Below are positions 1 to 64,000 of a stretch of DNA of 64,000 nucleotides, one piece after another. The notes below the pieces were generated by a model, which did no database searches, was not told the origin of the DNA, and was given only the letters and a program-made list of their open reading frames with translations. Location of the stretch: positions 14,012,001-14,076,000 of the forward strand of contig NC_091995.1 in assembly GCF_044704955.1 (NCBI RefSeq). The letters are read 5' to 3'. The position numbers and the translations under genes were made by a program. Within the stretch, counting starts at the first letter, position 1. Every line of letters begins with the position of its first letter. The DNA comes from Pristiophorus japonicus (lineage: Eukaryota).

Positions 1-908
1 CAGTAATGAACAGTGTGTATATTAGTAATAATTTGATATTCACTCACTGTAATGAACAGTGTGTATATTAGTAACAGTTAGATATTCACTCACTGTAATA
101 AACAGTGTGCATATTAGTAATAGTTTGATATTCACTCACTAATGAACAGTGTGTATATTAGTAATAGTTTGATATTCACGCACTGTAATGAACAGTATGT
201 ATATTAGTAATAGTTTGATATTCACTCACTGTAATGAACAGTGTGTATATTAGTAACAGTTAGATATTCACTCACTGTAATAAATAGTGTGTATATTAGT
301 AATAGTTAGATATTCACTCACAGTAATGAACAGTGTGTATATTAGTAACAGTTAGATATTCACTCACTGTAATAAACAGTGTGTATATTAGTAATAGTTT
401 GATATTCACTCACTGTAATGAACAGTGTGTATATTAGTAATAGTTTGATATTCACGCACTGTAATGAACAGTATGTATATTAGTAATAGTTTGATATTCA
501 CTCACTGTAATAAACAGTGTGTATATTAGTAATAGTTTGATATTCACTCACTGTAATAAACATTGTGTATATTAGTAATAGTTTAATATTCACTCTGTAA
601 TAAACAGTGTGTATATTAGTAATAGTTTGATAGTCACTCACTATAATGAACGGTGTGTATATTAGTAATAGTTTGATATTCACTCACTATAATGAGCAGT
701 GTGTATATTAGTAATAGTTTGATATTCACTCACTGTAATGAACAGTGTGTATATTAGTAATAGTTTGATATTCACACACTGTAATAAACATTGTGTATAT
801 TAGTAATAGTTTGATAGTCACTCACTATAATGAACAGTGTGTATATTAGTAATAGTTTGATATTCATTCACTATGATGAACGGTGTGTATATTAGTAATA
901 GTTACTCA
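1..908. repeat. AT-rich minisatellite, 46-bp unit (CACTGTAATGAACAGTGTGTATATTAGTAATAGTTTGATATTCACT), in intron 1 of the SAPCD-family gene
   Basis: About 19-20 tandem near-identical units; the array runs off the window start and ends at the exon splice donor. Confidence 0.95.
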
Positions 909-909
909 C

Positions 910-1384
910 CCTGTGTCCAGATCCTGCAGTCTGGTCCCGGGCTGTCTGTCCCCTTGCCCCCCAGGTCGCTGTGGCCGGAGGCGGCCAGAGTGGAGCGGTC
1001 GGCTCGGCGCTGCTGCTGGAGCTGCTGCTGGTGCTGGAGCTGGTGCTGGGGTTGCCCGCCCCCCGGACTCGGGCTCTCGCTGTCCTGCTGCAGCGCTGCC
1101 CGGATGCCGCTCAGCAGGCGGGGGAAAGTGAGCTGGCCGCCGCTCGGCTCGGCCGCCCGGCGCAGGCACGGCATCAGCCCGGCGGGCAGCGCCGGCTCTC
1201 CCCCGCCGCCCTCACCCCCGCCAGCCCGCCAGCGGCTCTCGATCTCCCGCAGCTCCACCGCACCCCGGCCCTCCTGGTCCAGGATGTCGAAGAGGATCCG
1301 CAAGCTGAGCAGGAAGGTACGGGGCAGGCAGCGCTCCTGGGGCTGGGGTAGTTCGGGGGGCTCCGCCGCTGCTGCCCGGCTCAT
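910..1384 (-). CDS. SAPCD2: Suppressor APC domain-containing protein (SAPCD2-like), first coding exon
   Basis: LPRTFLLSLRILFDILDQEGRGAVELREIESRW...LPAGLMPCLRRAA...LTFPRLLSGIRAAL matches my recollection of the SAPCD2 N-terminus (LPRAFLQSLRTLFDILDD...LREIESRW). ATG at 1384, G|GTGAGT donor at 910/909 (phase 1), GC-rich island. SAPCD1 versus SAPCD2 orthology is unresolved. Confidence 0.8.
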
Positions 1385-1954
1385 TGCTGCTCAGCAAACC
1401 CCTCCTCCCCGCCCCCCAACAGAGTCCTGCTTCCTACAAACCCCCAAACCCTGAGAGGGATAATCCTGAGAGCCGAGGCAGAGGGTCTGTCTCTCTCTCT
1501 GTCTGTGTGTTGAGCTACAGAAACAACACTGAAAGTGCAGCTGGAAACAAATGACAAAAACCAGCACAAGCGCCAGGGATAGACTGAGAGAGATATAGGC
1601 AGTGACAGATCGACGCATCAGTGAACACTGCGATGGGAAATACAAAATAAATAGACACACAGATAGAAAGACATGTAAAGGTGAGACGGGGACACACACA
1701 CACACACATACACACACAATACTGATAGGGACATAATCAGATAGCTACATTGGAGAGATATTAGAAACAGGTATATAGCCAGCTACAGATAGAGCGATAG
1801 ATAGACTAAAAGAGATTAACAGACATGATTAGAAAACACAAATATATAATAAATACTTATTTTTCCCCCTCCCCACACCTTATAACACTCACTGAAGCGC
1901 CTTGGGACGCTTTACTACGTCGAAGGCGCTATATAAATACAATTTGTTGTTGTT

Positions 1955-2240
1955 GTCATTTAGATAGCGCCTTTCATAACTTCAGGGCTTCCCAAAGTAT
2001 TTTACAGCTAAATAACTCGTTGTTGAGGTGTCGCCTCTGCTGTAATGTACGAAACGCGGCAGCCAATCTGCGCACAGCAAGCTCCCACAAACAGCAATGT
2101 ATTAACGACCAGCTTTTCTTTTTTTTTGTGATGTTGGTTGAGGGATAAATATTGGCCTGCACGCTAGGGTTAACTACCCTGCTCTTCGAAATAGTGCCAT
2201 AGGGGCTTTTATGTCCACATGAGAGAGCAGACGGGTCACG
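1955..2240 (-). mobile_element. Deu-domain tRNA-SINE (SacSINE1-like), 5'-truncated
   Basis: Shares the body and L2-type tail (AAAGGCGCTAT...) with the other SINE copies in the window. Confidence 0.7.
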
Positions 2241-2309
2241 TATACAGAAACAGGAATACATAAATAGACTAATGCACATATTTACCCTGTGTATTTGCAT
2301 CCATCTATC

Positions 2310-2858
2310 TGTCTGACCCACTGCACCACCCAGTTCCAGAGGGGGAAAGGACAGTGTGTGACCCACTGCACCACCCAGTTCCAGAGGGGGAAAGGACAGT
2401 GTGTGACCCACTGCACCACCCAGTTCCAGAGGGGGAAAGGACAGTGTCTGACCCACTGCATCACGCAGTCCAGTGGGGGAAAGGGCAGTGTGTGACCCAC
2501 TGCACCACCCAGTCCCAGAGGGGGAAAGGACAGTGTCTGACCCACTGCACCACCCAGTCCCAGAGGGGGAAAGGGCAGTGTGTGACCCACTGCATCACCC
2601 AGTCCAGAGGGGGAAAGGACAGTGTGTGACCCACTGCACCACCCAGTCCCAGAGGGGGAAAGGACAGTGTCTGACCCACTGCACCACCCAGTCCCAGAGG
2701 GAGGAAAGGACAGTGTGTGACCCACTGTATCATCCAGTCCCAGAGGGGGAAAGGACAGTGTGTGACCCACTGCACCACCCAGTTCCAGAGGGGGAAAGGA
2801 CAGTGTCTGACCCACTGCACCACCCAGTCCCAGAGGGGGAAAGGACAGTGTCTGACCC
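2310..2858. repeat. 45-bp minisatellite (TGACCCACTGCACCACCCAGTCCCAGAGGGGGAAAGGACAGTGTG), left part
   Basis: About 12 tandem units; explains the THCTTQSQRGKGQCV repeat ORFs. Confidence 0.95.
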
Positions 2859-4317
2859 TAGAAATAGTGGATGCATTGGTGATCATTTTCCAACAGTCTA
2901 TCGACTTGGGATCAGTTCCTATTGACTGGAGGGTAGCTAATGTAACACCACTTTTTAAAAAGGGAGGGAGAGAGAAGGCGGTTAATTATAGACTGGTTAG
3001 CCTGACATCAGTGGTGGGGAAAATGTTGGAATCAATTATTAAGGATGAAATAACAGAGCATTTGGAAAGCAGTGACAGGATCGGTCCAAGTCAGCATGGA
3101 TTTATGAAGGGGAAATCATGCTTGACAAATCTTCTGGAATTTTTTGATGATGTAACTAGCAGAGTGACATGGGAGAATCAATGGATGTGGTGTATTTGGA
3201 CTTTCAAAAGGCTTTTGACAAGGTCCCACACAAGAGATTGGTTTGTAAAATCAAAGCACATGGTATTGGGGGTAATATACTGACGTGGATAGAGAACTGG
3301 TTGGCAGACAGGAAGCAGAGAGTTGGGATAAATGGGTCCATTTCACAGTGGCATGCAGTGTCGATTGTAGTGCCGCAGGGCTCAGTGCTGGGACCCCAGC
3401 TCTTTACAATATACATCAATGATTTGGATGAAGGAATTGAGTGTAATATCTCCAAGTTTGCAGATGACACCGGGTGGCGGTGTGAGCTGTGAAGGGGACG
3501 CTAAGAGGCTGCAGGGTGACTTAGACTGGTTGGATGAGTGGGCAAATGCATGGCAGATGCAGTATAATGTGGATAAATGGGGGCAAAAACATGAAGACAG
3601 AATGGTGGCAGATTAGGAAAAGGGGAGGTGCAACGAGATCTGGGTGACATGGTTCATCAGTCATTGAAAGTTGGCATACCGGTGCAGCAGGTGGTGAAGA
3701 AGCTAGGGGATTTGAGTATAGGAGCAGGGAGGTCTTACTGCAGTTGTACAGGACCTTGGTGAGGCCTCACCTGGAATATTGTGTTCAGTTTTGGTCTCCT
3801 AATCTGAGGAAGGATGTTTTTGCTATTGAGGGAGTGCAGCGAAGGTTCACCAGACTGATTCCCGGGATGGCAGGACTCACATATGAGGAGAGACTGGATC
3901 AACTGGGCCTTTATACATTGGAGTTTAGAAGGATGAGAGGGGATCTCATAGAAACATACAAGATTCTGACAGGGTGGGATGGGTTAGTTGCGGGTAGAAT
4001 GTTCCCAATGTTGGGGAAGTCCAGAACCAGGGGACACAGTCTTAGCATAAGGGGTAGGCCATTTAGGACTGAGATGAGGAGAAACTTCTTCACTCAGAGA
4101 GTTGTTAACCTGTGGAATTCCCTGCCGCAGAAAGTTGTTGATGCCAGTTCATTGGATATATTCAAGAGGGAGTTAGATATGGCCCTTACAGCTAAAGGGA
4201 CCAAGGGGTATGGAGAGAAAGCAGGAAAGGGGTACTGAGGTGAATGATCAGTCATGATCTTATCGAAGGGCCAAATGGCCTACTCCTGCACCTATTTTCT
4301 ATGTTTCTATGTTTCTA
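2859..4317 (+). mobile_element. 5'-truncated CR1 (HER1-like) LINE inserted into the minisatellite
   Basis: Frameshifted RT motifs ([44 protein letters not shown]) and a TTTCTATG tail. Confidence 0.92.
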
Positions 4318-4697
4318 TGACCCACTGCACCACCCAGTCCCAGAGGGGGAAAGGACAGTGTCTGACCCACTGTACCACCCAGTCCCAGAGGGGGAAAGGA
4401 CAGTGTGTGACCCACTGCACCACCCAGTCCCAGAGGGGGAAAGGACAGTGTGTGACCCACTGCACCACCCAGTCCCAGAGGGGGAAAGGACAGTGTGTGA
4501 CCCACTGCACCACCCAGTCCCAGAGGGGAAAAGGACAGTTTGTGACCCACTGCACCACCCAATCCCAGAGGGGGAAAGGACAGTGTGTGACCCACTGCAC
4601 CACCCAGTCCCAGAGGGGGAAAGGACAGTGTGTGACCACTGCACCACCCAGTCCCAGAGGGGGAAAGGACAGTGTGTGACCCACTACACTGCCCAGT
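4318..4697. repeat. 45-bp minisatellite, right part
   Basis: Same unit as 2310-2858; resumes directly after the LINE tail. Confidence 0.95.
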
Positions 4698-5009
4698 CTC
4701 CTTTGTAGGTTATGCACTCTAAACATGTGTAGATTTTGCAGTATGATGACAGTGCCCGATAGATTTATTTGGTATTCATTCATAAAGGTCAGGGAATTTG
4801 TCAATTAATTCCAAAATCAGTGGTGTACAATTTGTCAACAGGAAATTCTATTGTGTATTTAGACTTAACACGATCAGAGAACCAATCTTGAAACTAATGG
4901 GCAGGTTTATCTTGTGTCTAATGTTAATTCTTTACATTTTTCTTGATTGTTATCTGCCCCAGACGGGGAAGTGTCAGAACTATTCTAATTGTGAGGTGTC
5001 GAAAATGAC

Positions 5010-5380
5010 AACAACTATAACTTGTATTTATATAGTACTTTTAACATAGCTAAACATTCCAAGGCTCTTCCCAGGAGCGATGATTAAACAACATTTGACA
5101 CCATGCCACATAAGGAAAAATTGGGGCAGCTGACCAAAAGCTTGCTCAAAGAGGTAGGTTTTAAGGAGTAACTTAAAGGAGGACAGGTAGAGAGGTGCAG
5201 AGGTTTTGGGAGGAAATTCCAGAGCTTAGGGGCCCAGGCAGCTGAAGGCGCAGCCAACAATGATGGAGCGATTGAAATCAGGGATGTTCAAGAGGCCAGA
5301 ATTGGAGGAGCGTAGACATCTCGGAGGGGTTGTAGGGCTGGAGAAACTTACAGAGAAGGGGAGGGACGAGACCATGCGGA
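5010..5380 (-). mobile_element. L2 LINE 3' fragment
   Basis: Similar to the L2 3' ends at 28-30 kb (CAAAAGCTTGGTCAAAGAGGTAGGTTTTAAGG motif). Confidence 0.65.
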
Positions 5381-6019
5381 AGCCTTTGCTTATCAGGTGC
5401 TTGAATATTTAGGACGAAAACATAACAATCTGAATTATTAACTTAGCAAGGAAATAGCTGGAATTACAATTAAAACATATTGATGTTTGCACAAAGCGTT
5501 TTCCATAGAAAAGGGATCTGCAGCTACCCCCACCAAATTAGAAAAGGGAATAAAAGCAGCCAGGGCTCCTGATATCAGGAGCAGGCGGGGGAATGGGGCT
5601 AGCTGAGGTGCTCTTGCAGAGAGCTGGCAAGGGCTCGACAGGCCGAATGGCCACATTCTGTGCGGTAACCGTTCTATGATTCTAGGATATCTGGTGAATC
5701 CCCACTGAAGCGTGTAGATGTGTGTGAGGGCGTTATCAAGCTCGACCACGATGGCCTCCACAGTCGAACAGCCCACCGATATTCGCTGTTTGGGCTCATA
5801 CACACGCAGTGAGCATTCCAGTGAAGTACTGGAGAGTTACTGCCTGTCGAATCATCCCCTCAAAAAGAGTCAAAATGAATAAAGAAAGAGAAAATAAAAA
5901 TCCTGGGGATGCTGAAAGGTTGATTTTATGATGGGTGCAGCTAAAAATTTTAGACCTTTAAAAAAAATATAAAACAAAAGATGTAACTTTGTATTAATGT
6001 GAAGGAATTCTGAATAGGA

Positions 6020-6210
6020 TACAAAAACAAAATATTGCGGGTGCTGGAAATCTGGAATATAAATAGAAGCAGTCCCCTTGAAAGGTCATTGACCTGAAAC
6101 GTTAACTCTGTTTCTCTTGCTCTCTCTCTCTCTCCCCCCCACCCCGCCCCCCCCCCCCCGTTCTGCCTGACCTGCTGAATGTTTACAGCATTTTCTGTTT
6201 ATATTTCTGA
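6020..6210. mobile_element. Penelope-like element terminal fragment
   Basis: GAAAGGTCATTGACCTGAAACGTTAACTC and CTGACCTGCTGA...CAGCATTTTCTG motifs; related pieces at about 49110-49225, 52070-52225 and 54218-54280. The family call is from recollection. Confidence 0.45.
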
Positions 6211-6390
6211 CTAGAGTACCTTGTTTTTATTTTTACAAAATGTTACGATAGCAATTACTGCTGCAGATGTGTGCAGATGCCCAAAGCATCTGTCGGGCAT
6301 TGCATCATCTGTCATTGTCACCGTTGTTTTAAACGGCTTAAGCTATTAATGAGCAGAGAAATGGCAATAGACCCGCAGCAGACACCTGCA

Positions 6391-7214
6391 TCATCATCAT
6401 CATCATAGGCAGTCCCTCGGAATTGAGGAAGACTTGCTTCCACTCCTGAAGTGAGGTCTTTTGGTGGCTGAACAGTCCAATACGAGAGCCACAGACTCTG
6501 TCACAAGTGGGACAGATAGTCGTTGAGGGAAGGGGTGGGTGGGACAGGTTTGCCGCACGCTGTTTCCGTTGCCTGCGCTTGATTTCTGCATGTTCTTGGC
6601 ATTGAGACGCGAGGTGCTCAGCGCCCTCCCGGATGCACTTTTTCCACTTGGGGCGGTCTTGGGCCAGGGACTCCCAGGTGTCAGTGGAGATGTCGCACTT
6701 TATCAGGGAGGCTTTGAGGATGTCCTTGTAGCGTTCCCATTGCCCACCTTTGGCTCATTTGCCGTGAAGGAGCTCCGAGTAGAGCACTTGCTTTTGGAGT
6801 CCCGTGTCTGGCATGCGGACTATGTGGCCTGCCCAGCGGAGCTGATCGAGTGTGGTCAATGCTTCAATGCTGGGGATGTTAGCCTGGATGAAGTCGCTGA
6901 TGTTGGTGCGCCTGTCCTCCCAGGGGACTTGTCGGATCTTGCGGAGACATCGTTGGTGATATTTCTCCAGCAACTTGAGGTGTCTGCTGTACATGGTCCA
7001 TGTCTCTGAGCCATACAGGAGGGCGGGTATTACTACAGCCCTGTAGACCATGAGCTTGGTGGCAGTTTTGAGGGCCTGGTATACTCTTTTCCTTAGGCGG
7101 ACGAAGGCTGCACTGGCACACTGGAGGCGGTATTGGATCTCGCCATCGATGCCTGCTCTTGTTGATAGGAGGCTCCCGAGGTATGAGAAGTGGTCCACGG
7201 TGTCCAGGGCCACA
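6391..7214 (-). mobile_element. RTE-clade LINE, 5'-truncated
   Basis: RT C-terminus (FSYLGS, YRAVVIPALLYGSETW, QLRWAGHIVRM), (GAT)n tail, and a probable TSD CAGACA(C/T)CTGCA on both sides. Confidence 0.88.
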
Positions 7215-7469
7215 CAGACATCTGCACCCTGATTGTCACTGACATTGAAGTCTCGCTTCGTAATTTGTTTCATCAGGAAGCACAATAGCACTCTCTGTTG
7301 GCAAGTACATGTCATTACATGAACTAAAAACACAAACACCAGGTGCAGCTTTTTTTAAAGGTCGAAAATTTTTAGCTTCACCTAGCAAGGCTGCCAACCA
7401 TAAAATCAACCTTTCAGCATCCCCAGGATTTCTGCAGCTTCTGACACTTACGCCCTTAAGAGAAAGAGA

Positions 7470-7900
7470 CAACTTGTGGTGCCCTTATAATGTTATATAA
7501 CATCCCAAAGCACTTTACAGCCAATTAAGTACTTTTGAAGTGTACTCGCTGTTGTAATGTCGGAAACGCAGCAGCCAAATTGCACACAGCAAACTTCCAG
7601 AAACAGCAATGTGATAATGGCCAGATAAATATGTTTTTAGTGATGTTGATTGGGGGATAAATATTGACCAGGACACCGGGGATAACTCCCCTGCTCTTCT
7701 TCGAAGTAGTGCCATGGGAACTTTTACGTTCACCTGAGAGAGCAGACGGGGCCTCGGTTTAATATCTCATCTGAAAGACGGCACCTCCGACAGTGCAGCG
7801 CTCCCTCAGCATTGCACTGGGAGTATCGGTCTAGATATTGTACTTAAGTCTCTGGAGTGGGACCCGAAATTATGACTTTCTGACTGTTTGAGCTGACACC
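7470..7900 (-). mobile_element. Deu-domain tRNA-SINE
   Basis: Reverse complement of GGTGCCGTCTTTCAGATGAGA...TAAACCGAGGCCCCGTCTG, the Deu-domain core. Confidence 0.75.
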
Positions 7901-8333
7901 ATGGCCGGAACTTTTACTTTGAAGAGAATGCGGGTTTGCGAGCAGGTGGGAAGCTAAAAGCGCTGAAATCGGCAGTGCGTCGGGAAACCGCCTTCCACCT
8001 TTAACTCGGATGTGTTAGTCATCACGCCAGAGCCCCGCTCGGGAGAGGCGGCTGACCTAATTAAAGTATTTGAGAGATTGTTAATGGGCTAGTGACAGTC
8101 TTTTGAACCTGATGTTGCAGCTTTTACTGGATGTGCACTGGATCCATGGGCCTCCTGAACCTTGCCTGTGAAAGCAAGGTCAGAACTGAGCGGACCTTTT
8201 GTGATCGAACAGTTGAAAAAAAATCACATGCTTCCTTGCACAAGGGGGAATCTAATACAATCACCATTTGTACTGGGAATTTGCTTTCATGAGTTTGCAA
8301 GTAATTTCTAGAATTTCCGAAGCCTCTCTCACT

Positions 8334-9302
8334 CATCATCATCATAGGCAGTCCCTCGAAATCGAGAAAGACTTGCTTCCATTATAAACGTGAGTTCTCA
8401 GATGACTGTACAGTCCAATGCGGGAATTACAGTCTCTGTCACAGGTGGGACAGACAGTGGTTGAAGGAAAGGGTGGGTGGGGAGCCTGGTTTGCCGCACG
8501 CTCCTTCCACTGCCTGCGCTTGTCCTCAGCATGCTCTTGGCGATGAGACTCGAGGTGTTCAGCACCCTCCCAGATGCTCTTCCTTCACTTTGGGCAGTGT
8601 TGGGCCAGAAATTCCCAGGTGCCAGTGGTGATGTTGCACTTTATCAAGGAGGCTTTGAGGATGCCCTTGAAATGTTTGCTCTGCCCATCTGGGGCTCGTC
8701 TGCCATGTAGGAGTTCTGAATAGAGCGCTTGCTTTGGGAGTCTCGTGTCGGGCATGTGGACGATGTGGCCCGCCCAGCGGAGCTGGTTGAGTGTGGTCAG
8801 TGCTCCGATGCTGAGGATGTTGGCCTGATCGAGAACACTGACGTTGGTGCGTCTGTCCTCCCAGTGGATTTGCCGGATCTTGCGGAGGGTGCATTGGTGG
8901 TATTTCTCCAGCGCTTTGAGGTGTCTACTGTATATAGTCCATGTCTCTGAGCCATAGAGGAGGGTGGGTATCACTACAGCCCTGTAGACCATAAGCTTGG
9001 TGCCGGATCCTAAACCGTCTTCTACCTGTGGCTGAAGAGCTCCTCCCAGAGTCACAATGCAGATTCTGTCCACTAATAGGTACAACGGACACGATCTTCA
9101 CCACGCAACAACTACAGGAGAAATGCAGAGAGCAGCACCAACCCTTGTACACAAAGACCTTTGACACTGTCAACCGCGAGGGACTATGGAGCGTCCTCCT
9201 CCGTTTCGGCTGTCCCCAAAAGTTTGTCACCATCCTCCGCCTGCTCCACGACGACATGCAGGCCGTGGTCCTGACCAGCAGATCCACCACAGACTCAATC
9301 CA
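8334..9302 (-). mobile_element. RTE-clade LINE with inverted 5' segment
   Basis: 3' part on minus (8334 to about 9010, GAT tail); upstream RT segment (LPESQC..., FDTVNREGLW) on plus at about 9027-9302; TSD CTCTCACT at 8326-8333 and 9303-9310. Confidence 0.85.
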
Positions 9303-9548
9303 CTCTCACTACATTGGAGGTTAGTGCCTCTGATCTTCACTTTACCCGGCATCTATCGGATCTGCACGGGTGCCGCTTATGCTGTTTCACCTTGGACCTG
9401 CGATTCGAGCCCCAGCAGCAATAACCCCAGCAACATCAGCAGCAACAGCAGCAACAACAGCAGCAGCCTTCTCACCGATCTGGTGCTCCACAGGAGGGAG
9501 GTGACAGACACAGGGGTGCACAACGCTGGAGAGGATATCGTCAACACG

Positions 9549-9985
9549 GTGTCAGCTGTGGTTCAGTGGGTAGCACTCTCTCGCCTCTGAGTCAGAAGAT
9601 TGTGGGGTCAAGTCCCACTCCAGGAACATGAGCACAAAAAAGAGCAGACATCCCAGTGTAGTGCTGAGGGAGTGCTGCACTGTCGGAGGTGCCATCTTTC
9701 AGATGAGATGTTGAAGCAATGTCTGCTCTCTCAGGTGGATGTAAAAGATCCCATAGCACTATTTTCTAAGAGCAGTGGAATTATCCCTGGTGTCTGGCTC
9801 AATATTTATCCCTCAATCAACAGATCAAAAAACAGTTTATCAGGTCATTATCACCTTGCTGTTTGTGGGAGTTTGCTTGTGCACAAATTGGCTGCCGGGT
9901 TGCCTACATTACAACAGTGACAGCACTTCAGAAGTACTTCATTGACTGTAAAGCACTTTGAGATGTCCGGTGGTCATGAAAGATC
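9549..9985 (+). mobile_element. Deu-domain tRNA-SINE, near full length
   Basis: tRNA-like head (GTGGTTCAGTGGGTAGCAC...GGTCAAGTCCC), Deu core and L2-like tail. Confidence 0.8.
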
Positions 9986-10284
9986 ATAAGAAATAAGAAC
10001 AGCAGTAGACCATACGGCCCCTCGAGCCTGCTCCGCCATTCAATAAGATCATGGCTGATCTGATCATGGACTCAGCTCCAAGTCCCCGCCTGCTCCCCAT
10101 AACCCATTATCCCCTGTCTTAAATTTATTCAATGTCCCAGCTTCCACAGCTCTCTGAGGCAGCGAATTCCACAGGCAATATATAAATCCAAGTTTTTCAT
10201 TCTTATATAGCAGAGGGTGAGCTTCCTGCATATGACTGAACAGCAGTGCCTCAGGAGGCTCTGACTATTGTGTCAGGTCATTGC

Positions 10285-11850
10285 AGACATAGAAACATAG
10301 AAAATAGGTGCAGGAGTAAGCCATTCGGCCCTTCAAGCCTGCACCGCCATTCAATAAGATCATGGCTGATCATTCCCTCAGTACCCCTTTCCTGCTTTCT
10401 CTCCATACACCTTGATCCCTTTAGCTGTAAGGGACATATCTAACTTCCTCTTGAATATATCCAATGAACTGGCATCAACAACTCTCTGCGGCAGGGAATT
10501 CCACAGGTTAACAACTCTCTGAGTGAAGAAGTTTCTCCTTATCTCAGTCCTAAATGGCCTACCCCTTATCCTAAGACTGTGTCCACTGCTTCTGGACTTC
10601 CCTAACATCAGAAACATTCATCCCGCATCTAACCTGTCCAGTCCCATCAGAATCTTATATGTTTCTATGAGGTCCCCTCTCATCCTTCTAAACTCCAGTG
10701 TATAAAGGCCCAGTTGATCCAGTCTCTCCTCATATGTCAGTCCAGCCATCCCTGGAATCAGTCTGGTGAACCTTCGCTGCACTCCCTCAGTAGCAAATCC
10801 CCTTGCTATGAAGGTCAACATACCATTTGCCTTCTTCACCGCCTGCTGTATATGCATGCCAACTTTCAGTGACTGATAGAAACATAGAAAAACATAGAAA
10901 ATAGGTGCAGGAGCAGGCCATTCAGCCCTTCTAGCCTGCACCGCCATTCAATGAGTTCATGGCTGAACATGAAACTTCAGTACCCCCTTCCTGCTTTCTC
11001 GCCATAACCCTTGATCCCCCGCGTAGTAAGGACTTCATCTAACTCCCTTTTGAATATATTTAGTGAATTGGCCTCAACTACTTTCTGTGGTAGAGAATTC
11101 CACAGGTTCACCACTCTCTGGGTGAAGAAGTTTCTCCTCATCTCGGTCCTAAATGGCTTACCCCTTATCCTCAGACTGTGACCCCTGGTTCTGGACTTCC
11201 CCAACATTGGGAACATTCTTTCTGCATCTAACCTGTCTAAACCCGTCAGAATTTTAAACGTTTCTATGAGGTCCCCTCTCATTCTTCTGAACTCCAGTGA
11301 ATACAAGCCCAGTTGATCCAATCTTTCTTGATAGGTCAGTCCCGCCATCCCGGGAATCAGTCTGGTGAACCTTCGCTGCACTCCCTCAATAGCAAGAATG
11401 TCCTTCCTCAAGTTAAGAGACCAAAACTGTACACAATACTCCAGGTGTGGCCTCACCAAGGCCCTGTACAACTGTAGCAACACCTCCCTGCCCCTGTATT
11501 CAAATCCCCTCGCTATGAAGGCCAACATGCCATTTGCTTTCTTAACTGCCTGCTGTATATGATGAACCATGACACCCAGGTTCTGCTGCACCTCACCTTT
11601 TCCTAATCTGCCGCCATTCAGATAATATTCTGCCTTCGTGTTTTTGCCCCCAAAGTGGATAACCTCACATTTATCCACATTACACTGCATCTGCTATGTA
11701 TTTGCCCATTCGCCTAACCTGTCCAAGTCACCCTGCAGCCTCTTAGTGTCCTCCTCACAGCTCACACCGCCACCCAGTTTAGTGTCATCTGCAAACTTGG
11801 AGATATTACACTCAATTCCATCATCTAAATCATTAATGTATATTGTAAAG
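10285..11850 (-). mobile_element. Two tandem CR1 (HER1-like) LINE 3' fragments
   Basis: RT C-terminal ORFs 10378-10947 and 10977-11690, each with a TTTCTATG tail; AGACAT occurs at both outer flanks. Confidence 0.9.
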
Positions 11851-12467
11851 ACATTTGTAGACTGCTGGAAGAAGACCTGTTGCCAAGCGGACCTGGTGCC
11901 AGTGGCTGTCAAAGTCACCACTGCCCTCAACTTCTTCACCTTAGGCTCCTTCCAGGGATCTGCAGCAGACGTTAGCAGGATCCCACAGTCGGCCACCCAC
12001 AATGCATCACACAGATGACTGATGCCATGTTTCACAAGTCAGCCAATTATATCAACTTTGCCACTGATGAAACCAGTCAGACTGAGCGGGCGCTGGGCTT
12101 TGTGGCTCTGGCTGCCTTCCCACAGGTGCAGGGCACCATCGATTGCAGATGCGTGCCCGTCAAGGCACCCCCCAGATCACCGAGGTGTATTTGTGACCCG
12201 GAAGGGCCTCCACTCCCTCAATGTGCAGCTCGTCTGCAACCACAAAAAGATCATCATGTACATGTGTGTGACAGATTCCCAAGGAGCTGCCATGATTCAT
12301 TCATCCTGCACCAGTCCACCCTCCTTCAACTCTTCACACCTCCAACCAGACTTACCGGTTGGCTGCTTGGAGACAAGGGGTATCAGCTGATGACACCCTT
12401 GAGGAGGCCAAACAATGAGGCCGAAGTGCACTACAGTCAAAGCCACATAATGACCAGACGTGTGATA

Positions 12468-12921
12468 GAAAGACTTAGATTTATATAGCGCCTTTCGGAC
12501 GTCTCAAAGTGCTTTACATCCAATGGAGTACTTTTGTAGTCACTGTTGTAATGTAGAAAATGCAGCAGCCAATTTGCGCACAGCAAGCTCCCACAAACAG
12601 CAATGTGATAATGACCGGATAATCTGTTTTTGTGATGTTGATTGAGGGATAAATATTGGCCAAGGATACTGGGGATAACTCCCCTGCTCTTCTTCAAAAT
12701 AGTGCCATGGGATCTTTTACATCCACCTAAGGGAGCAGACAGGGCCTCGCTTTAACATCTCTTTCCAAAGATGGCACATTCTGGCACTGCAGCGCCCCCT
12801 TAGTACTGCACTGGAGTGTCAGCCTAGATGTTTTTGTGCTTAAGTTGCTGGAGTGGGACTTAAACCCACAACCTTCTGATTCAGAAGTGAGTGTGCTACC
12901 CACTGAGCCACAGCTGACACT
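12468..12921 (-). mobile_element. Deu-domain tRNA-SINE inside the Harbinger transposase
   Basis: Head, Deu core and tail are all visible on the minus strand. Confidence 0.8.
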
Positions 12922-13259
12922 GAGCAAGCAATCGGGATGGTGAAGATGTGCTTCAGATGCCTGGACAGATCTTGAAGAGCCCTTCAATGTGCACCAGCCA
13001 GGGTCTCTTGCACAATAAAGCACAGCAGTGTGGATTGGAGCTGCAGGTGGAGCGAGGCCCAGAGCAGCTTCGCAGGAGGAACACGAAGAGGTGGAGGGAA
13101 CTGAGGTGGCGGTGCACATTGCTGCCCGAGAGGCCCGGAATGACCTCATAATGACCAGATTTAGTTAAGCTGCACCACTGCACTATACGACACCCGGATG
13201 CTGAACTAACTTATCCCACCCCCCCCCCCACCAACGCCACAAGGCAGTCCTAAAATGAC

Positions 13260-13580
13260 CATAAGAAATAGGAGCAGGGGTAGGCCATTTGACCCCCCGA
13301 TCCTGCTCCGCCATTCAATAAGATCATGGCTGATCTGTTCTTGAGCTCAGCTCCACTTCCCCGCCCACTCCCCATAACCCTTGACTCCCTTATCACTCAA
13401 AAATCTGTCTATCTCCACCTTAAATATATTCAATGACCCAGCCTCCACAGCTTTGTGAATTCCACAGATTCATGACCCTCTAAGAGAAGAAATTTCTCCT
13501 CATCTCAGTTCTAAATGGGTGACCCCTTATTCTGAGACTGTGCCCCTCTAGTTCTAGATTCCCCCCACGAGTGGAACCAT
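13260..13580 (-). mobile_element. CR1 LINE 3' fragment
   Basis: GHSLRIRGHPFRTEMRRNFFS and a CR1 3' UTR. Confidence 0.75.
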
Positions 13581-14044
13581 TCCTGTCACACACACTCAAC
13601 CATTGCTCGAGTTTAAGTAATGTACTACCTTTCACTCCAACTGTCAAGGCCGCTTCCCAGATAGCAGGCAAAAATGGACAAGACAGGAAAGAGCTGCATA
13701 TAAATGCATTTATGTGGTTCATAAATTGAAGTGAATCTTAACCCTCTGACATTTTGGAACACACCCATGTGCATCTACAATTGTGTCATTTTACTTTTCC
13801 TACCATTTCTATGACATGCACCCCTGAGGCTTCAGCAGAGGTGGAGCCAGGATGCTCTGACTTCTTCAATACATTTGGCAGTCATCCTCTGGGTTTTGGA
13901 GCCTGTGAGGACCCCGCCAAAGACTGCTCCTCCTGCACCTGTGCAGAGGTGGACTCGGCCAGTGTGACCCGAGGCAGCATGTGGGGCTCTGAGACTGAGG
14001 GGGAGGCAACGGGGATGAAGTGGAAGCGCTTTGAGCAGAGAAAG

Positions 14045-14361
14045 AAACAAAGAAAGACTTGCATTTATACATCCACAGGTTGTCCCAAAGCGCTTTACAG
14101 CCAATGAAGTATTTTTAGAGTGTAGTCGCTGTTGGAATGCGGGAAACGCGGCAGCCAATTTGTACATGGCAAGCTCCCACAAACAGCAATGTGAGAATGA
14201 CCAGATAATATTTTTTTGTTATGTTGATTGAGGGATAAATATTGGCCCGGGACACCGGGGAGAACTCCCCTGCTCTTCTTCGAAACAGTGGTCATGGGAT
14301 ATTTTATGTCCACTTAAGAGAGCAGACGGGGCCTCGGTTTAGCGTCTCATCCGAAAGACGT
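14045..14361 (-). mobile_element. Deu-domain SINE, 5'-truncated
   Basis: Deu core and tail shared with other copies. Confidence 0.75.
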
Positions 14362-15561
14362 TCAGACAAAGGAGCCCACCTCCATGTCCCCTCTCACCAT
14401 CATCCCTCTCATGACCTACCCGCACTTCCCTACTAGCCAGGAGCTAGAGAGCATCTTTCTGCACAGCAGTGGGGCGATGAGTGGCCAAGTCTAGGTTTGT
14501 ATCCTCCTGGATATGGCTGCAAACAGAATCTGCAGGCTGTTGTTCACAGCAAGCATGCCCTCATTTGTCTGGCGCATTAGCTGCTCCGTGCAGGTGACTG
14601 GCAGTGGAAAAGCGCATCGTCGCCATCGCCTGTGACACGGTGCTGCTCATGTTGGAAACGGACTTCTCCATTCTCCCTGCAGTCGCACTGGAAAAGCTGC
14701 CAGAGCCTCCCAGAGCATTTCTTTTGCTGCTCCTCAAGAATTATCCTCTTGGTCAAAGGCCCCCGAGCTACAGCATGTGTCCAGCTGAGCAGGGCTTTGA
14801 GCATTCTGTGCCCACCAACGAGACTCTTCACTGCTGACCCTGTCAACTCCACCTGCTCTTGCTCACTTCTGATCTTTGAGACACCAGGTGACAACACTAC
14901 TTGCTCTCTGTCACAGGACCCACCGTCATATGCGTATCTGTGCTGATGCTGGGTACAGATGGGTCTCTGAGGAGTCACCTTCCTCCTCCAGCTGGACAAA
15001 AGTTGGGAGGGGGGGGGGAAAGGGGGGGAGGTGAGGGGCATTTGATGGACCTGTGGAAGAGTAAATACATAAATTAGAACTATTATGATAAGAATGTTTT
15101 GAGTTACCATTATGCACTTGATTATATTTCTCTGCCTGTTGTCATAAAGTGTTTTTAAAATTTGTTATGGGAAATGGGCATCGCTGGCAAGGCCAGCGTT
15201 TATTGCCCGTCACTAATTGCCCTTGAGAAGGTGGTGGTGAGCCGCCTTCTTGAACCGCTGCTATACGTGTGGTGAAGGTGCTCCCACAGTGCTGTTAGGG
15301 AGGGAGTTCCAGGATTGTGACCAGGCGACCATGAAGCAATGGCGATATATTTCCAAGTCAGGATGGCATGTGACTTGGAGGGGAACATGGAGGTGGCGGT
15401 GTTCCCATGCGCCTGCTGCCCTTGTTCTTCTAGGTGGTAGAGGTCACGGGTTTGGGAGACGTGTGACTGTTGCATGCCATGTGGCTGTGTGAATTTTAAT
15501 TCTGTCACCACGTAGCTGGGAGGTCGCCCTCTCTCCATCTCCTACTGCCAGCAGCTCCGCA

Positions 15562-16608
15562 TCCCACAGATTTGCAGGATCTTGCAGAGACATCGTCGGA
15601 GGTATTTCTCCAGCCTTGAGGTGTCTACTGTATATGGTCCATGTCCCTGAGCCATACAGGAGGGCGGGTATCACTACAGCCCTGTAGACCATAAGTTTGG
15701 CGCCAGATTTGATCTTCGAACACTCTCTTCCTCAGGTGAGTGAAGGCTGCGCTAGCGCACTGGAGGTGGTGTTGAATCTCGTCATCGATGATTGCTAGGC
15801 TTCCGAGGTATAGGAAGTGGTCCACGTTGTCCAAGGCCACGCCGTGGATCTTGATGATCGGGGGTCAGCGCTGTGTGGCGGGGTCAGGTTGATGGAGGAC
15901 CTTTGTCTTAGGATGTTTAGTGTAAGGCCCATGCTTTTGTACGCCTCGGTGAAGATGTTGAAGATGGCTTGGAGTTCAGTCTCTGAATGTGCGCAGACGC
16001 AATCGTCGTCCGCGTACTGTAGTTCGACGACAGAGGATGGGACCTTGTCTCAGCAAGATCCTGCAAATCCCCTGGGAGAATAGACGCACCGAAGTCAGTG
16101 CTCTCGATCAAGCCAACATCCCCAGCATTGAAGGACTGACCACACTCGACCAGCTCCATTGGGCAGGCCACATTGTCTGCATACCCGGCGCAAGACTCCC
16201 AAAGCAAGCTCTCTACTCGGAACTCCTACACGGCAAGGGATCTCTAGGTGGGCAGAGGAAACCTTTCAAGGACACCCTCGAAGCCCTCCTTGATAATGTG
16301 CAACATCCCCATCGACACCTGGGAGTCCCTCGCCAAAGACCATCCTAAGTGGAGGAAGAGCATCTGGGAAGGCGCTGAGCAGCTCGAGTCTTGTCGCCGA
16401 GAGCATGCAGAAAACAAACGCAGACAGCGGAAGGAGCATGCAGCAAACCAGACTCCCCACCCACCTTTTCCTTCAACCACTGCCTGTCCCACCTGTGACA
16501 GAGACTGTAATTGCCACATTGGACTGTACAGTCACCTGAGAACTCACTTTTAGAGTGGAAGCAAGTCTTCCTCAATTTCGAGGGACTGCCGATGATGATG
16601 ATGATGGT
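15562..16608 (+). mobile_element. RTE-clade LINE with inverted 5' segment
   Basis: Plus-strand 3' part from about 16045 to 16608 with GAT tail; upstream RT segment (ELQYADD region to YGSGTW) inverted at about 15562-16030. Confidence 0.85.
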
Positions 16609-17589
16609 GATTCCACTGATGTCCAATGCCTCCTCCTCTGCTGCAATCAATGGTGTGATTACTGGAGGGCCATCTTTGGTTCTCTGCCTCTCCAGTGTGT
16701 TCTGTGCTCTCTTCCCCTGCAAGTTGCAAAACAAAGGACCTTGGAGTTTGAGTCATGGAATGAGTGTTAGCGCTGGATGGGCAAGATCTGCAGAGGGTGA
16801 CATTGCCCAATGTCCTCCTTGTGTGGTGTTACTGGCTAGGATTGCATTCGGGTGAGGGCGAGTGCCAGTGGTGGCTAGTCAGATGGGGACATGAGTGGGG
16901 ACATGAGTGATGCAACATCACTCCTGTTGTGAGGAGTGATATGCAGGAGTAGGCGCGGGAAGACAGAGTGATGGCAGGGTGTGGGTAATGTGGCATTGCA
17001 CTCACCTTTCCTGCCCTCGTGAGGTCATTAAATCGCTCCCCTCACTGTATCCAGGAACTAGTAAGCACAGTCCTGCTGCTCACTTCTTTCTCGATCTCCA
17101 GCCATGCCCTTGTTGTCTCGGCCGCTGCCCTCTTCATCCCGTCACTGGAGAAGAGGCCTTCCCTGTGGGCTGACTCCCTGGTGCAGGATTTCTAGAGAGG
17201 CATCACTGAATCTGAGGACATGGTCTTGGTGCTGAGCCTGCATTTTTGCTTATCAAGCTGTATAACTTGATATTCTACCAACGAGCTTACACTATCAACA
17301 ATCCATTGTCTCTCCCCACCAAACTCTTTTGCACCTTCACCAACCTTCAACTGCAACCTTTAACTAGCTGAGCTGAAGTCGCCTCATCTGCGACGTCATT
17401 AGACCTGCTCCAGTTAATTGGTCGGGGAACCCGCATGACTGATTCAATTGCAGTGGCTTCGAAAAAAAGCCATGCAGAACACGCTGTTAGAACATCCGGG
17501 CTCCCGACCCGCTCCACGCCTCCCTCCTTCCCCACCCATCTCAACGGAAAGCTAAAAATTCAGCCCCGTGAATCATTGGCAATTGTCAC

Positions 17590-18593
17590 TGTAATGTACA
17601 GGTTGAACCTCCCTTATCCGGCAAATAAGGGATTTTGCCGGATGAGGGGAGGTGACGTGTTTGCAACCCACTCCCAGCCTCAAGCCACTTCGGGGCTCGT
17701 GGCCCGCTGACACTTCTGTGCTCACACACATTGTTCACACTTGGATCTACTGAGCACAATGGGTTAGACAGAGTGAGAGTGAATCTTCCTGTTTGATTTG
17801 TCCCTGTGCCAGTGTGGGGAGACTCCAGGAACGACTCCTGGAGTGGGACCAGCAGCAACTGGAGTTCGTGCTGGAGCAGCGGTTCCTCGTCTCCTTCCCC
17901 ACCGACCCTTACCCCAGCCCTGAGCACAGCGCTGGGGGACGAAGCTGACCAACACCCCACACATCCACTGCTGGTCGAGGAGCCAGCACCGTGCAAAAGG
18001 AAGGTGAGTCAACGGAGTCAGTGGGCCGGCGGGCCCCCGAGGTGTCGGTGGGCTGGGGGGAGGCTCCGAAGGTGTTGGTGGGCCCTGAGGAGTCGGTGGG
18101 TCCCGAGGTGTCGCCTCCGAAGTTGGGTAAATTTATTATGGGTCTGTTGAGATTGAAATGTGCCGTGCAAGTGTAAATGGCCAAGTTTTTTTTAACCTTG
18201 ATATTTTTTGAGGATTTTGATGGCCGCGTTCTGTGCATGCACCACCCGGTGGCATCGAATGGTCCCAGACGAGTGGTGGTGCCGGATAAGGGAGTCCCGG
18301 ATAAGAGAGGTTGAACCTGTATTTCGTTCATGGATTCTCTGCTTAAGAATTCATCGCAACACATTGCTATTAAGAAGTAGTTAGCTTATTAGCAAAGGTT
18401 TATCAATCACAAAACACATTACACAATACCAGTTCATCCACCAGGCTCACAACCACATGGCTCATCGTGGATCCCCTGAGCCCAACTGGCTGGGGTTTTG
18501 TTGAGTCTTGTGAATATCACGTGACTGGCTAAGCCACTCCTAACCCAAAAGCTCTACAAACCTGTGAGCATACTCACTCGTGCATACATTACA
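17590..18593. mobile_element. Solo LTR (about 280 bp excluding the nested element)
   Basis: Termini TGTAATGTA...TACATTACA (TG...CA, 9-bp inverted) with a 5-bp TSD GTCAC at 17585-17589 and 18594-18598. Confidence 0.75.
17599..18319. mobile_element. Non-autonomous Tc1/pogo (Tigger-like) TIR element
   Basis: 23-bp TIRs CAGGTT(G/C)AACCTC(C/T)CTTATCCGG flanked by TA on both sides; a partial second copy of the right end lies at about 18672-18760. Confidence 0.85.
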
Positions 18594-18759
18594 GTCACCT
18601 ATAATGGTTGTTAGGCTTAATTTAAAAAGCATTCTCTCCACTCCCCAATGACTCAATAGGCAAGTGCTTATTGATGGCCGCGTTCTGTGCATGCACCACC
18701 CGGTGGAATCGAATGGTCCCAGATGAGTGGTGGTGCCGGATAAGGGAGTCCCGGATAAG

Positions 18760-19137
18760 ATTCTGACGGGTTTAGACAGGTTAGATGCAGGAAGAATGTT
18801 CCCAATGTTGGGGAAGTCCAGAACCAGGGGTCACAGTCTGAGGATAAGGGGTAAGCCATTTAGGACCGAGATGAGGAGAAACTTCTTCACCCAGAGAGTG
18901 GTGAACCTGTGGAATTCTCTACCACAGAAAGTAGTTGAGGCCAATTCACTAAATATATTCAAAAGGGAGTTAGATGAAGTCCTTACTACTCGGGGGATCA
19001 AGGGTTATGGCGAGAAAGCAGGAAGGGGGTACTGAAGTTTCATGTTCAGCCATGAACTCATTGAATGGCGGTGCAGGCTAGAAGGGCTGAATGGCCTGCT
19101 CCTGCACCTATTTTCTATGTTTCTATGTTTTCTATGC
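18760..19137 (+). mobile_element. CR1 LINE 3' fragment
   Basis: RT C-terminus essentially identical to the copy at about 10880-11260; TTTCTATG tail. Confidence 0.88.
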
Positions 19138-19890
19138 TTGCTGAGCTGGTACCACCGGGTCTTACAGAGCAGGTTTGACCCCTGCAGTGCGCTGAGATGG
19201 CTGATCTCAGCCGGCACAGCAGTATAAGTGCCACATTTGGCTTCAGTCTCCCTTTTGTGTTGGGGATGAGAAAGTCAGCCTGTTCCTGATTACAAACCCA
19301 CAACTCCTACCGCAAAGTCCGTCTGCTCATGCTTGTGAATATCGGGTGAGAGAAGGACTGCACGTGGCTGGATTGCTGGCCTATTTTAATCACTCCACCA
19401 TTGGTGGCTGTGCCTTCAACTGCCTGGGCCCTAAATCCTGGCACTCCCTCCCTAAACCTCTCCGGCTCTCTTTCCTCCCTTAAGACACACCTTAAAACCT
19501 ACTTCTTTGACCAAGCTTTTGGTCACCTGCCCTATGTGGCTCGGTGTCAAATGATCAGTTTGATCATCGCTCCTGTGAAGCGCCTTGGGATGTTTGACTA
19601 TGTTAAAAACACTATATAAATGCAATGTGTTGTTGTTAATACAGAGAGAGGGTGGCCGCAGGTGTAAGAAGGAACAGCTAAATAGACAACCACCTTTCTT
19701 CTTGTACTCTGTTTGGGAGGGTGTGAGACATGAGGACAGCCTCAGGTGGAATTGGACCTCACAGAATAAAAATTTTTGATGAGATGTTTGGAACAACGGT
19801 GAAAAACTGGGCATCTTAGAGGTGACCTTAGTTCTGGAAAGGATGAGAACAAATGAATCACTTAAATGATCAGGAGCAGAGTTCCAGAGC

Positions 19891-20457
19891 TCATCATCAT
19901 CATAGGCAGTCCCTCGAAATCGAGAAAGACTTGCTTCCACTCTAAAAGTGAGTTCTCAGGTGACTGAACAGTCCAATACAGGAATTACAGTCTCTGTCAC
20001 AGGTGGGACAGGCAGTGGTTGGAGGAAAGGGTGGGTGGGGAGCCTGGTTTACCGCACGCTCCTTCCGCTGCCTGCGCTTGCTTTCTGCATGCTCTCGGCG
20101 ATGAGACTCGAGGTGCTCAGCCCCCTCCTGGATGCTCTGCCTCTATTTAGGGCGGTCTTTGGCCAGGGACTCCCAGGTGTCGCTGGGTATGTTGCATTTT
20201 ATCAAGGAGGCTTTGAGGGTGTCCTTGAAACGTTTCTTCTACCCACTTGGGGCTCGCCTGCCGTGTAGAGCGCTTGCTTTGGGAGTCTTGTGTCGGGCAT
20301 GTGGACAATGTGGCCTGCCCAGCGGAGCTGGTCGAGTGTGGTCAGTGCTTCAATGCTGGGGATGTTGGCCTGAGCGAGAACACTGATGTTGATGCGCTTA
20401 TCCTCCCATGGATTTGCAGGATCTTGTGGAGACATCGTTGGTGGTATTTCTCCAGCG
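19891..20457 (-). mobile_element. RTE-clade LINE 3' fragment
   Basis: QANIPSIEALTTLDQLRWAGHIVHM and a GAT tail; begins about 60 bp downstream of the H2B stem-loop. Confidence 0.85.
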
Positions 20458-20515
20458 ATGTGGAAGTGGCGTTAGAGCGCCTTCTGATTTAGCCCATCTT
20501 TGGATAATGGCAAGT

Positions 20516-20531
20516 GGCTCTGAAAAGAGCC
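20516..20531 (-). terminator. Histone mRNA 3' stem-loop (H2B variant 1)
   Basis: GGCTCTTTTCAGAGCC preceded by AAAAA, 35 nt after the stop codon. Confidence 0.95.
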
Positions 20532-20566
20532 TTTTTCGGGTTAAATGTTCCACTGACCAGGAAGCT

Positions 20567-20947
20567 TTATTTGCAGCTGGTGTATTTGGTGACCGCTTTC
20601 GTCCCCTCGGAGACGGCGTGCTTGGCCAGCTCCCCCGGGAGCAGCAGGCGGACAGCGGTCTGAATCTCCCGGGAGGAGATGGTGTGCCGCCGGCTGTAGT
20701 GGATCAGGCGGGAGGCCTCGCAGGCGATGCGCTCGAAGATGTCGTTGACGAACGAGTTCATGACACTCATGGCCTTGGAGGAGATGCTGGTGTCGGGGTG
20801 AACCTGCTTCAGCACCTTGTAGATGTAGATGCTGTAGCTCTGCTTCCTGGACTTCCTGCGCTTCTTCTCGCCTTTGACCCGTTGTTTGGAGACCACTTTC
20901 TTTGGCCCCTTTTTAGGCGCTATGCCCTTTGACACTGGCTCAGGCAT
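20567..20947 (-). CDS. H2B: Histone H2B variant 1 (126 aa)
   Basis: Intronless, intact histone fold ([10 protein letters not shown]...[23 protein letters not shown]), stem-loop and octamer promoter. Confidence 0.96.
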
Positions 20948-20996
20948 GGTACACGGGCGGGAAGTTTTGTTTGGGAGAAAGTCTGCTCGACGCGCG

Positions 20997-21110
20997 ATTT
21001 AATAACCCGTCGTATGCAAATGAGGAATCGGAAACTCACGCATTCCTATTGGTGGACCGGCGCGGTCTCCATTGTGATTTGGATACAATGCGTGATAATT
21101 GGCCAATCAG
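20997..21110 (-). promoter_or_regulatory. H2B promoter: TATA-like, H2B octamer box, CCAAT boxes
   Basis: Minus strand reads CCTCATTTGCATAC (octamer 21014-21021) upstream of TTATTAAAT; CCAAT boxes at about 21048 and 21100. Confidence 0.8.
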
Positions 21111-21204
21111 GATCGCGAACGGTATTGTTGCAGTTTCCAAGTCTTCAGGCAAACTCCGAGAATGCGGAAGTTAAACTGCTTTGATTGTGGGACAACATCA
21201 CCTT

Positions 21205-22762
21205 CAATGGGGTAGCACTGTCTCGCCTCTGATTCAGAAGGTTGTGGGTTCAAGTCCCACTCCAGAGACTTATACGGCACAGCAACGGGCCATTCGGCCC
21301 AACTAGTCTATGCCAGCGTTTATGCTCCACTCGAGCCTCCTCCCGTTTTTCCTCATCTAAATTTAGCAAAAATATCTGGGCTGGCACTCCCAGGGCAGTG
21401 CTGAGGGAACAGTGCACTGTCAGAGATGCCGTCTTTCGGACGAGATGTCAAACCGAGGCCCTGTCCGCTCTCAGGTGGATGTAAAATATCCCATGGGACT
21501 ATTTCATAAGAACATAAATAGGAGCAGGAATAGGCCATTCGGCCCTTCGAGCCTGCACTGCCATTCAATATGATCATGGCTGATCATGCAACTTCAGTAC
21601 CCCACTCCATACCCCCTGATCCCCTTAGATGTAAGGGCCACATCTAACTCCCTCTTAAATATATCCAACGAACTGGACTCAACAACTTTCTGTGGTAGAG
21701 AATTCCACAAGTTCATCACTCTGGGTGAAAAAGCTTCTCCTCATCTCGGTCCTATATGGCTTACCTCTTATCTTTTAGATTGTGACCCCTGGTTCTGAAC
21801 TTCCCCCAACATCGGGAACATTCTTCCTGCATCTAACCTGTCCAGTCCCGTCATCATTTTATATGTTTCTATGAGAACCCCTCTCATTCTTCTAAATTCC
21901 AGTGAATATAAGCCTAGCTGATCTAGTCTTTCTTTCTTATGTCAGTCCTGCTATCCTGGGAATTAGTCTGGTGAACCTTCACTGCGCTCCCTCAATAGCA
22001 AGCACATCCTTCCTCAGATTAGAAGACCAAAACTGCAGGCAATACTCAAGGTGTGGTCTCACCAAGGCCCTGTACAACTGCAGTAAGACCTCCCTGCTCC
22101 TATACACAAATCCTCTCGCTATGAAGGCCAACATGCCATTTGCCTTCTTTGCCGCCTGCTGCACCTGCATGCCTACCTTCAGTGACTGATGCACCATGAC
22201 ACCCAGGTCTCGTTGCACCTCCCCTTTTACTAATCTGCCATTCAAATAATAATCTGCCTTCGTGTTTTTGCCACCAAAGTGGATAACCTCATATTTATCC
22301 ACATTATACTGCATCTGCCATGTATTTGCCCACTCACCTAACCTGTACAAGTCACCTTACAGCCTCTTAGCATCCTCCTCACAGCTCACACCACCACCCA
22401 GCTTAGCGTCATCTGCAAACTTGGAGATATTACATTCAATTCAATTTAATCCGATCATGGCTGACCCGATCATGGACTCGGGTCCACTTCCCTGCCTGCT
22501 CCCCATAACCCCTTATTCCCTTTTGAAGAGCAGGGGATTTCTCCATGGTGTCCTGGCCATTATTTATCCCTCAATCAACATCACAAATATAAATAATATC
22601 TGATCATTATCACATTGCTGTTTGTGGGAGCTTGGCCGTGCACAAATTGGCTGTTGCGTTTCCTACATTTGAAGTGACACTTTAGAAGGTACTTCATTGG
22701 CTGTGAAGCGCTTTGGAATGTCCTGTGATCGTGAAAGGCACTGTATAAATGCAAGTTCTTTA
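21205..22762. mobile_element. Deu-SINE (+) split by CR1 fragments (-, about 21505-22520)
   Basis: SINE head and core at 21205-21506 resume at about 22520; RT ORF 21979-22350 lies between them. Confidence 0.75.
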
Positions 22763-23202
22763 AATTTCAGTAACGGTGCATACTGGAGAAAGGAATCCCA
22801 GAGGGTTGCAGCTGACAAAGGGAAAAATATATTGTAATAGTATAGTTGCATCCCTGGTCAGTGCTTGTGACGTTTTATTACATTAAAGAGGCTATATAAA
22901 TGCGCTATATATGCTCGAGGAACAGCATCTTTTTTGATTAGGCAGTTCCTTCTGGACTCAACAAAGTTAAATAATGTCAGACCACTGCCATTTTTTCTGG
23001 CGGCTGCTGTTGGTGATTCTGCCATTCCCAGTTGCACATTTCTGGTTCAGGACAAGGATACAGAATGACCACTAAAAACAAACTCCATTATCTGGGTCCA
23101 TTCCTACTATACCCCAACGTCTCCCTCCATATCAAACCCAAGAATAAACACGAATTTGTATATATGCAACAATCTGTAAGCTCTTCTGCTGATTGAATGG
23201 GT

Positions 23203-23218
23203 GGCTCTTAAAAGAGCC
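23203..23218 (-). terminator. Histone 3' stem-loop (H4) with downstream element
   Basis: GGCTCTTTTAAGAGCC-ACCCA followed by AGAAGAGCT. Confidence 0.95.
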
Positions 23219-23254
23219 TTTTTGGGTTTCAGGTCTTAATTGTATTAATATTTT

Positions 23255-23641
<387 letters not shown>

Positions 23642-23643
23642 TC

Positions 23644-23710
23644 ATTTTATACAGTACTGGCGGACCTGGTTGGAAACCTATAAAATGGGCGGAGTCCGGA
23701 TGCAAATGAG
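23644..23710 (-). promoter_or_regulatory. H4 promoter: TATA, site II-like element, octamer
   Basis: Minus strand GGTTTCCAACCAGGTCCG (23661-23678) resembles vertebrate H4 site II; TATAAAA at about 23645-23651; octamer at 23700-23707. Confidence 0.75.
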
Positions 23711-24697
23711 GGCTCCAGGCTTCTTCTCAATATTAAACTGCACCCGTGGGGGAAAGAGACACCTAGACATAAGCAGCATGCCGCAAATGTGGTAAAATCT
23801 GAAACATAAACATAAAATGCATGGAATACACTCAGCAAGTTGTGGAGAGAGAGAGATTTTCTCTGTCACTTCTGTGTGCCAGACCCTGTTTTGGACACAG
23901 TGTTGTCTCCTCGAGCTGCATTTTATTGAAGTCCCTCCCAGTTTTTTAAAATCTCTCACTATATGTTTCGGTCCTTCCAGCAAATTGCTTTTCCTTTGTA
24001 CCGCTGTTTTTTCCCCTGCTCCCATGACGGCCTTTTGTGAGGTCCGTCCAGTTCACCTAATTTTCACAAGCTAACAGGGATGGAGGAGGTGGGGGAATGC
24101 CTTCAGTTGGATGCAGCCTGGATGAAGGCAACCTGGAGCCCTCTTTCACAGAGTGTTGTAATCGCAGATAGGCACAAAGCTTTAAAAGAACAATGACTGG
24201 CAGATGGCTACTTTTCCGTGTTCTCCTGGCTCTTAGTTGAACACCCACCAGCAATAAATGATATCCCAATTGTGATCTGAGCTGAAACCTTTGCTTTAGA
24301 AAGTACCTGTCGCTCCAGGGGTTTCAGAATGCAAGGGCCATTGTATGTGTAGTGTCCATCAGCAACTTTACCATCACAAATATTAATTAGAAGAACAATA
24401 ACGGAATAAAGAGCCACTTAAAATAATACAGACAAGACTACTAGCAATCATCCCTAATAGAAATGTTACTCCATCTCCTTTCCATATTTCCCAATTGCAT
24501 GTGATTACTATGGTTTATAATACTAATCAATCTTTGCTAGACAGGAAGATCTATAGATACAACATTAATATTGTCCAATCTATTTCTCAGTAATTGTTTT
24601 TCCATTGTTTCCCTAAACTGCTTTGTCTCTCTACCTCTCTTTCCTTCTTTAAGACACTCCTTAAAACCTACCTCTTTGGCTCTGTGCCAAACTTTGT

Positions 24698-25712
24698 CCT
24701 CGGGGCTCAGTGCTGGGTCCCTTGCTTTTTCTGGTATATATCAATGATTTAGACTTGAATGTAGGGGGGCATAATTAAGAAGTTTGCAGATGATACAAAA
24801 ATTGGCCTTGTGGTTGATAATGCAGAAGAAAGCTGCAAACCGCAGGAAGATATCAATCAACTGGTCAGGTGGGCAGAACAGTGGCAAATATAATTCAATC
24901 TAGAGAAGTGTGAGGTTAATGCATTTGGGGAGGGCTAACAAGGCAAGGGTATACACAATAAATGGTAGGACACTGAGAAGTGTAGAGGAACAGAGTGACC
25001 TTGGAGTGCATGTCCACAGATCCCTGAAGGTAGCAGGACAGGTAGATCAGGTGGTTAAGAAGGCATATGGGATACTCGGCTTTATTAACCAAGGCATAGA
25101 AGACAAGAGCAGGGAGGTCATACCTCAATTGTATAAAACACTAGTTAGGCCACAGCTAGAGTACTGCATGCAGTTCTGGTCATCACATTACAGGAAATAT
25201 GTGATTGCACGAGAGAAGGTACAGAGGAGATTTACCCAGGATGTTGCCTGGACTGGAGAATTTTAAGTATGAGGAAAGATTGGATAGGCTGGGTTTGTTT
25301 TCTTTGGAACAGAGAATGCTGAGCGGAGACCTTGAGGTGTGTAAAATAATGAGGGGCATAGATAGAATGGAAAGGAAGGACCTATTTCCCTTAGCAGAGG
25401 GGTCAACTACCAATGGTCATAGATTTAAAGTAATTGGTAGGAGGTTTAGAGGGGATTTGAGGCAGATGTTTTTTCACCCAGAGTGTGGTGGGGGTCTGGA
25501 AGTCACTGCCTGATAGGGTGGTAGAGGCAGAAACCCTCATCACATTTTAAAAAGTACTTGGATGTACACTTGAACTGCCATAAACTACAGGGCTATGGAC
25601 CAAGAGCTGCAAAGTGGAATTAGGCTGGATATCTCTGTCGGCCAGTGCAGACACGATGGGCTGAAATGGCCTCCTTCTGTGCTGTAAATTTCTATGATTC
25701 TATAATTCTATG
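24698..25712 (+). mobile_element. CR1 LINE fragment (older subfamily)
   Basis: KFADDTK, RPQLEYCMQFW, TTCTATGA tail. Confidence 0.85.
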
Positions 25713-25714
25713 AA

Positions 25715-26100
25715 TGCTCCTGTAAAGTGCCTTGGAGTGTTTCACAATGTTAAAACTGCTGTATAAATAGAAATTGTTGTTTCGTAAACACCTTAAGTTA
25801 ATATGCAGGATATGTCTTTCTTTCTTGTGAAATTGGAAGTGTTTGAGCCAAAGTAGGCCAACAAGGGCAGGGGTGATTTGTGGGCGGGACTTTGTGCAGG
25901 ATAGGATATGGGCAGCAGAGTCTTGGACGAACTGAAGTTTACCGACAATGAAGGATGGGAGGCTGCCCAGCAGAGCATTGAAACAGTCATGTCTAAGGGT
26001 GACAAAGGAACGGGTGAGAGGTTTTGGCAGCAAATGGTCTGAGGCAGGGGTGGAGGCAGGTGATGTTACCGAGTTGGAAGTAAATGATATTCATGATGGA
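25715..26100 (-). mobile_element. L2 LINE fragment
   Basis: KLQFVQDSAAHILSCTKSRPQITPALVGLLWL motif. Confidence 0.7.
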
Positions 26101-26277
26101 GAGGAAGGAAAGAAAACCAGGGGATAGATTTTCACCTCAGCGCCCAAGTGTAAAATGGGTGTTGTGAATCGGCGCCCGTTAAAGAAACCGCCTGATTTTA
26201 ATGTAATGAAAATCAGATAGTTTCTATAACAGGCAGTCTCGCCAGTTTCAATCCCCAGACCGAGCCTTATAAAATGA

Positions 26278-27170
26278 TAGAATCATAGAATGGTTAGTGC
26301 GGAAGAAGGGTATTCGGCCCGTCGTGCCCATGCCTACTCTCAGCTATTCTCCCTCCTCCACCCTTTCCCCGTAGCCCTGCAAATATTTTCCCATCAGATA
26401 TTCATCCTGTTCCCTTTTGAAAGGTAAAATTGAGTCTACCTCCACCGCCCTTTCAGGCAGTGTTTTCCAGATCCTGATCACTCGCTGCATAAAAACGTTT
26501 TGTCTTACGTCACCTTTGGTTCTTCTGCCAATCACCTTAAATCTGTGTCCTCTGGTTCTCGACCCTTCTGCCAAAAGGAACAGTTTCTCTCTATCCATCC
26601 TGTCCAGACCCATCATGATTTTGAACACCTCTATCAAATCTCCTCTTAACCTTCTCTGCTCCAGGGAGAACAACCCCAGCTTCTCCAGTCTATCAACACA
26701 ACTGAAGTCCCTCATTCCTGGAATCATTCTCATAAATCTTTTCTGCACCCTCTCTAAGGCCTTCACATCCTTCCTAAAGTGCGGTGCCCAGAATTGGATA
26801 CAATACTCCAGGTGGGCCGAACCAATGTTTTATACAGGTTCATCATAACTTCCACACTTTCATACTCTTTACCTCTATTTGTGAAGCCCAGGATCCCGTA
26901 CGCTTTTTTAACTGCTTTCTCAAACTGCCCTGCCACCTTCAACGATTTATGCACTCCTTTTAAGACTGTGCCATTTAGTTTATATGTCCTCTCCTCATTC
27001 TTTCAACCAAAATGTATCACTTCACACTTTTCTGCGTTAAATTCCATCTGCCACGTGTCCGCCATTTCACCAGCCTGTCTGTGACTTCCTGAAGTCAACC
27101 ACACTCCTCCTCACTGTTTACTTTACTTCCGCGTTTTGTGTAATCTGCAAATTTTGAAATTGTGACATTT
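26278..27170 (-). mobile_element. CR1 LINE fragment
   Basis: ORFs 26344-26766 and 26763-26954. Confidence 0.85.
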
Positions 27171-27374
27171 ATGAACTGACAAAGCAGGTTCCCTCCTCGT
27201 TAGAAGTTTCTTCCAAGTACGTGGCGAATCACAAATTTTTTTTTACTGTTACGAAAGTCTTTTACATTAATACACAGTATAATTATGCCTTTTCTTTTAA
27301 ATTGGAGGTGTTGGGAAATCAGGGGCCAAAGTACTTCAGCAAGGGCGGGGGTGATTTTTGAGAGGGACCTTGTT

Positions 27375-27790
27375 TCAACTGTGGCTCAGTGGGAGCACAC
27401 TCGCCTGAGTCAGAAGTTTGTGGGTTCAAGTCCACATTCCAGGGGCTTGAGCACAAAAATCTAGGCTGACACTTCAGTGCAGTGCTGAGGGAGTGCTGCA
27501 CTGTTGGAGGTGCCGTTTTTCAAATGAGATGTTAAACCAAGGCTCCGTCTGCTCTTTCAGGTGGTTGCAAAAGATCAGGGATGTTATCCCCAATGTCCTG
27601 GCCAATATTTAGCCTTCAATCAACATAACAAATACAGATTATCTGGTCATTATCATATGCTGTGTGCAAATTGGCTGCCACGTTTCCCACATTACAACAG
27701 TGGCTACACTTCAAAAGTAGTTAATTGTCTGCAAAGTGCTTTGGGACGTCCTGAGGTCATGAAAGGTGGAATATAAATGTGTCATTCTTT
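27375..27790 (+). mobile_element. Deu-domain tRNA-SINE
   Basis: tRNA-like head, Deu core and tail. Confidence 0.75.
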
Positions 27791-27939
27791 AATTAATCAC
27801 ATTTTTTTAAACCTGTCACAAACAAGGTTTTTTTTTTAGGCTTGTTAAACCGAGCATTCAACTATTCCATCCACGGAAATCAAGACTGCTGTGCTTCTTC
27901 AGCCTGGGGAGAACCGGATAAACAGGCCAGATTTCCTTC

Positions 27940-29010
27940 CTGACACCGAGCCGTATAATTAGAAATTAGCACAGGTAACCAAAAGCTTGGTCAAAGAGAT
28001 AGGTTTTAAGGAGTGAGTCAAAGGAGGAAAGAGAGGCAGAGAGGCAGAGAGGTTTAGGCAGGGAGTTCCAGAGCTTGGGGCCTAAGCAACAGAAGGCACG
28101 GCCACCAATCGTTGAGCGATTTATAATCAGGAAGGCTCAAGAGGGCAGAATTAGAGGAGCATAGACATCTCAGGGGGTTGTGGGGCTGGAGAAAATTACA
28201 GAGATAAGGAGGGGTGAGGCCAAGGAGGGATTTGAAAATAAGGATAAGAATTTTGAAATAGAGACGTTGCTTAACCGGGAGCCAATTTAGGTCAGCGAGC
28301 ACGGGGGTGATGGGTGATCGGGACCTGGTGCACGTTAGGACACGGGTAGCCGAGTTTTGGATCACCTCTAGTTTACGTAGGGTAGAATGTGGGAGACCAG
28401 CCAGGAGTGTGTTGGAATAGTCGAGTCTAGAGGTAACAAAGGCATGGATGAGGGTTTCAGTAGCGGATGAGCTCAGGCAAGGGGCGGAGACAGGCGATGT
28501 TACGGAGGTGGAAATAGGCGGTCTTGGTTATGCCGCAGATATGTGGTCAAAAGCTCATTTCAGGGTCAAATATCACACCCAGGTTGTGAACAGTCTGGTT
28601 CAGCCTCAGGCAAAAATTGGAGAGAGGGATGGAGTCAGTGGCTAAGGAACGGAGTTTGTGGCAGGGACCAAAAACAATGGCTTCGGTCTTCCCAATATTC
28701 AATTGGAGAAAATTTCTGCGCATCCAGGACTGGGAAGTTCAGAGCAAGGAAGTTATGCTGAACAACAACAACAACAACAACTTGTATTTATATAGCGCCT
28801 TTAACATAGTGAAACGTCCCAAGGCGCTTCACAGGAGTATTGAGACAAAAGATTTGACACCAAGTCACATAGGGCAGTTGATCAAAAGCTTGGTGAAAGA
28901 GGTAGGTTTTAAGAAGCATCTTGAAGGAGGAAATGGAGGTAGAAAGGCGGTGAGGTTTAGACAGGGAATACCAGAGCTTAGGGCCTAGGCAACAGAAGTT
29001 ACAGCCACCA
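27940..29010 (-). mobile_element. L2 LINE fragments (two)
   Basis: IQNSATRVLTCTRSRSPITPVLADLNWLPVKQR; a second 3' end with a (TTG)n tail at about 28760. Confidence 0.8.
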
Positions 29011-29014
29011 ATAG

Positions 29015-29598
29015 TTTATAAAGCTCTGGTTAGGCCACAACTGGTGTATTGCATCTAGTTCTGATAACCATACTTTAGGAAGGATGTGAAGGTCCTTGAG
29101 AGGGTGCAGAGGAGATTTGCCAGAATGGTTCCAGGGCTGAGGGATTTTAGCTACAATGTTGGGTTGGAGAAGCTGGGGTTGTTCTTCTTGGAGTAAAGGA
29201 GGTTGAGAGATTTTATAGTGGTGCACAAGATTATAACGGGTTTAGGTAAGGTAGACATTGAAAAGCTGTTCCCATTAGTTGATGGTACAATGACTAGGGG
29301 GCGCAGATTTAAGATTTTGGGCAAGAGATACAGGGGGAATGATGCAGGGGGGATGTGAGGAAGAACATTTTACGCAGCGAATGGTAATGACCTGGAACTC
29401 GCTGCCTAGGAGGATGTGGAAGCGGAGACGATCAATGATTTCAAAAGGCAATTGGATAGACACTTGAGGGAAATAAACTTGCAAGGCTACGGGGATAGAG
29501 CGGGGGAATGGGACTGACTGGTTTGCTCTACAGAGAGCCGGCATGGACTCGATGGACCGAATGGCCTCCTTCTGTGCCATAATGACTCTATGACTCTG
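29015..29598 (+). mobile_element. CR1 LINE 3' fragment
   Basis: CR1 RT C-terminal similarity and an ACTCTATG tail. Confidence 0.75.
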
Positions 29599-29754
29599 TA
29601 AACATCGGCATGGAGCAGTTGGGCTGAATGGTCTGTTTCGGTGCTGTAAGTTCCATAGTGATAATGTAACCAGGTTTCAGTCCCCAAGTCTTGTGTTAGT
29701 ATGACCTTGGTATTAACAAGAACAACTTGTAATTATATAGCGCCTTTAACAAGG

Positions 29755-30567
29755 TGCTTCACAGGGGTATTATGAGACAAAAAAATTTACACCGAGCCAC
29801 ATAAGGAGAAATTAGGGCAGGTAACTAAAAGCTTGGTCAAAGAGATAGGTTTTAAGGCGCGTCAAGGAGGAAAGAGAGGCGGAGAGGTTTAGGGAGGGAA
29901 TTCCATAGCTTGAGGCCTAGGCAACAGAAGGCACGGCCACCAATGGTTGAATGATTACAATCACGGGTGCTCAAGAGGGCAGAATTGGAGGAGTGTAGGC
30001 ATCTCGGGGTGGTGGGGGCTGGGGTTGTGGGGCTGAAGGAGATTACAGAGATAGGGGCGAGGCCATAGAAAGACTTGCATCACTACTACATTCATAAGAA
30101 GGAAAACGCTTATTATGGGATGTCTAGTTTGGCTATCCATTCGATGAGACGCCGAGAGGAGAGATGAGGTACCTCCCACAGCAGATCTTAGTGGGCAGGC
30201 CGATGTGACGTATCCATGGTCTGGGACTCATAAGCTTTTTCCTTCTTATGAAGTATTTCTATGGCCTCGTCCCATCTCTGTAATCTCTTCCAGCCCCACA
30301 ACCGCCCCCCCCCCCCGAGATGTCTACACTCCTCCAATTCTGCCCTCTTGAGTACCCGTGATTATAATCGCTCAACCATCAGTGGCCGTGCCTTCTGTTG
30401 CCTAGGCCCCAAGCTCTGGAATTCCCTGTCTAAATCTCTCCGCCTCTCTTTCCTCTTTGACGCTCCTTAAAACCTATCTCTTTGACCAAGCTTTTAGTCA
30501 CCTGCCCTAATTTCTCCTTATGTGGCTCGGTGTCAATTTCTTTGTCTCATAATACTCTTGTGGAGCA
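29755..30567. repeat. Large imperfect inverted repeat built from L2 3' ends
   Basis: Arms about 29755-30113 and 30230-30567 are reverse complements around a spacer of about 115 bp. Confidence 0.8.
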
Positions 30568-31374
30568 GTTGGCCACTTCGCCCGTGCCCTGTGGCACTGC
30601 CCACTCTCTTTGTGGCAGGTCGAAGCCAGGGGACCTCTGCTGTTGGGTTAGTGGTGAGGCGTTGGTTCCTTACGTCGCATGCGTGCCCCGATTCCATCCA
30701 TCTGGATAGTGGGTTGTCACCAGCTGTGTCAATATCGGCTGCTGTTTCCCAGAGTGGCCGGCGCCAACTTTAAGTGCTTTCGTGATGGGTTTTTCCAGGC
30801 GTTCGTGAATGGGAAGGTCAATATTGCTCATTAATGTTTTTCACCTCACGGAGCACGATGGTGTTGTGGTGAATAGCAGGAGGGGGTGGGGGGTAGCAAA
30901 GTGGGGCAGCAGCGGGAGCCACTCAGTTAGAGTGGACTTCAGCATCACTGACATTGTCCTCAGCCCCTTTCAGGACTTCAGGACGTCCCAAAGCACTTCA
31001 CAGCTAATGAAGTACTTTTGAAGTGCAGTCACTGTTGTAATGTAGGAAACACAAACAAATTGGATAATTTTCACACGGCTGCATATAGTGACACTTCAAG
31101 TGCTGGGCACAATGGAGATGACTTGGTAATACCCCCGCCAAACATGCCTGCCGACCACATGGCTATAAGTGACTGGGAGTAATTTTGCACACATCATTTC
31201 TATTATGTAACTATCCTACTCACTACATTTTGCTTGAGAAATAAACTTGCTATTATCGGGAGACTTTGCTATAGCTTCGGTCATGAGTTCTTTTTGCTGT
31301 AGTTCATGGGGATTCTGTTCTTAAATAGATTCTGTTTGCTGTATGCTGAGTTAATGGACTTTTTAATCCCATTT

Positions 31375-31830
31375 TTATTTATTCATTCCTGGGATGTGGG
31401 CATCGCTGGCAATGCCAGAATTTACTGCCCATCCATAATTGCCCTTGAGAAGATGGGGGTGAGCAGCCTTCTTGAACCGCTGCAGTCCTTGTGGTGAAAG
31501 TTCTCCCACAAGTGCTGTTAGGGAGGGAGTTCCAGGATTGTGACCCAGCGACGATGAAGTGGCAGTGTTCACATGCTTCTGCTGCCCTTGTCCTTCTAGA
31601 TGCTAAAGATTGAGGGTTTGGGACAAGCTGCCGAAAAAGCCTTGGCGAGTTGCTGCAATGCATCTTGTAGATGGTACACACTGCAGACACGGTCCGCTGA
31701 TGACGGAGAGAGTGAATGTTTAAGGTGGTGGATGGGGTGCCGATCAAGTGGGCTGCTTTGTCCTGGATGGTGTCAAGCTTCTTGAGTGTTGTTGGAGCTG
31801 CACTCATCCAGGCAAGTGGAGAGTATTGTG
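31375..31830 (-). mobile_element. LINE 3' fragment (CR1/L2-related family); further copies at about 15165-15460 (-) and 33885-34380 (+)
   Basis: MSAAPTTLKKLDTIQDKAA(H/R)LIGTPST...VCTIYKMHCSN is repeated in the window. Confidence 0.7.
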
Positions 31831-32189
31831 ATGAGTTTTAAAATATGGGATGTGGGTGTCGCTGGCAAGGCCAAATTTTATTGGCCAACTCTATTTGTCC
31901 TTGAGAAGGTGGTCATGACCCGCCTTCTTAAACTGCTGCAGTCTGTGAGGTGATGGTAATCCCGTTGAATGTCAGAGGGAGGTAGCTAGACTCTCTCTTG
32001 TTGGAGATAGTCATTGCCTGGCACTTGTGTGACACGAATATTACTTGCTACTTATCAAGTTTGAATATTTTCCAGGTCGTGCTGCAGGGATTGCTTCATT
32101 ATCTGAAGAACAATCTGTGTAAGGCAAGCCCGAATTGAAAGTTTAGTTTGCATGGTTGCACCCGCCTCGGGAGAGAGGGATTGAAGGTT

Positions 32190-32995
32190 CCATTATTTGA
32201 AGGGGCTGCTCCTCAAATTCTGGTTGCACTTCAGTCCCACACTCCTGATCTTTGGGCACCCTGTGCGGAGGGGAGCAGGCAGGTCGGAAGGCCTCCTGGT
32301 AGGACTGCTCCTGGGCTTCGCCAAGGGGGCCATCAGCCGGTCCAGGCAGCGGGCGGTCGAGGGGGTCGTTCAGCCCGACTGCCTGCCTCTCTTCCGTGGC
32401 TACATCCGAGCCAGGGTGTCCCTAGAGATGGAGTACGCGGTGTTCACCGGTGCGCTCGCTGCCTTCCGCGAGAGGTGGTTGCCGGAGGGACTGGAGTGCA
32501 TCATCATAAGGATAAGGGGTAAGCCATTTAGGACCGAGATGAGGAGAACATTCTTCACCCAGAGAGTGGTGAACCTGTGGAATTCTCTACCACAGAAAGT
32601 TGTTGAGGCCAATTCACTAAATATATTTAAAAAGGAGTTAGATGCAGTCCTTACTACTCGGGGGATCAAGGGGTATGGCGAGAAAGCAGGAATGGGATAC
32701 TGAGGTTGCATGTTCAGCCATGAACTCATTGAATGGCGGTGCAGGCTCGAAGGGCCGAATGGCCTACTCCTGCACATACTTTCTATGTTTCTATCATCTC
32801 GGCAACCAAATTTTAAATTGATTTTAATGTCTAAAGTTTTCGGTTTTAGTGCCCCCTCCCCTTTAGCCAGGGGGCAATTGTATAATTTCTGTTTTTAGTG
32901 CCCTAAACCCACCGCCTCCCCCAGAAAAAAGGGCACTGGAAAAATAAATATTTTGGAACATGTCCCCTTTGCACAATTAAAGTGCACAACTTAAA
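32190..32995 (+). mobile_element. Tx1 (L1-clade) 3' fragment interrupted by a CR1 3' end (about 32506-32792)
   Basis: KGLLLKFWLHFSPTLLIFGHPV matches the Tx1 copies at 56-59 kb; TTGAAGGTT occurs on both flanks. Confidence 0.8.
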
Positions 32996-33169
32996 TAGTT
33001 GAAGGTTTGAAGAATGCAAACGATCGGGTGCACCCATCTGGGGAGAAGGAGGGGTTGAAAGTTTGAAGAATGCAACCAAATTGGATGCATCCGCCAAGGG
33101 AGGGGTTGAAAGTTTGAAAAATGCAGCCAAATTGGATGCTCTTCACACACACTCACACAGACACAGAGA

Positions 33170-33510
33170 CAGATGCGGCAGCTGGGAGCACGCAGCGCTC
33201 AGCCAGCCGCCGGCCGGGTCCCCGGGGGAAGGAGTTAAACCTCTGGACTGTCCGCCATGAGGTGAAAAAGGCGCGGCCGCCGCTCGGCAGCTGAGCTCGG
33301 TGCAGGGAGCGGCCGGAGGGCGCTGACCGGCGGCGAGCCAGCGTGTTCGGGGGGAGGGAGGGCAAAGGCCGGCCCGAGGCCGCAACGCGAGGAAGAGGTG
33401 GAGGGCGGCCCGGGGGGAGGAGCCGCCGCCAGCGCCGGGGAGCCCAGGAGCTGCCCGGACAAGGCGGCCAGAAACCCAGGAGCAAAATTACACGCGTGGA
33501 CCGTAAATAA
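33170..33510 (+). pseudogene. Decayed GC-rich basic ORF upstream of an orphan histone stem-loop (H1-like or protamine-like remnant)
   Basis: Kozak-like CCGCCATG at 33257 reads M-R-stop-KRRGRRS...; another frame is Arg/Gly-rich and stops at 33508-33510; no intact histone domain. Confidence 0.45.
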
Positions 33511-33526
33511 GGCTCTTTCCAGAGCC
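33511..33526 (+). terminator. Orphan histone-type 3' stem-loop
   Basis: GGCTCTTTCCAGAGCC (6-bp stem, 4-nt loop) with AGAAAGAG 13 nt downstream. Confidence 0.8.
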
Positions 33527-34814
33527 AGCACGCCTTTACAGAAAGAGAGAGTGCTCCAGAATTACACAATAAACATATATATATATTTATTATAATGCTG
33601 TGTTTCTGTTCAAACTTTCTCGAATGACATTTTGAAGATAAAACCTGAGAATCTTGACAGCAGCGAATGAGCTCGGCGGTTGTCTTCCAGCCCCAATGAA
33701 CCTCTGAAACCGACTCCAGTCCTCACCAAATATCTTACAGACTGGAATAAGTTAGAGAACAATTAGTAACACAAAATTATTGGACTGGTCTGCGGTTAAC
33801 AGTTGGACGTTTGTTGGTGTCTGTGCGCCACATGAGTATCCGTGTCTCCCGACTTTTAACTCACCCTGCCAGAGGATTATGCGGTGAGTGTCTCACCTCC
33901 TGACTCCCCAAAGCCTTTCCACCATCTACAAGGCATAAGTCAGGAGTGTGATGGAACACTCTCCACTTGCCTGGATGAGTGCAGCTCCAACAACACTCAA
34001 GAAGCTCGACACCATCCAGGACAAAGCAGCCCGCTTGATTGGCACCCCATCCACCGCCTTCAACATTCACTCCCTCCACCATCAGCACACTGTGGCTGCA
34101 GTGTGTACCATCTACAAGATGCACTGCAGCAACACGCCACGGCTTCTTCGGGCTTCTTCTAGTTCCCCTCCAAGTTACACACCATCCTGACTTGGAAATA
34201 TATCACCGCACCTTCATCTTCACTGGGTTAAAATCCTGGAACTCCCTCCCGAACAGCATTGTAGAAGTACCTTCACCACACAGACTGCAGCGGCTCAAGA
34301 AGGAGGCTCACCATTTCCTTCTCCAGGGCAATTAGGAATGGGCAATACATGCCTGCCTTGCCAGCGACTCCCACATCCAGATAATGTTTTAAAAGACCAA
34401 ATAAAGTGCCTTAGGTTCAACATTTGTGTAATATGCCTTAAGGGTTTTTAGTAAATAGCTAATCTTACAGTGGCCTTTCTGAGGCACAATAGATTAGTCC
34501 TAGATTCTTTTCTGAGACGACCTCGTTTATAGTTTCTGGGACCGTCTAATTTGTATATTACGGGAAGTTCCAGACTTTTTAATGGCTGGAATGAATGTAT
34601 TTTGCATGAGCCATTTGCTTATGACTTGTGGACATGTCACACGAGAGAATGGCATTTATATAGATTCGGGATTTTGCTCCAGCAAATTAAGGTTTTTCCA
34701 TTCCTTGCGTGACAGCCGCTCTTGGCCCAAAAAAAACTTGATACCTTTCTGTGATTTGTGCAAACTGAGCATGTGGTGTGTCAAGGATCAGTCAATTGGA
34801 ATCGAGCATTTGGT

Positions 34815-34846
34815 ATCCTTCATTAGCATAAAACTGTGTATATAAA
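34815..34846 (+). promoter_or_regulatory. H2B promoter: variant octamer box plus TATA
   Basis: CTTCATTAGCATA (octamer variant ATTAGCAT, 34822-34829) followed by TATATAAA (34839-34846). Confidence 0.7.
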
Positions 34847-34930
34847 GGAGAAGCTGAGTGCTGCCATCTGTATGTTGCTCCGTGATTGTGTGGACTAGCT
34901 CAACTTGCAGAAGGAATTGAAGGATTTGCG

Positions 34931-35341
34931 ATGCCGACTGTTGCTGCTGTTTCCACCAGTTCCACCGTCGCCAGTGCCAAAGGCGCCGTCTCCAAGAAGG
35001 GCTCGAAGAAAACCGCCATGAAAATGACCAGAAAAGGCGACAGGAAATACCGGAAGAGCAGGAAGGAGAGCTACAGCATCTATATCTACAAGGTGCTGAA
35101 GCAGGTCCACCCCGACACCGGCATTTCCTCCAAGGCAATGAGTGTCATCAACTCGTTCGTCAACGACATCTTCGAGCGCATCGCCTGCGAGGCTTCCCGC
35201 CTGATCCATTATACCAAACGGCAGACCATCTCCTCCCGGGAAATCCAGAGCGCCGTCCGCCTGCTGCTGCCGGGGGAGCTGGCCAAGCACGCCGTCTCCG
35301 AAGGGACCAAGGCGGTCACCAAATACACCAGCTCCAAATAG
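34931..35341 (+). CDS. H2B: Histone H2B variant 2 with extended N-terminal tail (136 aa)
   Basis: ATG 34931 ([27 protein letters not shown]...), intact histone fold and stem-loop. Confidence 0.95.
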
Positions 35342-35382
35342 AGCCCTCCCCCACAGAAAAACCTGCGATTGAATCGCCAAAA

Positions 35383-35398
35383 GGCTCTTTTAAGAGCC
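35383..35398 (+). terminator. Histone 3' stem-loop (H2B variant 2)
   Basis: CCAAAA-GGCTCTTTTAAGAGCC. Confidence 0.95.
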
Positions 35399-36162
35399 AT
35401 TTCACAAAGTCTAAGACGGGGCTATAAGTGAACAAAATAAAGGGACCTCTGAAGAAATGGCTGTATTTTAATGAACTGAATTGCCAATTTCCAAGTCCCG
35501 TCTGATCTATGCAAACTACACGTGGTGTGCTCCATTTATGAATGTGTTTTAATTCATTACTTTTGATTGTAAGATATATAAGAATACGAAATGACATTAA
35601 GAGATTGGGAAATTCACTAGGCTAGGGATGGGGAATAAGGGCTCAATAAACAGTTTCGCTCAATGAAATATTTTTTGAGAAGGAATGCGGCAGAAACCAA
35701 AGCGCTTAGCTCTGCCAATTGAATTTGCTCTTGATAATTGAAACTCAGGTGTACAGCGAAGATCAATATTGCTGGACCCATCAATATTGTGGGGGGGGGA
35801 AAGCGGGGAAAATAATGAGGTGAATCAAGGAATAATGTTAAGTGACGCTAAGTTTAGGGCCTGAAGACGTGTGTTTTTGTACATGGAGGGGGAGAACTTG
35901 AGGGAGGCAAGAGGTCATTGAGATCGTGATTTGGAGAAGGATATAAGACGGCCAATTTCCCCCAAATCAAGAGATCTGCACAATTTGCATTTATAAATGA
36001 CATTTAAGGTCGAAACACGTCCTAGGACGCTTCACCGAGGAAATAGGTGAAGAGACGCTCATGTCTTTAGGGAACGATGGGGGGTTTCAGAATAAATTTG
36101 AAAGTGGGGGGAGAATGCCTCTGGAAATGTATAATCGCTCGCAGGTGATACACGTTTTGGAA

Positions 36163-37483
36163 ATCATAGAATCATAGAAATTTACAGCACGGAAGTAGGC
36201 CACTTCAGCCCATCGTGTCCGTGCTGGCCGACAGTTATCCAGCCTAATCCCACTTTCCAGCTCTTGGTCCATAGCCCTGCAGATTACAGCACTTCAAGTG
36301 CACATCCAAGTACTTTTTAAATATGGTGAGGGTTCCTGTCTCTACCGCCTTTTCAGGCAGTGAGTTACAGACTCTCACTAGCCGCTGGGTGAAGACATGT
36401 CCCCTCAAATCGGTGACTTTTGTGTTTTTATTATTCATTTTTCAGAAGATTAGATGAGCCCACGATTATGAGAAAAGCCTTTATTGCAAGGGGGATGGAG
36501 TAAAAACGTAGGGAAGTCCTGCTACAACTGTACAGGGCATTGGTGAGACCACACCTTGAGTACTGCACACAGTTTTGGTCTACTTATTGAAACAGTTCAG
36601 AAAAGGTTCACGAGGTTGATTCCTGATATGAAGAAAGGTTGAACAGGTTGAGCCTATACCCATTGGATTTAGAAGACTGAGAACGGATCTTATTGACACG
36701 TATAACAATCTGAGGATGTTTGGCAGGGTACATGCAGAGAGGATGTTTCCACTCTTGGAGGAATACAAAACTAGGGGGCAGTTTCAGAATAAGGGGTCGC
36801 CTATGAGGAGAGACTGGACCGAGTGGGCCTGTATTCACTGGAGTTTAGAAGAATGATAGGGGATCTCATAGAAATATATAAAATTCTGACGGGATTGGAC
36901 AGGTTAGATGCAGGAAGAATGTTCCCGATGTTGGAGAAGTCCAGAACCAGGGGTCACAAACTAAGGATAAAAGAGGTAAGCTATTTAGGACCAAGATGAG
37001 GAGAAACTTCTTCACTCAGAGAGTTGTTAACCTCTGGAATTCTCTACCGCAGAGAGTTGTTGATGCCAGTTCGTTAGATATATTCAAGAGGGAGTTAGAT
37101 ATGTCCCTTACGGCTAAAGGGATCAAGGGGTATGGAGAGAAAGCAGGAATGCGGTACTGAAGTGAACGATCAGCCATGATCAGCCATGGCCTACTCCTGC
37201 ACCTATTTTCTATGTTTCTATGTTTGTATTTGGAACTGAGATGAGGAGTTTTTTTTCTCTCAAAGGGTTGTAAATCTGTGGAATTTTCTGCCCCAGAAAG
37301 CTGTGGAAGCTGGGTCATTGGATATATTTAAGGCGGAGATAGACAGATTTTTAAACGATACAGGGAGTCAAGGGTTGTGGGGAGCGGGTAGGGAAGTGTT
37401 GAGGCCAAGATCAGATCAGCCATGATCTTATTGTTCATGGCTGATGTGAACGGCCTACTCTTGCTCCTATTCCTTGTGTTCTT
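36163..37483. mobile_element. Mosaic of CR1 LINE 3' fragments
   Basis: CR1 RT C-terminal and 3' UTR sequence on both strands, ending about 150 bp upstream of the H1 ATG. Confidence 0.8.
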
Positions 37484-37631
37484 GTGAGCTGATAAGATGA
37501 GCTTCAGGTCCAGGGGACCTTTTGCACTGCAGCGTCCGGCTCAGCTGCTTAAATAGCGCCGACTGGTGGAAACTTTTCATTGCCCCAAACACACAGACAG
37601 CGAGAGAGAGAGAAGGTCCCAGCCCCCAGCC

Positions 37632-38285
37632 ATGGCCGACACTCTCCGTGACAGGAGCACCCGGAAGAAGAGGACCAGAGCCCCGTCGTCGGCCAGGAGA
37701 TCCGTGTCCCAGCGGATCCTGGAGGCGGTGGCGACCACCAGGGAGCGCCGGGGCTTGTCGCTGGCGGCTCTCAAGAAGGTGCTGTCGGCCGGCGGCTACG
37801 ACGCGGAGAGAAACAACTGGCGGGTCAACAAGGCGGTCCGCAGCATGGTCACCAAAGGCTCGCTGCTGCAGGCCACCGGCACCGGCGCCTCGGGCTCCTT
37901 CAGGCTCGGCAAGATGCAGGGCGACCAGCCCCACCCGGCGGCGGGGGAGCAGCAGCAGAGGGAGGAGAAGCCCAATAGGGTTGCCGCCGCCCGGGAGAGG
38001 GGGAAGAGGAAGAGGCAACGCGCGGCTCGCCAGCCCGCCAGGAAGGCGGCGCCCAGGGGCAGAGGCTCACCCAGGAAGATCAAGAAAGGCGCCGCCGCCA
38101 GGAAGGGGGCGAGGAGGGTCGCCGCCCGCAAGCCCAGGGGGAAATCCGGGCTGGGGGCGAAAGGCAAGCGCCAGCGTACAAGGCCGAGAAAGTTGGCCAA
38201 GCGCCCGGAGTTGGAAGCCGACCAACCCCCCGGGGCTCAGGAGATCTCCCACTCGGAGAAAGAAAGCCAGGTTTGCTTGGAGTAA
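37632..38285 (+). CDS. H1: Linker histone H1-like A, Arg-rich with acidic C-terminus (217 aa)
   Basis: GCCATGG start; winged helix (SVSQRILEAV...ERRGLSLAALKKVLSAGGYD...VTKGSLLQATGTGASGSFRL); stem-loop; upstream CAGGTCC (37505) and TTAAATA. Confidence 0.92.
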   Translation: MADTLRDRSTRKKRTRAPSSARRSVSQRILEAVATTRERRGLSLAALKKVLSAGGYDAERNNWRVNKAVRSMVTKGSLLQATGTGASGSFRLGKMQGDQPHPAAGEQQQREEKPNRVAAARERGKRKRQRAARQPARKAAPRGRGSPRKIKKGAAARKGARRVAARKPRGKSGLGAKGKRQRTRPRKLAKRPELEADQPPGAQEISHSEKESQVCLE

Positions 38286-38342
38286 GAGGACAGCTCCTGA
38301 GCGAAGGCGAATCAAGATTGTGAACACTTTAAAATATCCAAC

Positions 38343-38358
38343 GGCTCTTTTCAGGGCC
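38343..38358 (+). terminator. Histone 3' stem-loop (H1-like A)
   Basis: CCAAC-GGCTCTTTTCAGGGCC-AC followed by GAAGAGCC. Confidence 0.9.
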
Positions 38359-39851
38359 ACGCAAAATTCACGAAGAGCCGGATCGCTCGTTGTAACGAGA
38401 GTTGGGTTGTAAAATACGGAAAATTGCAATTCACCCGCTAGTATATTACCAAAAGAAGCTTGATTGAAGAATAGGAACCAATTATTTCCCCATCACGATA
38501 CTGGAAATTACTAAACAAATTACATTGCGTTTTTCCTGATGTTTTTTGTCTCCAGAAACCATAATACGGACTAATTAGGTTTTATATTCGTATTTTAAAG
38601 ATGGTTAAATTGTCGACAGCAGTAGAGCTGTAGCAAATTGTGAGGCGGGAGAATCAGAAAACCACATGTCGTCAGAGGGCGCCACTTTTAACAGTCCTCA
38701 GCCAGGTCCGCAACTGCTGCTTCGCGCCAAATTGTTAATTTATTTGTCATTTTCAGTAATCTATCTGAAAATTACAAATTGTTGAAACTAAATCCTGTCG
38801 TGCAGCTTATGAGTGCCACTGCAAGTATTTATTGCAATGTGCATATCGTGAAACTATAAACGTATTTATGAACTTGCGCCTTGTTTCCATTCGGTATGTA
38901 AATTCTGTTCGTTGTTGATACAGTTGAGGTAGGTCAGCCACTTGAATATGTAAGAATCGACATTGAAACAAACATAATGAGCGATCTTCGCTTCCATTTC
39001 CATCTTCCACTGCATTTTTAATAGCCTTGTTGAGATTGTCTTTGGCAAGACCACCCATTTGCATCTTTTTCACTCGAAAAAATAGAATGGAATCACAGAA
39101 TACAACGCTGGCGAAATTCCTACAAAACCATGTAGTGCCTTGGTAATAGAAGCCAGTCCCCGTAAACAAGGTGGCCCTACTTATAAACAAATGGAATGCT
39201 AGAATGTGGTCTCCACAAAGCACTGGTACAAATCTTGTGAAATTCCAACGTCCCAGCTAAAAGAATTTGGTCACCAACAATCATTATGAGGAAATAAACC
39301 TAAATTAGCAGCCCCACAACCTATCAAAACAATTGAACATAACACTTGAAAATGAAAGTTGCAGGCGATCCTTTTAAATGTTTATTTTCAAAAGTTCAGC
39401 CCAGCGACCATGGCCAAAATGAATTAAGAACCAGGCTACCTCTGGGGTAAAGGCCTCACAGTAGCATCGACATGCAAATTACATGACCTGCTGCATTAAC
39501 ACATTGACATGAAGATGCTGCATGTTGCTCCTTGGAGCTACCTGTGACTGGGCTATACAATCCTGGAAATGCAGATCCTGTGCATGGTGGCCGCAGATCT
39601 CTGTCCAAACTTGTGGTGGACAGCCCTCTGATTATCGCCATTTATAGGACGTAGGCTACTCAAACATCCGCTCTCCTGTGAATTCAAAAACCTCAAGTGT
39701 TTACAATTTCTCCCCTGCCACAACTTGAATGTACATCGTGTCTTTCAAATCCTCTGGCTATCCCCAACCCCTCAACAGTATGGATTACTCGTCAATGAAC
39801 GAACAGCCAGACAATCTGATTTTGGTGGTGTTGGCTGAGTAGTGAAAGAAA

Positions 39852-40308
39852 GAAGGCAGACTTGCATTTGTATAGTGCCTGTCACAACCACCGACATCTC
39901 AAAGCGCTTTACAGCCAATGAAGTGTAGTCACTGTTGTAATGCGTGAAACGCAGCAACCAATTTGCACACAGCAAGCTCCCACAAACAGTAATGTGATAA
40001 TGACCAGATAACCTGTTTTTGTTATGGTGACTGAGGGATAAATATTGGCCCCAGGACATCGGGAATAACTCCCCTATGCTTCTTCAAAATAGTGTAGTGG
40101 GATATTTTACATCCACCTTAGAGGACAGATGGGACCTCGATTTAACGTCTCATCCAAAAAACAGCACCTCCAACAATGCAGCACTCCCTCAGCACTGCAC
40201 TGGAGTGTCAGCCTAGATGTTTGTGTTCAAGTTTCTGGAGTGGGGACTTGAACCCACAACCTTCTGACTCAGAGGCGAGAGTGCTACCCACTGAGCCACA
40301 GCTGACAC
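39852..40308 (-). mobile_element. Deu-domain tRNA-SINE, full length
   Basis: Head, core and tail on the minus strand. Confidence 0.8.
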
Positions 40309-40329
40309 ACACAGTGAAATATTGATTAC

Positions 40330-43300
40330 ATAGGAACAGGAGCAAGCGAGTCAGCCCTTCCAGCCTGCTCCATCATTCAATTAGATCATGGCTGATATAC
40401 CTCAACTCCATTTACCTGCCCTTGCTACATCTCCCTTGTTACCCTTACACACGTGGTACCCCTTTTCTTCTTCAATTAGTGCCATGGGACTTTTTATATC
40501 CACCAGAACTGAAGGTTTCATTTGAAAGACAATGCATCACTCAGCATTATTCTGAGGTCCAATCAGCAGTTGAATTTCAGCATTGAACATTCTGGCTGAG
40601 AAGCGCAACGATAACATCGAATTTTACAGCACAGAAACAGGCCAACAAGTCTATGTCAGTGCTTATGCCCCACACAGGCCTCCTCTCATCTTAACTTCAC
40701 CTCACCCTTTCAACATATCCTTCTATTACTTTCTCTCTCATGCTTATCTAGCTTCCATTAAATAAATGTATGCTATTCTCCGCAAACACGCCATATGGTA
40801 GCGAGTTCCATGTTCTCACCACTCTCTCGGTAAAGAAGTTTTTTCTGAATTCCAAAAAGCCTGGTCAAAGAGGAATGTTTTAAGGGGTGTCTAGAAGGAG
40901 GAGAGAGGGGTAGAGAGGCGGAAAGGTGAGGCAGGGAATTCCAGAGCTTGGGGTCGAGGCAACAGAAGGCACAGCCATCAATAGTTTATAAAGCTCTGGT
41001 TAGGCCACAACTGGAGTATTGTGTCCAGTTCTGGTCACCACGCTTTAGCAAGGCTGTGAAGGTCTTTGAGAGGCTGCAGAGGAGATTCGCCAGAATGGTC
41101 CAGGGATGAGCGATTTTAGCTATAAGATTAGGTTGGAAAAGATGGGATTGTTCTCCTTGGAGCAAAGGAGGTTGAGGGGAAATTTGATCGAGGTGTACAA
41201 GATTATGACAGGTAGACAAAGAAAAGCTGTTTCCATTAACTGAGTGTACAAAAGGACTGGTGGGGATGGGGGGGGGGGGGGCAGAGATTTATGGTTTTGG
41301 GAAAGAGATAAGGGGGTATGTGCAGAGAACTTTTTTGCACAGCGAGTGGTAATGACCCGGAACTCGCTGCCGATGAGGGTGATAGAAGTGGAGACAATCA
41401 ATCAGCAATGCTCAAGAGGGCAGAATTAGAGGAGCGCTGACATCTTGGGGGGAGGGGTGTGGGGCTAGAGGAGATTACAGAGATAGGGAGGGATTTTAAA
41501 ATAAGGAAGATAATTTTGAAATCAAGGCGTTGCTTAACCGGAAGTCAATGTAGGTCAGCGAGCACAGGGGTGATGGGTGAGCGGGACTTGATGCGAGTTA
41601 GAACACGTGAGTTTTGGATCACCTCTAGTTTACGTCAGATACTTATCCAACTCTATTTTGAAAGATAAGATTGAGTCTGCCTGCACCACCCTTTCAGACA
41701 GTGCATTCCAGAACCCACCCAGACAAACAAAAAGAAACCCAGCCTATTCGGCATTTCCTGATATTTGTACCTTCTCAGTTCTGGTATCATAGAAACATAG
41801 AAACATAGAAAATTGGTGCAGGAGTAGGCCATTCGACACTTTGAGCCTGCACCGCCATTCAATGAGTTCATGGCTGAACATGCAACTTCAGTACCCCATT
41901 CCTGCTTTCTCGCCATACCCCTTGATCCCCCTAGTAGTAAGGACTGTATCTAACTCCTTTTTGAATATATTTAGTGAATTGGCCTCAACAACTTTCTGTG
42001 GTAGAGAATTCCACAGGTTCACCACTCTCTGGGTGAAAAAGTTTCTCCTCATCTCGGTCCTAAATGGCTCACCCCTTATCCTTAGACTGTGACCCCTGGT
42101 TCTGGACTTCCCCAACATTGGGAACATTCTTCCTGCATCTAACCTGTCTAAACCCGTCAGAATTTTAAACGTTTCTATGAGAGCCTCTCTCATTCTTCTG
42201 AACTCCAGTGAATACAAGCCCAGTTGATCCAGTCTTTCTTGATATGTCAGTCCCGCCATCCCTGGAATCAGTCTGGTGAATCTTCGCTGCACTCCCTCAA
42301 TAGCAAGAATGTCCTTCTAGGAGACCAAAACTGTACACAATACTCCAGGTGTGGCCTTACCAAGACCCTGTACAACGGTAGTAACACTTCTCTGCCCCTG
42401 TACTCAAATCCCCTCGCTATGAAGGCCAACATGCCATTTGCTTTCTTAACCGCCTGCTGTACCTGCATGCCAAGCTTCAATGACTGATGTACCATGACAT
42501 CCAGATCTCGTTGCACCTCCCCTTTTCCTAATCTGTCACCATTCAGATAATAGTCTGTCTCTCTGTTTTTACCATCATCCTCGTAAAACTATGCTTTCTG
42601 CAGTGCTTCTTTGATGGTGATGTTATTTTTCCTGCAGATGTTGATCAAAGAATCATAGAATCATAGACAAATTATGACACAGAAAGAGGCCATTCAGTCT
42701 ATCATGTCCATGCCGGTTGAAAAAGAAGTACCCAGCCTATTCCCACCTTTCAGCTCTTGGTCCGTAGCCCTGCAGGTTGGATGTGCACTTGTGCAATTCA
42801 AGTACTTTTTAAACGTGATGAGGGTCTCTGCCTCTTTCACCCTTTCAGACAGTGCGTTCCAGACCCCACCACCCTCTGAGTGAATTTAGTTCCCCTCATC
42901 TCCCCTCTAATCCTTCTACCAACTACTTTAAATCTATGCCCCCTGGTTGTTGACCTCTCTGCTAAGGGAAATAAGTCTTTCCTAGCCACTCTATCTAGCC
43001 CCTCATAATTTTGTACACCTCAATTAAATGTCCCCTCAGCCTCCTATGTTCCAAAGAAAACAACCCCAGCCTATCCAATCTTTCCTCAGAGCTAAAATTT
43101 TCCAGTCTTGGCAACATCCTCGTAAATCTCATCTGCCCCCTCTCCAGTGCAATCACATCCTTCCTTTAATGTGGTAACCAGAACTGTACAAAATACCTGT
43201 ACTCGGCTGTGGCCTAACAAGTGTTGTGTACATTCTTCCTGCATCTAACCTGTCCAATCCCGTCAGAATTTTATATGCTTCTATGAGATCCCCTTTCATT

Positions 43301-43775
43301 CTTCCAAATTCCAGTGAATATAACCCTAGTCGATCCAGTCTTTCTTCATATGTCAGTTCTAACATAACTTCCCTACTTTTATATTCTTTGCCTCGGCTAA
43401 TAAAGGAGAGCATTCTCTGGTGAAAAAAAAAGAAAACCAACCTCTTCGGCCTTACCTGATATTTGTATATGCCTTTTTAACCACCTTATGTACCTGTCCT
43501 TCTATCTTTAAGGATCTGCGGATATGCATTCCAAGGTACCTTTGTTCCTTTGCACTTTTCAGTGTCGTACCATTTATTGTGTATTCCCTTGCCTTACCTC
43601 ACACTGCTCTGGATTGAAATACATTTGCTACTGTTATGCCCATCTGACCAGTTCATTGATATCTTCCTGCAGTTTACAGCTTTCTTCTTCATTATCAACC
43701 ACACAGCCAATTTTTGTATCATCTGCAAACTTTTTAATCATACCTCCTATATTCAAGTTTAAATCATTGATACAT
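40330..43775. mobile_element. Nested CR1 and L2 fragments
   Basis: CR1 ORFs 41888-42516 and 43153-43440 (-); CR1 40985-41400 (+) inside an L2 (-). Confidence 0.75.
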
Positions 43776-43776
43776 T

Positions 43777-44009
43777 TTGCCTATCGAACCCCCTCATAAT
43801 TTTAAAGACCTCTATCAGGTCACAGTTCAGACTTATCTTTTCTAGAGAAAAAAAGAAGCCCAGTCTGTTCGGCCTTAACTGATAACTGCAGCTTGCCTAT
43901 CGAACCCCCTCATAATTTTAAAGACCTCTATCAGGTCACAGTTCAGACTTATCTTTTCTAGAGAAAAAAAGAAGCCCAGTCTGTTCGGCCTTAACTGATA
44001 ACTGCAGCT
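43777..44009. repeat. Exact 116-bp tandem duplication
   Basis: TTGCCTATCGAACCCCC...GATAACTGCAGC starts at 43777 and again at 43893. Confidence 0.85.
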
Positions 44010-44024
44010 TCTCAGTTCTGGTAT

Positions 44025-46570
44025 CATAGAAACATAGAAAATAGGTGCAGGAGAAGGCCATTCAGCCCTTTAAGCCTGCAACACCATTCAATATGATCAT
44101 GGCTGATCATGCACTTCAGTACCCCACTCCTGCCTTCTCCCCACACGCTCTGATCCCTTTAGCTGTAGGGCCACATCTAACTCCCTTTTAAATATATCTA
44201 ACAAACTGGCCTCAACAACTTTCTGTGGTAGAGAATTCCACAGATTCACAATTCTCTGAGTGAAAAAGTTTCTTGTCATCTCGGTCCTATATGGCTTACC
44301 CCTTATCCTTAGACTGTGACCCCTGGTTCTGGACTTCCTCAAAATCGGGAATATTCTTCCTGCATCTAACCTGTCCAATCCCGTCAGAATTTTATATGCC
44401 TCTATGAGATCCCCTCTCATTCTTCTAAATTCCAGTGAATATAACCCTAGTCGATCCAGTCTTTCTTCATATGTCAGTCTTGCCATTCCGGGAATCAGTC
44501 TGGTGAACCTTCGCTGCACTCCCTCAATAGCAAGAATGACCTTCCTCAGATTGGGAGACCAAAACGTCACACAATACTCAAGGTGTGGTCTCACCAAGGT
44601 CCTGTACAACTGCAGCAAAATCTCCCTGCTCCTATACTCAAATCCTCTCGCTATGAAGGCCAACATTTGCTTTCTTTACTGCCTGCTGTACCTGCATGCC
44701 TACTTTCAATGACTGATGTACCATGATACCCAGGTCTCGTTGCACCTCCCATTTTACTAATCTGTTACCATTCAGATAATAATCTGCCTTCCTGATTTTG
44801 CCACCAAAGTGGATAATCTCACATTTATCCACATTGCACTGCATCTGCCATGCATTTGCCCACTCACCTAACCTGTCCAAATCATCCTGCAGCCTCTTAG
44901 CATCCTCCTCACAGCTCACACTGCCACCCAGCTTAGTGTCATCTGCAAACTTGGAGATATTACATTCAATTCCTTCATCTAAATCATTAATATATATTGT
45001 AAATAGCTTGGGTCCCAGCACTGAACCTTACGGTACCCCACTAGTCACTGCCTGCCATTCTGAAAAGGACCCGTTTATTCCCACTCTTTGCTTCCTGTTT
45101 GCCAACCAGTTCTCTATCCACGTCAATATATTACCCCCAATCCCAATCCAATATACCACATCCACTGGTTCTCCCTTGTCCACTCTACTAGTTACATCCT
45201 CAAAAAATTCTAGCAGATTTGTCAAGCATGATTTTCCTTTCATAAATCCATGCTGACTTGGACCGATCCTGTCACTGATTTCCAAATGCGCTGCTATTAC
45301 ATATTTATTAATTGATTCCAGCATTTTTCCCACTACCGATGTCAGGCTAACCGGTCTAAAATTCCCTGTTTTCTCTCTCCCTCCATTTTTAAAAAGTGGG
45401 GTTACATTAGCTACCCTCCAATCCATAGAAACTGATCCAGAGAATGTTGGAAAATGACCACCAATGCATCTACTATTTCTAGGGCCACTTCCTTAAGTAC
45501 TCTGGGATGCAGACTATCAGGCCCTGGGGATTAATCGGCCTTCAATCCCATTAATTTCCCTAACACCATTTCCTGACTAATAAGGATTTCCTTCAGTTGC
45601 CTCAGTTTCCCCTTCTCGCTGGACCCTCGGTCCCCTAGTATTTTCAGGAGGTTATTCGTGTCTTCTTTAGTGAAGACAGAACCAAAGTATTTGTTCAATT
45701 GGTCTGCCATTTCCTTGTTCCCCATTATGAATTCACCTGATGCTGACTGCAAGGGACCTACATTAGTCTTCACTAATCTTTTTCTCTTCACATATCTATA
45801 GAAGCTTTTGCAGTCAGTTTTTATGTTCCCTGCAAGCTTACTCTCAAACTCTATTTCCTCCCTCCTAATTAAACCTTTAGGCCTTCTCTGCTGAATTCTA
45901 AATTTCTCCCAGTCCTCAAGTTTGCTGCTTTTTCTGGCCAATTTATATGCCTCTTCCTTGGATTTAACGCTTTCCCTAATTTCCCTTGATAGCTACGATT
46001 GAGCCACCTTCCCCATTTTATTTTTACACCAGACAGGGATGTACAATTGTTGTTGTGATCTTTAAATGTCTGTCATTGCCCATCTACTGTCAACCCTTTA
46101 ACCATCATTCGCCAGTCTATCCTAGCCAATTCACGTCTCATACCATCCAAGTTACCTTTCTTTAAGTTCAGGACCTTAGTCTCTGAATTAACTATGTCAC
46201 TCTCCATCTTAATGAAGAATTCTACCATATTATGGTCACTCTTCCCCAAGAGGCCTCGCACGATAAGATTGCTAATTAATCCTCACTCAATACACATCAC
46301 CCAGTCTAGGATGGCCTGCTCTCTAGTTGTTTCCTCAACATATTAGTTTAGAAAACATCCCTTATACACTCCAGGAAATCCTCCACCACAGTATTGCTAC
46401 CAGTTTGGTTAGCACAATCTATATGTACATTAAAGTCACCCATGATAACTGCTGTACCTTTATTGCACGCATCCCTAATTTCCTGTTTGATGCAATCCCC
46501 GACCTCCCTACTACTGTTTGGTGGTCTGTATACAACTCCCACTAACGTTTTCTGCCCTTTGGTATTTCAC
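44025..46570 (-). mobile_element. Long CR1 (HER1-like) LINE with endonuclease and RT remnants
   Basis: GVVYRPPNS, IMGDFN, LGKSDHNMVEF (APE endonuclease) through the RT and tail; frameshifted with internal deletions. Confidence 0.92.
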
Positions 46571-46594
46571 AGCCTTGTAAATTTGCTCTTTCCT

Positions 46595-46985
46595 AAGAAC
46601 ATAAGAAATAGGAGCAGGAGTAGGCCATTTGGCCCCTCGAGCCTGCTCTGTCATTAAATAAGTTCATGGCTGATCTGATCTTGGCCTCAGCTCCAATTCC
46701 CTGCCTGCTCCCCATAACCCTTGGTTCCCTTATCATTCAAAAATCTGTCTACCTCCACCTTAAATATTTTCAATGACCCAGCCTCCACAGCTCTCTGGGG
46801 TAGAGAATTCCAAAGATTCACCTTCTGAGAGATGAAATTTCTCCTCATTTCTGTCTAAAATGGGGGACCCCTTATTCTGAAACTATGCCCCCTAGTTCTA
46901 GATCCCCTCATGAGGGGAAACATCCTCTCTGCATCTACCCTGTCAAGAGCCCCCCAGAATCTTATATGTTTTAATAAGATCACCC
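46595..46985 (-). mobile_element. CR1 LINE 3' fragment
   Basis: CR1 3' UTR with a TTCTTATG tail. Confidence 0.75.
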
Positions 46986-47372
46986 CTGGCTTGTTAGATT
47001 GTGAGGTGATGTGGATGTATAGTTTTCCCATTGAGTGTTTTGTCTGAGGCTATAAGAATTAGCGTCCGTTGTGCTGGTTCCTAACGCTACAAGAATTGTA
47101 GAATGAGTCAGTACTATTGCTACAAGAAGTGTCGAAGCTCACGAAATCAACGTTACGCTGGGCCAGCAAGCTGCATTTGGAATTGAGTCATTTTCTGCAT
47201 TGAGTTGAGGCAATTTGTTTTTCAATTTAGCAACAGTCAGGGGGATTAATCCAACCATGGCTCTACTGCGTCGGTCTTGAGCCTTTAAATAGAAATGCAG
47301 TATCGCCTCCTGCAACCTTGGGGCGGGGGGGACGGGAGGATTGGCTCGCCTCAGTCTCAGCCCAGTCCAGCC

Positions 47373-47870
47373 ATGCCCAAGGTACGCAGAGCCGGCGCAG
47401 GTGCAGATGCAGATGCCGGGGCTGTCGCTAGCCCTGCCGCGCCCAAGAAGGCGGGCGCCCAGCCCCGGCTCCGGCGCCAGCAGCGCAAGAAAGAGCTGCG
47501 GGTCTCGCAGATGATCCTGCAGGCGCTGTCGGCCCGCAAGCAGCGCGGCGGCCTGTCGCTGGCCTCGCTGCGCAAGGTGCTCCTTGCCAACGGCTACGAC
47601 GCTCAGAAGAACCAGGCCCGCGTCCAGCTGGCCATCAGGAGCCTGGTGAACGACGGCTCGCTGGTGCAGACCCAGGCCACGGGCTCCTTCAGGCTGAACG
47701 AGGGGCGAGAGCGGCAGGCGAAGGAGGGCGAGCTCCAGGCCGCCGGGGAAGCCACCCGGACCACCGGCCAGGACAAAAGCGCTGCCACCGCCGCCGCTGC
47801 CACCGCCGCCAAGAAGCCCAGAAAAAGACGCGCTGAGAAAAAAGGTAAATCCAGAAAACCTCGAAAATAA
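47373..47870 (+). CDS. H1: Linker histone H1-like B, shortened wing and short tail (165 aa)
   Basis: VSQMILQALSARKQRGGLSLASLRKVLLANGYDAQKNQARVQLAIRSLVNDGSLVQTQATGSFRL; TTTAAATA at 47284; stem-loop. Confidence 0.9.
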   Translation: MPKVRRAGAGADADAGAVASPAAPKKAGAQPRLRRQQRKKELRVSQMILQALSARKQRGGLSLASLRKVLLANGYDAQKNQARVQLAIRSLVNDGSLVQTQATGSFRLNEGRERQAKEGELQAAGEATRTTGQDKSAATAAAATAAKKPRKRRAEKKGKSRKPRK

Positions 47871-47914
47871 ATATGAGAGCGACGATGAATTTATAACTCT
47901 TTTATAACACAAAA

Positions 47915-47930
47915 GGCTCTTTTGAGAGCC
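47915..47930 (+). terminator. Histone 3' stem-loop (H1-like B)
   Basis: CAAAA-GGCTCTTTTGAGAGCC-AC. Confidence 0.92.
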
Positions 47931-49461
47931 ACAATGTCTCCACAAATCGCTGAACTGCCCATTCTAAATGAAGATGAAGAAACATAGGAAATAGGTGCAG
48001 GAGCAGGCCATTCAGCCCTTCGAGCCTGCACCACCATTCAATATGATCATTGCTGATCAAGAAGGAAGATAAGGTTTAACTGTTTGGGACAGAGAGGGTG
48101 ATAAATATATAGACAAATATATAGACATCTTCAACGTATTTGAGCATGGCACCAGACAATCACATGCCGATCATATAGTCTAGAAGGAAATCTAGTATTG
48201 TTTTGATACAGTAAATAAGGGGAAACGCTCCATTGCCAGGAGGGTGGTAACCAGAGGACAGTAACATAATTGGCAAAAGAACCAGAGGGAAGATTAGATT
48301 TTTTTAACAGCCAGTTATGATCTGGTATGCATTGCCTGAAAGGGCGGTGAAAGCAGATTCAATAACTTTCAAAAGGGAATTGGATAAATACGTGAAAAGG
48401 AAAATTTTGCCGGGCTACGGGGAAAGCGTGGGAGTGGGACTAATTGGACAGCTCTTTCAAAGAGCCGGCACAGGCACGATGGGCCAAATCCTTATGTGCA
48501 GTATCATTTTCTGATTCTACCAAAGCTATCTTCATAGCTAGCTAGTTTATTCTCAATACACTTTCTGCTGTATGTGAGCATTCACTTTATGACCTTGCCA
48601 CACTCTCAGTGCCCCGGGACACCAACAGCCATCATAACTATATTCGTCCTTTTCCACTTTAGGTTCAGCAAATGCATTCACACTTTCTCCTGAGTTGTAA
48701 TGTCAGGAAGCACAACATTTTTGATCTCTTGCTACACCCTCTGATGGGGAAATGACAATCTACCTTTCAGTTCAGAGAGCAGTTTCTTCACGTCTCTCAA
48801 GTTGAATTGATTTCGATCGCGGGCTGGAGGTGGGGGGCGGGGGAGGAGGGTCACACTGCTTTGAAGATGACAAGGCAGGCACAGAAAGCATCTAGCTTCA
48901 TGTTGCCTGCCATGGGTAAATGCTGTGCCGACAGGGTTATGCCATCGTTTATGCATTAATGCATAATCAAGATTTCAGAGTCCCATCCCCTTTGTCAATA
49001 CGTGCTGTATAATTTGACCAGAAAGACATCAGCCCGTGCAAACCTACAGCGGGAACTGGATATCAGCCAGACTCGGGAAGACAATTTCACCTTCAGAAAA
49101 TGGATATAACAAAAGCAAAAACAACTACGAACGTTGGAAATAAAAACAAAATGTTGGAAATACTCAGGTCAGGCAACACCGGTGGTGAGAAAGGGTGTTA
49201 ACGTTTCAGGTCGATGACCTTGCATGAAATTCCCGTGTGCAAGCAGATCTCCCACTCCAGTTGCAATGCTTCGGTCCACTGGATTTTCTAAACATTGCAA
49301 AATAAAAAATAACGTTATGGTCATTATGGAACATGATACAATTGCGTTTCATGGTAAGGGAAATCAGCGTGAAGCATCTGACTGCGAGGCACTTGGAGAC
49401 GGGCGAATGCTTTAGGCGTTCAGACAAGGGGCGATCAAGCTCAATTCTGTTCGGGGTTGGT

Positions 49462-49477
49462 GGCTCTGAAAAGAGCC
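49462..49477 (-). terminator. Histone 3' stem-loop (H1-like C)
   Basis: ACAAC-GGCTCTTTTCAGAGCC-ACCAA on the minus strand. Confidence 0.95.
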
Positions 49478-49542
49478 GTTGTATTATATAGTGAGTTTTG
49501 TGCAAAGGTGGTTTCTGCACACCTCCCCCTGGCAGAGTCCTA

Positions 49543-50442
49543 TCACCGCTTCAGGCTGACTTTCCGTGGGCGCACTGCCGGCTTCCTGGGCCTGGCGGCC
49601 GGCGACCTCCCTCGGGACTTGTTACCCGCTGCCTTCCTGCCCCGGCCGGGCTTGCACTTGCGGTAAATTCGCGCCGCCGCCCGGCCCCGGGCCGCCTTGG
49701 ATCTGAAGCGGATGCGGACGGTCTTGGCCCCGGCGGGAGAGCAGGAAGAGCGGCGCCTGCGGCGGCGCCCGTCATCGAATTTGGGCTTGCGCGGGCGTCC
49801 CCGCAGCGGCGGTGCCTGCGCCTGTCGGCGTTTGGTGGCTTTGCGCCGGGCGTAAATGCGGCGGTGGCGGGGCGGCGGCCGCTTGGAGGCGGCGGCCACC
49901 CTCTTCCGCTTGGCCGACTCTTTCTTCTCCCTCCTGGGCGTTGTTACCGCCACTGCCGGAGGCGTAGAGCCTGCGTTCGCCCCGGTGTAGGCGGCGGCAG
50001 TAGGAGGACGGGGAGCCGGAACCCCCGAGCGGTTGAACCTGAAGGAGCCCGAGGCGCCGGTGCCGGCTGTCTGCACCAGCGAGCCCTTGGTCACCAGGTA
50101 CCGCACGGTGTGGTTGACGCGGTTGTTGTTGCGGCTCACGTCGTAGCCCTTGGCCGACAGCGCCTTCTTGAGGGCGGCCAGCGAGATGCCGCGGCGCTCC
50201 TTGGTGGCGGCCGCCACCTGCAGGATCTGCTCGGTCATGGTGGGGCCCGTCTTGCTGCGGCGCTTCAGGCCGTGTTGCGGCTGCCGTTCCGGCTGCTGCG
50301 CGTTTTGCTGCTGCTGCCGCTGCTTCTTCTTCTTCTTGGCCGCCGCCGCCGCCTTGTCCGGAGTCGACCGGGACTGGGGCGGAGTCCCGCCGCCGCCCAT
50401 GCCGCCCACATCTCCCGTCTCCTCCGAGTTATTGTCAGCCAT
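49543..50442 (-). CDS. H1: Linker histone H1-like C with protamine-like Arg-rich tail (299 aa)
   Basis: GCCATGG start; winged helix (GPTMTEQILQV...KERRGISLAALKKALSAKGYDV...LVTKGSLVQTAGTGASGSFRF); TATAAA at 50608-50613; stem-loop. Confidence 0.93.
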   Translation of the reverse strand: MADNNSEETGDVGGMGGGGTPPQSRSTPDKAAAAAKKKKKQRQQQQNAQQPERQPQHGLKRRSKTGPTMTEQILQVAAATKERRGISLAALKKALSAKGYDVSRNNNRVNHTVRYLVTKGSLVQTAGTGASGSFRFNRSGVPAPRPPTAAAYTGANAGSTPPAVAVTTPRREKKESAKRKRVAAASKRPPPRHRRIYARRKATKRRQAQAPPLRGRPRKPKFDDGRRRRRRSSCSPAGAKTVRIRFRSKAARGRAAARIYRKCKPGRGRKAAGNKSRGRSPAARPRKPAVRPRKVSLKR

Positions 50443-50674
50443 GCTCGGTTATGAGTCGGGGGGGGGGAGAGGGTTTGGGTGTGCGTGTGCCGAGGCAAAG
50501 GGAGGGGGCAGACGCTCTTTTCTCTCTCGCCACTCCCTGTTCCTCCCAAGCCGCGCACCAACACGTGGCTGAAACTAACAGGCGCCAGCCCGCCGCAGCG
50601 GCCGCTCTTTATAGAGGGGAAGCGGACGGGGTGGGGCGATCGCCGCCCACCGCACATCATCATCACCCGCACCC

Positions 50675-51545
50675 TGTCTGTCCCTCTCTGTGTGTGTCTC
50701 ACTCTCTGTGTCTCTCTGTCTCTGTGTATGTGTCTCTGTCCCTGTCTGTGTGTGTTGTCTCACTCTCTGTGTTTCACTCTCTGTGTGTCTCACTCTGTCT
50801 GTGTATGTGTATCTCACTCTCTGTGTCTCTCTCTGTGTGTCTCACTCTCTCCGTGTCTTACTCTCTGTGTCTCTCTGTCTCTGTCTGTGTGTGTCTCACT
50901 CTCTGTCTCTCTCTCTCTGCCTCACTCTCTGTGTTTCACTCTCTGTCTGTGTTTGTGTGTCTCACTCTCTGTCTCATTCTCTATCTCTCTGTCTCTGTCT
51001 GTGTATGTGTATCTCACTCTCTCTCTTTCTGTGTCTCTCTCTCATTATCTATCTCTCTTTCTCTATCTGTGTATGTGTCTCACTCTCTGTGTGTCTCTCT
51101 GTGTCTCTCACTCTGTCTCACTCTGTCTCTCACTCTCTTTCTGTCTCTCTCTGTCTTTGTCTCTCACTCTCTGTCTCTGACTCTCTGGCTGTCTCTCTCT
51201 CGCTCTCTCTGTCACTCTCTGTCTCTCTCTGTCTGTCTCTGTCGCATTCTCTCTGTCTGTCTCTGTTTCTCGCTGTCTGTGTATCTCACTCTGTTTGTCT
51301 CTGTCTCTCTGTTTCTCTCTCTATCTTTCTGTCTGTATATATGTGTCTCACTCTGTCTGTCTCTCTCTCTATGTGTCTCTCTGTGTATGTCTCTCTGTCT
51401 CTCTCTGTCTGTCCCTCTGTGCCTCTCTCTCTCTTCTCTCTTCCTCTCTCTCTGTCTCTCTCTCTGTCTCTCTCTCTCTGTGCCTCTATCTGTTTCTCTG
51501 TCTCTCTCTCTGTCTTTCTCACTCTATCTCCTGCTTCTCTTCTTT
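50675..51545. repeat. Low-complexity (TC/TG)n pyrimidine-rich tract
   Basis: About 870 bp of degenerate TCTG/TCTC/TGTG microsatellite. Confidence 0.95.
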
Positions 51546-52227
51546 TTGAGTTTCTCTCTTTTACTAACCCCCGTTATTTTAATGCATGGGCTACTTGGGT
51601 AGTGGTGAAATCTTTGTCTATGGACCACTTGCATTTTTCGGCAGTCATCTCGCACCTAAAGCTACAAATATCAGTCTGGATCGACATATGAAGAGATGTG
51701 GTAATCCTGCCATCGGTGAATACTGAAGGAAGCTCATTGACAAGCGTATAATATTACAGTGGCGGATCCAACAGATGGAATTCGCTGTTCTTAGTTTGAC
51801 AGCAGTGTAAGATATTGTAGCGAAATGCTGCAGAACACACTCGAGCACATATAATGTCAATTATTATGTATTGCAGCCAAACATGTTTCTAGTCATTCTG
51901 GCTCCATCTCATTACTAGAATTTGACATTAGACAATGACGTAGATTGCTCCACTTACCAAACTTAACTTCAGCTCAGTTCGGGTCGAATTAGTTTGACCT
52001 GAGCAGCAACTTTCGAAATAATAGACGCGCATAAATCCAAGATAAGTGATGCGCAGGAAGTAAGAAACGAAACAAAAAGCAGGACATACTGGAAACGCGG
52101 TCAAGCAGCATCTACGTGGGAGAGAGAGAGAGAGAAAAAACCCAAGAGTTAACGTTTCAGAGTCGGTGACCTTGTAGCAGAATTGGAAAAAGCTAAGAGA
52201 TGTCAGAGATTTTAAACAAGTGGAGAG

Positions 52228-53066
52228 GGGCAGGGACTGACATATGAGGAGAGATTGGATCGACTGGGCCTGTATTCACTGGAGTTTAGAAGGATGAGAG
52301 GGGATCTCATAGAAACATAAAATTCTGACGGGATTGGACAGGTTAGATGCAGGAAGAATATTTCCGATGTTGGGGAAGTCCAGAACCAGGGGACACAGTC
52401 TAAGGATAAGTGGTAAGCCATTTAGGACCGAGATGAGGAGAAACTTCTTCACTCAGAGAGTTGTTAACCTGTGGAATTCCCTACCTCAGAGAGTTTTTGA
52501 TGCCAGTTCATTGGATATATTCAAGAGGGAGTTAGATATGGCCCTTACGGCTAAGGGGATCAAGGGGTATGGGGAGAAAGCAGGAAAGGGGTACTGAGGT
52601 GAATGATCAGCCATGATCTTTTTGAATGGTGGTGCAGGCTCGAAGGGCAGAAAGGCCTACTCCTGCACCTATTTTCTATGTTTCTAAACATATAAAATTC
52701 TGACGGGACTGGCCAGGTTAGATGCAGGAAGAATGTTCCTGATGTTGGGGAAGTCCAGAACCAGGAGACACAGTATAATGATAAGGGGTAAGCTATTTAG
52801 GACCGAGATGAGGAGAAACTTCTTTCGCTCAAGAGAGTTGTTAACCTGTGGAATTCCCTACCTCAGAGTGTTGTTGATGCCAGTTCATTGGATATATTCA
52901 AGAGGGAGTTAGATATGGCCCTCACGGCTAAGGGGATCAAGGGGTATGGAGAGAAAGCAGGAAAGGGATACTGAAGTGAATGATCAGCCATGATCTTATT
53001 GAATGGTGGTGTGCAGGCTCGAAGGGCCAAATGGCCTTCTCCTGCACCTATTTTCTATGTTTCTAT
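52228..53066 (+). mobile_element. Two tandem CR1 3' fragments
   Basis: ORF 52334-52597 and a second copy from about 52685, each with a TTTCTATG tail. Confidence 0.88.
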
Positions 53067-53354
53067 CTTAAAAAGGTTGGTGTAGGAAGTAGAGGAAAGA
53101 ACAAAAGGGAAAGTCTGTGAAAGGGTGCAGGGCAGGAGGGATTACGTGACAAAAGGGGTGATGGTACGAGGGAAAAGGAGATGGCCAGGGGACAAGGAGC
53201 CAAGAGGTGTTTTGTGCAAGTGAGGGGCACAAAGGTGGCGGGCCAGGGAGGGGGCGTGGCCCAGCGCCGGGTTGGCTCTCGCTCGCCCGCCTTGAGCCTT
53301 TATATAAACGGCGGCTGCCGGCGCCCCGCCACATCGCCAGGCAATCGAGCAGCG

Positions 53355-53975
53355 ATGGCTGATACCGTGGCTGCCAAAGCCGAGCTCCCGGCGCCGCCCG
53401 CTCCCGCCCTGCCGCTCGCCGCCACCAGCGCCTCGGCGCTGGCCCCTGCCGCCAAGAAGAAGGCCGCCTACCGGCCGCAGAAAGGCGTCGCCGCCGCGGT
53501 GGCCGAGCAGATCCTGGAGGCGGTGGCTGCCACCAAGGAGCGCCAGGCGGCCCCCAAGCTGGGCTCCCTGAAGAAGACCATCTCGGCCTCCGGCTACGAG
53601 CCGCCGGACAAGGCCGGCGTCCGGCCCTCCCAGTCGGTCAGTACCACGGCCAACAAGGGTTCGCCGGCGGAGAGCGGCGCCGGCACTTCCTCGACCTCGC
53701 TGCACCCGGACCGAGAGGAGGAGGAGGACGGGGGGGAAGAGGAGGCCGAGGGAGGAGAAGACGGGGCCAAAGGAGGCGCCAAGAGCAAAGGAGCCGCCAA
53801 GAAGCCGGCCCGCAAGAGAGCGGCGGCCGCCAAACCCGCCGCCCACAAACGCGCCAAGAAGCCGGCGGCCAAGAACTCCCGCAAGGGCGCGGCGGCCAAG
53901 CCCAGAAAAGCCCCCAAGAGGTCCGCATCCTCCCGGACTGGGGGGCGGAAACGACGGGCCCCGAAGAGGAGGTAG
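53355..53975 (+). CDS. H1-derived protein D with eroded globular domain and acidic tract (206 aa)
   Basis: AVAEQILEAVAATKERQ...LGSLKKTISASGYE recalls H1 helices 1-2; Lys/Ala/Pro tail; GC box at about 53251, TATATAAA at 53301; stem-loop. Confidence 0.85.
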   Translation: MADTVAAKAELPAPPAPALPLAATSASALAPAAKKKAAYRPQKGVAAAVAEQILEAVAATKERQAAPKLGSLKKTISASGYEPPDKAGVRPSQSVSTTANKGSPAESGAGTSSTSLHPDREEEEDGGEEEAEGGEDGAKGGAKSKGAAKKPARKRAAAAKPAAHKRAKKPAAKNSRKGAAAKPRKAPKRSASSRTGGRKRRAPKRR

Positions 53976-54010
53976 ACGGCCCAGCAGCGACCGAGCGTCT
54001 CAACACAAAA

Positions 54011-54026
54011 GGCTCTTTTCAGAGCC
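54011..54026 (+). terminator. Histone 3' stem-loop (H1-derived D)
   Basis: CAAAA-GGCTCTTTTCAGAGCC-ACTCA followed by AAGGAGCTG. Confidence 0.95.
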
Positions 54027-54344
54027 ACTCACATTTCCGCTATAAGGAGCTGAATCACTTCGCTGGAAAATCCCACTTTCTGTGCAATGATGCGGAGCGA
54101 ATGCGCGGCACAATTTAAATCTCACCAAATGTACATTTTATTGCAGACAAATAGTATTACTACATCCAGCTGACCAAAATAAACACGAGCGAAGCAAATG
54201 CATCAATAATATAAATAGTGCCTGCTGAGTGTCCAACCTTTTCTGTTTGTATTTTAGATTTCCAGCATCCGCAGTATTTTGGCCATTTGAAGCAAAATGA
54301 ATCAATATCTTGGCGTTTTATTTGGTGCGGATTCACACTCCATT

Positions 54345-54925
54345 ATCAGGCAGATTGAGAACGTTTCATGAAATTAAATGAAATATCACTAAATATTCTT
54401 AATTGAATAATCTGCACCTTTCTAATATTTTTAGAAATAATGGAAAATACGTTTATTGATTTTTAAAGAAAATATTTACTAAATATACTTAATTGAATAC
54501 TCTGCATCTATTTTTAAGAATGTAACACTGAAATTAAATTAAATATTTACTAAATATACATAATTTTTATAGTTTGAGAAATAATGGAACACAAGATAAC
54601 TTTACTGAAATGAAATAAATTAAATAGTTAATTGAATAATCTTTACTTATTTTTATATTTTTGTTAATAGAATACAGGACGTTTACTTAAAAGAAATATT
54701 TACTAAATATAGTTAATTGGAAATCTGCATTTATTTTTATATTTTTGTTAATACAATACAGGACAGCGTTTACTGGAATTAAATATTTACTAAATATTCT
54801 TAATCAGCACCTAATTTTTCATATTTTTTGAAATCATGGAATACAGGAAAACGTTTACTGAGATTAAATTAAATATTTACTAAATAATTGAATAACCTTC
54901 ACCTAATTTTTATATTTTTGGATAT
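54345..54925. repeat. Degenerate AT-rich tandem repeat (unit roughly 70-100 bp)
   Basis: AAATATTTACTAAATA...TAATTGAATA...CGTTTACT recurs about 6-7 times. Confidence 0.7.
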
Positions 54926-54949
54926 AAAATAGAAGAAGCGGTAAATCTC

Positions 54950-55056
54950 AGCCCCAATCTGCCGCTGCACAGAATCAATCCTCTTATAGGTCCAATACTA
55001 ACAGCTCGCTAAGCCAATCAGAAAGCGGATTTACGATTCCCTGAAATACTATAAAA
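54950..55056 (+). promoter_or_regulatory. H2A promoter: three CCAAT boxes and TATA
   Basis: CCAAT at 54954, 54992 and 55014; TATAAAA at 55050. Confidence 0.75.
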
Positions 55057-55112
55057 GCAGGAGCCGCGGCGCTTGGCAGATCATTTTCTTGCTGCGGGTT
55101 CAGAAAATCTAA

Positions 55113-55511
<399 letters not shown>

Positions 55512-55536
55512 AGACTACAATCAATTGAACCACAAA

Positions 55537-55552
55537 GGCTCTTTTAAGAGCC
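55537..55552 (+). terminator. Histone 3' stem-loop (H2A)
   Basis: CAAA-GGCTCTTTTAAGAGCC-ACCAC followed by AAAGAAC. Confidence 0.95.
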
Positions 55553-56287
55553 ACCACCTCTTCTAAAGAACTTAATCCAGATGATAAGAATTAGGAACAG
55601 GAGTAGGCCATCTAGCCCCTCGAGCCTGCTCCGCCACTCAACAAGATCATGGCTGATCTGGCCGTGGACTCAGCTCCACTTACCCGCCCGCTCCCCATAA
55701 CCCTTAATTTCCTTATTGGTTAAAAATCTATATCTGATTTGCATACATTCAATGAGCTAGCCTCAACTGCTTCCTTGGGCAGAGAATTCCACAGATTCAC
55801 AACCCTCTGGGAAAAGAAATTCCTTCTCAACTCGGTTTTAAATTGGCTCCCCCGTATTTTGAGGCTGTGCCCCCTAGTTCTAGTCTCCCCGACCAGTGGA
55901 AACAACCTCTCTGCCTCTATCTTGTCTATCCCTTTCATTATTTTAAATGTTTCTACAAGATCACCCCTCATCCTTCTGAACTCCCAACGAGTAAAGACCC
56001 AGTCTACCCAATCTATCATCATAAGGTGACCCCTCATCTCCGGAATCAGCCGAGTGAATCGTCTCTGTAACCCCTCCAAAGCCAGTATATCCTTCCTTAA
56101 GTAAGGTGAACAAAACTGCACGCAGTACTCCAGGTGCGGCCTCACCAATACCCTGTACAGTTGCAGCAGGACCTCCCTGCTTTTTGTACTCCATCCCTCT
56201 CGCAATGAAGGCTAACATTCCATTCGCCTTCCTGATTACCTGCTGCACCTGCAAACTAACTTTTTTTGGAATTCATGCACAAGGTCC

Positions 56288-58579
56288 TCTGCGCGCTTTC
56301 GGGTTCGGGACGCATTTCGTCGCCCGGATCCGACTTTTGTACGCCGCCGCGGAGTGTCTGATTAAGGTTAACGGGTCCTTGACGGCGCCCCTTCGCTTTA
56401 GGAGAGGGGTGCGCCAGGGATGCCCCATGTCCGGCCAGTTATACGCCGTTTGCGTGGAGCCTTTCCTGCGCCTCCTGCGGACGAGGTTGACGGGACTGGC
56501 TCTGCAAGGGCCGGGCGTGGAGGTCGTCCTCTCGGCTTACGCCGATGACGTGCTCCTCGCGGTAGAGGATCCCGCTGACCTGCGGAGGATGCGTGAGTGC
56601 CAGGAGATTTACTCGGCCGCCTCCTCCGCCAGGATCAACTGGGAGAAATGTTCCGGACTCCTGGTGGGTTAGTGGCGGGTGGACTCCCTGCCGGAGGAGC
56701 TCAGGCCTTTTGCCTGGAGCACGACCCATCTCCTCTATCTGGTAGTCTACCTTAGCCCCGACGAGGGAGCCTGGCCGGCGAACTGGCAGGAGCTGGAGGC
56801 CAAGGTCGCCGCTCGCCTAGGGCGCTGGACAGGACTGCTCCGAGTGCTGTCCTACAGGGGTCGAGCGCTAGTCATAAACCAGCTGGTGGCAGCAATGTTG
56901 TGGTACCGGCTGGTCACTTTGACCCCTCCCCCTGCGTTTGTCGCCAAGATACAGAAGAAGCTGGTGGACTTCTTCTGGAACAACAGGAAGCACTGGGTCT
57001 CTGCCGCGGTCTTGAGTCTCCCGCTTGAGGAGGGCGGTCAGTCGTTGGTGTGCGTCAGCACCCAGCTCGCGACTTTCCGTCTTCAGACCCTGCAGAGATA
57101 CCTTTACGTCGAGCCCCCTCCTAGGTGGTGTGCTCTGGCGAGGTATTTCTTCCGCCAGCAGCGCGACCTCAATTACGACACGCAGCTCCTGTTTGTGAAC
57201 TTGGGGGGTGCCAGGACCGCCCTCCGGGAGCTGCCTGTCTTTTACAGGGAACTCATCAGGGTCTGGAACAAAGTCTCCACCAAGCGCAGCTCTCCGCCGG
57301 CTGGAGTGGCGGCTGTCCTGCAGGAGCCGCTGCTCGGGAATCCGTACCTCCACGACCGAGGTTTTATGTGGCGGTCGGAAGAGAGGGCTGTGGCTGGTGA
57401 GGTGACCAGGGTCAGGGACCTGCTTGATGGCGGAGGAGCGGGCTGGATGGCGCCAGGCACGCTGGCGCGGCGCCTAAATTCAGCCGACGTCCGCCGCGCG
57501 GCCGAAGCCATCGAGTCGCTAAAAACAGCTTTGGGCCCTGACTCTGTTAGGTGCATCAAGGAGGCTCAAGCACGTGGGGAGATCCCGTCCGAACTGACCC
57601 CCGTCCGGACGGAATTCCTCATTGGCGCCAAACCCCGGAACCTCCCTCGGGGGCCGGCGCCTCACAACTTGAGCCGCCTCGGGGAAATCCCCTCCGTGCC
57701 TTTCAGTTCCGCGCGGAGGGGTTTCCTGTACGGGCTGCTCCTGCACACCCTCAACTTTGCCATCCTCGCCGGCCGTCCGGACACGCCATGGCATACCATC
57801 TTGCCGTCCGGAGGGCACTCTACGCAAGGGTCCTCCCACTATTTGTCGGGGACTTGGCCTGGAGGGTGGTGCACGGAGCAGTGCCGTGCAATAAATTTTT
57901 AAGCCGGTTCACGGACTCCCAGGCCGCCTGCAATTTCTGCGGTCTGGAGGAGTCCGTGTTCCATGTTTTTATTGAGTGCACGAGGTTGCAGCCCCTGTTC
58001 CATTATTTGAAAGGGCTGCTCCTGAAATTCTGGCTGCACTTCAGTCCCACTCTCCTGATCTTTGGGCACCCTGTGCGGAGGGGAGCGGGTAGGTCCGAGG
58101 GCCTCCTCGTAGAACTGCTCCTGGGCACGGCCAAGGGTGCCATCAGCCGGTCCAGGCAGCGGGCGGTCGAGGGGGTCGTTCAACCTGACTGCCTGCCTCT
58201 CTTCCGCTCTTACATCCGGTCCAGGGTGTCCTTGGAGATGGAGCACGCGGTGTCCACCGGTATGCTCGTGGCCTTCCGCGAGAGGTGGGCACCGGAGGGA
58301 CTGGAGTGCATCATCACGCCCGGCAACCAAATTTTAATTTGATTTTACGTTTTAAAGTTTAATTTGTTTTAATTGCTGGTGCTTTTAGTGTTCCCCTCCT
58401 CTTTTATAGGGGGCACTGGGGGAAAAATGTGATTTTAGTGCCCAAAAAAAAACCAAAAAAAAAAAAGAAAAACACAAAAAAAAAGAAGAAAAAAAGGGCC
58501 TTGTAAATGTCTGGTGTGTCATCCAGGTCGGGTGGCACGGTTTAATGTTTTATGTTTTACAGGTAAACTCCAAAAGAGT
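56288..58579 (+). mobile_element. Tx1 (L1-clade) retrotransposon, 5'-truncated copy 1
   Basis: RGVRQGCPMSG, SAYADDV, INWEKCSG, zf-RVT CNFCGLEESVFHVFIEC; one stop and one frameshift; structured 3' UTR. Confidence 0.9.
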
Positions 58580-58590
58580 TTCATGCACAA

Positions 58591-59732
58591 AGTCACGCTA
58601 GCGCGGCGCCTAAATTCTGCCAACGTCCGCCACGCGGCCGATGCCATCGAGTCGCTAAAAGGCGCTCCCGGCCCCGACTCCGTTAGGTGCATCGAGGAGG
58701 CTCAAGCACGTGGGGAGATCCCGTCCGAACTGACCCCCGTCCAGACGGAATTCCTCATCGGCACCAAACCCCGGAACCTCCCTCGGGGGCCGGCGCCTCA
58801 CAACTTGAGCCGCCTCGGGGAGATCCCCTCCGTGCCTTTCAGTTCCGCGCGGAGGGGTTTCTTGTACGGGCTGCTCCTGCACACTTTCAACTTTGCCATC
58901 CTCGCCTGCCGTCCAGACACGCCATGGTGTACCATCTTGCCGTCCGGAGGAGGCGGGGGTCCCCGATGGAGGGCACTATACGTGGGAGTCCTCCCAGTAT
59001 TTATCGGGGACTTGGCCTGGAGGGTGGTGCATGGAGCAGTGCCGTGCAATAAATTTTTAAGCCGGTTCATGGGCTGCCAGGCCGCCTGCAATTTCTGCAG
59101 TCTGGAAGAGTCCGTGTTCCATGTTTTTATGGAATGCACGAGGTTGCAGCCCCTGTTTTATTATTTAAAGGGGCTGCTCCTGAAATTCTGGCTGCACTTC
59201 AGTCCCACACTCCTGATCTTTGGGCACCCTGTGCGGAGGGGAGCGGGTAGGTCCAAGGGCCTCCTCGTAGGACTGCTCCTGGGCACGGCCAAGGGTGCCA
59301 TCAGCCGGCCCAGGCAGCGGGCGGTCGAGGGGGTCGTTCAACCTGACTGCCTGCCTCTCTTCCGCGTGTACATCCGCGCCAGGGTGTCCTTGGAGATGGA
59401 GCACGCGGTGTCCACTGGTACGCTCACGGCCTTCCGCGAGAGGTGGGCACCGGAGGGACTGGAGTGCATCGTCACGCCCGGCAACCAAATTTTAATTTGA
59501 TTTTATATTTTTAAGTTAATTTGTTTTAATTGCCGGTGCTTTTAGTGTCCCCCTCCCCTTTTATAGGGGGCACTGGAAAAAAAATTTGATTTTAGTGCCC
59601 AAAAAAAAAAAGAAAAACACAAAAAAAAAACACAAAAAAGGAAAAAAAGGGCCTTGTAAATGTCTGCTGTGTCATCCAGGTCGGGTGGCACGGATTAATG
59701 TTTTATGTTTTCAGATAAACTCCAAAAAGAGT
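58591..59732 (+). mobile_element. Tx1 retrotransposon, 5'-truncated copy 2
   Basis: Diverged copy of the ORF2 C-terminus and 3' UTR of copy 1. Confidence 0.9.
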
Positions 59733-60994
59733 TTCATGCACAAGGTCCCTCTGCACCGCAGCATGTTGTAATTTCGCCCCATTCAAATAATATTCCCTTT
59801 TACTGTTTTTTTTTCCAAGATGGATGACCTCACATTTTCCGACATTGTATTCCATCTGCCAAACCTTAGTCCATTCGCTTAACCTATCTAAATCTCTCTG
59901 AAGCCTCTCTGCATCCTCTACACAACCCGCTTTCCCACTAATCTTTGTGTCATCTGCAAATTTTGTTACACTACACTCTGTCCCCTCTTCCAGGTCATCT
60001 ATGTATATTGTAAACAGTTGTGGTCCCAGCACCGATCCCTGTGGCACACCACTAACCACCGATTTCCAACCCGAAAAGGACCCATTCATCCCGACTCTCT
60101 GCTTTCTGTTAGCCAGCCAATTCTCAATCCATGCTAATACATTTCCTCTGACTCCGCGTACCTTTATCTTCTGCAGTAACCTTTTGTGTGGCATCTTATC
60201 GAATGCCTTTTGGAAATCTAAATACACCACATCCATCGGTACACCTCTATCCACCATGATCGTTATATCCTCAAAGAATCCCAGTAAATTAGTTAAACAT
60301 GATTTTCCTTCATGAGTCCATGTTGCGTCTGCTTGATTGCACTATTCCTATCTAGATATCCCGTTATTTCTTCCTTAATGGTAGCTTCAAGCATTTTCCC
60401 CATTACAGATGTTAAACTAACCGGCCTATAGTTACCTGCCTTTTGTTTGCCCCCTTTTTAAAACAGCGGCGTTACATTAGCTGCTTTCCAATCCACTGGT
60501 ACCTCCCCAGAGTCCAGAGAATTTTGGTAGATTATAACGAATGCATCTGGTATAACTTCCGCCATCTCTTTTAATCCCTGGGATGCATTTCATCAGAACC
60601 AGGGGACTTGTCTACCTTGAGTCCCATTAGCCTGTCCAGCACTACCCCCCAGTGATAGTGATTATCTCAAGGTCCTCCCTTCCCACATTCCCGTGACCAG
60701 CAATTTTTGGCATGGTTTTTGTGTCTTCCACTGTGAAAACCGAAGCAAAATCATTGTTTAAGGTCTCAGCCATTTCCACATTTCCCATTATTAAATCCCC
60801 CTTCTCATCTTCTAAGGGACCAACATTTACTTTAGTCCCTCTTTTCCATTTTATATATCGGTAAAAGTCCTGGTTATATTTTGGCACGTTATTAGTAAAT
60901 TATTTCAATGGGGAGAGATTACAAAATGCTGTGGTACAGAGGGATCTAGGGACCTTGTTCATGAAAACCAAACGTTAACTACAAGGTAATTATA

Positions 60995-62350
60995 ACATAA
61001 GAAATAGGAACTGGAGTAGGCCATAAGGCCCCTCGAGCCTGCTCCGCCATTCAATAAGAACATATCTGATCATGAACCCAGCTCCACTTCCCTGCCTGTT
61101 CCCCATAACCCCTTATCACCTTATCGTTTAAGGAACTATTTCTGTCTTAAATTTATTCAATGTCCTAGCTTCCACAGCTCTCTGAGGCAGCGAATTCCAT
61201 AGATTTAGAACCCTCTGAGAAAAGAAATTTCTCCTCATCTCAGTTTTAAATGGGCGGCCCCTTATTCTAAGATCATGCCCTCTAGTTCGAGTCTCCCCCA
61301 TCAGTGGAAACATCCTCTCTGCATCCACCTTGCCAAGCCCCCTCAAAATCTTACACATTTTGATAAGATCACCTCTCATTCTTCTGAACTCCAATGAGTA
61401 GAGGCCCAACCTACTCAACCTTTCCTCATAAGTTAACCCCCTCATCTCCTGAATCAATCGAGTGAACCTTCTCTGAACTGCTTCCAAAGCAAGTGTATTC
61501 TTTCGTAAATATGAAAACCAAAACTTCACGCAGTATTCCAGGTGTGGCCTCACCAATACCCGGTATAGCTGTAGCAAGACTTTCCTGCTTTTATACTCAA
61601 TCCGCTTTGCAATAAAGGCCAAGATTCCATTGGCCTACCCGATCACTTGCTGTACCTGCATACTAACCTTTTCTGTTTCATGCACAAGTAACCCCAAGTC
61701 CCGCTGTACTGCAGCACTTTGCAATCTTTCTCCACTTAAATAATAACTTGTTCTTTGATTTTTTTTCTGCCAAAGTGCATGACTTCACACTTTCCAACTG
61801 CCAAATTTTTGCCCACTCACTAAGCCTGTCTATGTCCTTTTGAAGATTTTTTGTGTCCTCCTCACACATTGCTTTTCCTCCCACCTTTGTATCATCAGAA
61901 AACTCGGCTACGTTACACTCGTTCCCTTCTTCCAAATCATTAATATAGATTGTAAATAGTTGGGGTCCCAGCACTGATCCCAGCGGCACCCCACTAGTTA
62001 CTGATTGCCAACCCGAGAATGAACCATTTAGCCCGACTCTCTGTTTTCTATCCACGCTAATATATTACCCCCAACCCTGTGAACTTTTATCTTGTGCAGT
62101 AACCTTTTATGTGGCACCTTGTCAAATGCCTTCTGGAAGTTCAAATACACCACATCTACTGGTCCCCCTTTATCCACCCTGTTCGTTACATCCTCAAAGA
62201 ATTCTAGTAAATTTATCAAACAAGACTTCCCCTTCATAAATCCATGCTAACTCTGCCTGACCGAATTTTGCTTTTCTAAATGTCCTGCTACTGCTTCTTT
62301 AATAATGGACTCCAACATTTTCCCAACCACAGATGTTAAGCTAACTGGTC
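60995..62350 (-). mobile_element. CR1 LINE fragment
   Basis: ORFs 61128-61622, 61678-62055 and 62028-62237. Confidence 0.88.
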
Positions 62351-64000
62351 ATAGAAACATAGAAACATAGAAAATAGGTGCAGGAGTAGGCCATTCGGCC
62401 CTTCGAGCCTGCATCGCCATTCAATAAGTTCATGGCTGAGCATGCAACTTCAGTACCCCATTCCTGCTTTCTCGCCATACCCCTTGATCCCCCTAGTAGT
62501 TAGGACTACATCTAACTCCTTTTTGAATATATTTAGTGAATTGGCTTCAACAACTTTCTGTGTAAGAGAATTCCATAGGTTCACCACTCTCTGGGTGAAG
62601 GAGTTTCTCCTCATCTCGGTCCTAAATGGTTTACCCCTTATCCTTAGACTGTGACCCCTGGTTCTGGACTTCCCCAACATTGGGAACATTCTTCCTACAT
62701 CTAACCTGTCTAAACCCGTCAGAATTTTAAACGTTTCTATGAGGTCCCCTCTCATTCTTCTGAACTCCATTGAATACAAGCCCAGTTGATCCAGTCTTTC
62801 TTGATAGGTCAGTCCCGCCATCCCGCGAATCAGTCTGGTGAACCTTCACTGCACTCCCTCAATAGCAAGAATGTCCATCCTCAAGTTAGGAGACCAAAAC
62901 TGTACACAATAATCCAGGTGTGGCCTCACCAAGGCCCTGTACAACTGCAGTAACACCTCCCTGCCCCTGTACTCAAATCCCCTCGCTATGAAGGCCAACA
63001 TGCCATTTGCTTTCTTAACCGCCTGCTGTACCTGCATGCCAACCTTCAATGACTGATGTACCATGACACCCAGGTCTCGTTGCACCTCCCCTTTTCCTAA
63101 TCTGTCACCATTCAGATAATAGTCTGTCTTTCTGTTTTTACCACCAAAGTGGATAACCTCACATTTATCCACTTTATACTTCATCTGCCATGCATTTGCC
63201 CACTCACCTAACCAATCCAAGTCACTCTGCAGCCTCATAGCATCCTCCTCACAGCTGCCACCCAACTTAGTGTCATCGGCAAATTTGGAGATACTACATT
63301 TAATCCTCTCGTCTAAATCATTAATGTACAATGTAAACAGCTGGGGCCCCAGCACAGAACCTTGCGGTACCCCACTTGTTACTGCCTGCCATTCTGAAAA
63401 GTACCCATTTACTCCTACTCTTTGCTTCCTGTCTGCCAACCAGTTCTCAATCCACGTCAGCACACTACCCCCAATCCCATGTGCTTTAACTTTGCACATT
63501 AATCTCTTGTGTGGGACCTTGTCGAAAGCCTTCTGAAAGTCAAAATACACCACATCAACTGGTTCTCCCTTGTCCACTCGACTGGAAACATCCTCAAAAA
63601 ATTCCAGAAAATTTGTCAAGCATGATTTCCCTTTCACAAATCCATGCTGACTTGGACCTATCATGTCACCTCTTTCCAAATGCGCTGCTATGATATCCTT
63701 AATAATTGATTCCATCATTTTACCCACTACCGATGTCAGGCTGACCGGTCTATAATTCCCTGTTTTCTCTCTCTCCCCTTTTTAAAAAAGTGGGGTTACA
63801 TTGGCTACCCTCTACTCCATAGGAACTGATCCAGAGTCTATGGAATGTTGGAAAATGACTGTCAATGCATCCGCTATTTCTAAGGGCTCCTCCTTAAGTA
63901 CCCTGGGATGCAGTCTATCAGGCCTTGGGGATTTATCAGCCTTCAATCCCATCAATTTCCCCAACACAATTTCCCGACTAATAAGGATTTCCCTCAGTTC
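62350..64000 (-). mobile_element. Young CR1 (HER1-like) LINE running off the window end
   Basis: Near-intact RT ORFs 62846-63727 and 62450-62821; TTTCTATG tail. Confidence 0.92.

Follow-up and report, generated by a model that had tools for sequence, protein, structure and literature searches.

A gene from an apparently undescribed arginine-rich linker histone subfamily of cartilaginous fishes, with a plausible role in the germ line

The gene described here, from the shark Pristiophorus japonicus, encodes a 299-aa linker histone that belongs to an H1 subfamily of cartilaginous fishes apparently undescribed so far. A literature search that did not extend to the classic papers on dogfish or to the majority of subscription journals returned no description of an Arg-rich H1 clade in sharks. 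Judged by sequence, the subfamily is a variant among the germ-line-type linker histones already known as a class. A germ-line role for the 299-aa gene is plausible: it likely has a part in the repackaging of DNA as sperm cells develop, and its product is probably not a protamine precursor.

The window analysed is a 64,000-nt stretch of contig NC_091995.1 in a 5.9-Gb genome. The gene and its flanking elements, in window numbering, are:

50622..50627, minus strand: GTCCGC element, some 10 nt ahead of the TATA box
50608..50613, minus strand: TATA box (TATAAA), inside a promoter block conserved among three paralogues
49543..50442, minus strand: ORF of the H1 variant, 299 aa, pI 12, 27% Arg+Lys, 16.7% Arg
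49462..49477, minus strand: histone 3' stem-loop GGCTCTTTTCAGAGCC, about 65 nt past the stop
49437..49450, minus strand: degenerate histone downstream element, CAGAATTGAGCTT versus CAGAAAAGAGCTG in canonical shark H1

The ORF runs intact and without introns from 50442 to 49543, and no upstream ATG lies between the TATA box and its start. As the sequence-only reading of this DNA had said, this is a histone stem-loop gene: the element at 49462-49477 matches Rfam RF00032 at 32.6 bits (E 1e-7), where the gathering score is 34. The purine-rich U7 downstream element is as weak in both paralogues as it is here, and neither AATAAA nor ATTAAA occurs in the 900 nt past the stop. An intronless frame, a 3' stem-loop, no poly(A) signal and a position among core histone genes together mark a replication-coupled histone gene. 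Late spermatids store protamine mRNAs in polyadenylated form, so that a stem-loop without a poly(A) signal fits spermatocytes better and would point to expression before late spermiogenesis.

The GTCCGC element is common to the three paralogues and to the canonical shark H1 examined (one promoter, with GTCCG ahead of its TATA box), and it resembles an element ahead of the H4 TATA box in the window; we take it to be an "H4 box". The promoter of the 299-aa gene has no CCAAT box, and an H1 box is absent from the canonical position. AAACACA sits at -151 in canonical shark H1 and here only at -332, within a simple repeat; with no such box in its promoter, the gene may be regulated outside ordinary S phase. 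A CT/GT simple repeat of about 900 bp (50680-51550) lies directly upstream of the promoter, and a similar but shorter one lies upstream of one paralogue. Sequencing run X1, whose kind and tissue are not on record, yields a contig over 49666-50056 with one letter different, as well as contigs carrying the letters of a paralogue; it leaves several unique stretches of the gene uncovered and is not evidence on expression either way.

The encoded protein is laid out as follows, with site-I positions numbered from human H1.0:

50248..50442, minus strand: N-terminal tail, residues 1-65, Gly-rich, then Lys-/Gln-rich
50029..50247, minus strand: winged-helix globular domain, residues 66-138, of replication-coupled H1 type, with the GTGASGS hairpin intact
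50113..50115, minus strand: Asn110, at the place of H5/H1.0 Lys69 in DNA-binding site I
50065..50067, minus strand: Ala126, in the wing where H5/H1.0 has Lys85 of DNA-binding site I
49936..50028, minus strand: Pro/Ala/Thr linker, residues 139-169, 31 aa with one charged residue
49546..49935, minus strand: Arg-rich disordered tail, residues 170-299, 130 aa, of which 37 are Arg, 18 Lys and 2 Cys
49783..49809, minus strand: PLRGRPRKP, residues 212-220, AT-hook-like, private to the 299-aa copy
49735..49767, minus strand: RRRRRRSSCSP, residues 226-236, protamine-like, private to the 299-aa copy
49561..49584, minus strand: KPAVRPRK, residues 287-294, a degraded version of RPVGRPRK, the C-terminal motif of the family

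The description read from the letters holds: an intact H1 globular domain (PF00538, E 3e-16), a nearly uncharged linker of about 30 aa, a tail of about 130 aa with roughly twice as much Arg as Lys, and within that tail RRRRRRSSCSP, two RIY motifs and PLRGRPRKP. The predicted structure is a winged helix over residues 69-136 (helices 69-79, 88-97 and 106-119; strands 122-124 and 134-136; pLDDT 72-95 over residues 61-140) with the remainder unstructured. Together, the Pfam match and the model give a winged-helix globular domain between disordered tails, as in linker histones. By eye, the N-terminal tail resembles those of one Heterodontus and several skate members of the subfamily.

Relatives with matching tails came from ten named elasmobranch species besides P. 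japonicus in one search and from further species in others, all annotated just as "H1-like" or uncharacterised. We built a tree of the globular domain from 74 of 90 collected rows over 72 columns. Of the rest, four rows had degenerate domains, three were broken copies, two were canonical copies that added nothing new and four were unnamed; an HP1BP3-like row, a bird row and a ray row that aligned poorly were also left aside. The tree contains a clade of 33 rows from sharks, rays and a chimaera (support 99/97), which comprises several divergent subfamilies. One of these, a shark-ray subfamily of 18 rows (support 100/99), holds the 299-aa gene; across its sharks and rays the globular domains are 65-91% identical and the frames are open. 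By eye the subfamily seemed to hold two ancient subtypes, but a tree of the N- and C-terminal tails did not resolve them.

The globular domain is of somatic, replication-coupled type and not of H5 type. Among PDB sequences it matches H1.1-H1.4 at E ~1e-21 and H1.0, H5 and H1x at 6e-7 to 9e-5, and it is 52-67% identical to canonical H1 versus 27-32% to shark H1.0. At 72 columns the deep branches of the tree are without resolution. In tests on 37 rows and 72 columns, grouping the clade with mammalian H1t was rejected (p-AU 0.02). Grouping it with shark canonical H1 was not rejected (p-AU 0.28, 37 rows), nor was grouping with teleost protamine-like (PL-like) rows from Mugil, Pagrus and Genypterus (p-AU 0.27, 37 rows), which stand apart from it in the best tree; the value for H1.0 (p-AU 0.32) bears on root position alone, the tree being unrooted. 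As part of our best explanation, and with about even confidence, we suggest that the clade descends from a replication-coupled H1, on a line distinct from both H1t and the H5-derived PLs.

What the subfamily shares in its tail is arginine. The ratio R/(R+K) is 0.38-0.68 in 18/18 subfamily tails (0.68 in the 299-aa protein) versus 0.00-0.07 in 10 canonical H1 controls, so the Arg enrichment is conserved in the subfamily. The earlier reading had itself named GC-biased substitution as a danger to its case, and a related explanation would make the gene an H1 duplicate in decay or under relaxed constraint, its tail having moved towards Arg through such substitution or through a frameshift. We consider this very unlikely. 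Fourfold-site GC is indeed 0.86 in the gene, with Arg codons mostly CGN, but it is 0.97 and 0.87 in the two H1.0 genes of this shark, and both of their tails are Lys-rich (5 Arg versus 35-36 Lys); the enrichment is therefore not a plain GC effect. The dN/dS of the globular domain among the three paralogues, 0.43-0.81 with few changes, means that recent constraint on the domain is not strong, and with the weak downstream element and the degenerate globular domains of some neighbours in the cluster it counts in favour of decay. Against decay stand the open frames and domain identity kept across sharks and rays, the promoter block and stem-loop conserved among the paralogues, and the motif GRP(R/K), found in 12/18 subfamily tails (the private one of the 299-aa copy included) versus 1.15 expected from shuffles.

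The other two frames of the tail hold 3 and 0 Lys and are thus not Lys-rich, which speaks against a frameshift origin. A one-base shift before the six-Arg run does align slightly better to a paralogue, and point changes on the paralogue's GRARGRG explain the run equally well. In tunicates a frameshift has reportedly been proposed as the origin of an Arg tail. Separately, canonical H1 copies with a shifted tail frame (L022, L106) end Arg-rich, a natural Lys-to-Arg duality of frames.

Several features that gave the tail its protamine look belong to this copy only. In an alignment of 17 proteins, in which two of the 16 other rows are paralogues from the same genome, Cys234, Cys263, Tyr197 of the first RIY, and R214 and G215 of RGRP each occur in 1/17 rows. 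The longest Arg run is six here and 2-4 in the other 17 subfamily tails. When the tail was shuffled 20,000 times, RGRP appeared in 6% of shuffles and a six-Arg run in 4%, so each is weak as a single motif. More widely kept are a Tyr-centred tail motif (13/17 rows) and the C-terminal G-R-P motif, whose Gly at column 290 is present in 16/16 other rows and is Val here. The AT-hook core claimed from the letters is there as RGRP, but it is private, expected by chance at the rate just given, and without a Pfam AT_hook match, as in 17/17 proteins searched. The likeness to Cys-linked protamines and the protamine-like Arg run did not survive the comparison, the tail being moreover 130 aa long where protamines are of 3-10 kDa (PMC11607694). 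To judge from these alignments, the protamine-precursor reading is one that rests on motifs private to the 299-aa copy.

According to that reading, the protein would be a PL-I-type sperm protein or protamine precursor, made in spermatids, displacing histones and cut at the uncharged linker to release its tail. We think this unlikely, and less likely than a germ-line variant of the H1t/HILS1 kind. Taken by itself, the tail is 42% basic with 28% Arg, and its densest 50 aa (187-236) hold 17 Arg among 22 basic residues; joined to a winged helix, this fits the PL description in PMC13148410, which defines PL-I by a winged helix plus an Arg/Lys-rich stretch of 30-50 aa. A passage of the same review states that sharks use PLs, citing Bloch 1976, and thereby leaves room for a precursor, as does the unrejected grouping with teleost PL-like H1. 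However, the protein as a whole is 27% basic, below canonical shark H1 (30-31%) and the teleost PL-like rows (31-35%), and its globular domain is of somatic type with the GASGS hairpin intact. PLs are described as deriving from the H5 line (PMC13148410, PMC13251019) and their precursors as being without the GASGS hairpin (PMC11607694), and cleavage is reported for some species (PMC13148410). The linker varies in length among relatives and is absent or very short in several. Because the gene has neither H5 descent nor hairpin loss nor a poly(A) signal, we do not file it as PL-I, though it may act in a related step. Nor are H1-related sperm proteins new to jawed vertebrates: one of them, Mullus surmuletus PL-I, is already described (PMC4584325).

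Searches with the tail itself gave little. No protein of 30-163 aa matched it at E 10 (0/375 candidates), a search of low sensitivity in which dogfish protamines were not confirmed among the candidates. In its own genome only the tail itself was significant (1/41 candidates), a weak result that missed the paralogue tails too, and the ESM Atlas gave no usable match, a weak negative.

The other consistent departure of the family lies in the domain's DNA contacts. K69, R73 and K85 form DNA-binding site I (PMC5645174), and a K85V change moved H5 off-dyad in 7/8 docking simulations (PMC6129471). In the 299-aa protein these places hold Asn, Arg and Ala, which departs from the site I of linker histones. 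The K69 place is Asn in 18/18 subfamily members; the K85 place is non-basic in 33/33 clade members and Lys/Arg in 18/20 controls. The R73 and R94 equivalents and the GASGS hairpin are retained. The tails are also poor in S/TPx(K/R) motifs, with 0-2 each in the subfamily, 2-6 in canonical H1 and 1 in H1t.

These features suggest to us, at roughly even chances, a germ-line variant of the H1t/HILS1 kind with weakened nucleosome docking. Such a histone would act uncleaved in male germ cells, from spermatocytes to early spermatids, as mammalian H1t and HILS1 do. Its globular domain would still dock on nucleosomes through the hairpin and the R73 and R94 equivalents, but more weakly or off-dyad; DNA binding would move to the Arg-rich tail, poor as it is in S/TPxK motifs; and the variant would take the place of canonical H1 before or during the histone-to-protamine exchange. 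H1t is a testis-specific H1 of replication-dependent type (PMC6615755), H1t and HILS1 are poor in the S/TPxK motif and weak condensers (PMC6069787), and both precede protamine exchange (PMC6069787, PMC6615755). For an explanation held so evenly we count the clade and subfamily support, the loss of site-I lysines, the few S/TPxK motifs, the low copy number, the absent H1 box, and the separate presence of H1.0 genes and a putative H1.8 exon. We count against it the Arg-rich H1 known outside the germ line (H5 of erythrocytes, PMC4584325), the domain dN/dS, the review passage that gives sharks PLs (PMC13148410), a neighbouring H2B that is not closest to testis H2B, and the teleost PL-like grouping that was not rejected.

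The erythrocyte example opens a second alternative, that of a non-germ-line or female/embryonic variant: a convergent H5-like histone of erythrocytes or other differentiated cells or, in another form, a maternal or early-embryo H1 whose mRNA is handled through the stem-loop. Taken jointly, these have a real but minor share of the probability. An Arg-enriched H1 tail is known in erythrocyte H5 (PMC4584325), and both shark H1.0 genes are Lys-rich, which leaves an Arg-rich role for another H1. H5 and H1.0, however, are polyadenylated and replication-independent, whereas the Arg-rich clade is of the stem-loop type, and they keep the site-I lysines more often. Rapid tail turnover and several divergent subfamilies, both seen in the clade, are more typical of germ-line histones.

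The genome keeps the other H1 types apart. Two separate H1.0 genes lie 100 kb from each other on the same contig (74.39 and 74.49 Mb), one of them with Ser at the K85 place, and one exon in the genome is presumably oocyte H1.8, to judge by similarity. Canonical Lys-rich H1s form large arrays elsewhere (contigs C9 and C2056). The 299-aa gene is one of only three copies versus such an array: its two close paralogues lie within 0.3 Mb, with domain identities of 89% and 86%, and a UniRef entry carrying the label Pristiophorus japonicus is identical to one of them. The globular domain of the bulk shark H1s in the arrays appears farther from bony-vertebrate somatic H1 than does that of the Arg-rich clade.

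Histone genes were mapped over 664 kb and fall into two blocks, at 13.64-13.80 and 14.03-14.15 Mb. The H1-derived genes there are of at least four types and stand alongside H2A, H2B, H3 and H4, most of the genes having stem-loops. Exons of valyl-tRNA synthetase, SAPCD and a VWA7-like gene separate and adjoin the blocks, in a scan that covered 20 of 150 top-scored frames. The order over 13.85-14.26 Mb is valyl-tRNA synthetase, SAPCD (first exon at window 902-1384, minus strand), histone block, VWA7-like. Human VARS1, VWA7 and SAPCD1 adjoin one another in MHC class III. MHC class I exons occur at 40-57 Mb on the same contig, and a search for MHC class II beta gave no match and is uninformative. 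The main text of a paper on shark MHC (PMC10751288) does not mention histones. Inside the first block, at about 13.684-13.691 Mb, sits an element that resembles a retrovirus and has RNase H and RT-RNase H domains.

Several neighbours are unusual in their own right. Two related H1 variants, at window 47373-47870 (plus strand) and contig 14148968-14149630 (L058:2968-3630), have a wing without the GASGS hairpin. In the second, basic residues make up 33%, the N-terminal tail is rich in Arg and there are 5 Cys; its nearest ESM Atlas feature matches are the clusters "spermatid-specific linker histone H1" (0.93) and "testis-specific H1" (0.91). These two are better PL candidates than the 299-aa gene. 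A second Arg-rich H1 subfamily, with a short N-terminal tail and an acidic C-terminal end (window 37632-38285, plus strand, and L005), groups with ray and shark relatives inside the same clade. The stem-loop gene at window 53355-53975 (plus strand) and its three paralogues, at 13.783, 13.801 and 14.137 Mb, have H1-like tails, and their degenerate globular domain leads into an acidic stretch; they have no Pfam match. Divergent H2B genes (with Cys), H4 and H2A, each with a stem-loop, occupy window positions 20567-20947, 23255-23566, 34931-35341 and 55122-55511, and the H4 carries several substitutions. The idea of a testis-type H2B next door was dropped, its best PDB matches being ordinary H2B; its fold is about 89-90% identical to that of canonical shark H2B.

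Among known systems, mammalian H1t (H1.6) shares with the 299-aa gene a replication-coupled H1 origin, a place among core histone genes, few S/TPxK motifs and raised tail Arg (R/(R+K) 0.27-0.41 in two H1t rows). Unlike the shark protein, H1t has a basic residue at both 69 and 85, and its tail is shorter and holds less Arg; the two do not form one clade (p-AU as above). HILS1 (H1.9) and H1T2 (H1.7) are likewise divergent spermatid linker histones, but they are replication-independent and have far more divergent globular domains (neither is in the tree); HILS1 is without S/TPxK motifs and condenses DNA poorly (PMC6069787). Mullus surmuletus PL-I, compared by its description in PMC4584325, is a vertebrate H1-related protein with Arg/Lys-rich tails that differs in being polyadenylated and without the GASGS hairpin. 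The teleost "protamine-like" H1s share the somatic-type domain but are Lys-dominant, more basic, keep K85 and lie on other branches. The PL-I/PL-II precursors of molluscs and tunicates also join a winged helix to a disordered Arg/Lys-rich tail, but as described in PMC13148410 they are of the H5 line and some are cleaved, whereas the shark protein has a replication-coupled-type domain. Two further sources served as background only (PMC12216123, PMC5550673).

More distant likenesses are of motif. Dogfish protamines (scylliorhinines) and the spermatid proteins S1/S2 are short, Arg-rich and partly Cys-rich. The RRRRRRSSCSP stretch looks similar to them, but its Cys are not conserved in the family and no short protein matched the shark tail. 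Plant GH1-HMGA proteins carry an H1 domain followed by several canonical AT-hooks with a GRP core; the order of parts is the same here, but the shark family has one non-canonical VGRPRK motif and no Pfam AT_hook match.

A bolder reading would be that an old Arg-rich H1 cluster of replication-coupled origin, its stem-loop kept, supplies the spermatid transition or protamine-like proteins of cartilaginous fishes, with some members cleaved, either the 299-aa gene or its hairpin-less neighbours. We hold this improbable. If true, jawed vertebrates would have a second H1-to-protamine route, one separate from the H5 line, and its intermediate stages would be kept side by side. Mammals and a few teleosts have well-described germ-line H1 variants; for cartilaginous fishes none was found in the literature searched. 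The present clade, which occurs across sharks, rays and chimaeras, no longer has a DNA-contact lysine that is nearly universal, and it has several divergent subfamilies in one cluster. It gives named genes for asking whether transitions from H1 to protamine-like proteins began repeatedly, from different H1 lines; should its members prove somatic, they would still be a natural test of H1 function without K85.

What the first reader, a model, noticed from the sequence alone, without database searches (positions are those of the whole stretch)
53251..54050. H1-derived gene that has lost helix 3 and the wing and gained an acidic block
Seen: helices 1-2 are recognisable (EQILEAVAATKER...LKKTISASGYE). 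The recognition helix and wing are replaced by Pro/Ser-rich sequence (PPDKAGVRPSQSVSTTANKGSPAESGAGTSSTSL), followed by DREEEEDGGEEEAEGGED and a normal Lys/Ala/Pro tail. The ORF, TATA, GC box, stem-loop and downstream element are all intact, which argues against simple decay. Established: acidic disordered tracts in prothymosin alpha and nucleoplasmin bind and displace H1. Inference: a disordered polyampholyte acting as a self-inhibited H1, a decoy or a histone-exchange factor.
Basis: partly seen in the sequence, partly recalled or inferred. Interest (0 to 1): 0.78.

Follow-up and report, generated by a model that had tools for sequence, protein, structure and literature searches.

The report
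Shark linker histone with dismantled core
Sharks and rays share a linker-histone gene whose DNA-gripping core has probably lost its fold while its front half stays strongly conserved, pointing to an undescribed, loosely binding chromatin protein.

Summary
The ORF (53355-53975, 206 aa), TATA box, histone stem-loop and acidic block are real. But helix 3 and the wing were not replaced: they are still collinear with H1 and were disabled by substitutions (prolines at two core positions, lost aromatic and DNA-contact lysines). AlphaFold2 builds no helix 3 and no strands even with a 99-row alignment of mostly intact H1s. The gene is no lone oddity: 16 relatives from 11 named shark and ray species form one clade with it (100/99), in a conserved cluster of variant H1 genes. 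Shark-versus-ray identity is 0.88 in helix 1/loop 1 but 0.39 in the wing and 0.26 in the acidic block, so selection holds the front half. The acidic block is a shark subfamily trait, and the protein is net +24, so a prothymosin-like evictor is unlikely. Best reading: a replication-dependent-type H1 variant that binds chromatin electrostatically without dyad recognition (a poor condenser, possibly germ-line), with helices 1-2 kept for a new contact. Expression and function are untested. New variant of a known kind.

The parts
53251..53259 (+). GC-box-like site
   Evidence: such a match occurs in 36% of shuffles, so weak on its own
53301..53308 (+). TATA-type box, 54 bases before the ATG
   Evidence: 1.9% of shuffles
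53355..53975 (+). Intronless H1-derived ORF, 206 aa (P0001). The in-frame ATG at 53181 (264-aa database form P0002) lies upstream of the TATA box and is probably not the start
   Evidence: M1 is invariant in the 14-row family alignment; GC3 0.86, CpG o/e 0.89 against a window median of 0.45
53355..53453 (+). Pro/Ala-rich N-terminal segment, residues 1-33
   Evidence: shark x ray identity 0.39
53454..53486 (+). Conserved basic patch, residues 34-44 (R40 in 17 of 17 rows)
   Evidence: shark x ray identity 0.83
53487..53546 (+). Helix 1 and loop 1, residues 45-64; E51, A58, T60, K61, R63, Q64 in 17 of 17 rows; Q64 is family-specific
   Evidence: helix predicted; shark x ray 0.88; shark x shark 1.0 for 49-64
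53556..53597 (+). Helix 2 through the GY turn, residues 68-81; core hydrophobics kept, the near-invariant Ser before helix 2 (103 of 104 intact H1s) changed to Lys in 14 of 17
   Evidence: shark x ray 0.68
53598..53708 (+). Degenerate helix 3 and wing, residues 82-118: in register with H1 but Pro91 (15 of 17 rows) and Pro104 (10 of 17) at core positions; net charge 0
53709..53762 (+). Acidic block, residues 119-136, net -11
   Evidence: shark x ray identity 0.26
53763..53972 (+). Lys/Arg/Ala/Pro tail, 70 aa, net +29, no S/T-P-x-K/R motif
54006..54051 (+). Histone 3' stem-loop element (Rfam RF00032) ending in a purine-rich downstream-element-like motif at 54044-54051
37632..38285 (+). Neighbouring variant H1 with intact globular domain (context; synteny)
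   Evidence: PF00538 63 bits; 80% identical to the first part of Pristiophorus fused model P0167; stem-loop 38338-38383
47295..47870 (+). Neighbouring variant H1, three residues short in the wing (context)
   Evidence: PF00538 53 bits; stem-loop 47910-47954
49543..50442 (-). Neighbouring Arg-rich variant H1 with intact globular domain (context; synteny)
   Evidence: PF00538 60 bits; 77% identical over 87 aa to the first part of Scyliorhinus fused model P0164; stem-loop 49437-49482

Best explanation
A functional, replication-dependent-type H1 paralogue of a clade shared by sharks and rays, whose globular domain lost its winged-helix fold by substitution before those lineages split. Shown: gene anatomy, H1 descent, one clade, segment-wise conservation, loss of helix-3/strand core residues. 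Predicted: no helix 3, no wing, a mostly disordered chain with helices 1-2 able to form. Inferred: without the wing loop and helix 3 it cannot dock on the nucleosome dyad, so it binds linker DNA and chromatin electrostatically through the basic patch and the short +29 tail, condenses poorly and exchanges fast, loosening chromatin where it takes the place of ordinary H1; the conserved helix 1-loop 1-helix 2, with its hydrophobic face now unpaired, is kept for a new contact (chaperone, import factor, other chromatin protein or DNA-induced folding); the shark acidic block only lowers affinity further in cis. Least supported step: the setting is germ cells, by analogy with the divergent mammalian testis H1s.
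For: Clade of 17 rows against 28 other H1s, 100/99 on the whole domain and on the conserved half alone. Open frames at 39-89% identity; in a neutral simulation to 55% identity the frame stayed open in 2% of 3000 runs without indels and 0 of 3000 with indels, and block 49-64 stayed at 88% identity in 0.6%. Core hydrophobics: helices 1-2 7.5 of 8 positions in 17 family rows against 7.6 in 104 intact H1s; helix 3/strand 1.0 of 5 against 4.9. AlphaFold2: helix 45-59 only with 14 rows; helices 45-63 and 69-78 only, no strands, pTM 0.18 with 99 rows, 89 of them outside the family. [quoted passage not shown] HILS1, with a divergent domain, low helicity and no S/TPXK motif, is a poor condenser (PMC6069787, passages). 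Conserved neighbours in Pristiophorus and Scyliorhinus fused gene models.
Against: No expression or biochemical evidence was obtained. No intact H1 was folded as a positive control, and overall pLDDT is low (51, 57). Helix 3 is not free-running: shark x ray identity is 0.50, above the N-terminal segment (0.39) and tail (0.42), with R90 in 13, K101 in 16 and G108 in 14 of 17 rows, so it may still do something. Relatives were found as annotated open frames through shared words, which favours intact frames and a conserved front half; three damaged relatives were left out of the 17 (P0017, P0089, P0027). No coding DNA of relatives was available, so no dN/dS. Loop 1 and the start of helix 2, which also touch DNA, are retained, so some positioned binding is possible. 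The germ-line setting rests on analogy only.
Confidence: 0.52

Rival explanations
1. Repurposed adaptor: the protein's main job is a specific protein contact made by the basic patch and helices 1-2 (for example completing a helical bundle with a helix from a chaperone or an intact H1), with the basic tail as a chromatin tether; it regulates H1 handling instead of acting as a linker histone.
For: Helix 1/loop 1 is more constant within the family (pairwise 0.87 and 0.81 over 12 rows) than among intact H1s against their consensus (0.67 and 0.73) (the intact set spans more distant taxa); hydrophobic face kept although its helix-3 partner is gone; family-specific invariant Q64, and acidic E55 in 16 of 17 where Lys is commonest in intact H1 (64 of 104).
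Against: No partner is identified; the tail, basic patch and histone-type 3' end are all those of a bulk chromatin protein; part of the helix-1 signature is shared with intact elasmobranch H1 variants, so it may be inherited and not newly selected.
Confidence: 0.2
2. It still folds into a distorted winged helix when bound to nucleosomes and acts as an ordinary, weaker H1.
For: Length and register of the domain are kept; K101, G102, G108, G110 persist; one relative (P0014, Pristis) keeps 3 of 5 helix-3/strand core residues and scores 21.3 bits on PF00538 against a cut-off of 22.4; the ESM Atlas places P0001 nearest H1 clusters (0.93).
Against: Pro at the first core position of helix 3 in 15 of 17 rows where 104 of 104 intact H1s have V/I/L; Pro in 10 of 17 where 102 of 104 have Leu; only 3 large hydrophobic residues in 82-118 and net charge 0; no helix 3 or strands from AlphaFold2 with intact H1s in the alignment.
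Confidence: 0.12
3. One reading: the acidic tract is the business end, making a self-inhibited H1, decoy or prothymosin/nucleoplasmin-like factor that strips H1 or exchanges histones.
For: The tract is real (net -11) and net -6 to -9 in the six other shark subfamily-A rows; only 5 of 104 intact H1s have 5 or more D/E in the 30 residues after the wing, and one of those reaches net -4. An acidic domain matters in Drosophila dBigH1 (PMC7192587, abstract).
Against: Weak in rays (-2 to -5) and in subfamilies B and C (-1 to -4); least conserved segment (0.26); protein net +24, whereas prothymosin alpha is -44 and binds H1 (+53) by opposite charge (PMC7661507, passages); its own +29 tail would outweigh the tract; no Pfam hit of any chaperone family.
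Confidence: 0.1
4. A decaying pseudogene, or a family of them.
For: No expression shown; no CCAAT or AC box; some relatives are damaged (Chiloscyllium P0089 lacks the domain, Mobula P0017 lacks most of helix 1); annotation bias favours open frames.
Against: Open frames in 11 named species, uneven conservation and the neutral simulation; intact TATA box and 3' element; high CpG retention (7 of 105 window bins as high); conserved neighbourhood.
Confidence: 0.05

Closest known systems
Replication-dependent vertebrate H1 (Pfam PF00538; chicken GH1, PDB 1ghc; human H1.2/H1.3)
   Same: Intronless gene in a histone cluster with a 3' stem-loop; Pro/Ala N-terminus with a basic patch; homologous globular-domain region in register; basic tail.
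   Different: No PF00538 hit; helix-3 and strand core replaced, wing aromatic and lysine lost; acidic block after the domain; tail 70 aa without S/TPxK; net +24.
Mammalian testis H1 variants HILS1 (H1.9) and H1T2 (H1.7)
   Same: Divergent globular domain, low helicity, no S/TPXK motifs; HILS1 is a poor condenser (PMC6069787, PMC7788777, passages). Functional analogue. The Atlas, with PF00538 clusters left out, listed 'testis-specific H1 histone' clusters at 0.81 and 0.78, a lead only.
   Different: Those are mammal-specific clades and orphan genes (PMC3380720, passages) and are described as keeping a (putative) winged helix; this gene has a stem-loop and sits in a histone cluster. Orthology not shown; testis expression untested.
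H1s without a winged helix in Euglenozoa and Alveolata (e.g. Tetrahymena)
   Same: Basic, largely disordered chromatin proteins without the fold (PMC3380720, PMC3834806, passages).
   Different: Those lack the domain altogether; here it is a secondary loss of fold in a vertebrate, with half the domain conserved.
Drosophila dBigH1
   Same: A variant H1 with an acidic tract that changes chromatin state (PMC7192587, abstract).
   Different: There the acidic domain is N-terminal; here it is 18 aa between domain and tail, and not conserved across the family.
Prothymosin alpha / nucleoplasmin acidic tracts
   Same: A disordered run of Glu/Asp.
   Different: No homology detected; net charge opposite (+24 against -44).
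Database 'histone H1-like' models of sharks and rays (e.g. XP_067865054.1, XP_067829857.1, XP_051899491.1, XP_038672869.1)
   Same: These are the family members themselves.
   Different: They carry only automatic names; no description of the clade was found in the searches run.

Membership tests
Linker histone H1/H5 (PF00538) | Descent from the H1 globular domain | tested here: met
   phmmer to 1ghc E=0.0044; 28.9 bits on a profile of 104 intact H1 domains; profile-profile E=5.6e-13 for helices 1-2 and 3e-4 for helix 3/wing
Linker histone H1/H5 (PF00538) | PF00538 score above the curated cut-off | tested here: not met
   0 families for P0001; 0 of 13 relatives reach 22.4 bits, best 21.3
Linker histone H1/H5 (PF00538) | Folded winged helix (three helices plus beta-hairpin) | tested here: not met
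   By prediction and residue pattern only: no helix 3 or strands; core 1.0 of 5 against 4.9 of 5. No positive-control fold, no experiment
Linker histone H1/H5 (PF00538) | Pro/Ala N-terminal segment with basic patch, and basic C-terminal tail | tested here: met
   tail shorter than the usual 100-120 aa and without S/TPxK
Linker histone H1/H5 (PF00538) | Dyad binding and chromatosome protection | not testable with these tools
   needs nucleosome assays
Replication-dependent histone genes | Intronless frame with 3' stem-loop | tested here: met
Replication-dependent histone genes | Purine-rich downstream element | tested here: met
   54044-54051, like those after the window's H4 and H2A genes; consensus recalled, no chance estimate made
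Replication-dependent histone genes | Location in a histone cluster | tested here: met
   three further H1, two H2B, H4 and an H2A-like frame in the window
Replication-dependent histone genes | S-phase-linked, non-polyadenylated transcript | not testable with these tools
Prothymosin/nucleoplasmin-type acidic H1 chaperones | Large net negative charge | tested here: not met
   net +24 against -44
Prothymosin/nucleoplasmin-type acidic H1 chaperones | Sequence homology to those families | tested here: not met
   no Pfam family matched
Testis H1 variants (H1.7/H1T2, H1.9/HILS1) | Orthology | tested here: inconclusive
   Atlas scores 0.81/0.78, under the 0.9 mark; no named H1.7 or H1.9 row was in the trees
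Testis H1 variants (H1.7/H1T2, H1.9/HILS1) | Germ-cell-restricted expression | not testable with these tools
   no expression data obtained
Pseudogene | Broken frame or neutral, even divergence | tested here: not met

The most novel reading that the evidence does not exclude
A vertebrate H1 clade that dismantled the DNA-reading half of the winged helix in the ancestor of sharks and rays and kept helices 1-2 as a partner-binding module that completes its fold in trans (on a chaperone or on an intact H1), so acting as a built-in regulator or dominant-negative of linker histones, expressed from the histone cluster itself.
Probability: 0.2. Interest if true: 0.85.

Novelty: new variant of a known kind. 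Interest (0 to 1): 0.62.

Why it matters
A 2026 review states that all metazoan H1s have a tripartite structure with a winged-helix domain (PMC13510831, passage), and domain-less H1s are cited for unicellular eukaryotes. A clade kept across sharks and rays (split roughly 250-300 million years ago, recalled) with that fold broken would be an exception among vertebrates and a natural experiment on a standing question: what H1 does without dyad recognition, and what helices 1-2 contact other than the domain's own core. The family offers a graded series (P0014 near-intact, P0001 broken, P0089 deleted; acidic block strong in sharks, weak in rays) for direct tests, and may mark a step between H1 and protamine-like proteins if it proves germ-cell specific.

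Tried and rejected
Whole genome of the window: none held, so no paralogue count and no coding DNA of relatives. Homodimer of residues 34-84 (complex prediction): score 0.02 in two runs, no verdict, alignment not used, controls not folded; neither for nor against. Fold searches with the 99-row model: Foldseek/PDB 0 matches at E<=10; VIA-align on 48161 chains best Z 2.9, generic long helices; uninformative for a low-confidence model. Idea that only this H1 has a histone 3' end (from, gathering threshold): rejected, the other three H1 genes have Histone3 matches at 25-33 bits and 6-bp hairpins. 'Replaced by foreign sequence or frameshift': rejected. 264-aa form from the ATG at 53181: rejected as likely start, since it would include the TATA box. 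Helical-moment comparison: uninformative. Members outside elasmobranchs: none among the best 150 of 170 hits of the 1.84-billion-protein profile search; the family motif occurs in 21 of the 163 proteins then held, all named ones sharks or rays, two unnamed Logan fragments; two Callorhinchus H1 variants found have intact domains. Absence in chimaeras and bony vertebrates is not proven. 'Longer' search gave one fused model only. Earlier scan findings: none. Literature searches with no description of this family in their listings; the library lacks most subscription and older papers, including early dogfish sperm-protein biochemistry; no supplements were opened.

Full report
Observation. A TATA-type box lies at 53301-53308 (1.9% of 5000 shuffles), a GC-box-like site at 53251-53259 (36% of shuffles, so weak) and a purine-rich 8-mer at 54044-54051. 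Rfam's histone 3' element matches 54006-54051 at 34.9 bits, gathering score 34. No CCAAT or AC/H1 box was found in 300 upstream bases (motifs recalled; PMC12240685, passages, says human H1.1 also lacks the H1 box). The coding region has GC3 0.86 and CpG o/e 0.89, reached by 7 of 105 window bins, median 0.45. P0001 hits no Pfam family, whereas the three other H1 frames of the window hit PF00538 at 53-63 bits. The window is a histone cluster with two H2B, H4 and an H2A-like frame; all seven other histone genes have a 6-bp 3' hairpin.

What happened to helix 3 and the wing. They were not replaced. phmmer aligns residues 47-112 to the chicken GH1 chain 1ghc (E=0.0044). For residues 84-118 alone, the family profile aligns in register with a profile of intact H1s (E=3e-4); the single sequence beats all but 100 of 10000 shuffles, and at DNA level the match to the three window paralogues is reached by 6, 31 and 141 of 1000 codon shuffles. 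The change is by substitution. Against 104 intact H1 domains (chosen by a wing motif, so the wing motif itself is not a fair comparison), the 17 family rows keep 7.5 of 8 core hydrophobic positions in helices 1-2 (intact 7.6) but 1.0 of 5 in helix 3 and the following strand (intact 4.9, minimum 4). Position 91 is Pro in 15 of 17 rows where all 104 intact rows have V/I/L; position 104 is Pro in 10 of 17 where 102 have Leu; the helix-3 basic position 96 (K/R in 97 of 104) is mostly Ser, and the wing lysine and aromatic have no counterpart. Residues 82-118 have net charge 0. AlphaFold2 gave one helix (45-59; pLDDT 51, pTM 0.13) with the 14-row family alignment and two helices (45-63, 69-78), no helix 3 and no strands (pLDDT 57, pTM 0.18) with a 99-row alignment of 10 family rows and 89 other H1s. 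No intact H1 was folded as a control.

The family. Searches returned relatives only in sharks and rays: 13, two more, and further ones from a profile search of 1.84 billion representatives, named by exact look-up: Pristiophorus japonicus, Heptranchias perlo, Heterodontus francisci, Scyliorhinus canicula, S. torazame, Chiloscyllium punctatum, Carcharodon carcharias, Mobula hypostoma, Pristis pectinata, Leucoraja erinacea, Rhinoraja longicauda. None of the 13 scanned reaches the PF00538 cut-off (best 21.3 of 22.4 bits). The nearest are Pristiophorus proteins at 86-91%, so the window is from a shark. P0001 and 16 relatives form one side of a branch against 28 other H1s with support 100/99, both on the whole domain and on the basic patch plus helices 1-2 alone (few columns); the root is not fixed and the sister group is unresolved. 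Left out of the 17: P0017 (most of helix 1 missing), P0089 (domain missing), the Logan fragments P0027/P0163, the window's own long form P0002, and P0164-P0167, found later. By eye there are three subtypes (A: P0001, P0003-P0013; B: P0014, P0016; C: P0015, P0023, P0025; the trees do not keep P0015 with the other two C rows). Fused gene models show the neighbours: in Pristiophorus P0167 the order is a 37632-like H1 (80%), a 47295-like piece and a P0001-like gene (91%), as in the window; in Scyliorhinus P0164 a 49543-like H1 (77%), another intact H1 and a family gene. Two Callorhinchus variant H1s found have intact domains.

What selection holds. Mean shark x ray identity (7 x 5 subfamily-A rows): N-terminus 0.39, basic patch 0.83, helix 1/loop 1 0.88, helix 2 0.68, helix 3 0.50, wing 0.39, acidic block 0.26, tail 0.42. 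R40, E51, A58, T60, K61, R63, Q64, K74 and S77 are present in 17 of 17 rows. In a neutral simulation to 55% protein identity the frame stayed open in 2% of 3000 runs without indels and in 0 of 3000 with them, and block 49-64 stayed at 88% identity in 0.6%. Caveat: relatives were found as annotated open frames through shared words, which favours both results, and some relatives are damaged. No dN/dS could be computed.

The acidic block. Net charge of the most acidic 18-mer after the domain: -11 in P0001; -8, -8, -9, -8, -6, -6 in the other shark A rows; -5, -3, -2, -5, -3 in ray A rows; -4, -1, -1, -2, -3 in B and C. The Pristiophorus model P0167 has a tract nearly the same as P0001's. Of 104 intact H1s, 5 have five or more D/E in the 30 residues after the wing. 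So the block is unusual for H1 and shared among sharks, but it is not what defines the family. The protein is net +24 with a +29 tail and no S/T-P-x-K/R motif; prothymosin alpha is -44 and H1.0 +53 (PMC7661507, passages). An H1-stripping role is unlikely; damping of its own DNA affinity is plausible (inference).

Mechanism. In intact H1 the wing loop and the start of helix 2 contact the dyad, and helix 3 and loop 1 the linkers (PMC8927875, passages); the domain is the primary determinant of nucleosome recognition (PMC13510831, passages), while the tail has high DNA affinity and drives condensation (PMC13060598, passage). With wing and helix 3 disabled and a short tail, the protein should bind chromatin by charge, without dyad positioning, and condense it poorly (inference), like HILS1 (PMC6069787, passages). 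The unpaired but conserved hydrophobic face of helices 1-2 suggests a new contact; no partner is identified. A germ-cell setting is an analogy with H1T2 and HILS1 and an Atlas lead under the 0.9 mark, nothing more. Confidence 0.52 for the whole chain; about 0.9 that the family is functional and 0.85 that the fold is lost (my estimates). Rivals: specific adaptor 0.2; induced winged helix 0.12 (helix 3 keeps 0.50 identity, P0014 is near-intact); acidic decoy or exchange factor 0.1; pseudogene 0.05.

Known versus new. By descent and gene anatomy it is a replication-dependent-type H1; by Pfam score and predicted fold it fails the defining winged-helix test, so I do not file it as an ordinary H1. 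Domain-less H1s are cited for Euglenozoa and Alveolata (PMC3380720, PMC3834806, passages); an acidic H1 domain is known in dBigH1 (PMC7192587, abstract); a 2026 review says all metazoan H1s have the tripartite plan. A shark-genome preprint mentions histone clusters but not this family in its four 'histone' occurrences (10.1101/2025.06.08.657570); PMC13251019 (passages) added only background on sperm proteins. Seven searches (listings only) showed no description of the clade; the library misses most subscription and older papers and no supplements were read. Databases label members 'histone H1-like' or 'uncharacterized'. Verdict: new variant of a known kind, interest 0.62. Expression remains the main gap; the only hint is indirect: models of relatives with alternative C-terminal ends, two labelled as isoforms X1/X2, which suggests but does not show transcript support.

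Noticed in passing
window 37632-38285 (+), 47295-47870 (+), 49543-50442 (-): Three further variant H1 genes with recognisable globular domains and Arg-rich tails (37, 23 and 50 Arg), each with a histone stem-loop under Rfam's gathering score. Orthologue-like proteins exist in other sharks and rays: an elasmobranch radiation of variant H1s.
   Followed up: partly
window 53291-53302 and 47276-47287: The same 12 bases run into the TATA-like box of both this gene and the 47295 H1 (seen output), hinting at shared promoter ancestry; it also puts the true start of the 47295 gene at a later ATG.
   Followed up: no
window 47295-47870; proteins P0024, P0028, P0035: Wing or helix-3 erosion recurs outside the family: the 47295 H1 is three residues short in the wing, and a separate elasmobranch H1 clade has members with progressively decayed helix 3/wing (94, 69, 58 bits against about 110 for its intact members).
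   Followed up: partly
proteins P0089 (Chiloscyllium, GCC21564.1) and P0017 (Mobula, XP_062903891.1): Relatives in which the domain is really deleted (P0089, 116 aa) or helix 1 is mostly missing and the tail is a tandem repeat (P0017).
   Followed up: no
proteins P0004, P0012, P0165, P0166: Annotated models of relatives switch to unrelated C-terminal ends near the end of the tail, two as isoforms X1/X2; may reflect spliced read-through transcripts past the stem-loop.
   Followed up: no
proteins P0164, P0167: Database models that fuse three neighbouring H1 genes into one protein (one named 'dapper homolog 3-like'); probably annotation artefacts, useful for synteny.
   Followed up: partly
window 34931-35341 (+), 20567-20947 (-), 23255-23566 (-), 55122-55511 (+): Two H2B genes 89% identical in the fold, one with a longer N-terminus; an H4 starting Met-Thr; an H2A-like frame interrupted by an N run at 55275-55430. 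Possibly variant core histones.
   Followed up: no
window 50451-51691 and many ORFs across the window: A long TC-rich simple repeat between the 49543 H1 and this gene, and many reverse-transcriptase-like ORF fragments that look like LINE remnants (class recalled, not tested).
   Followed up: no
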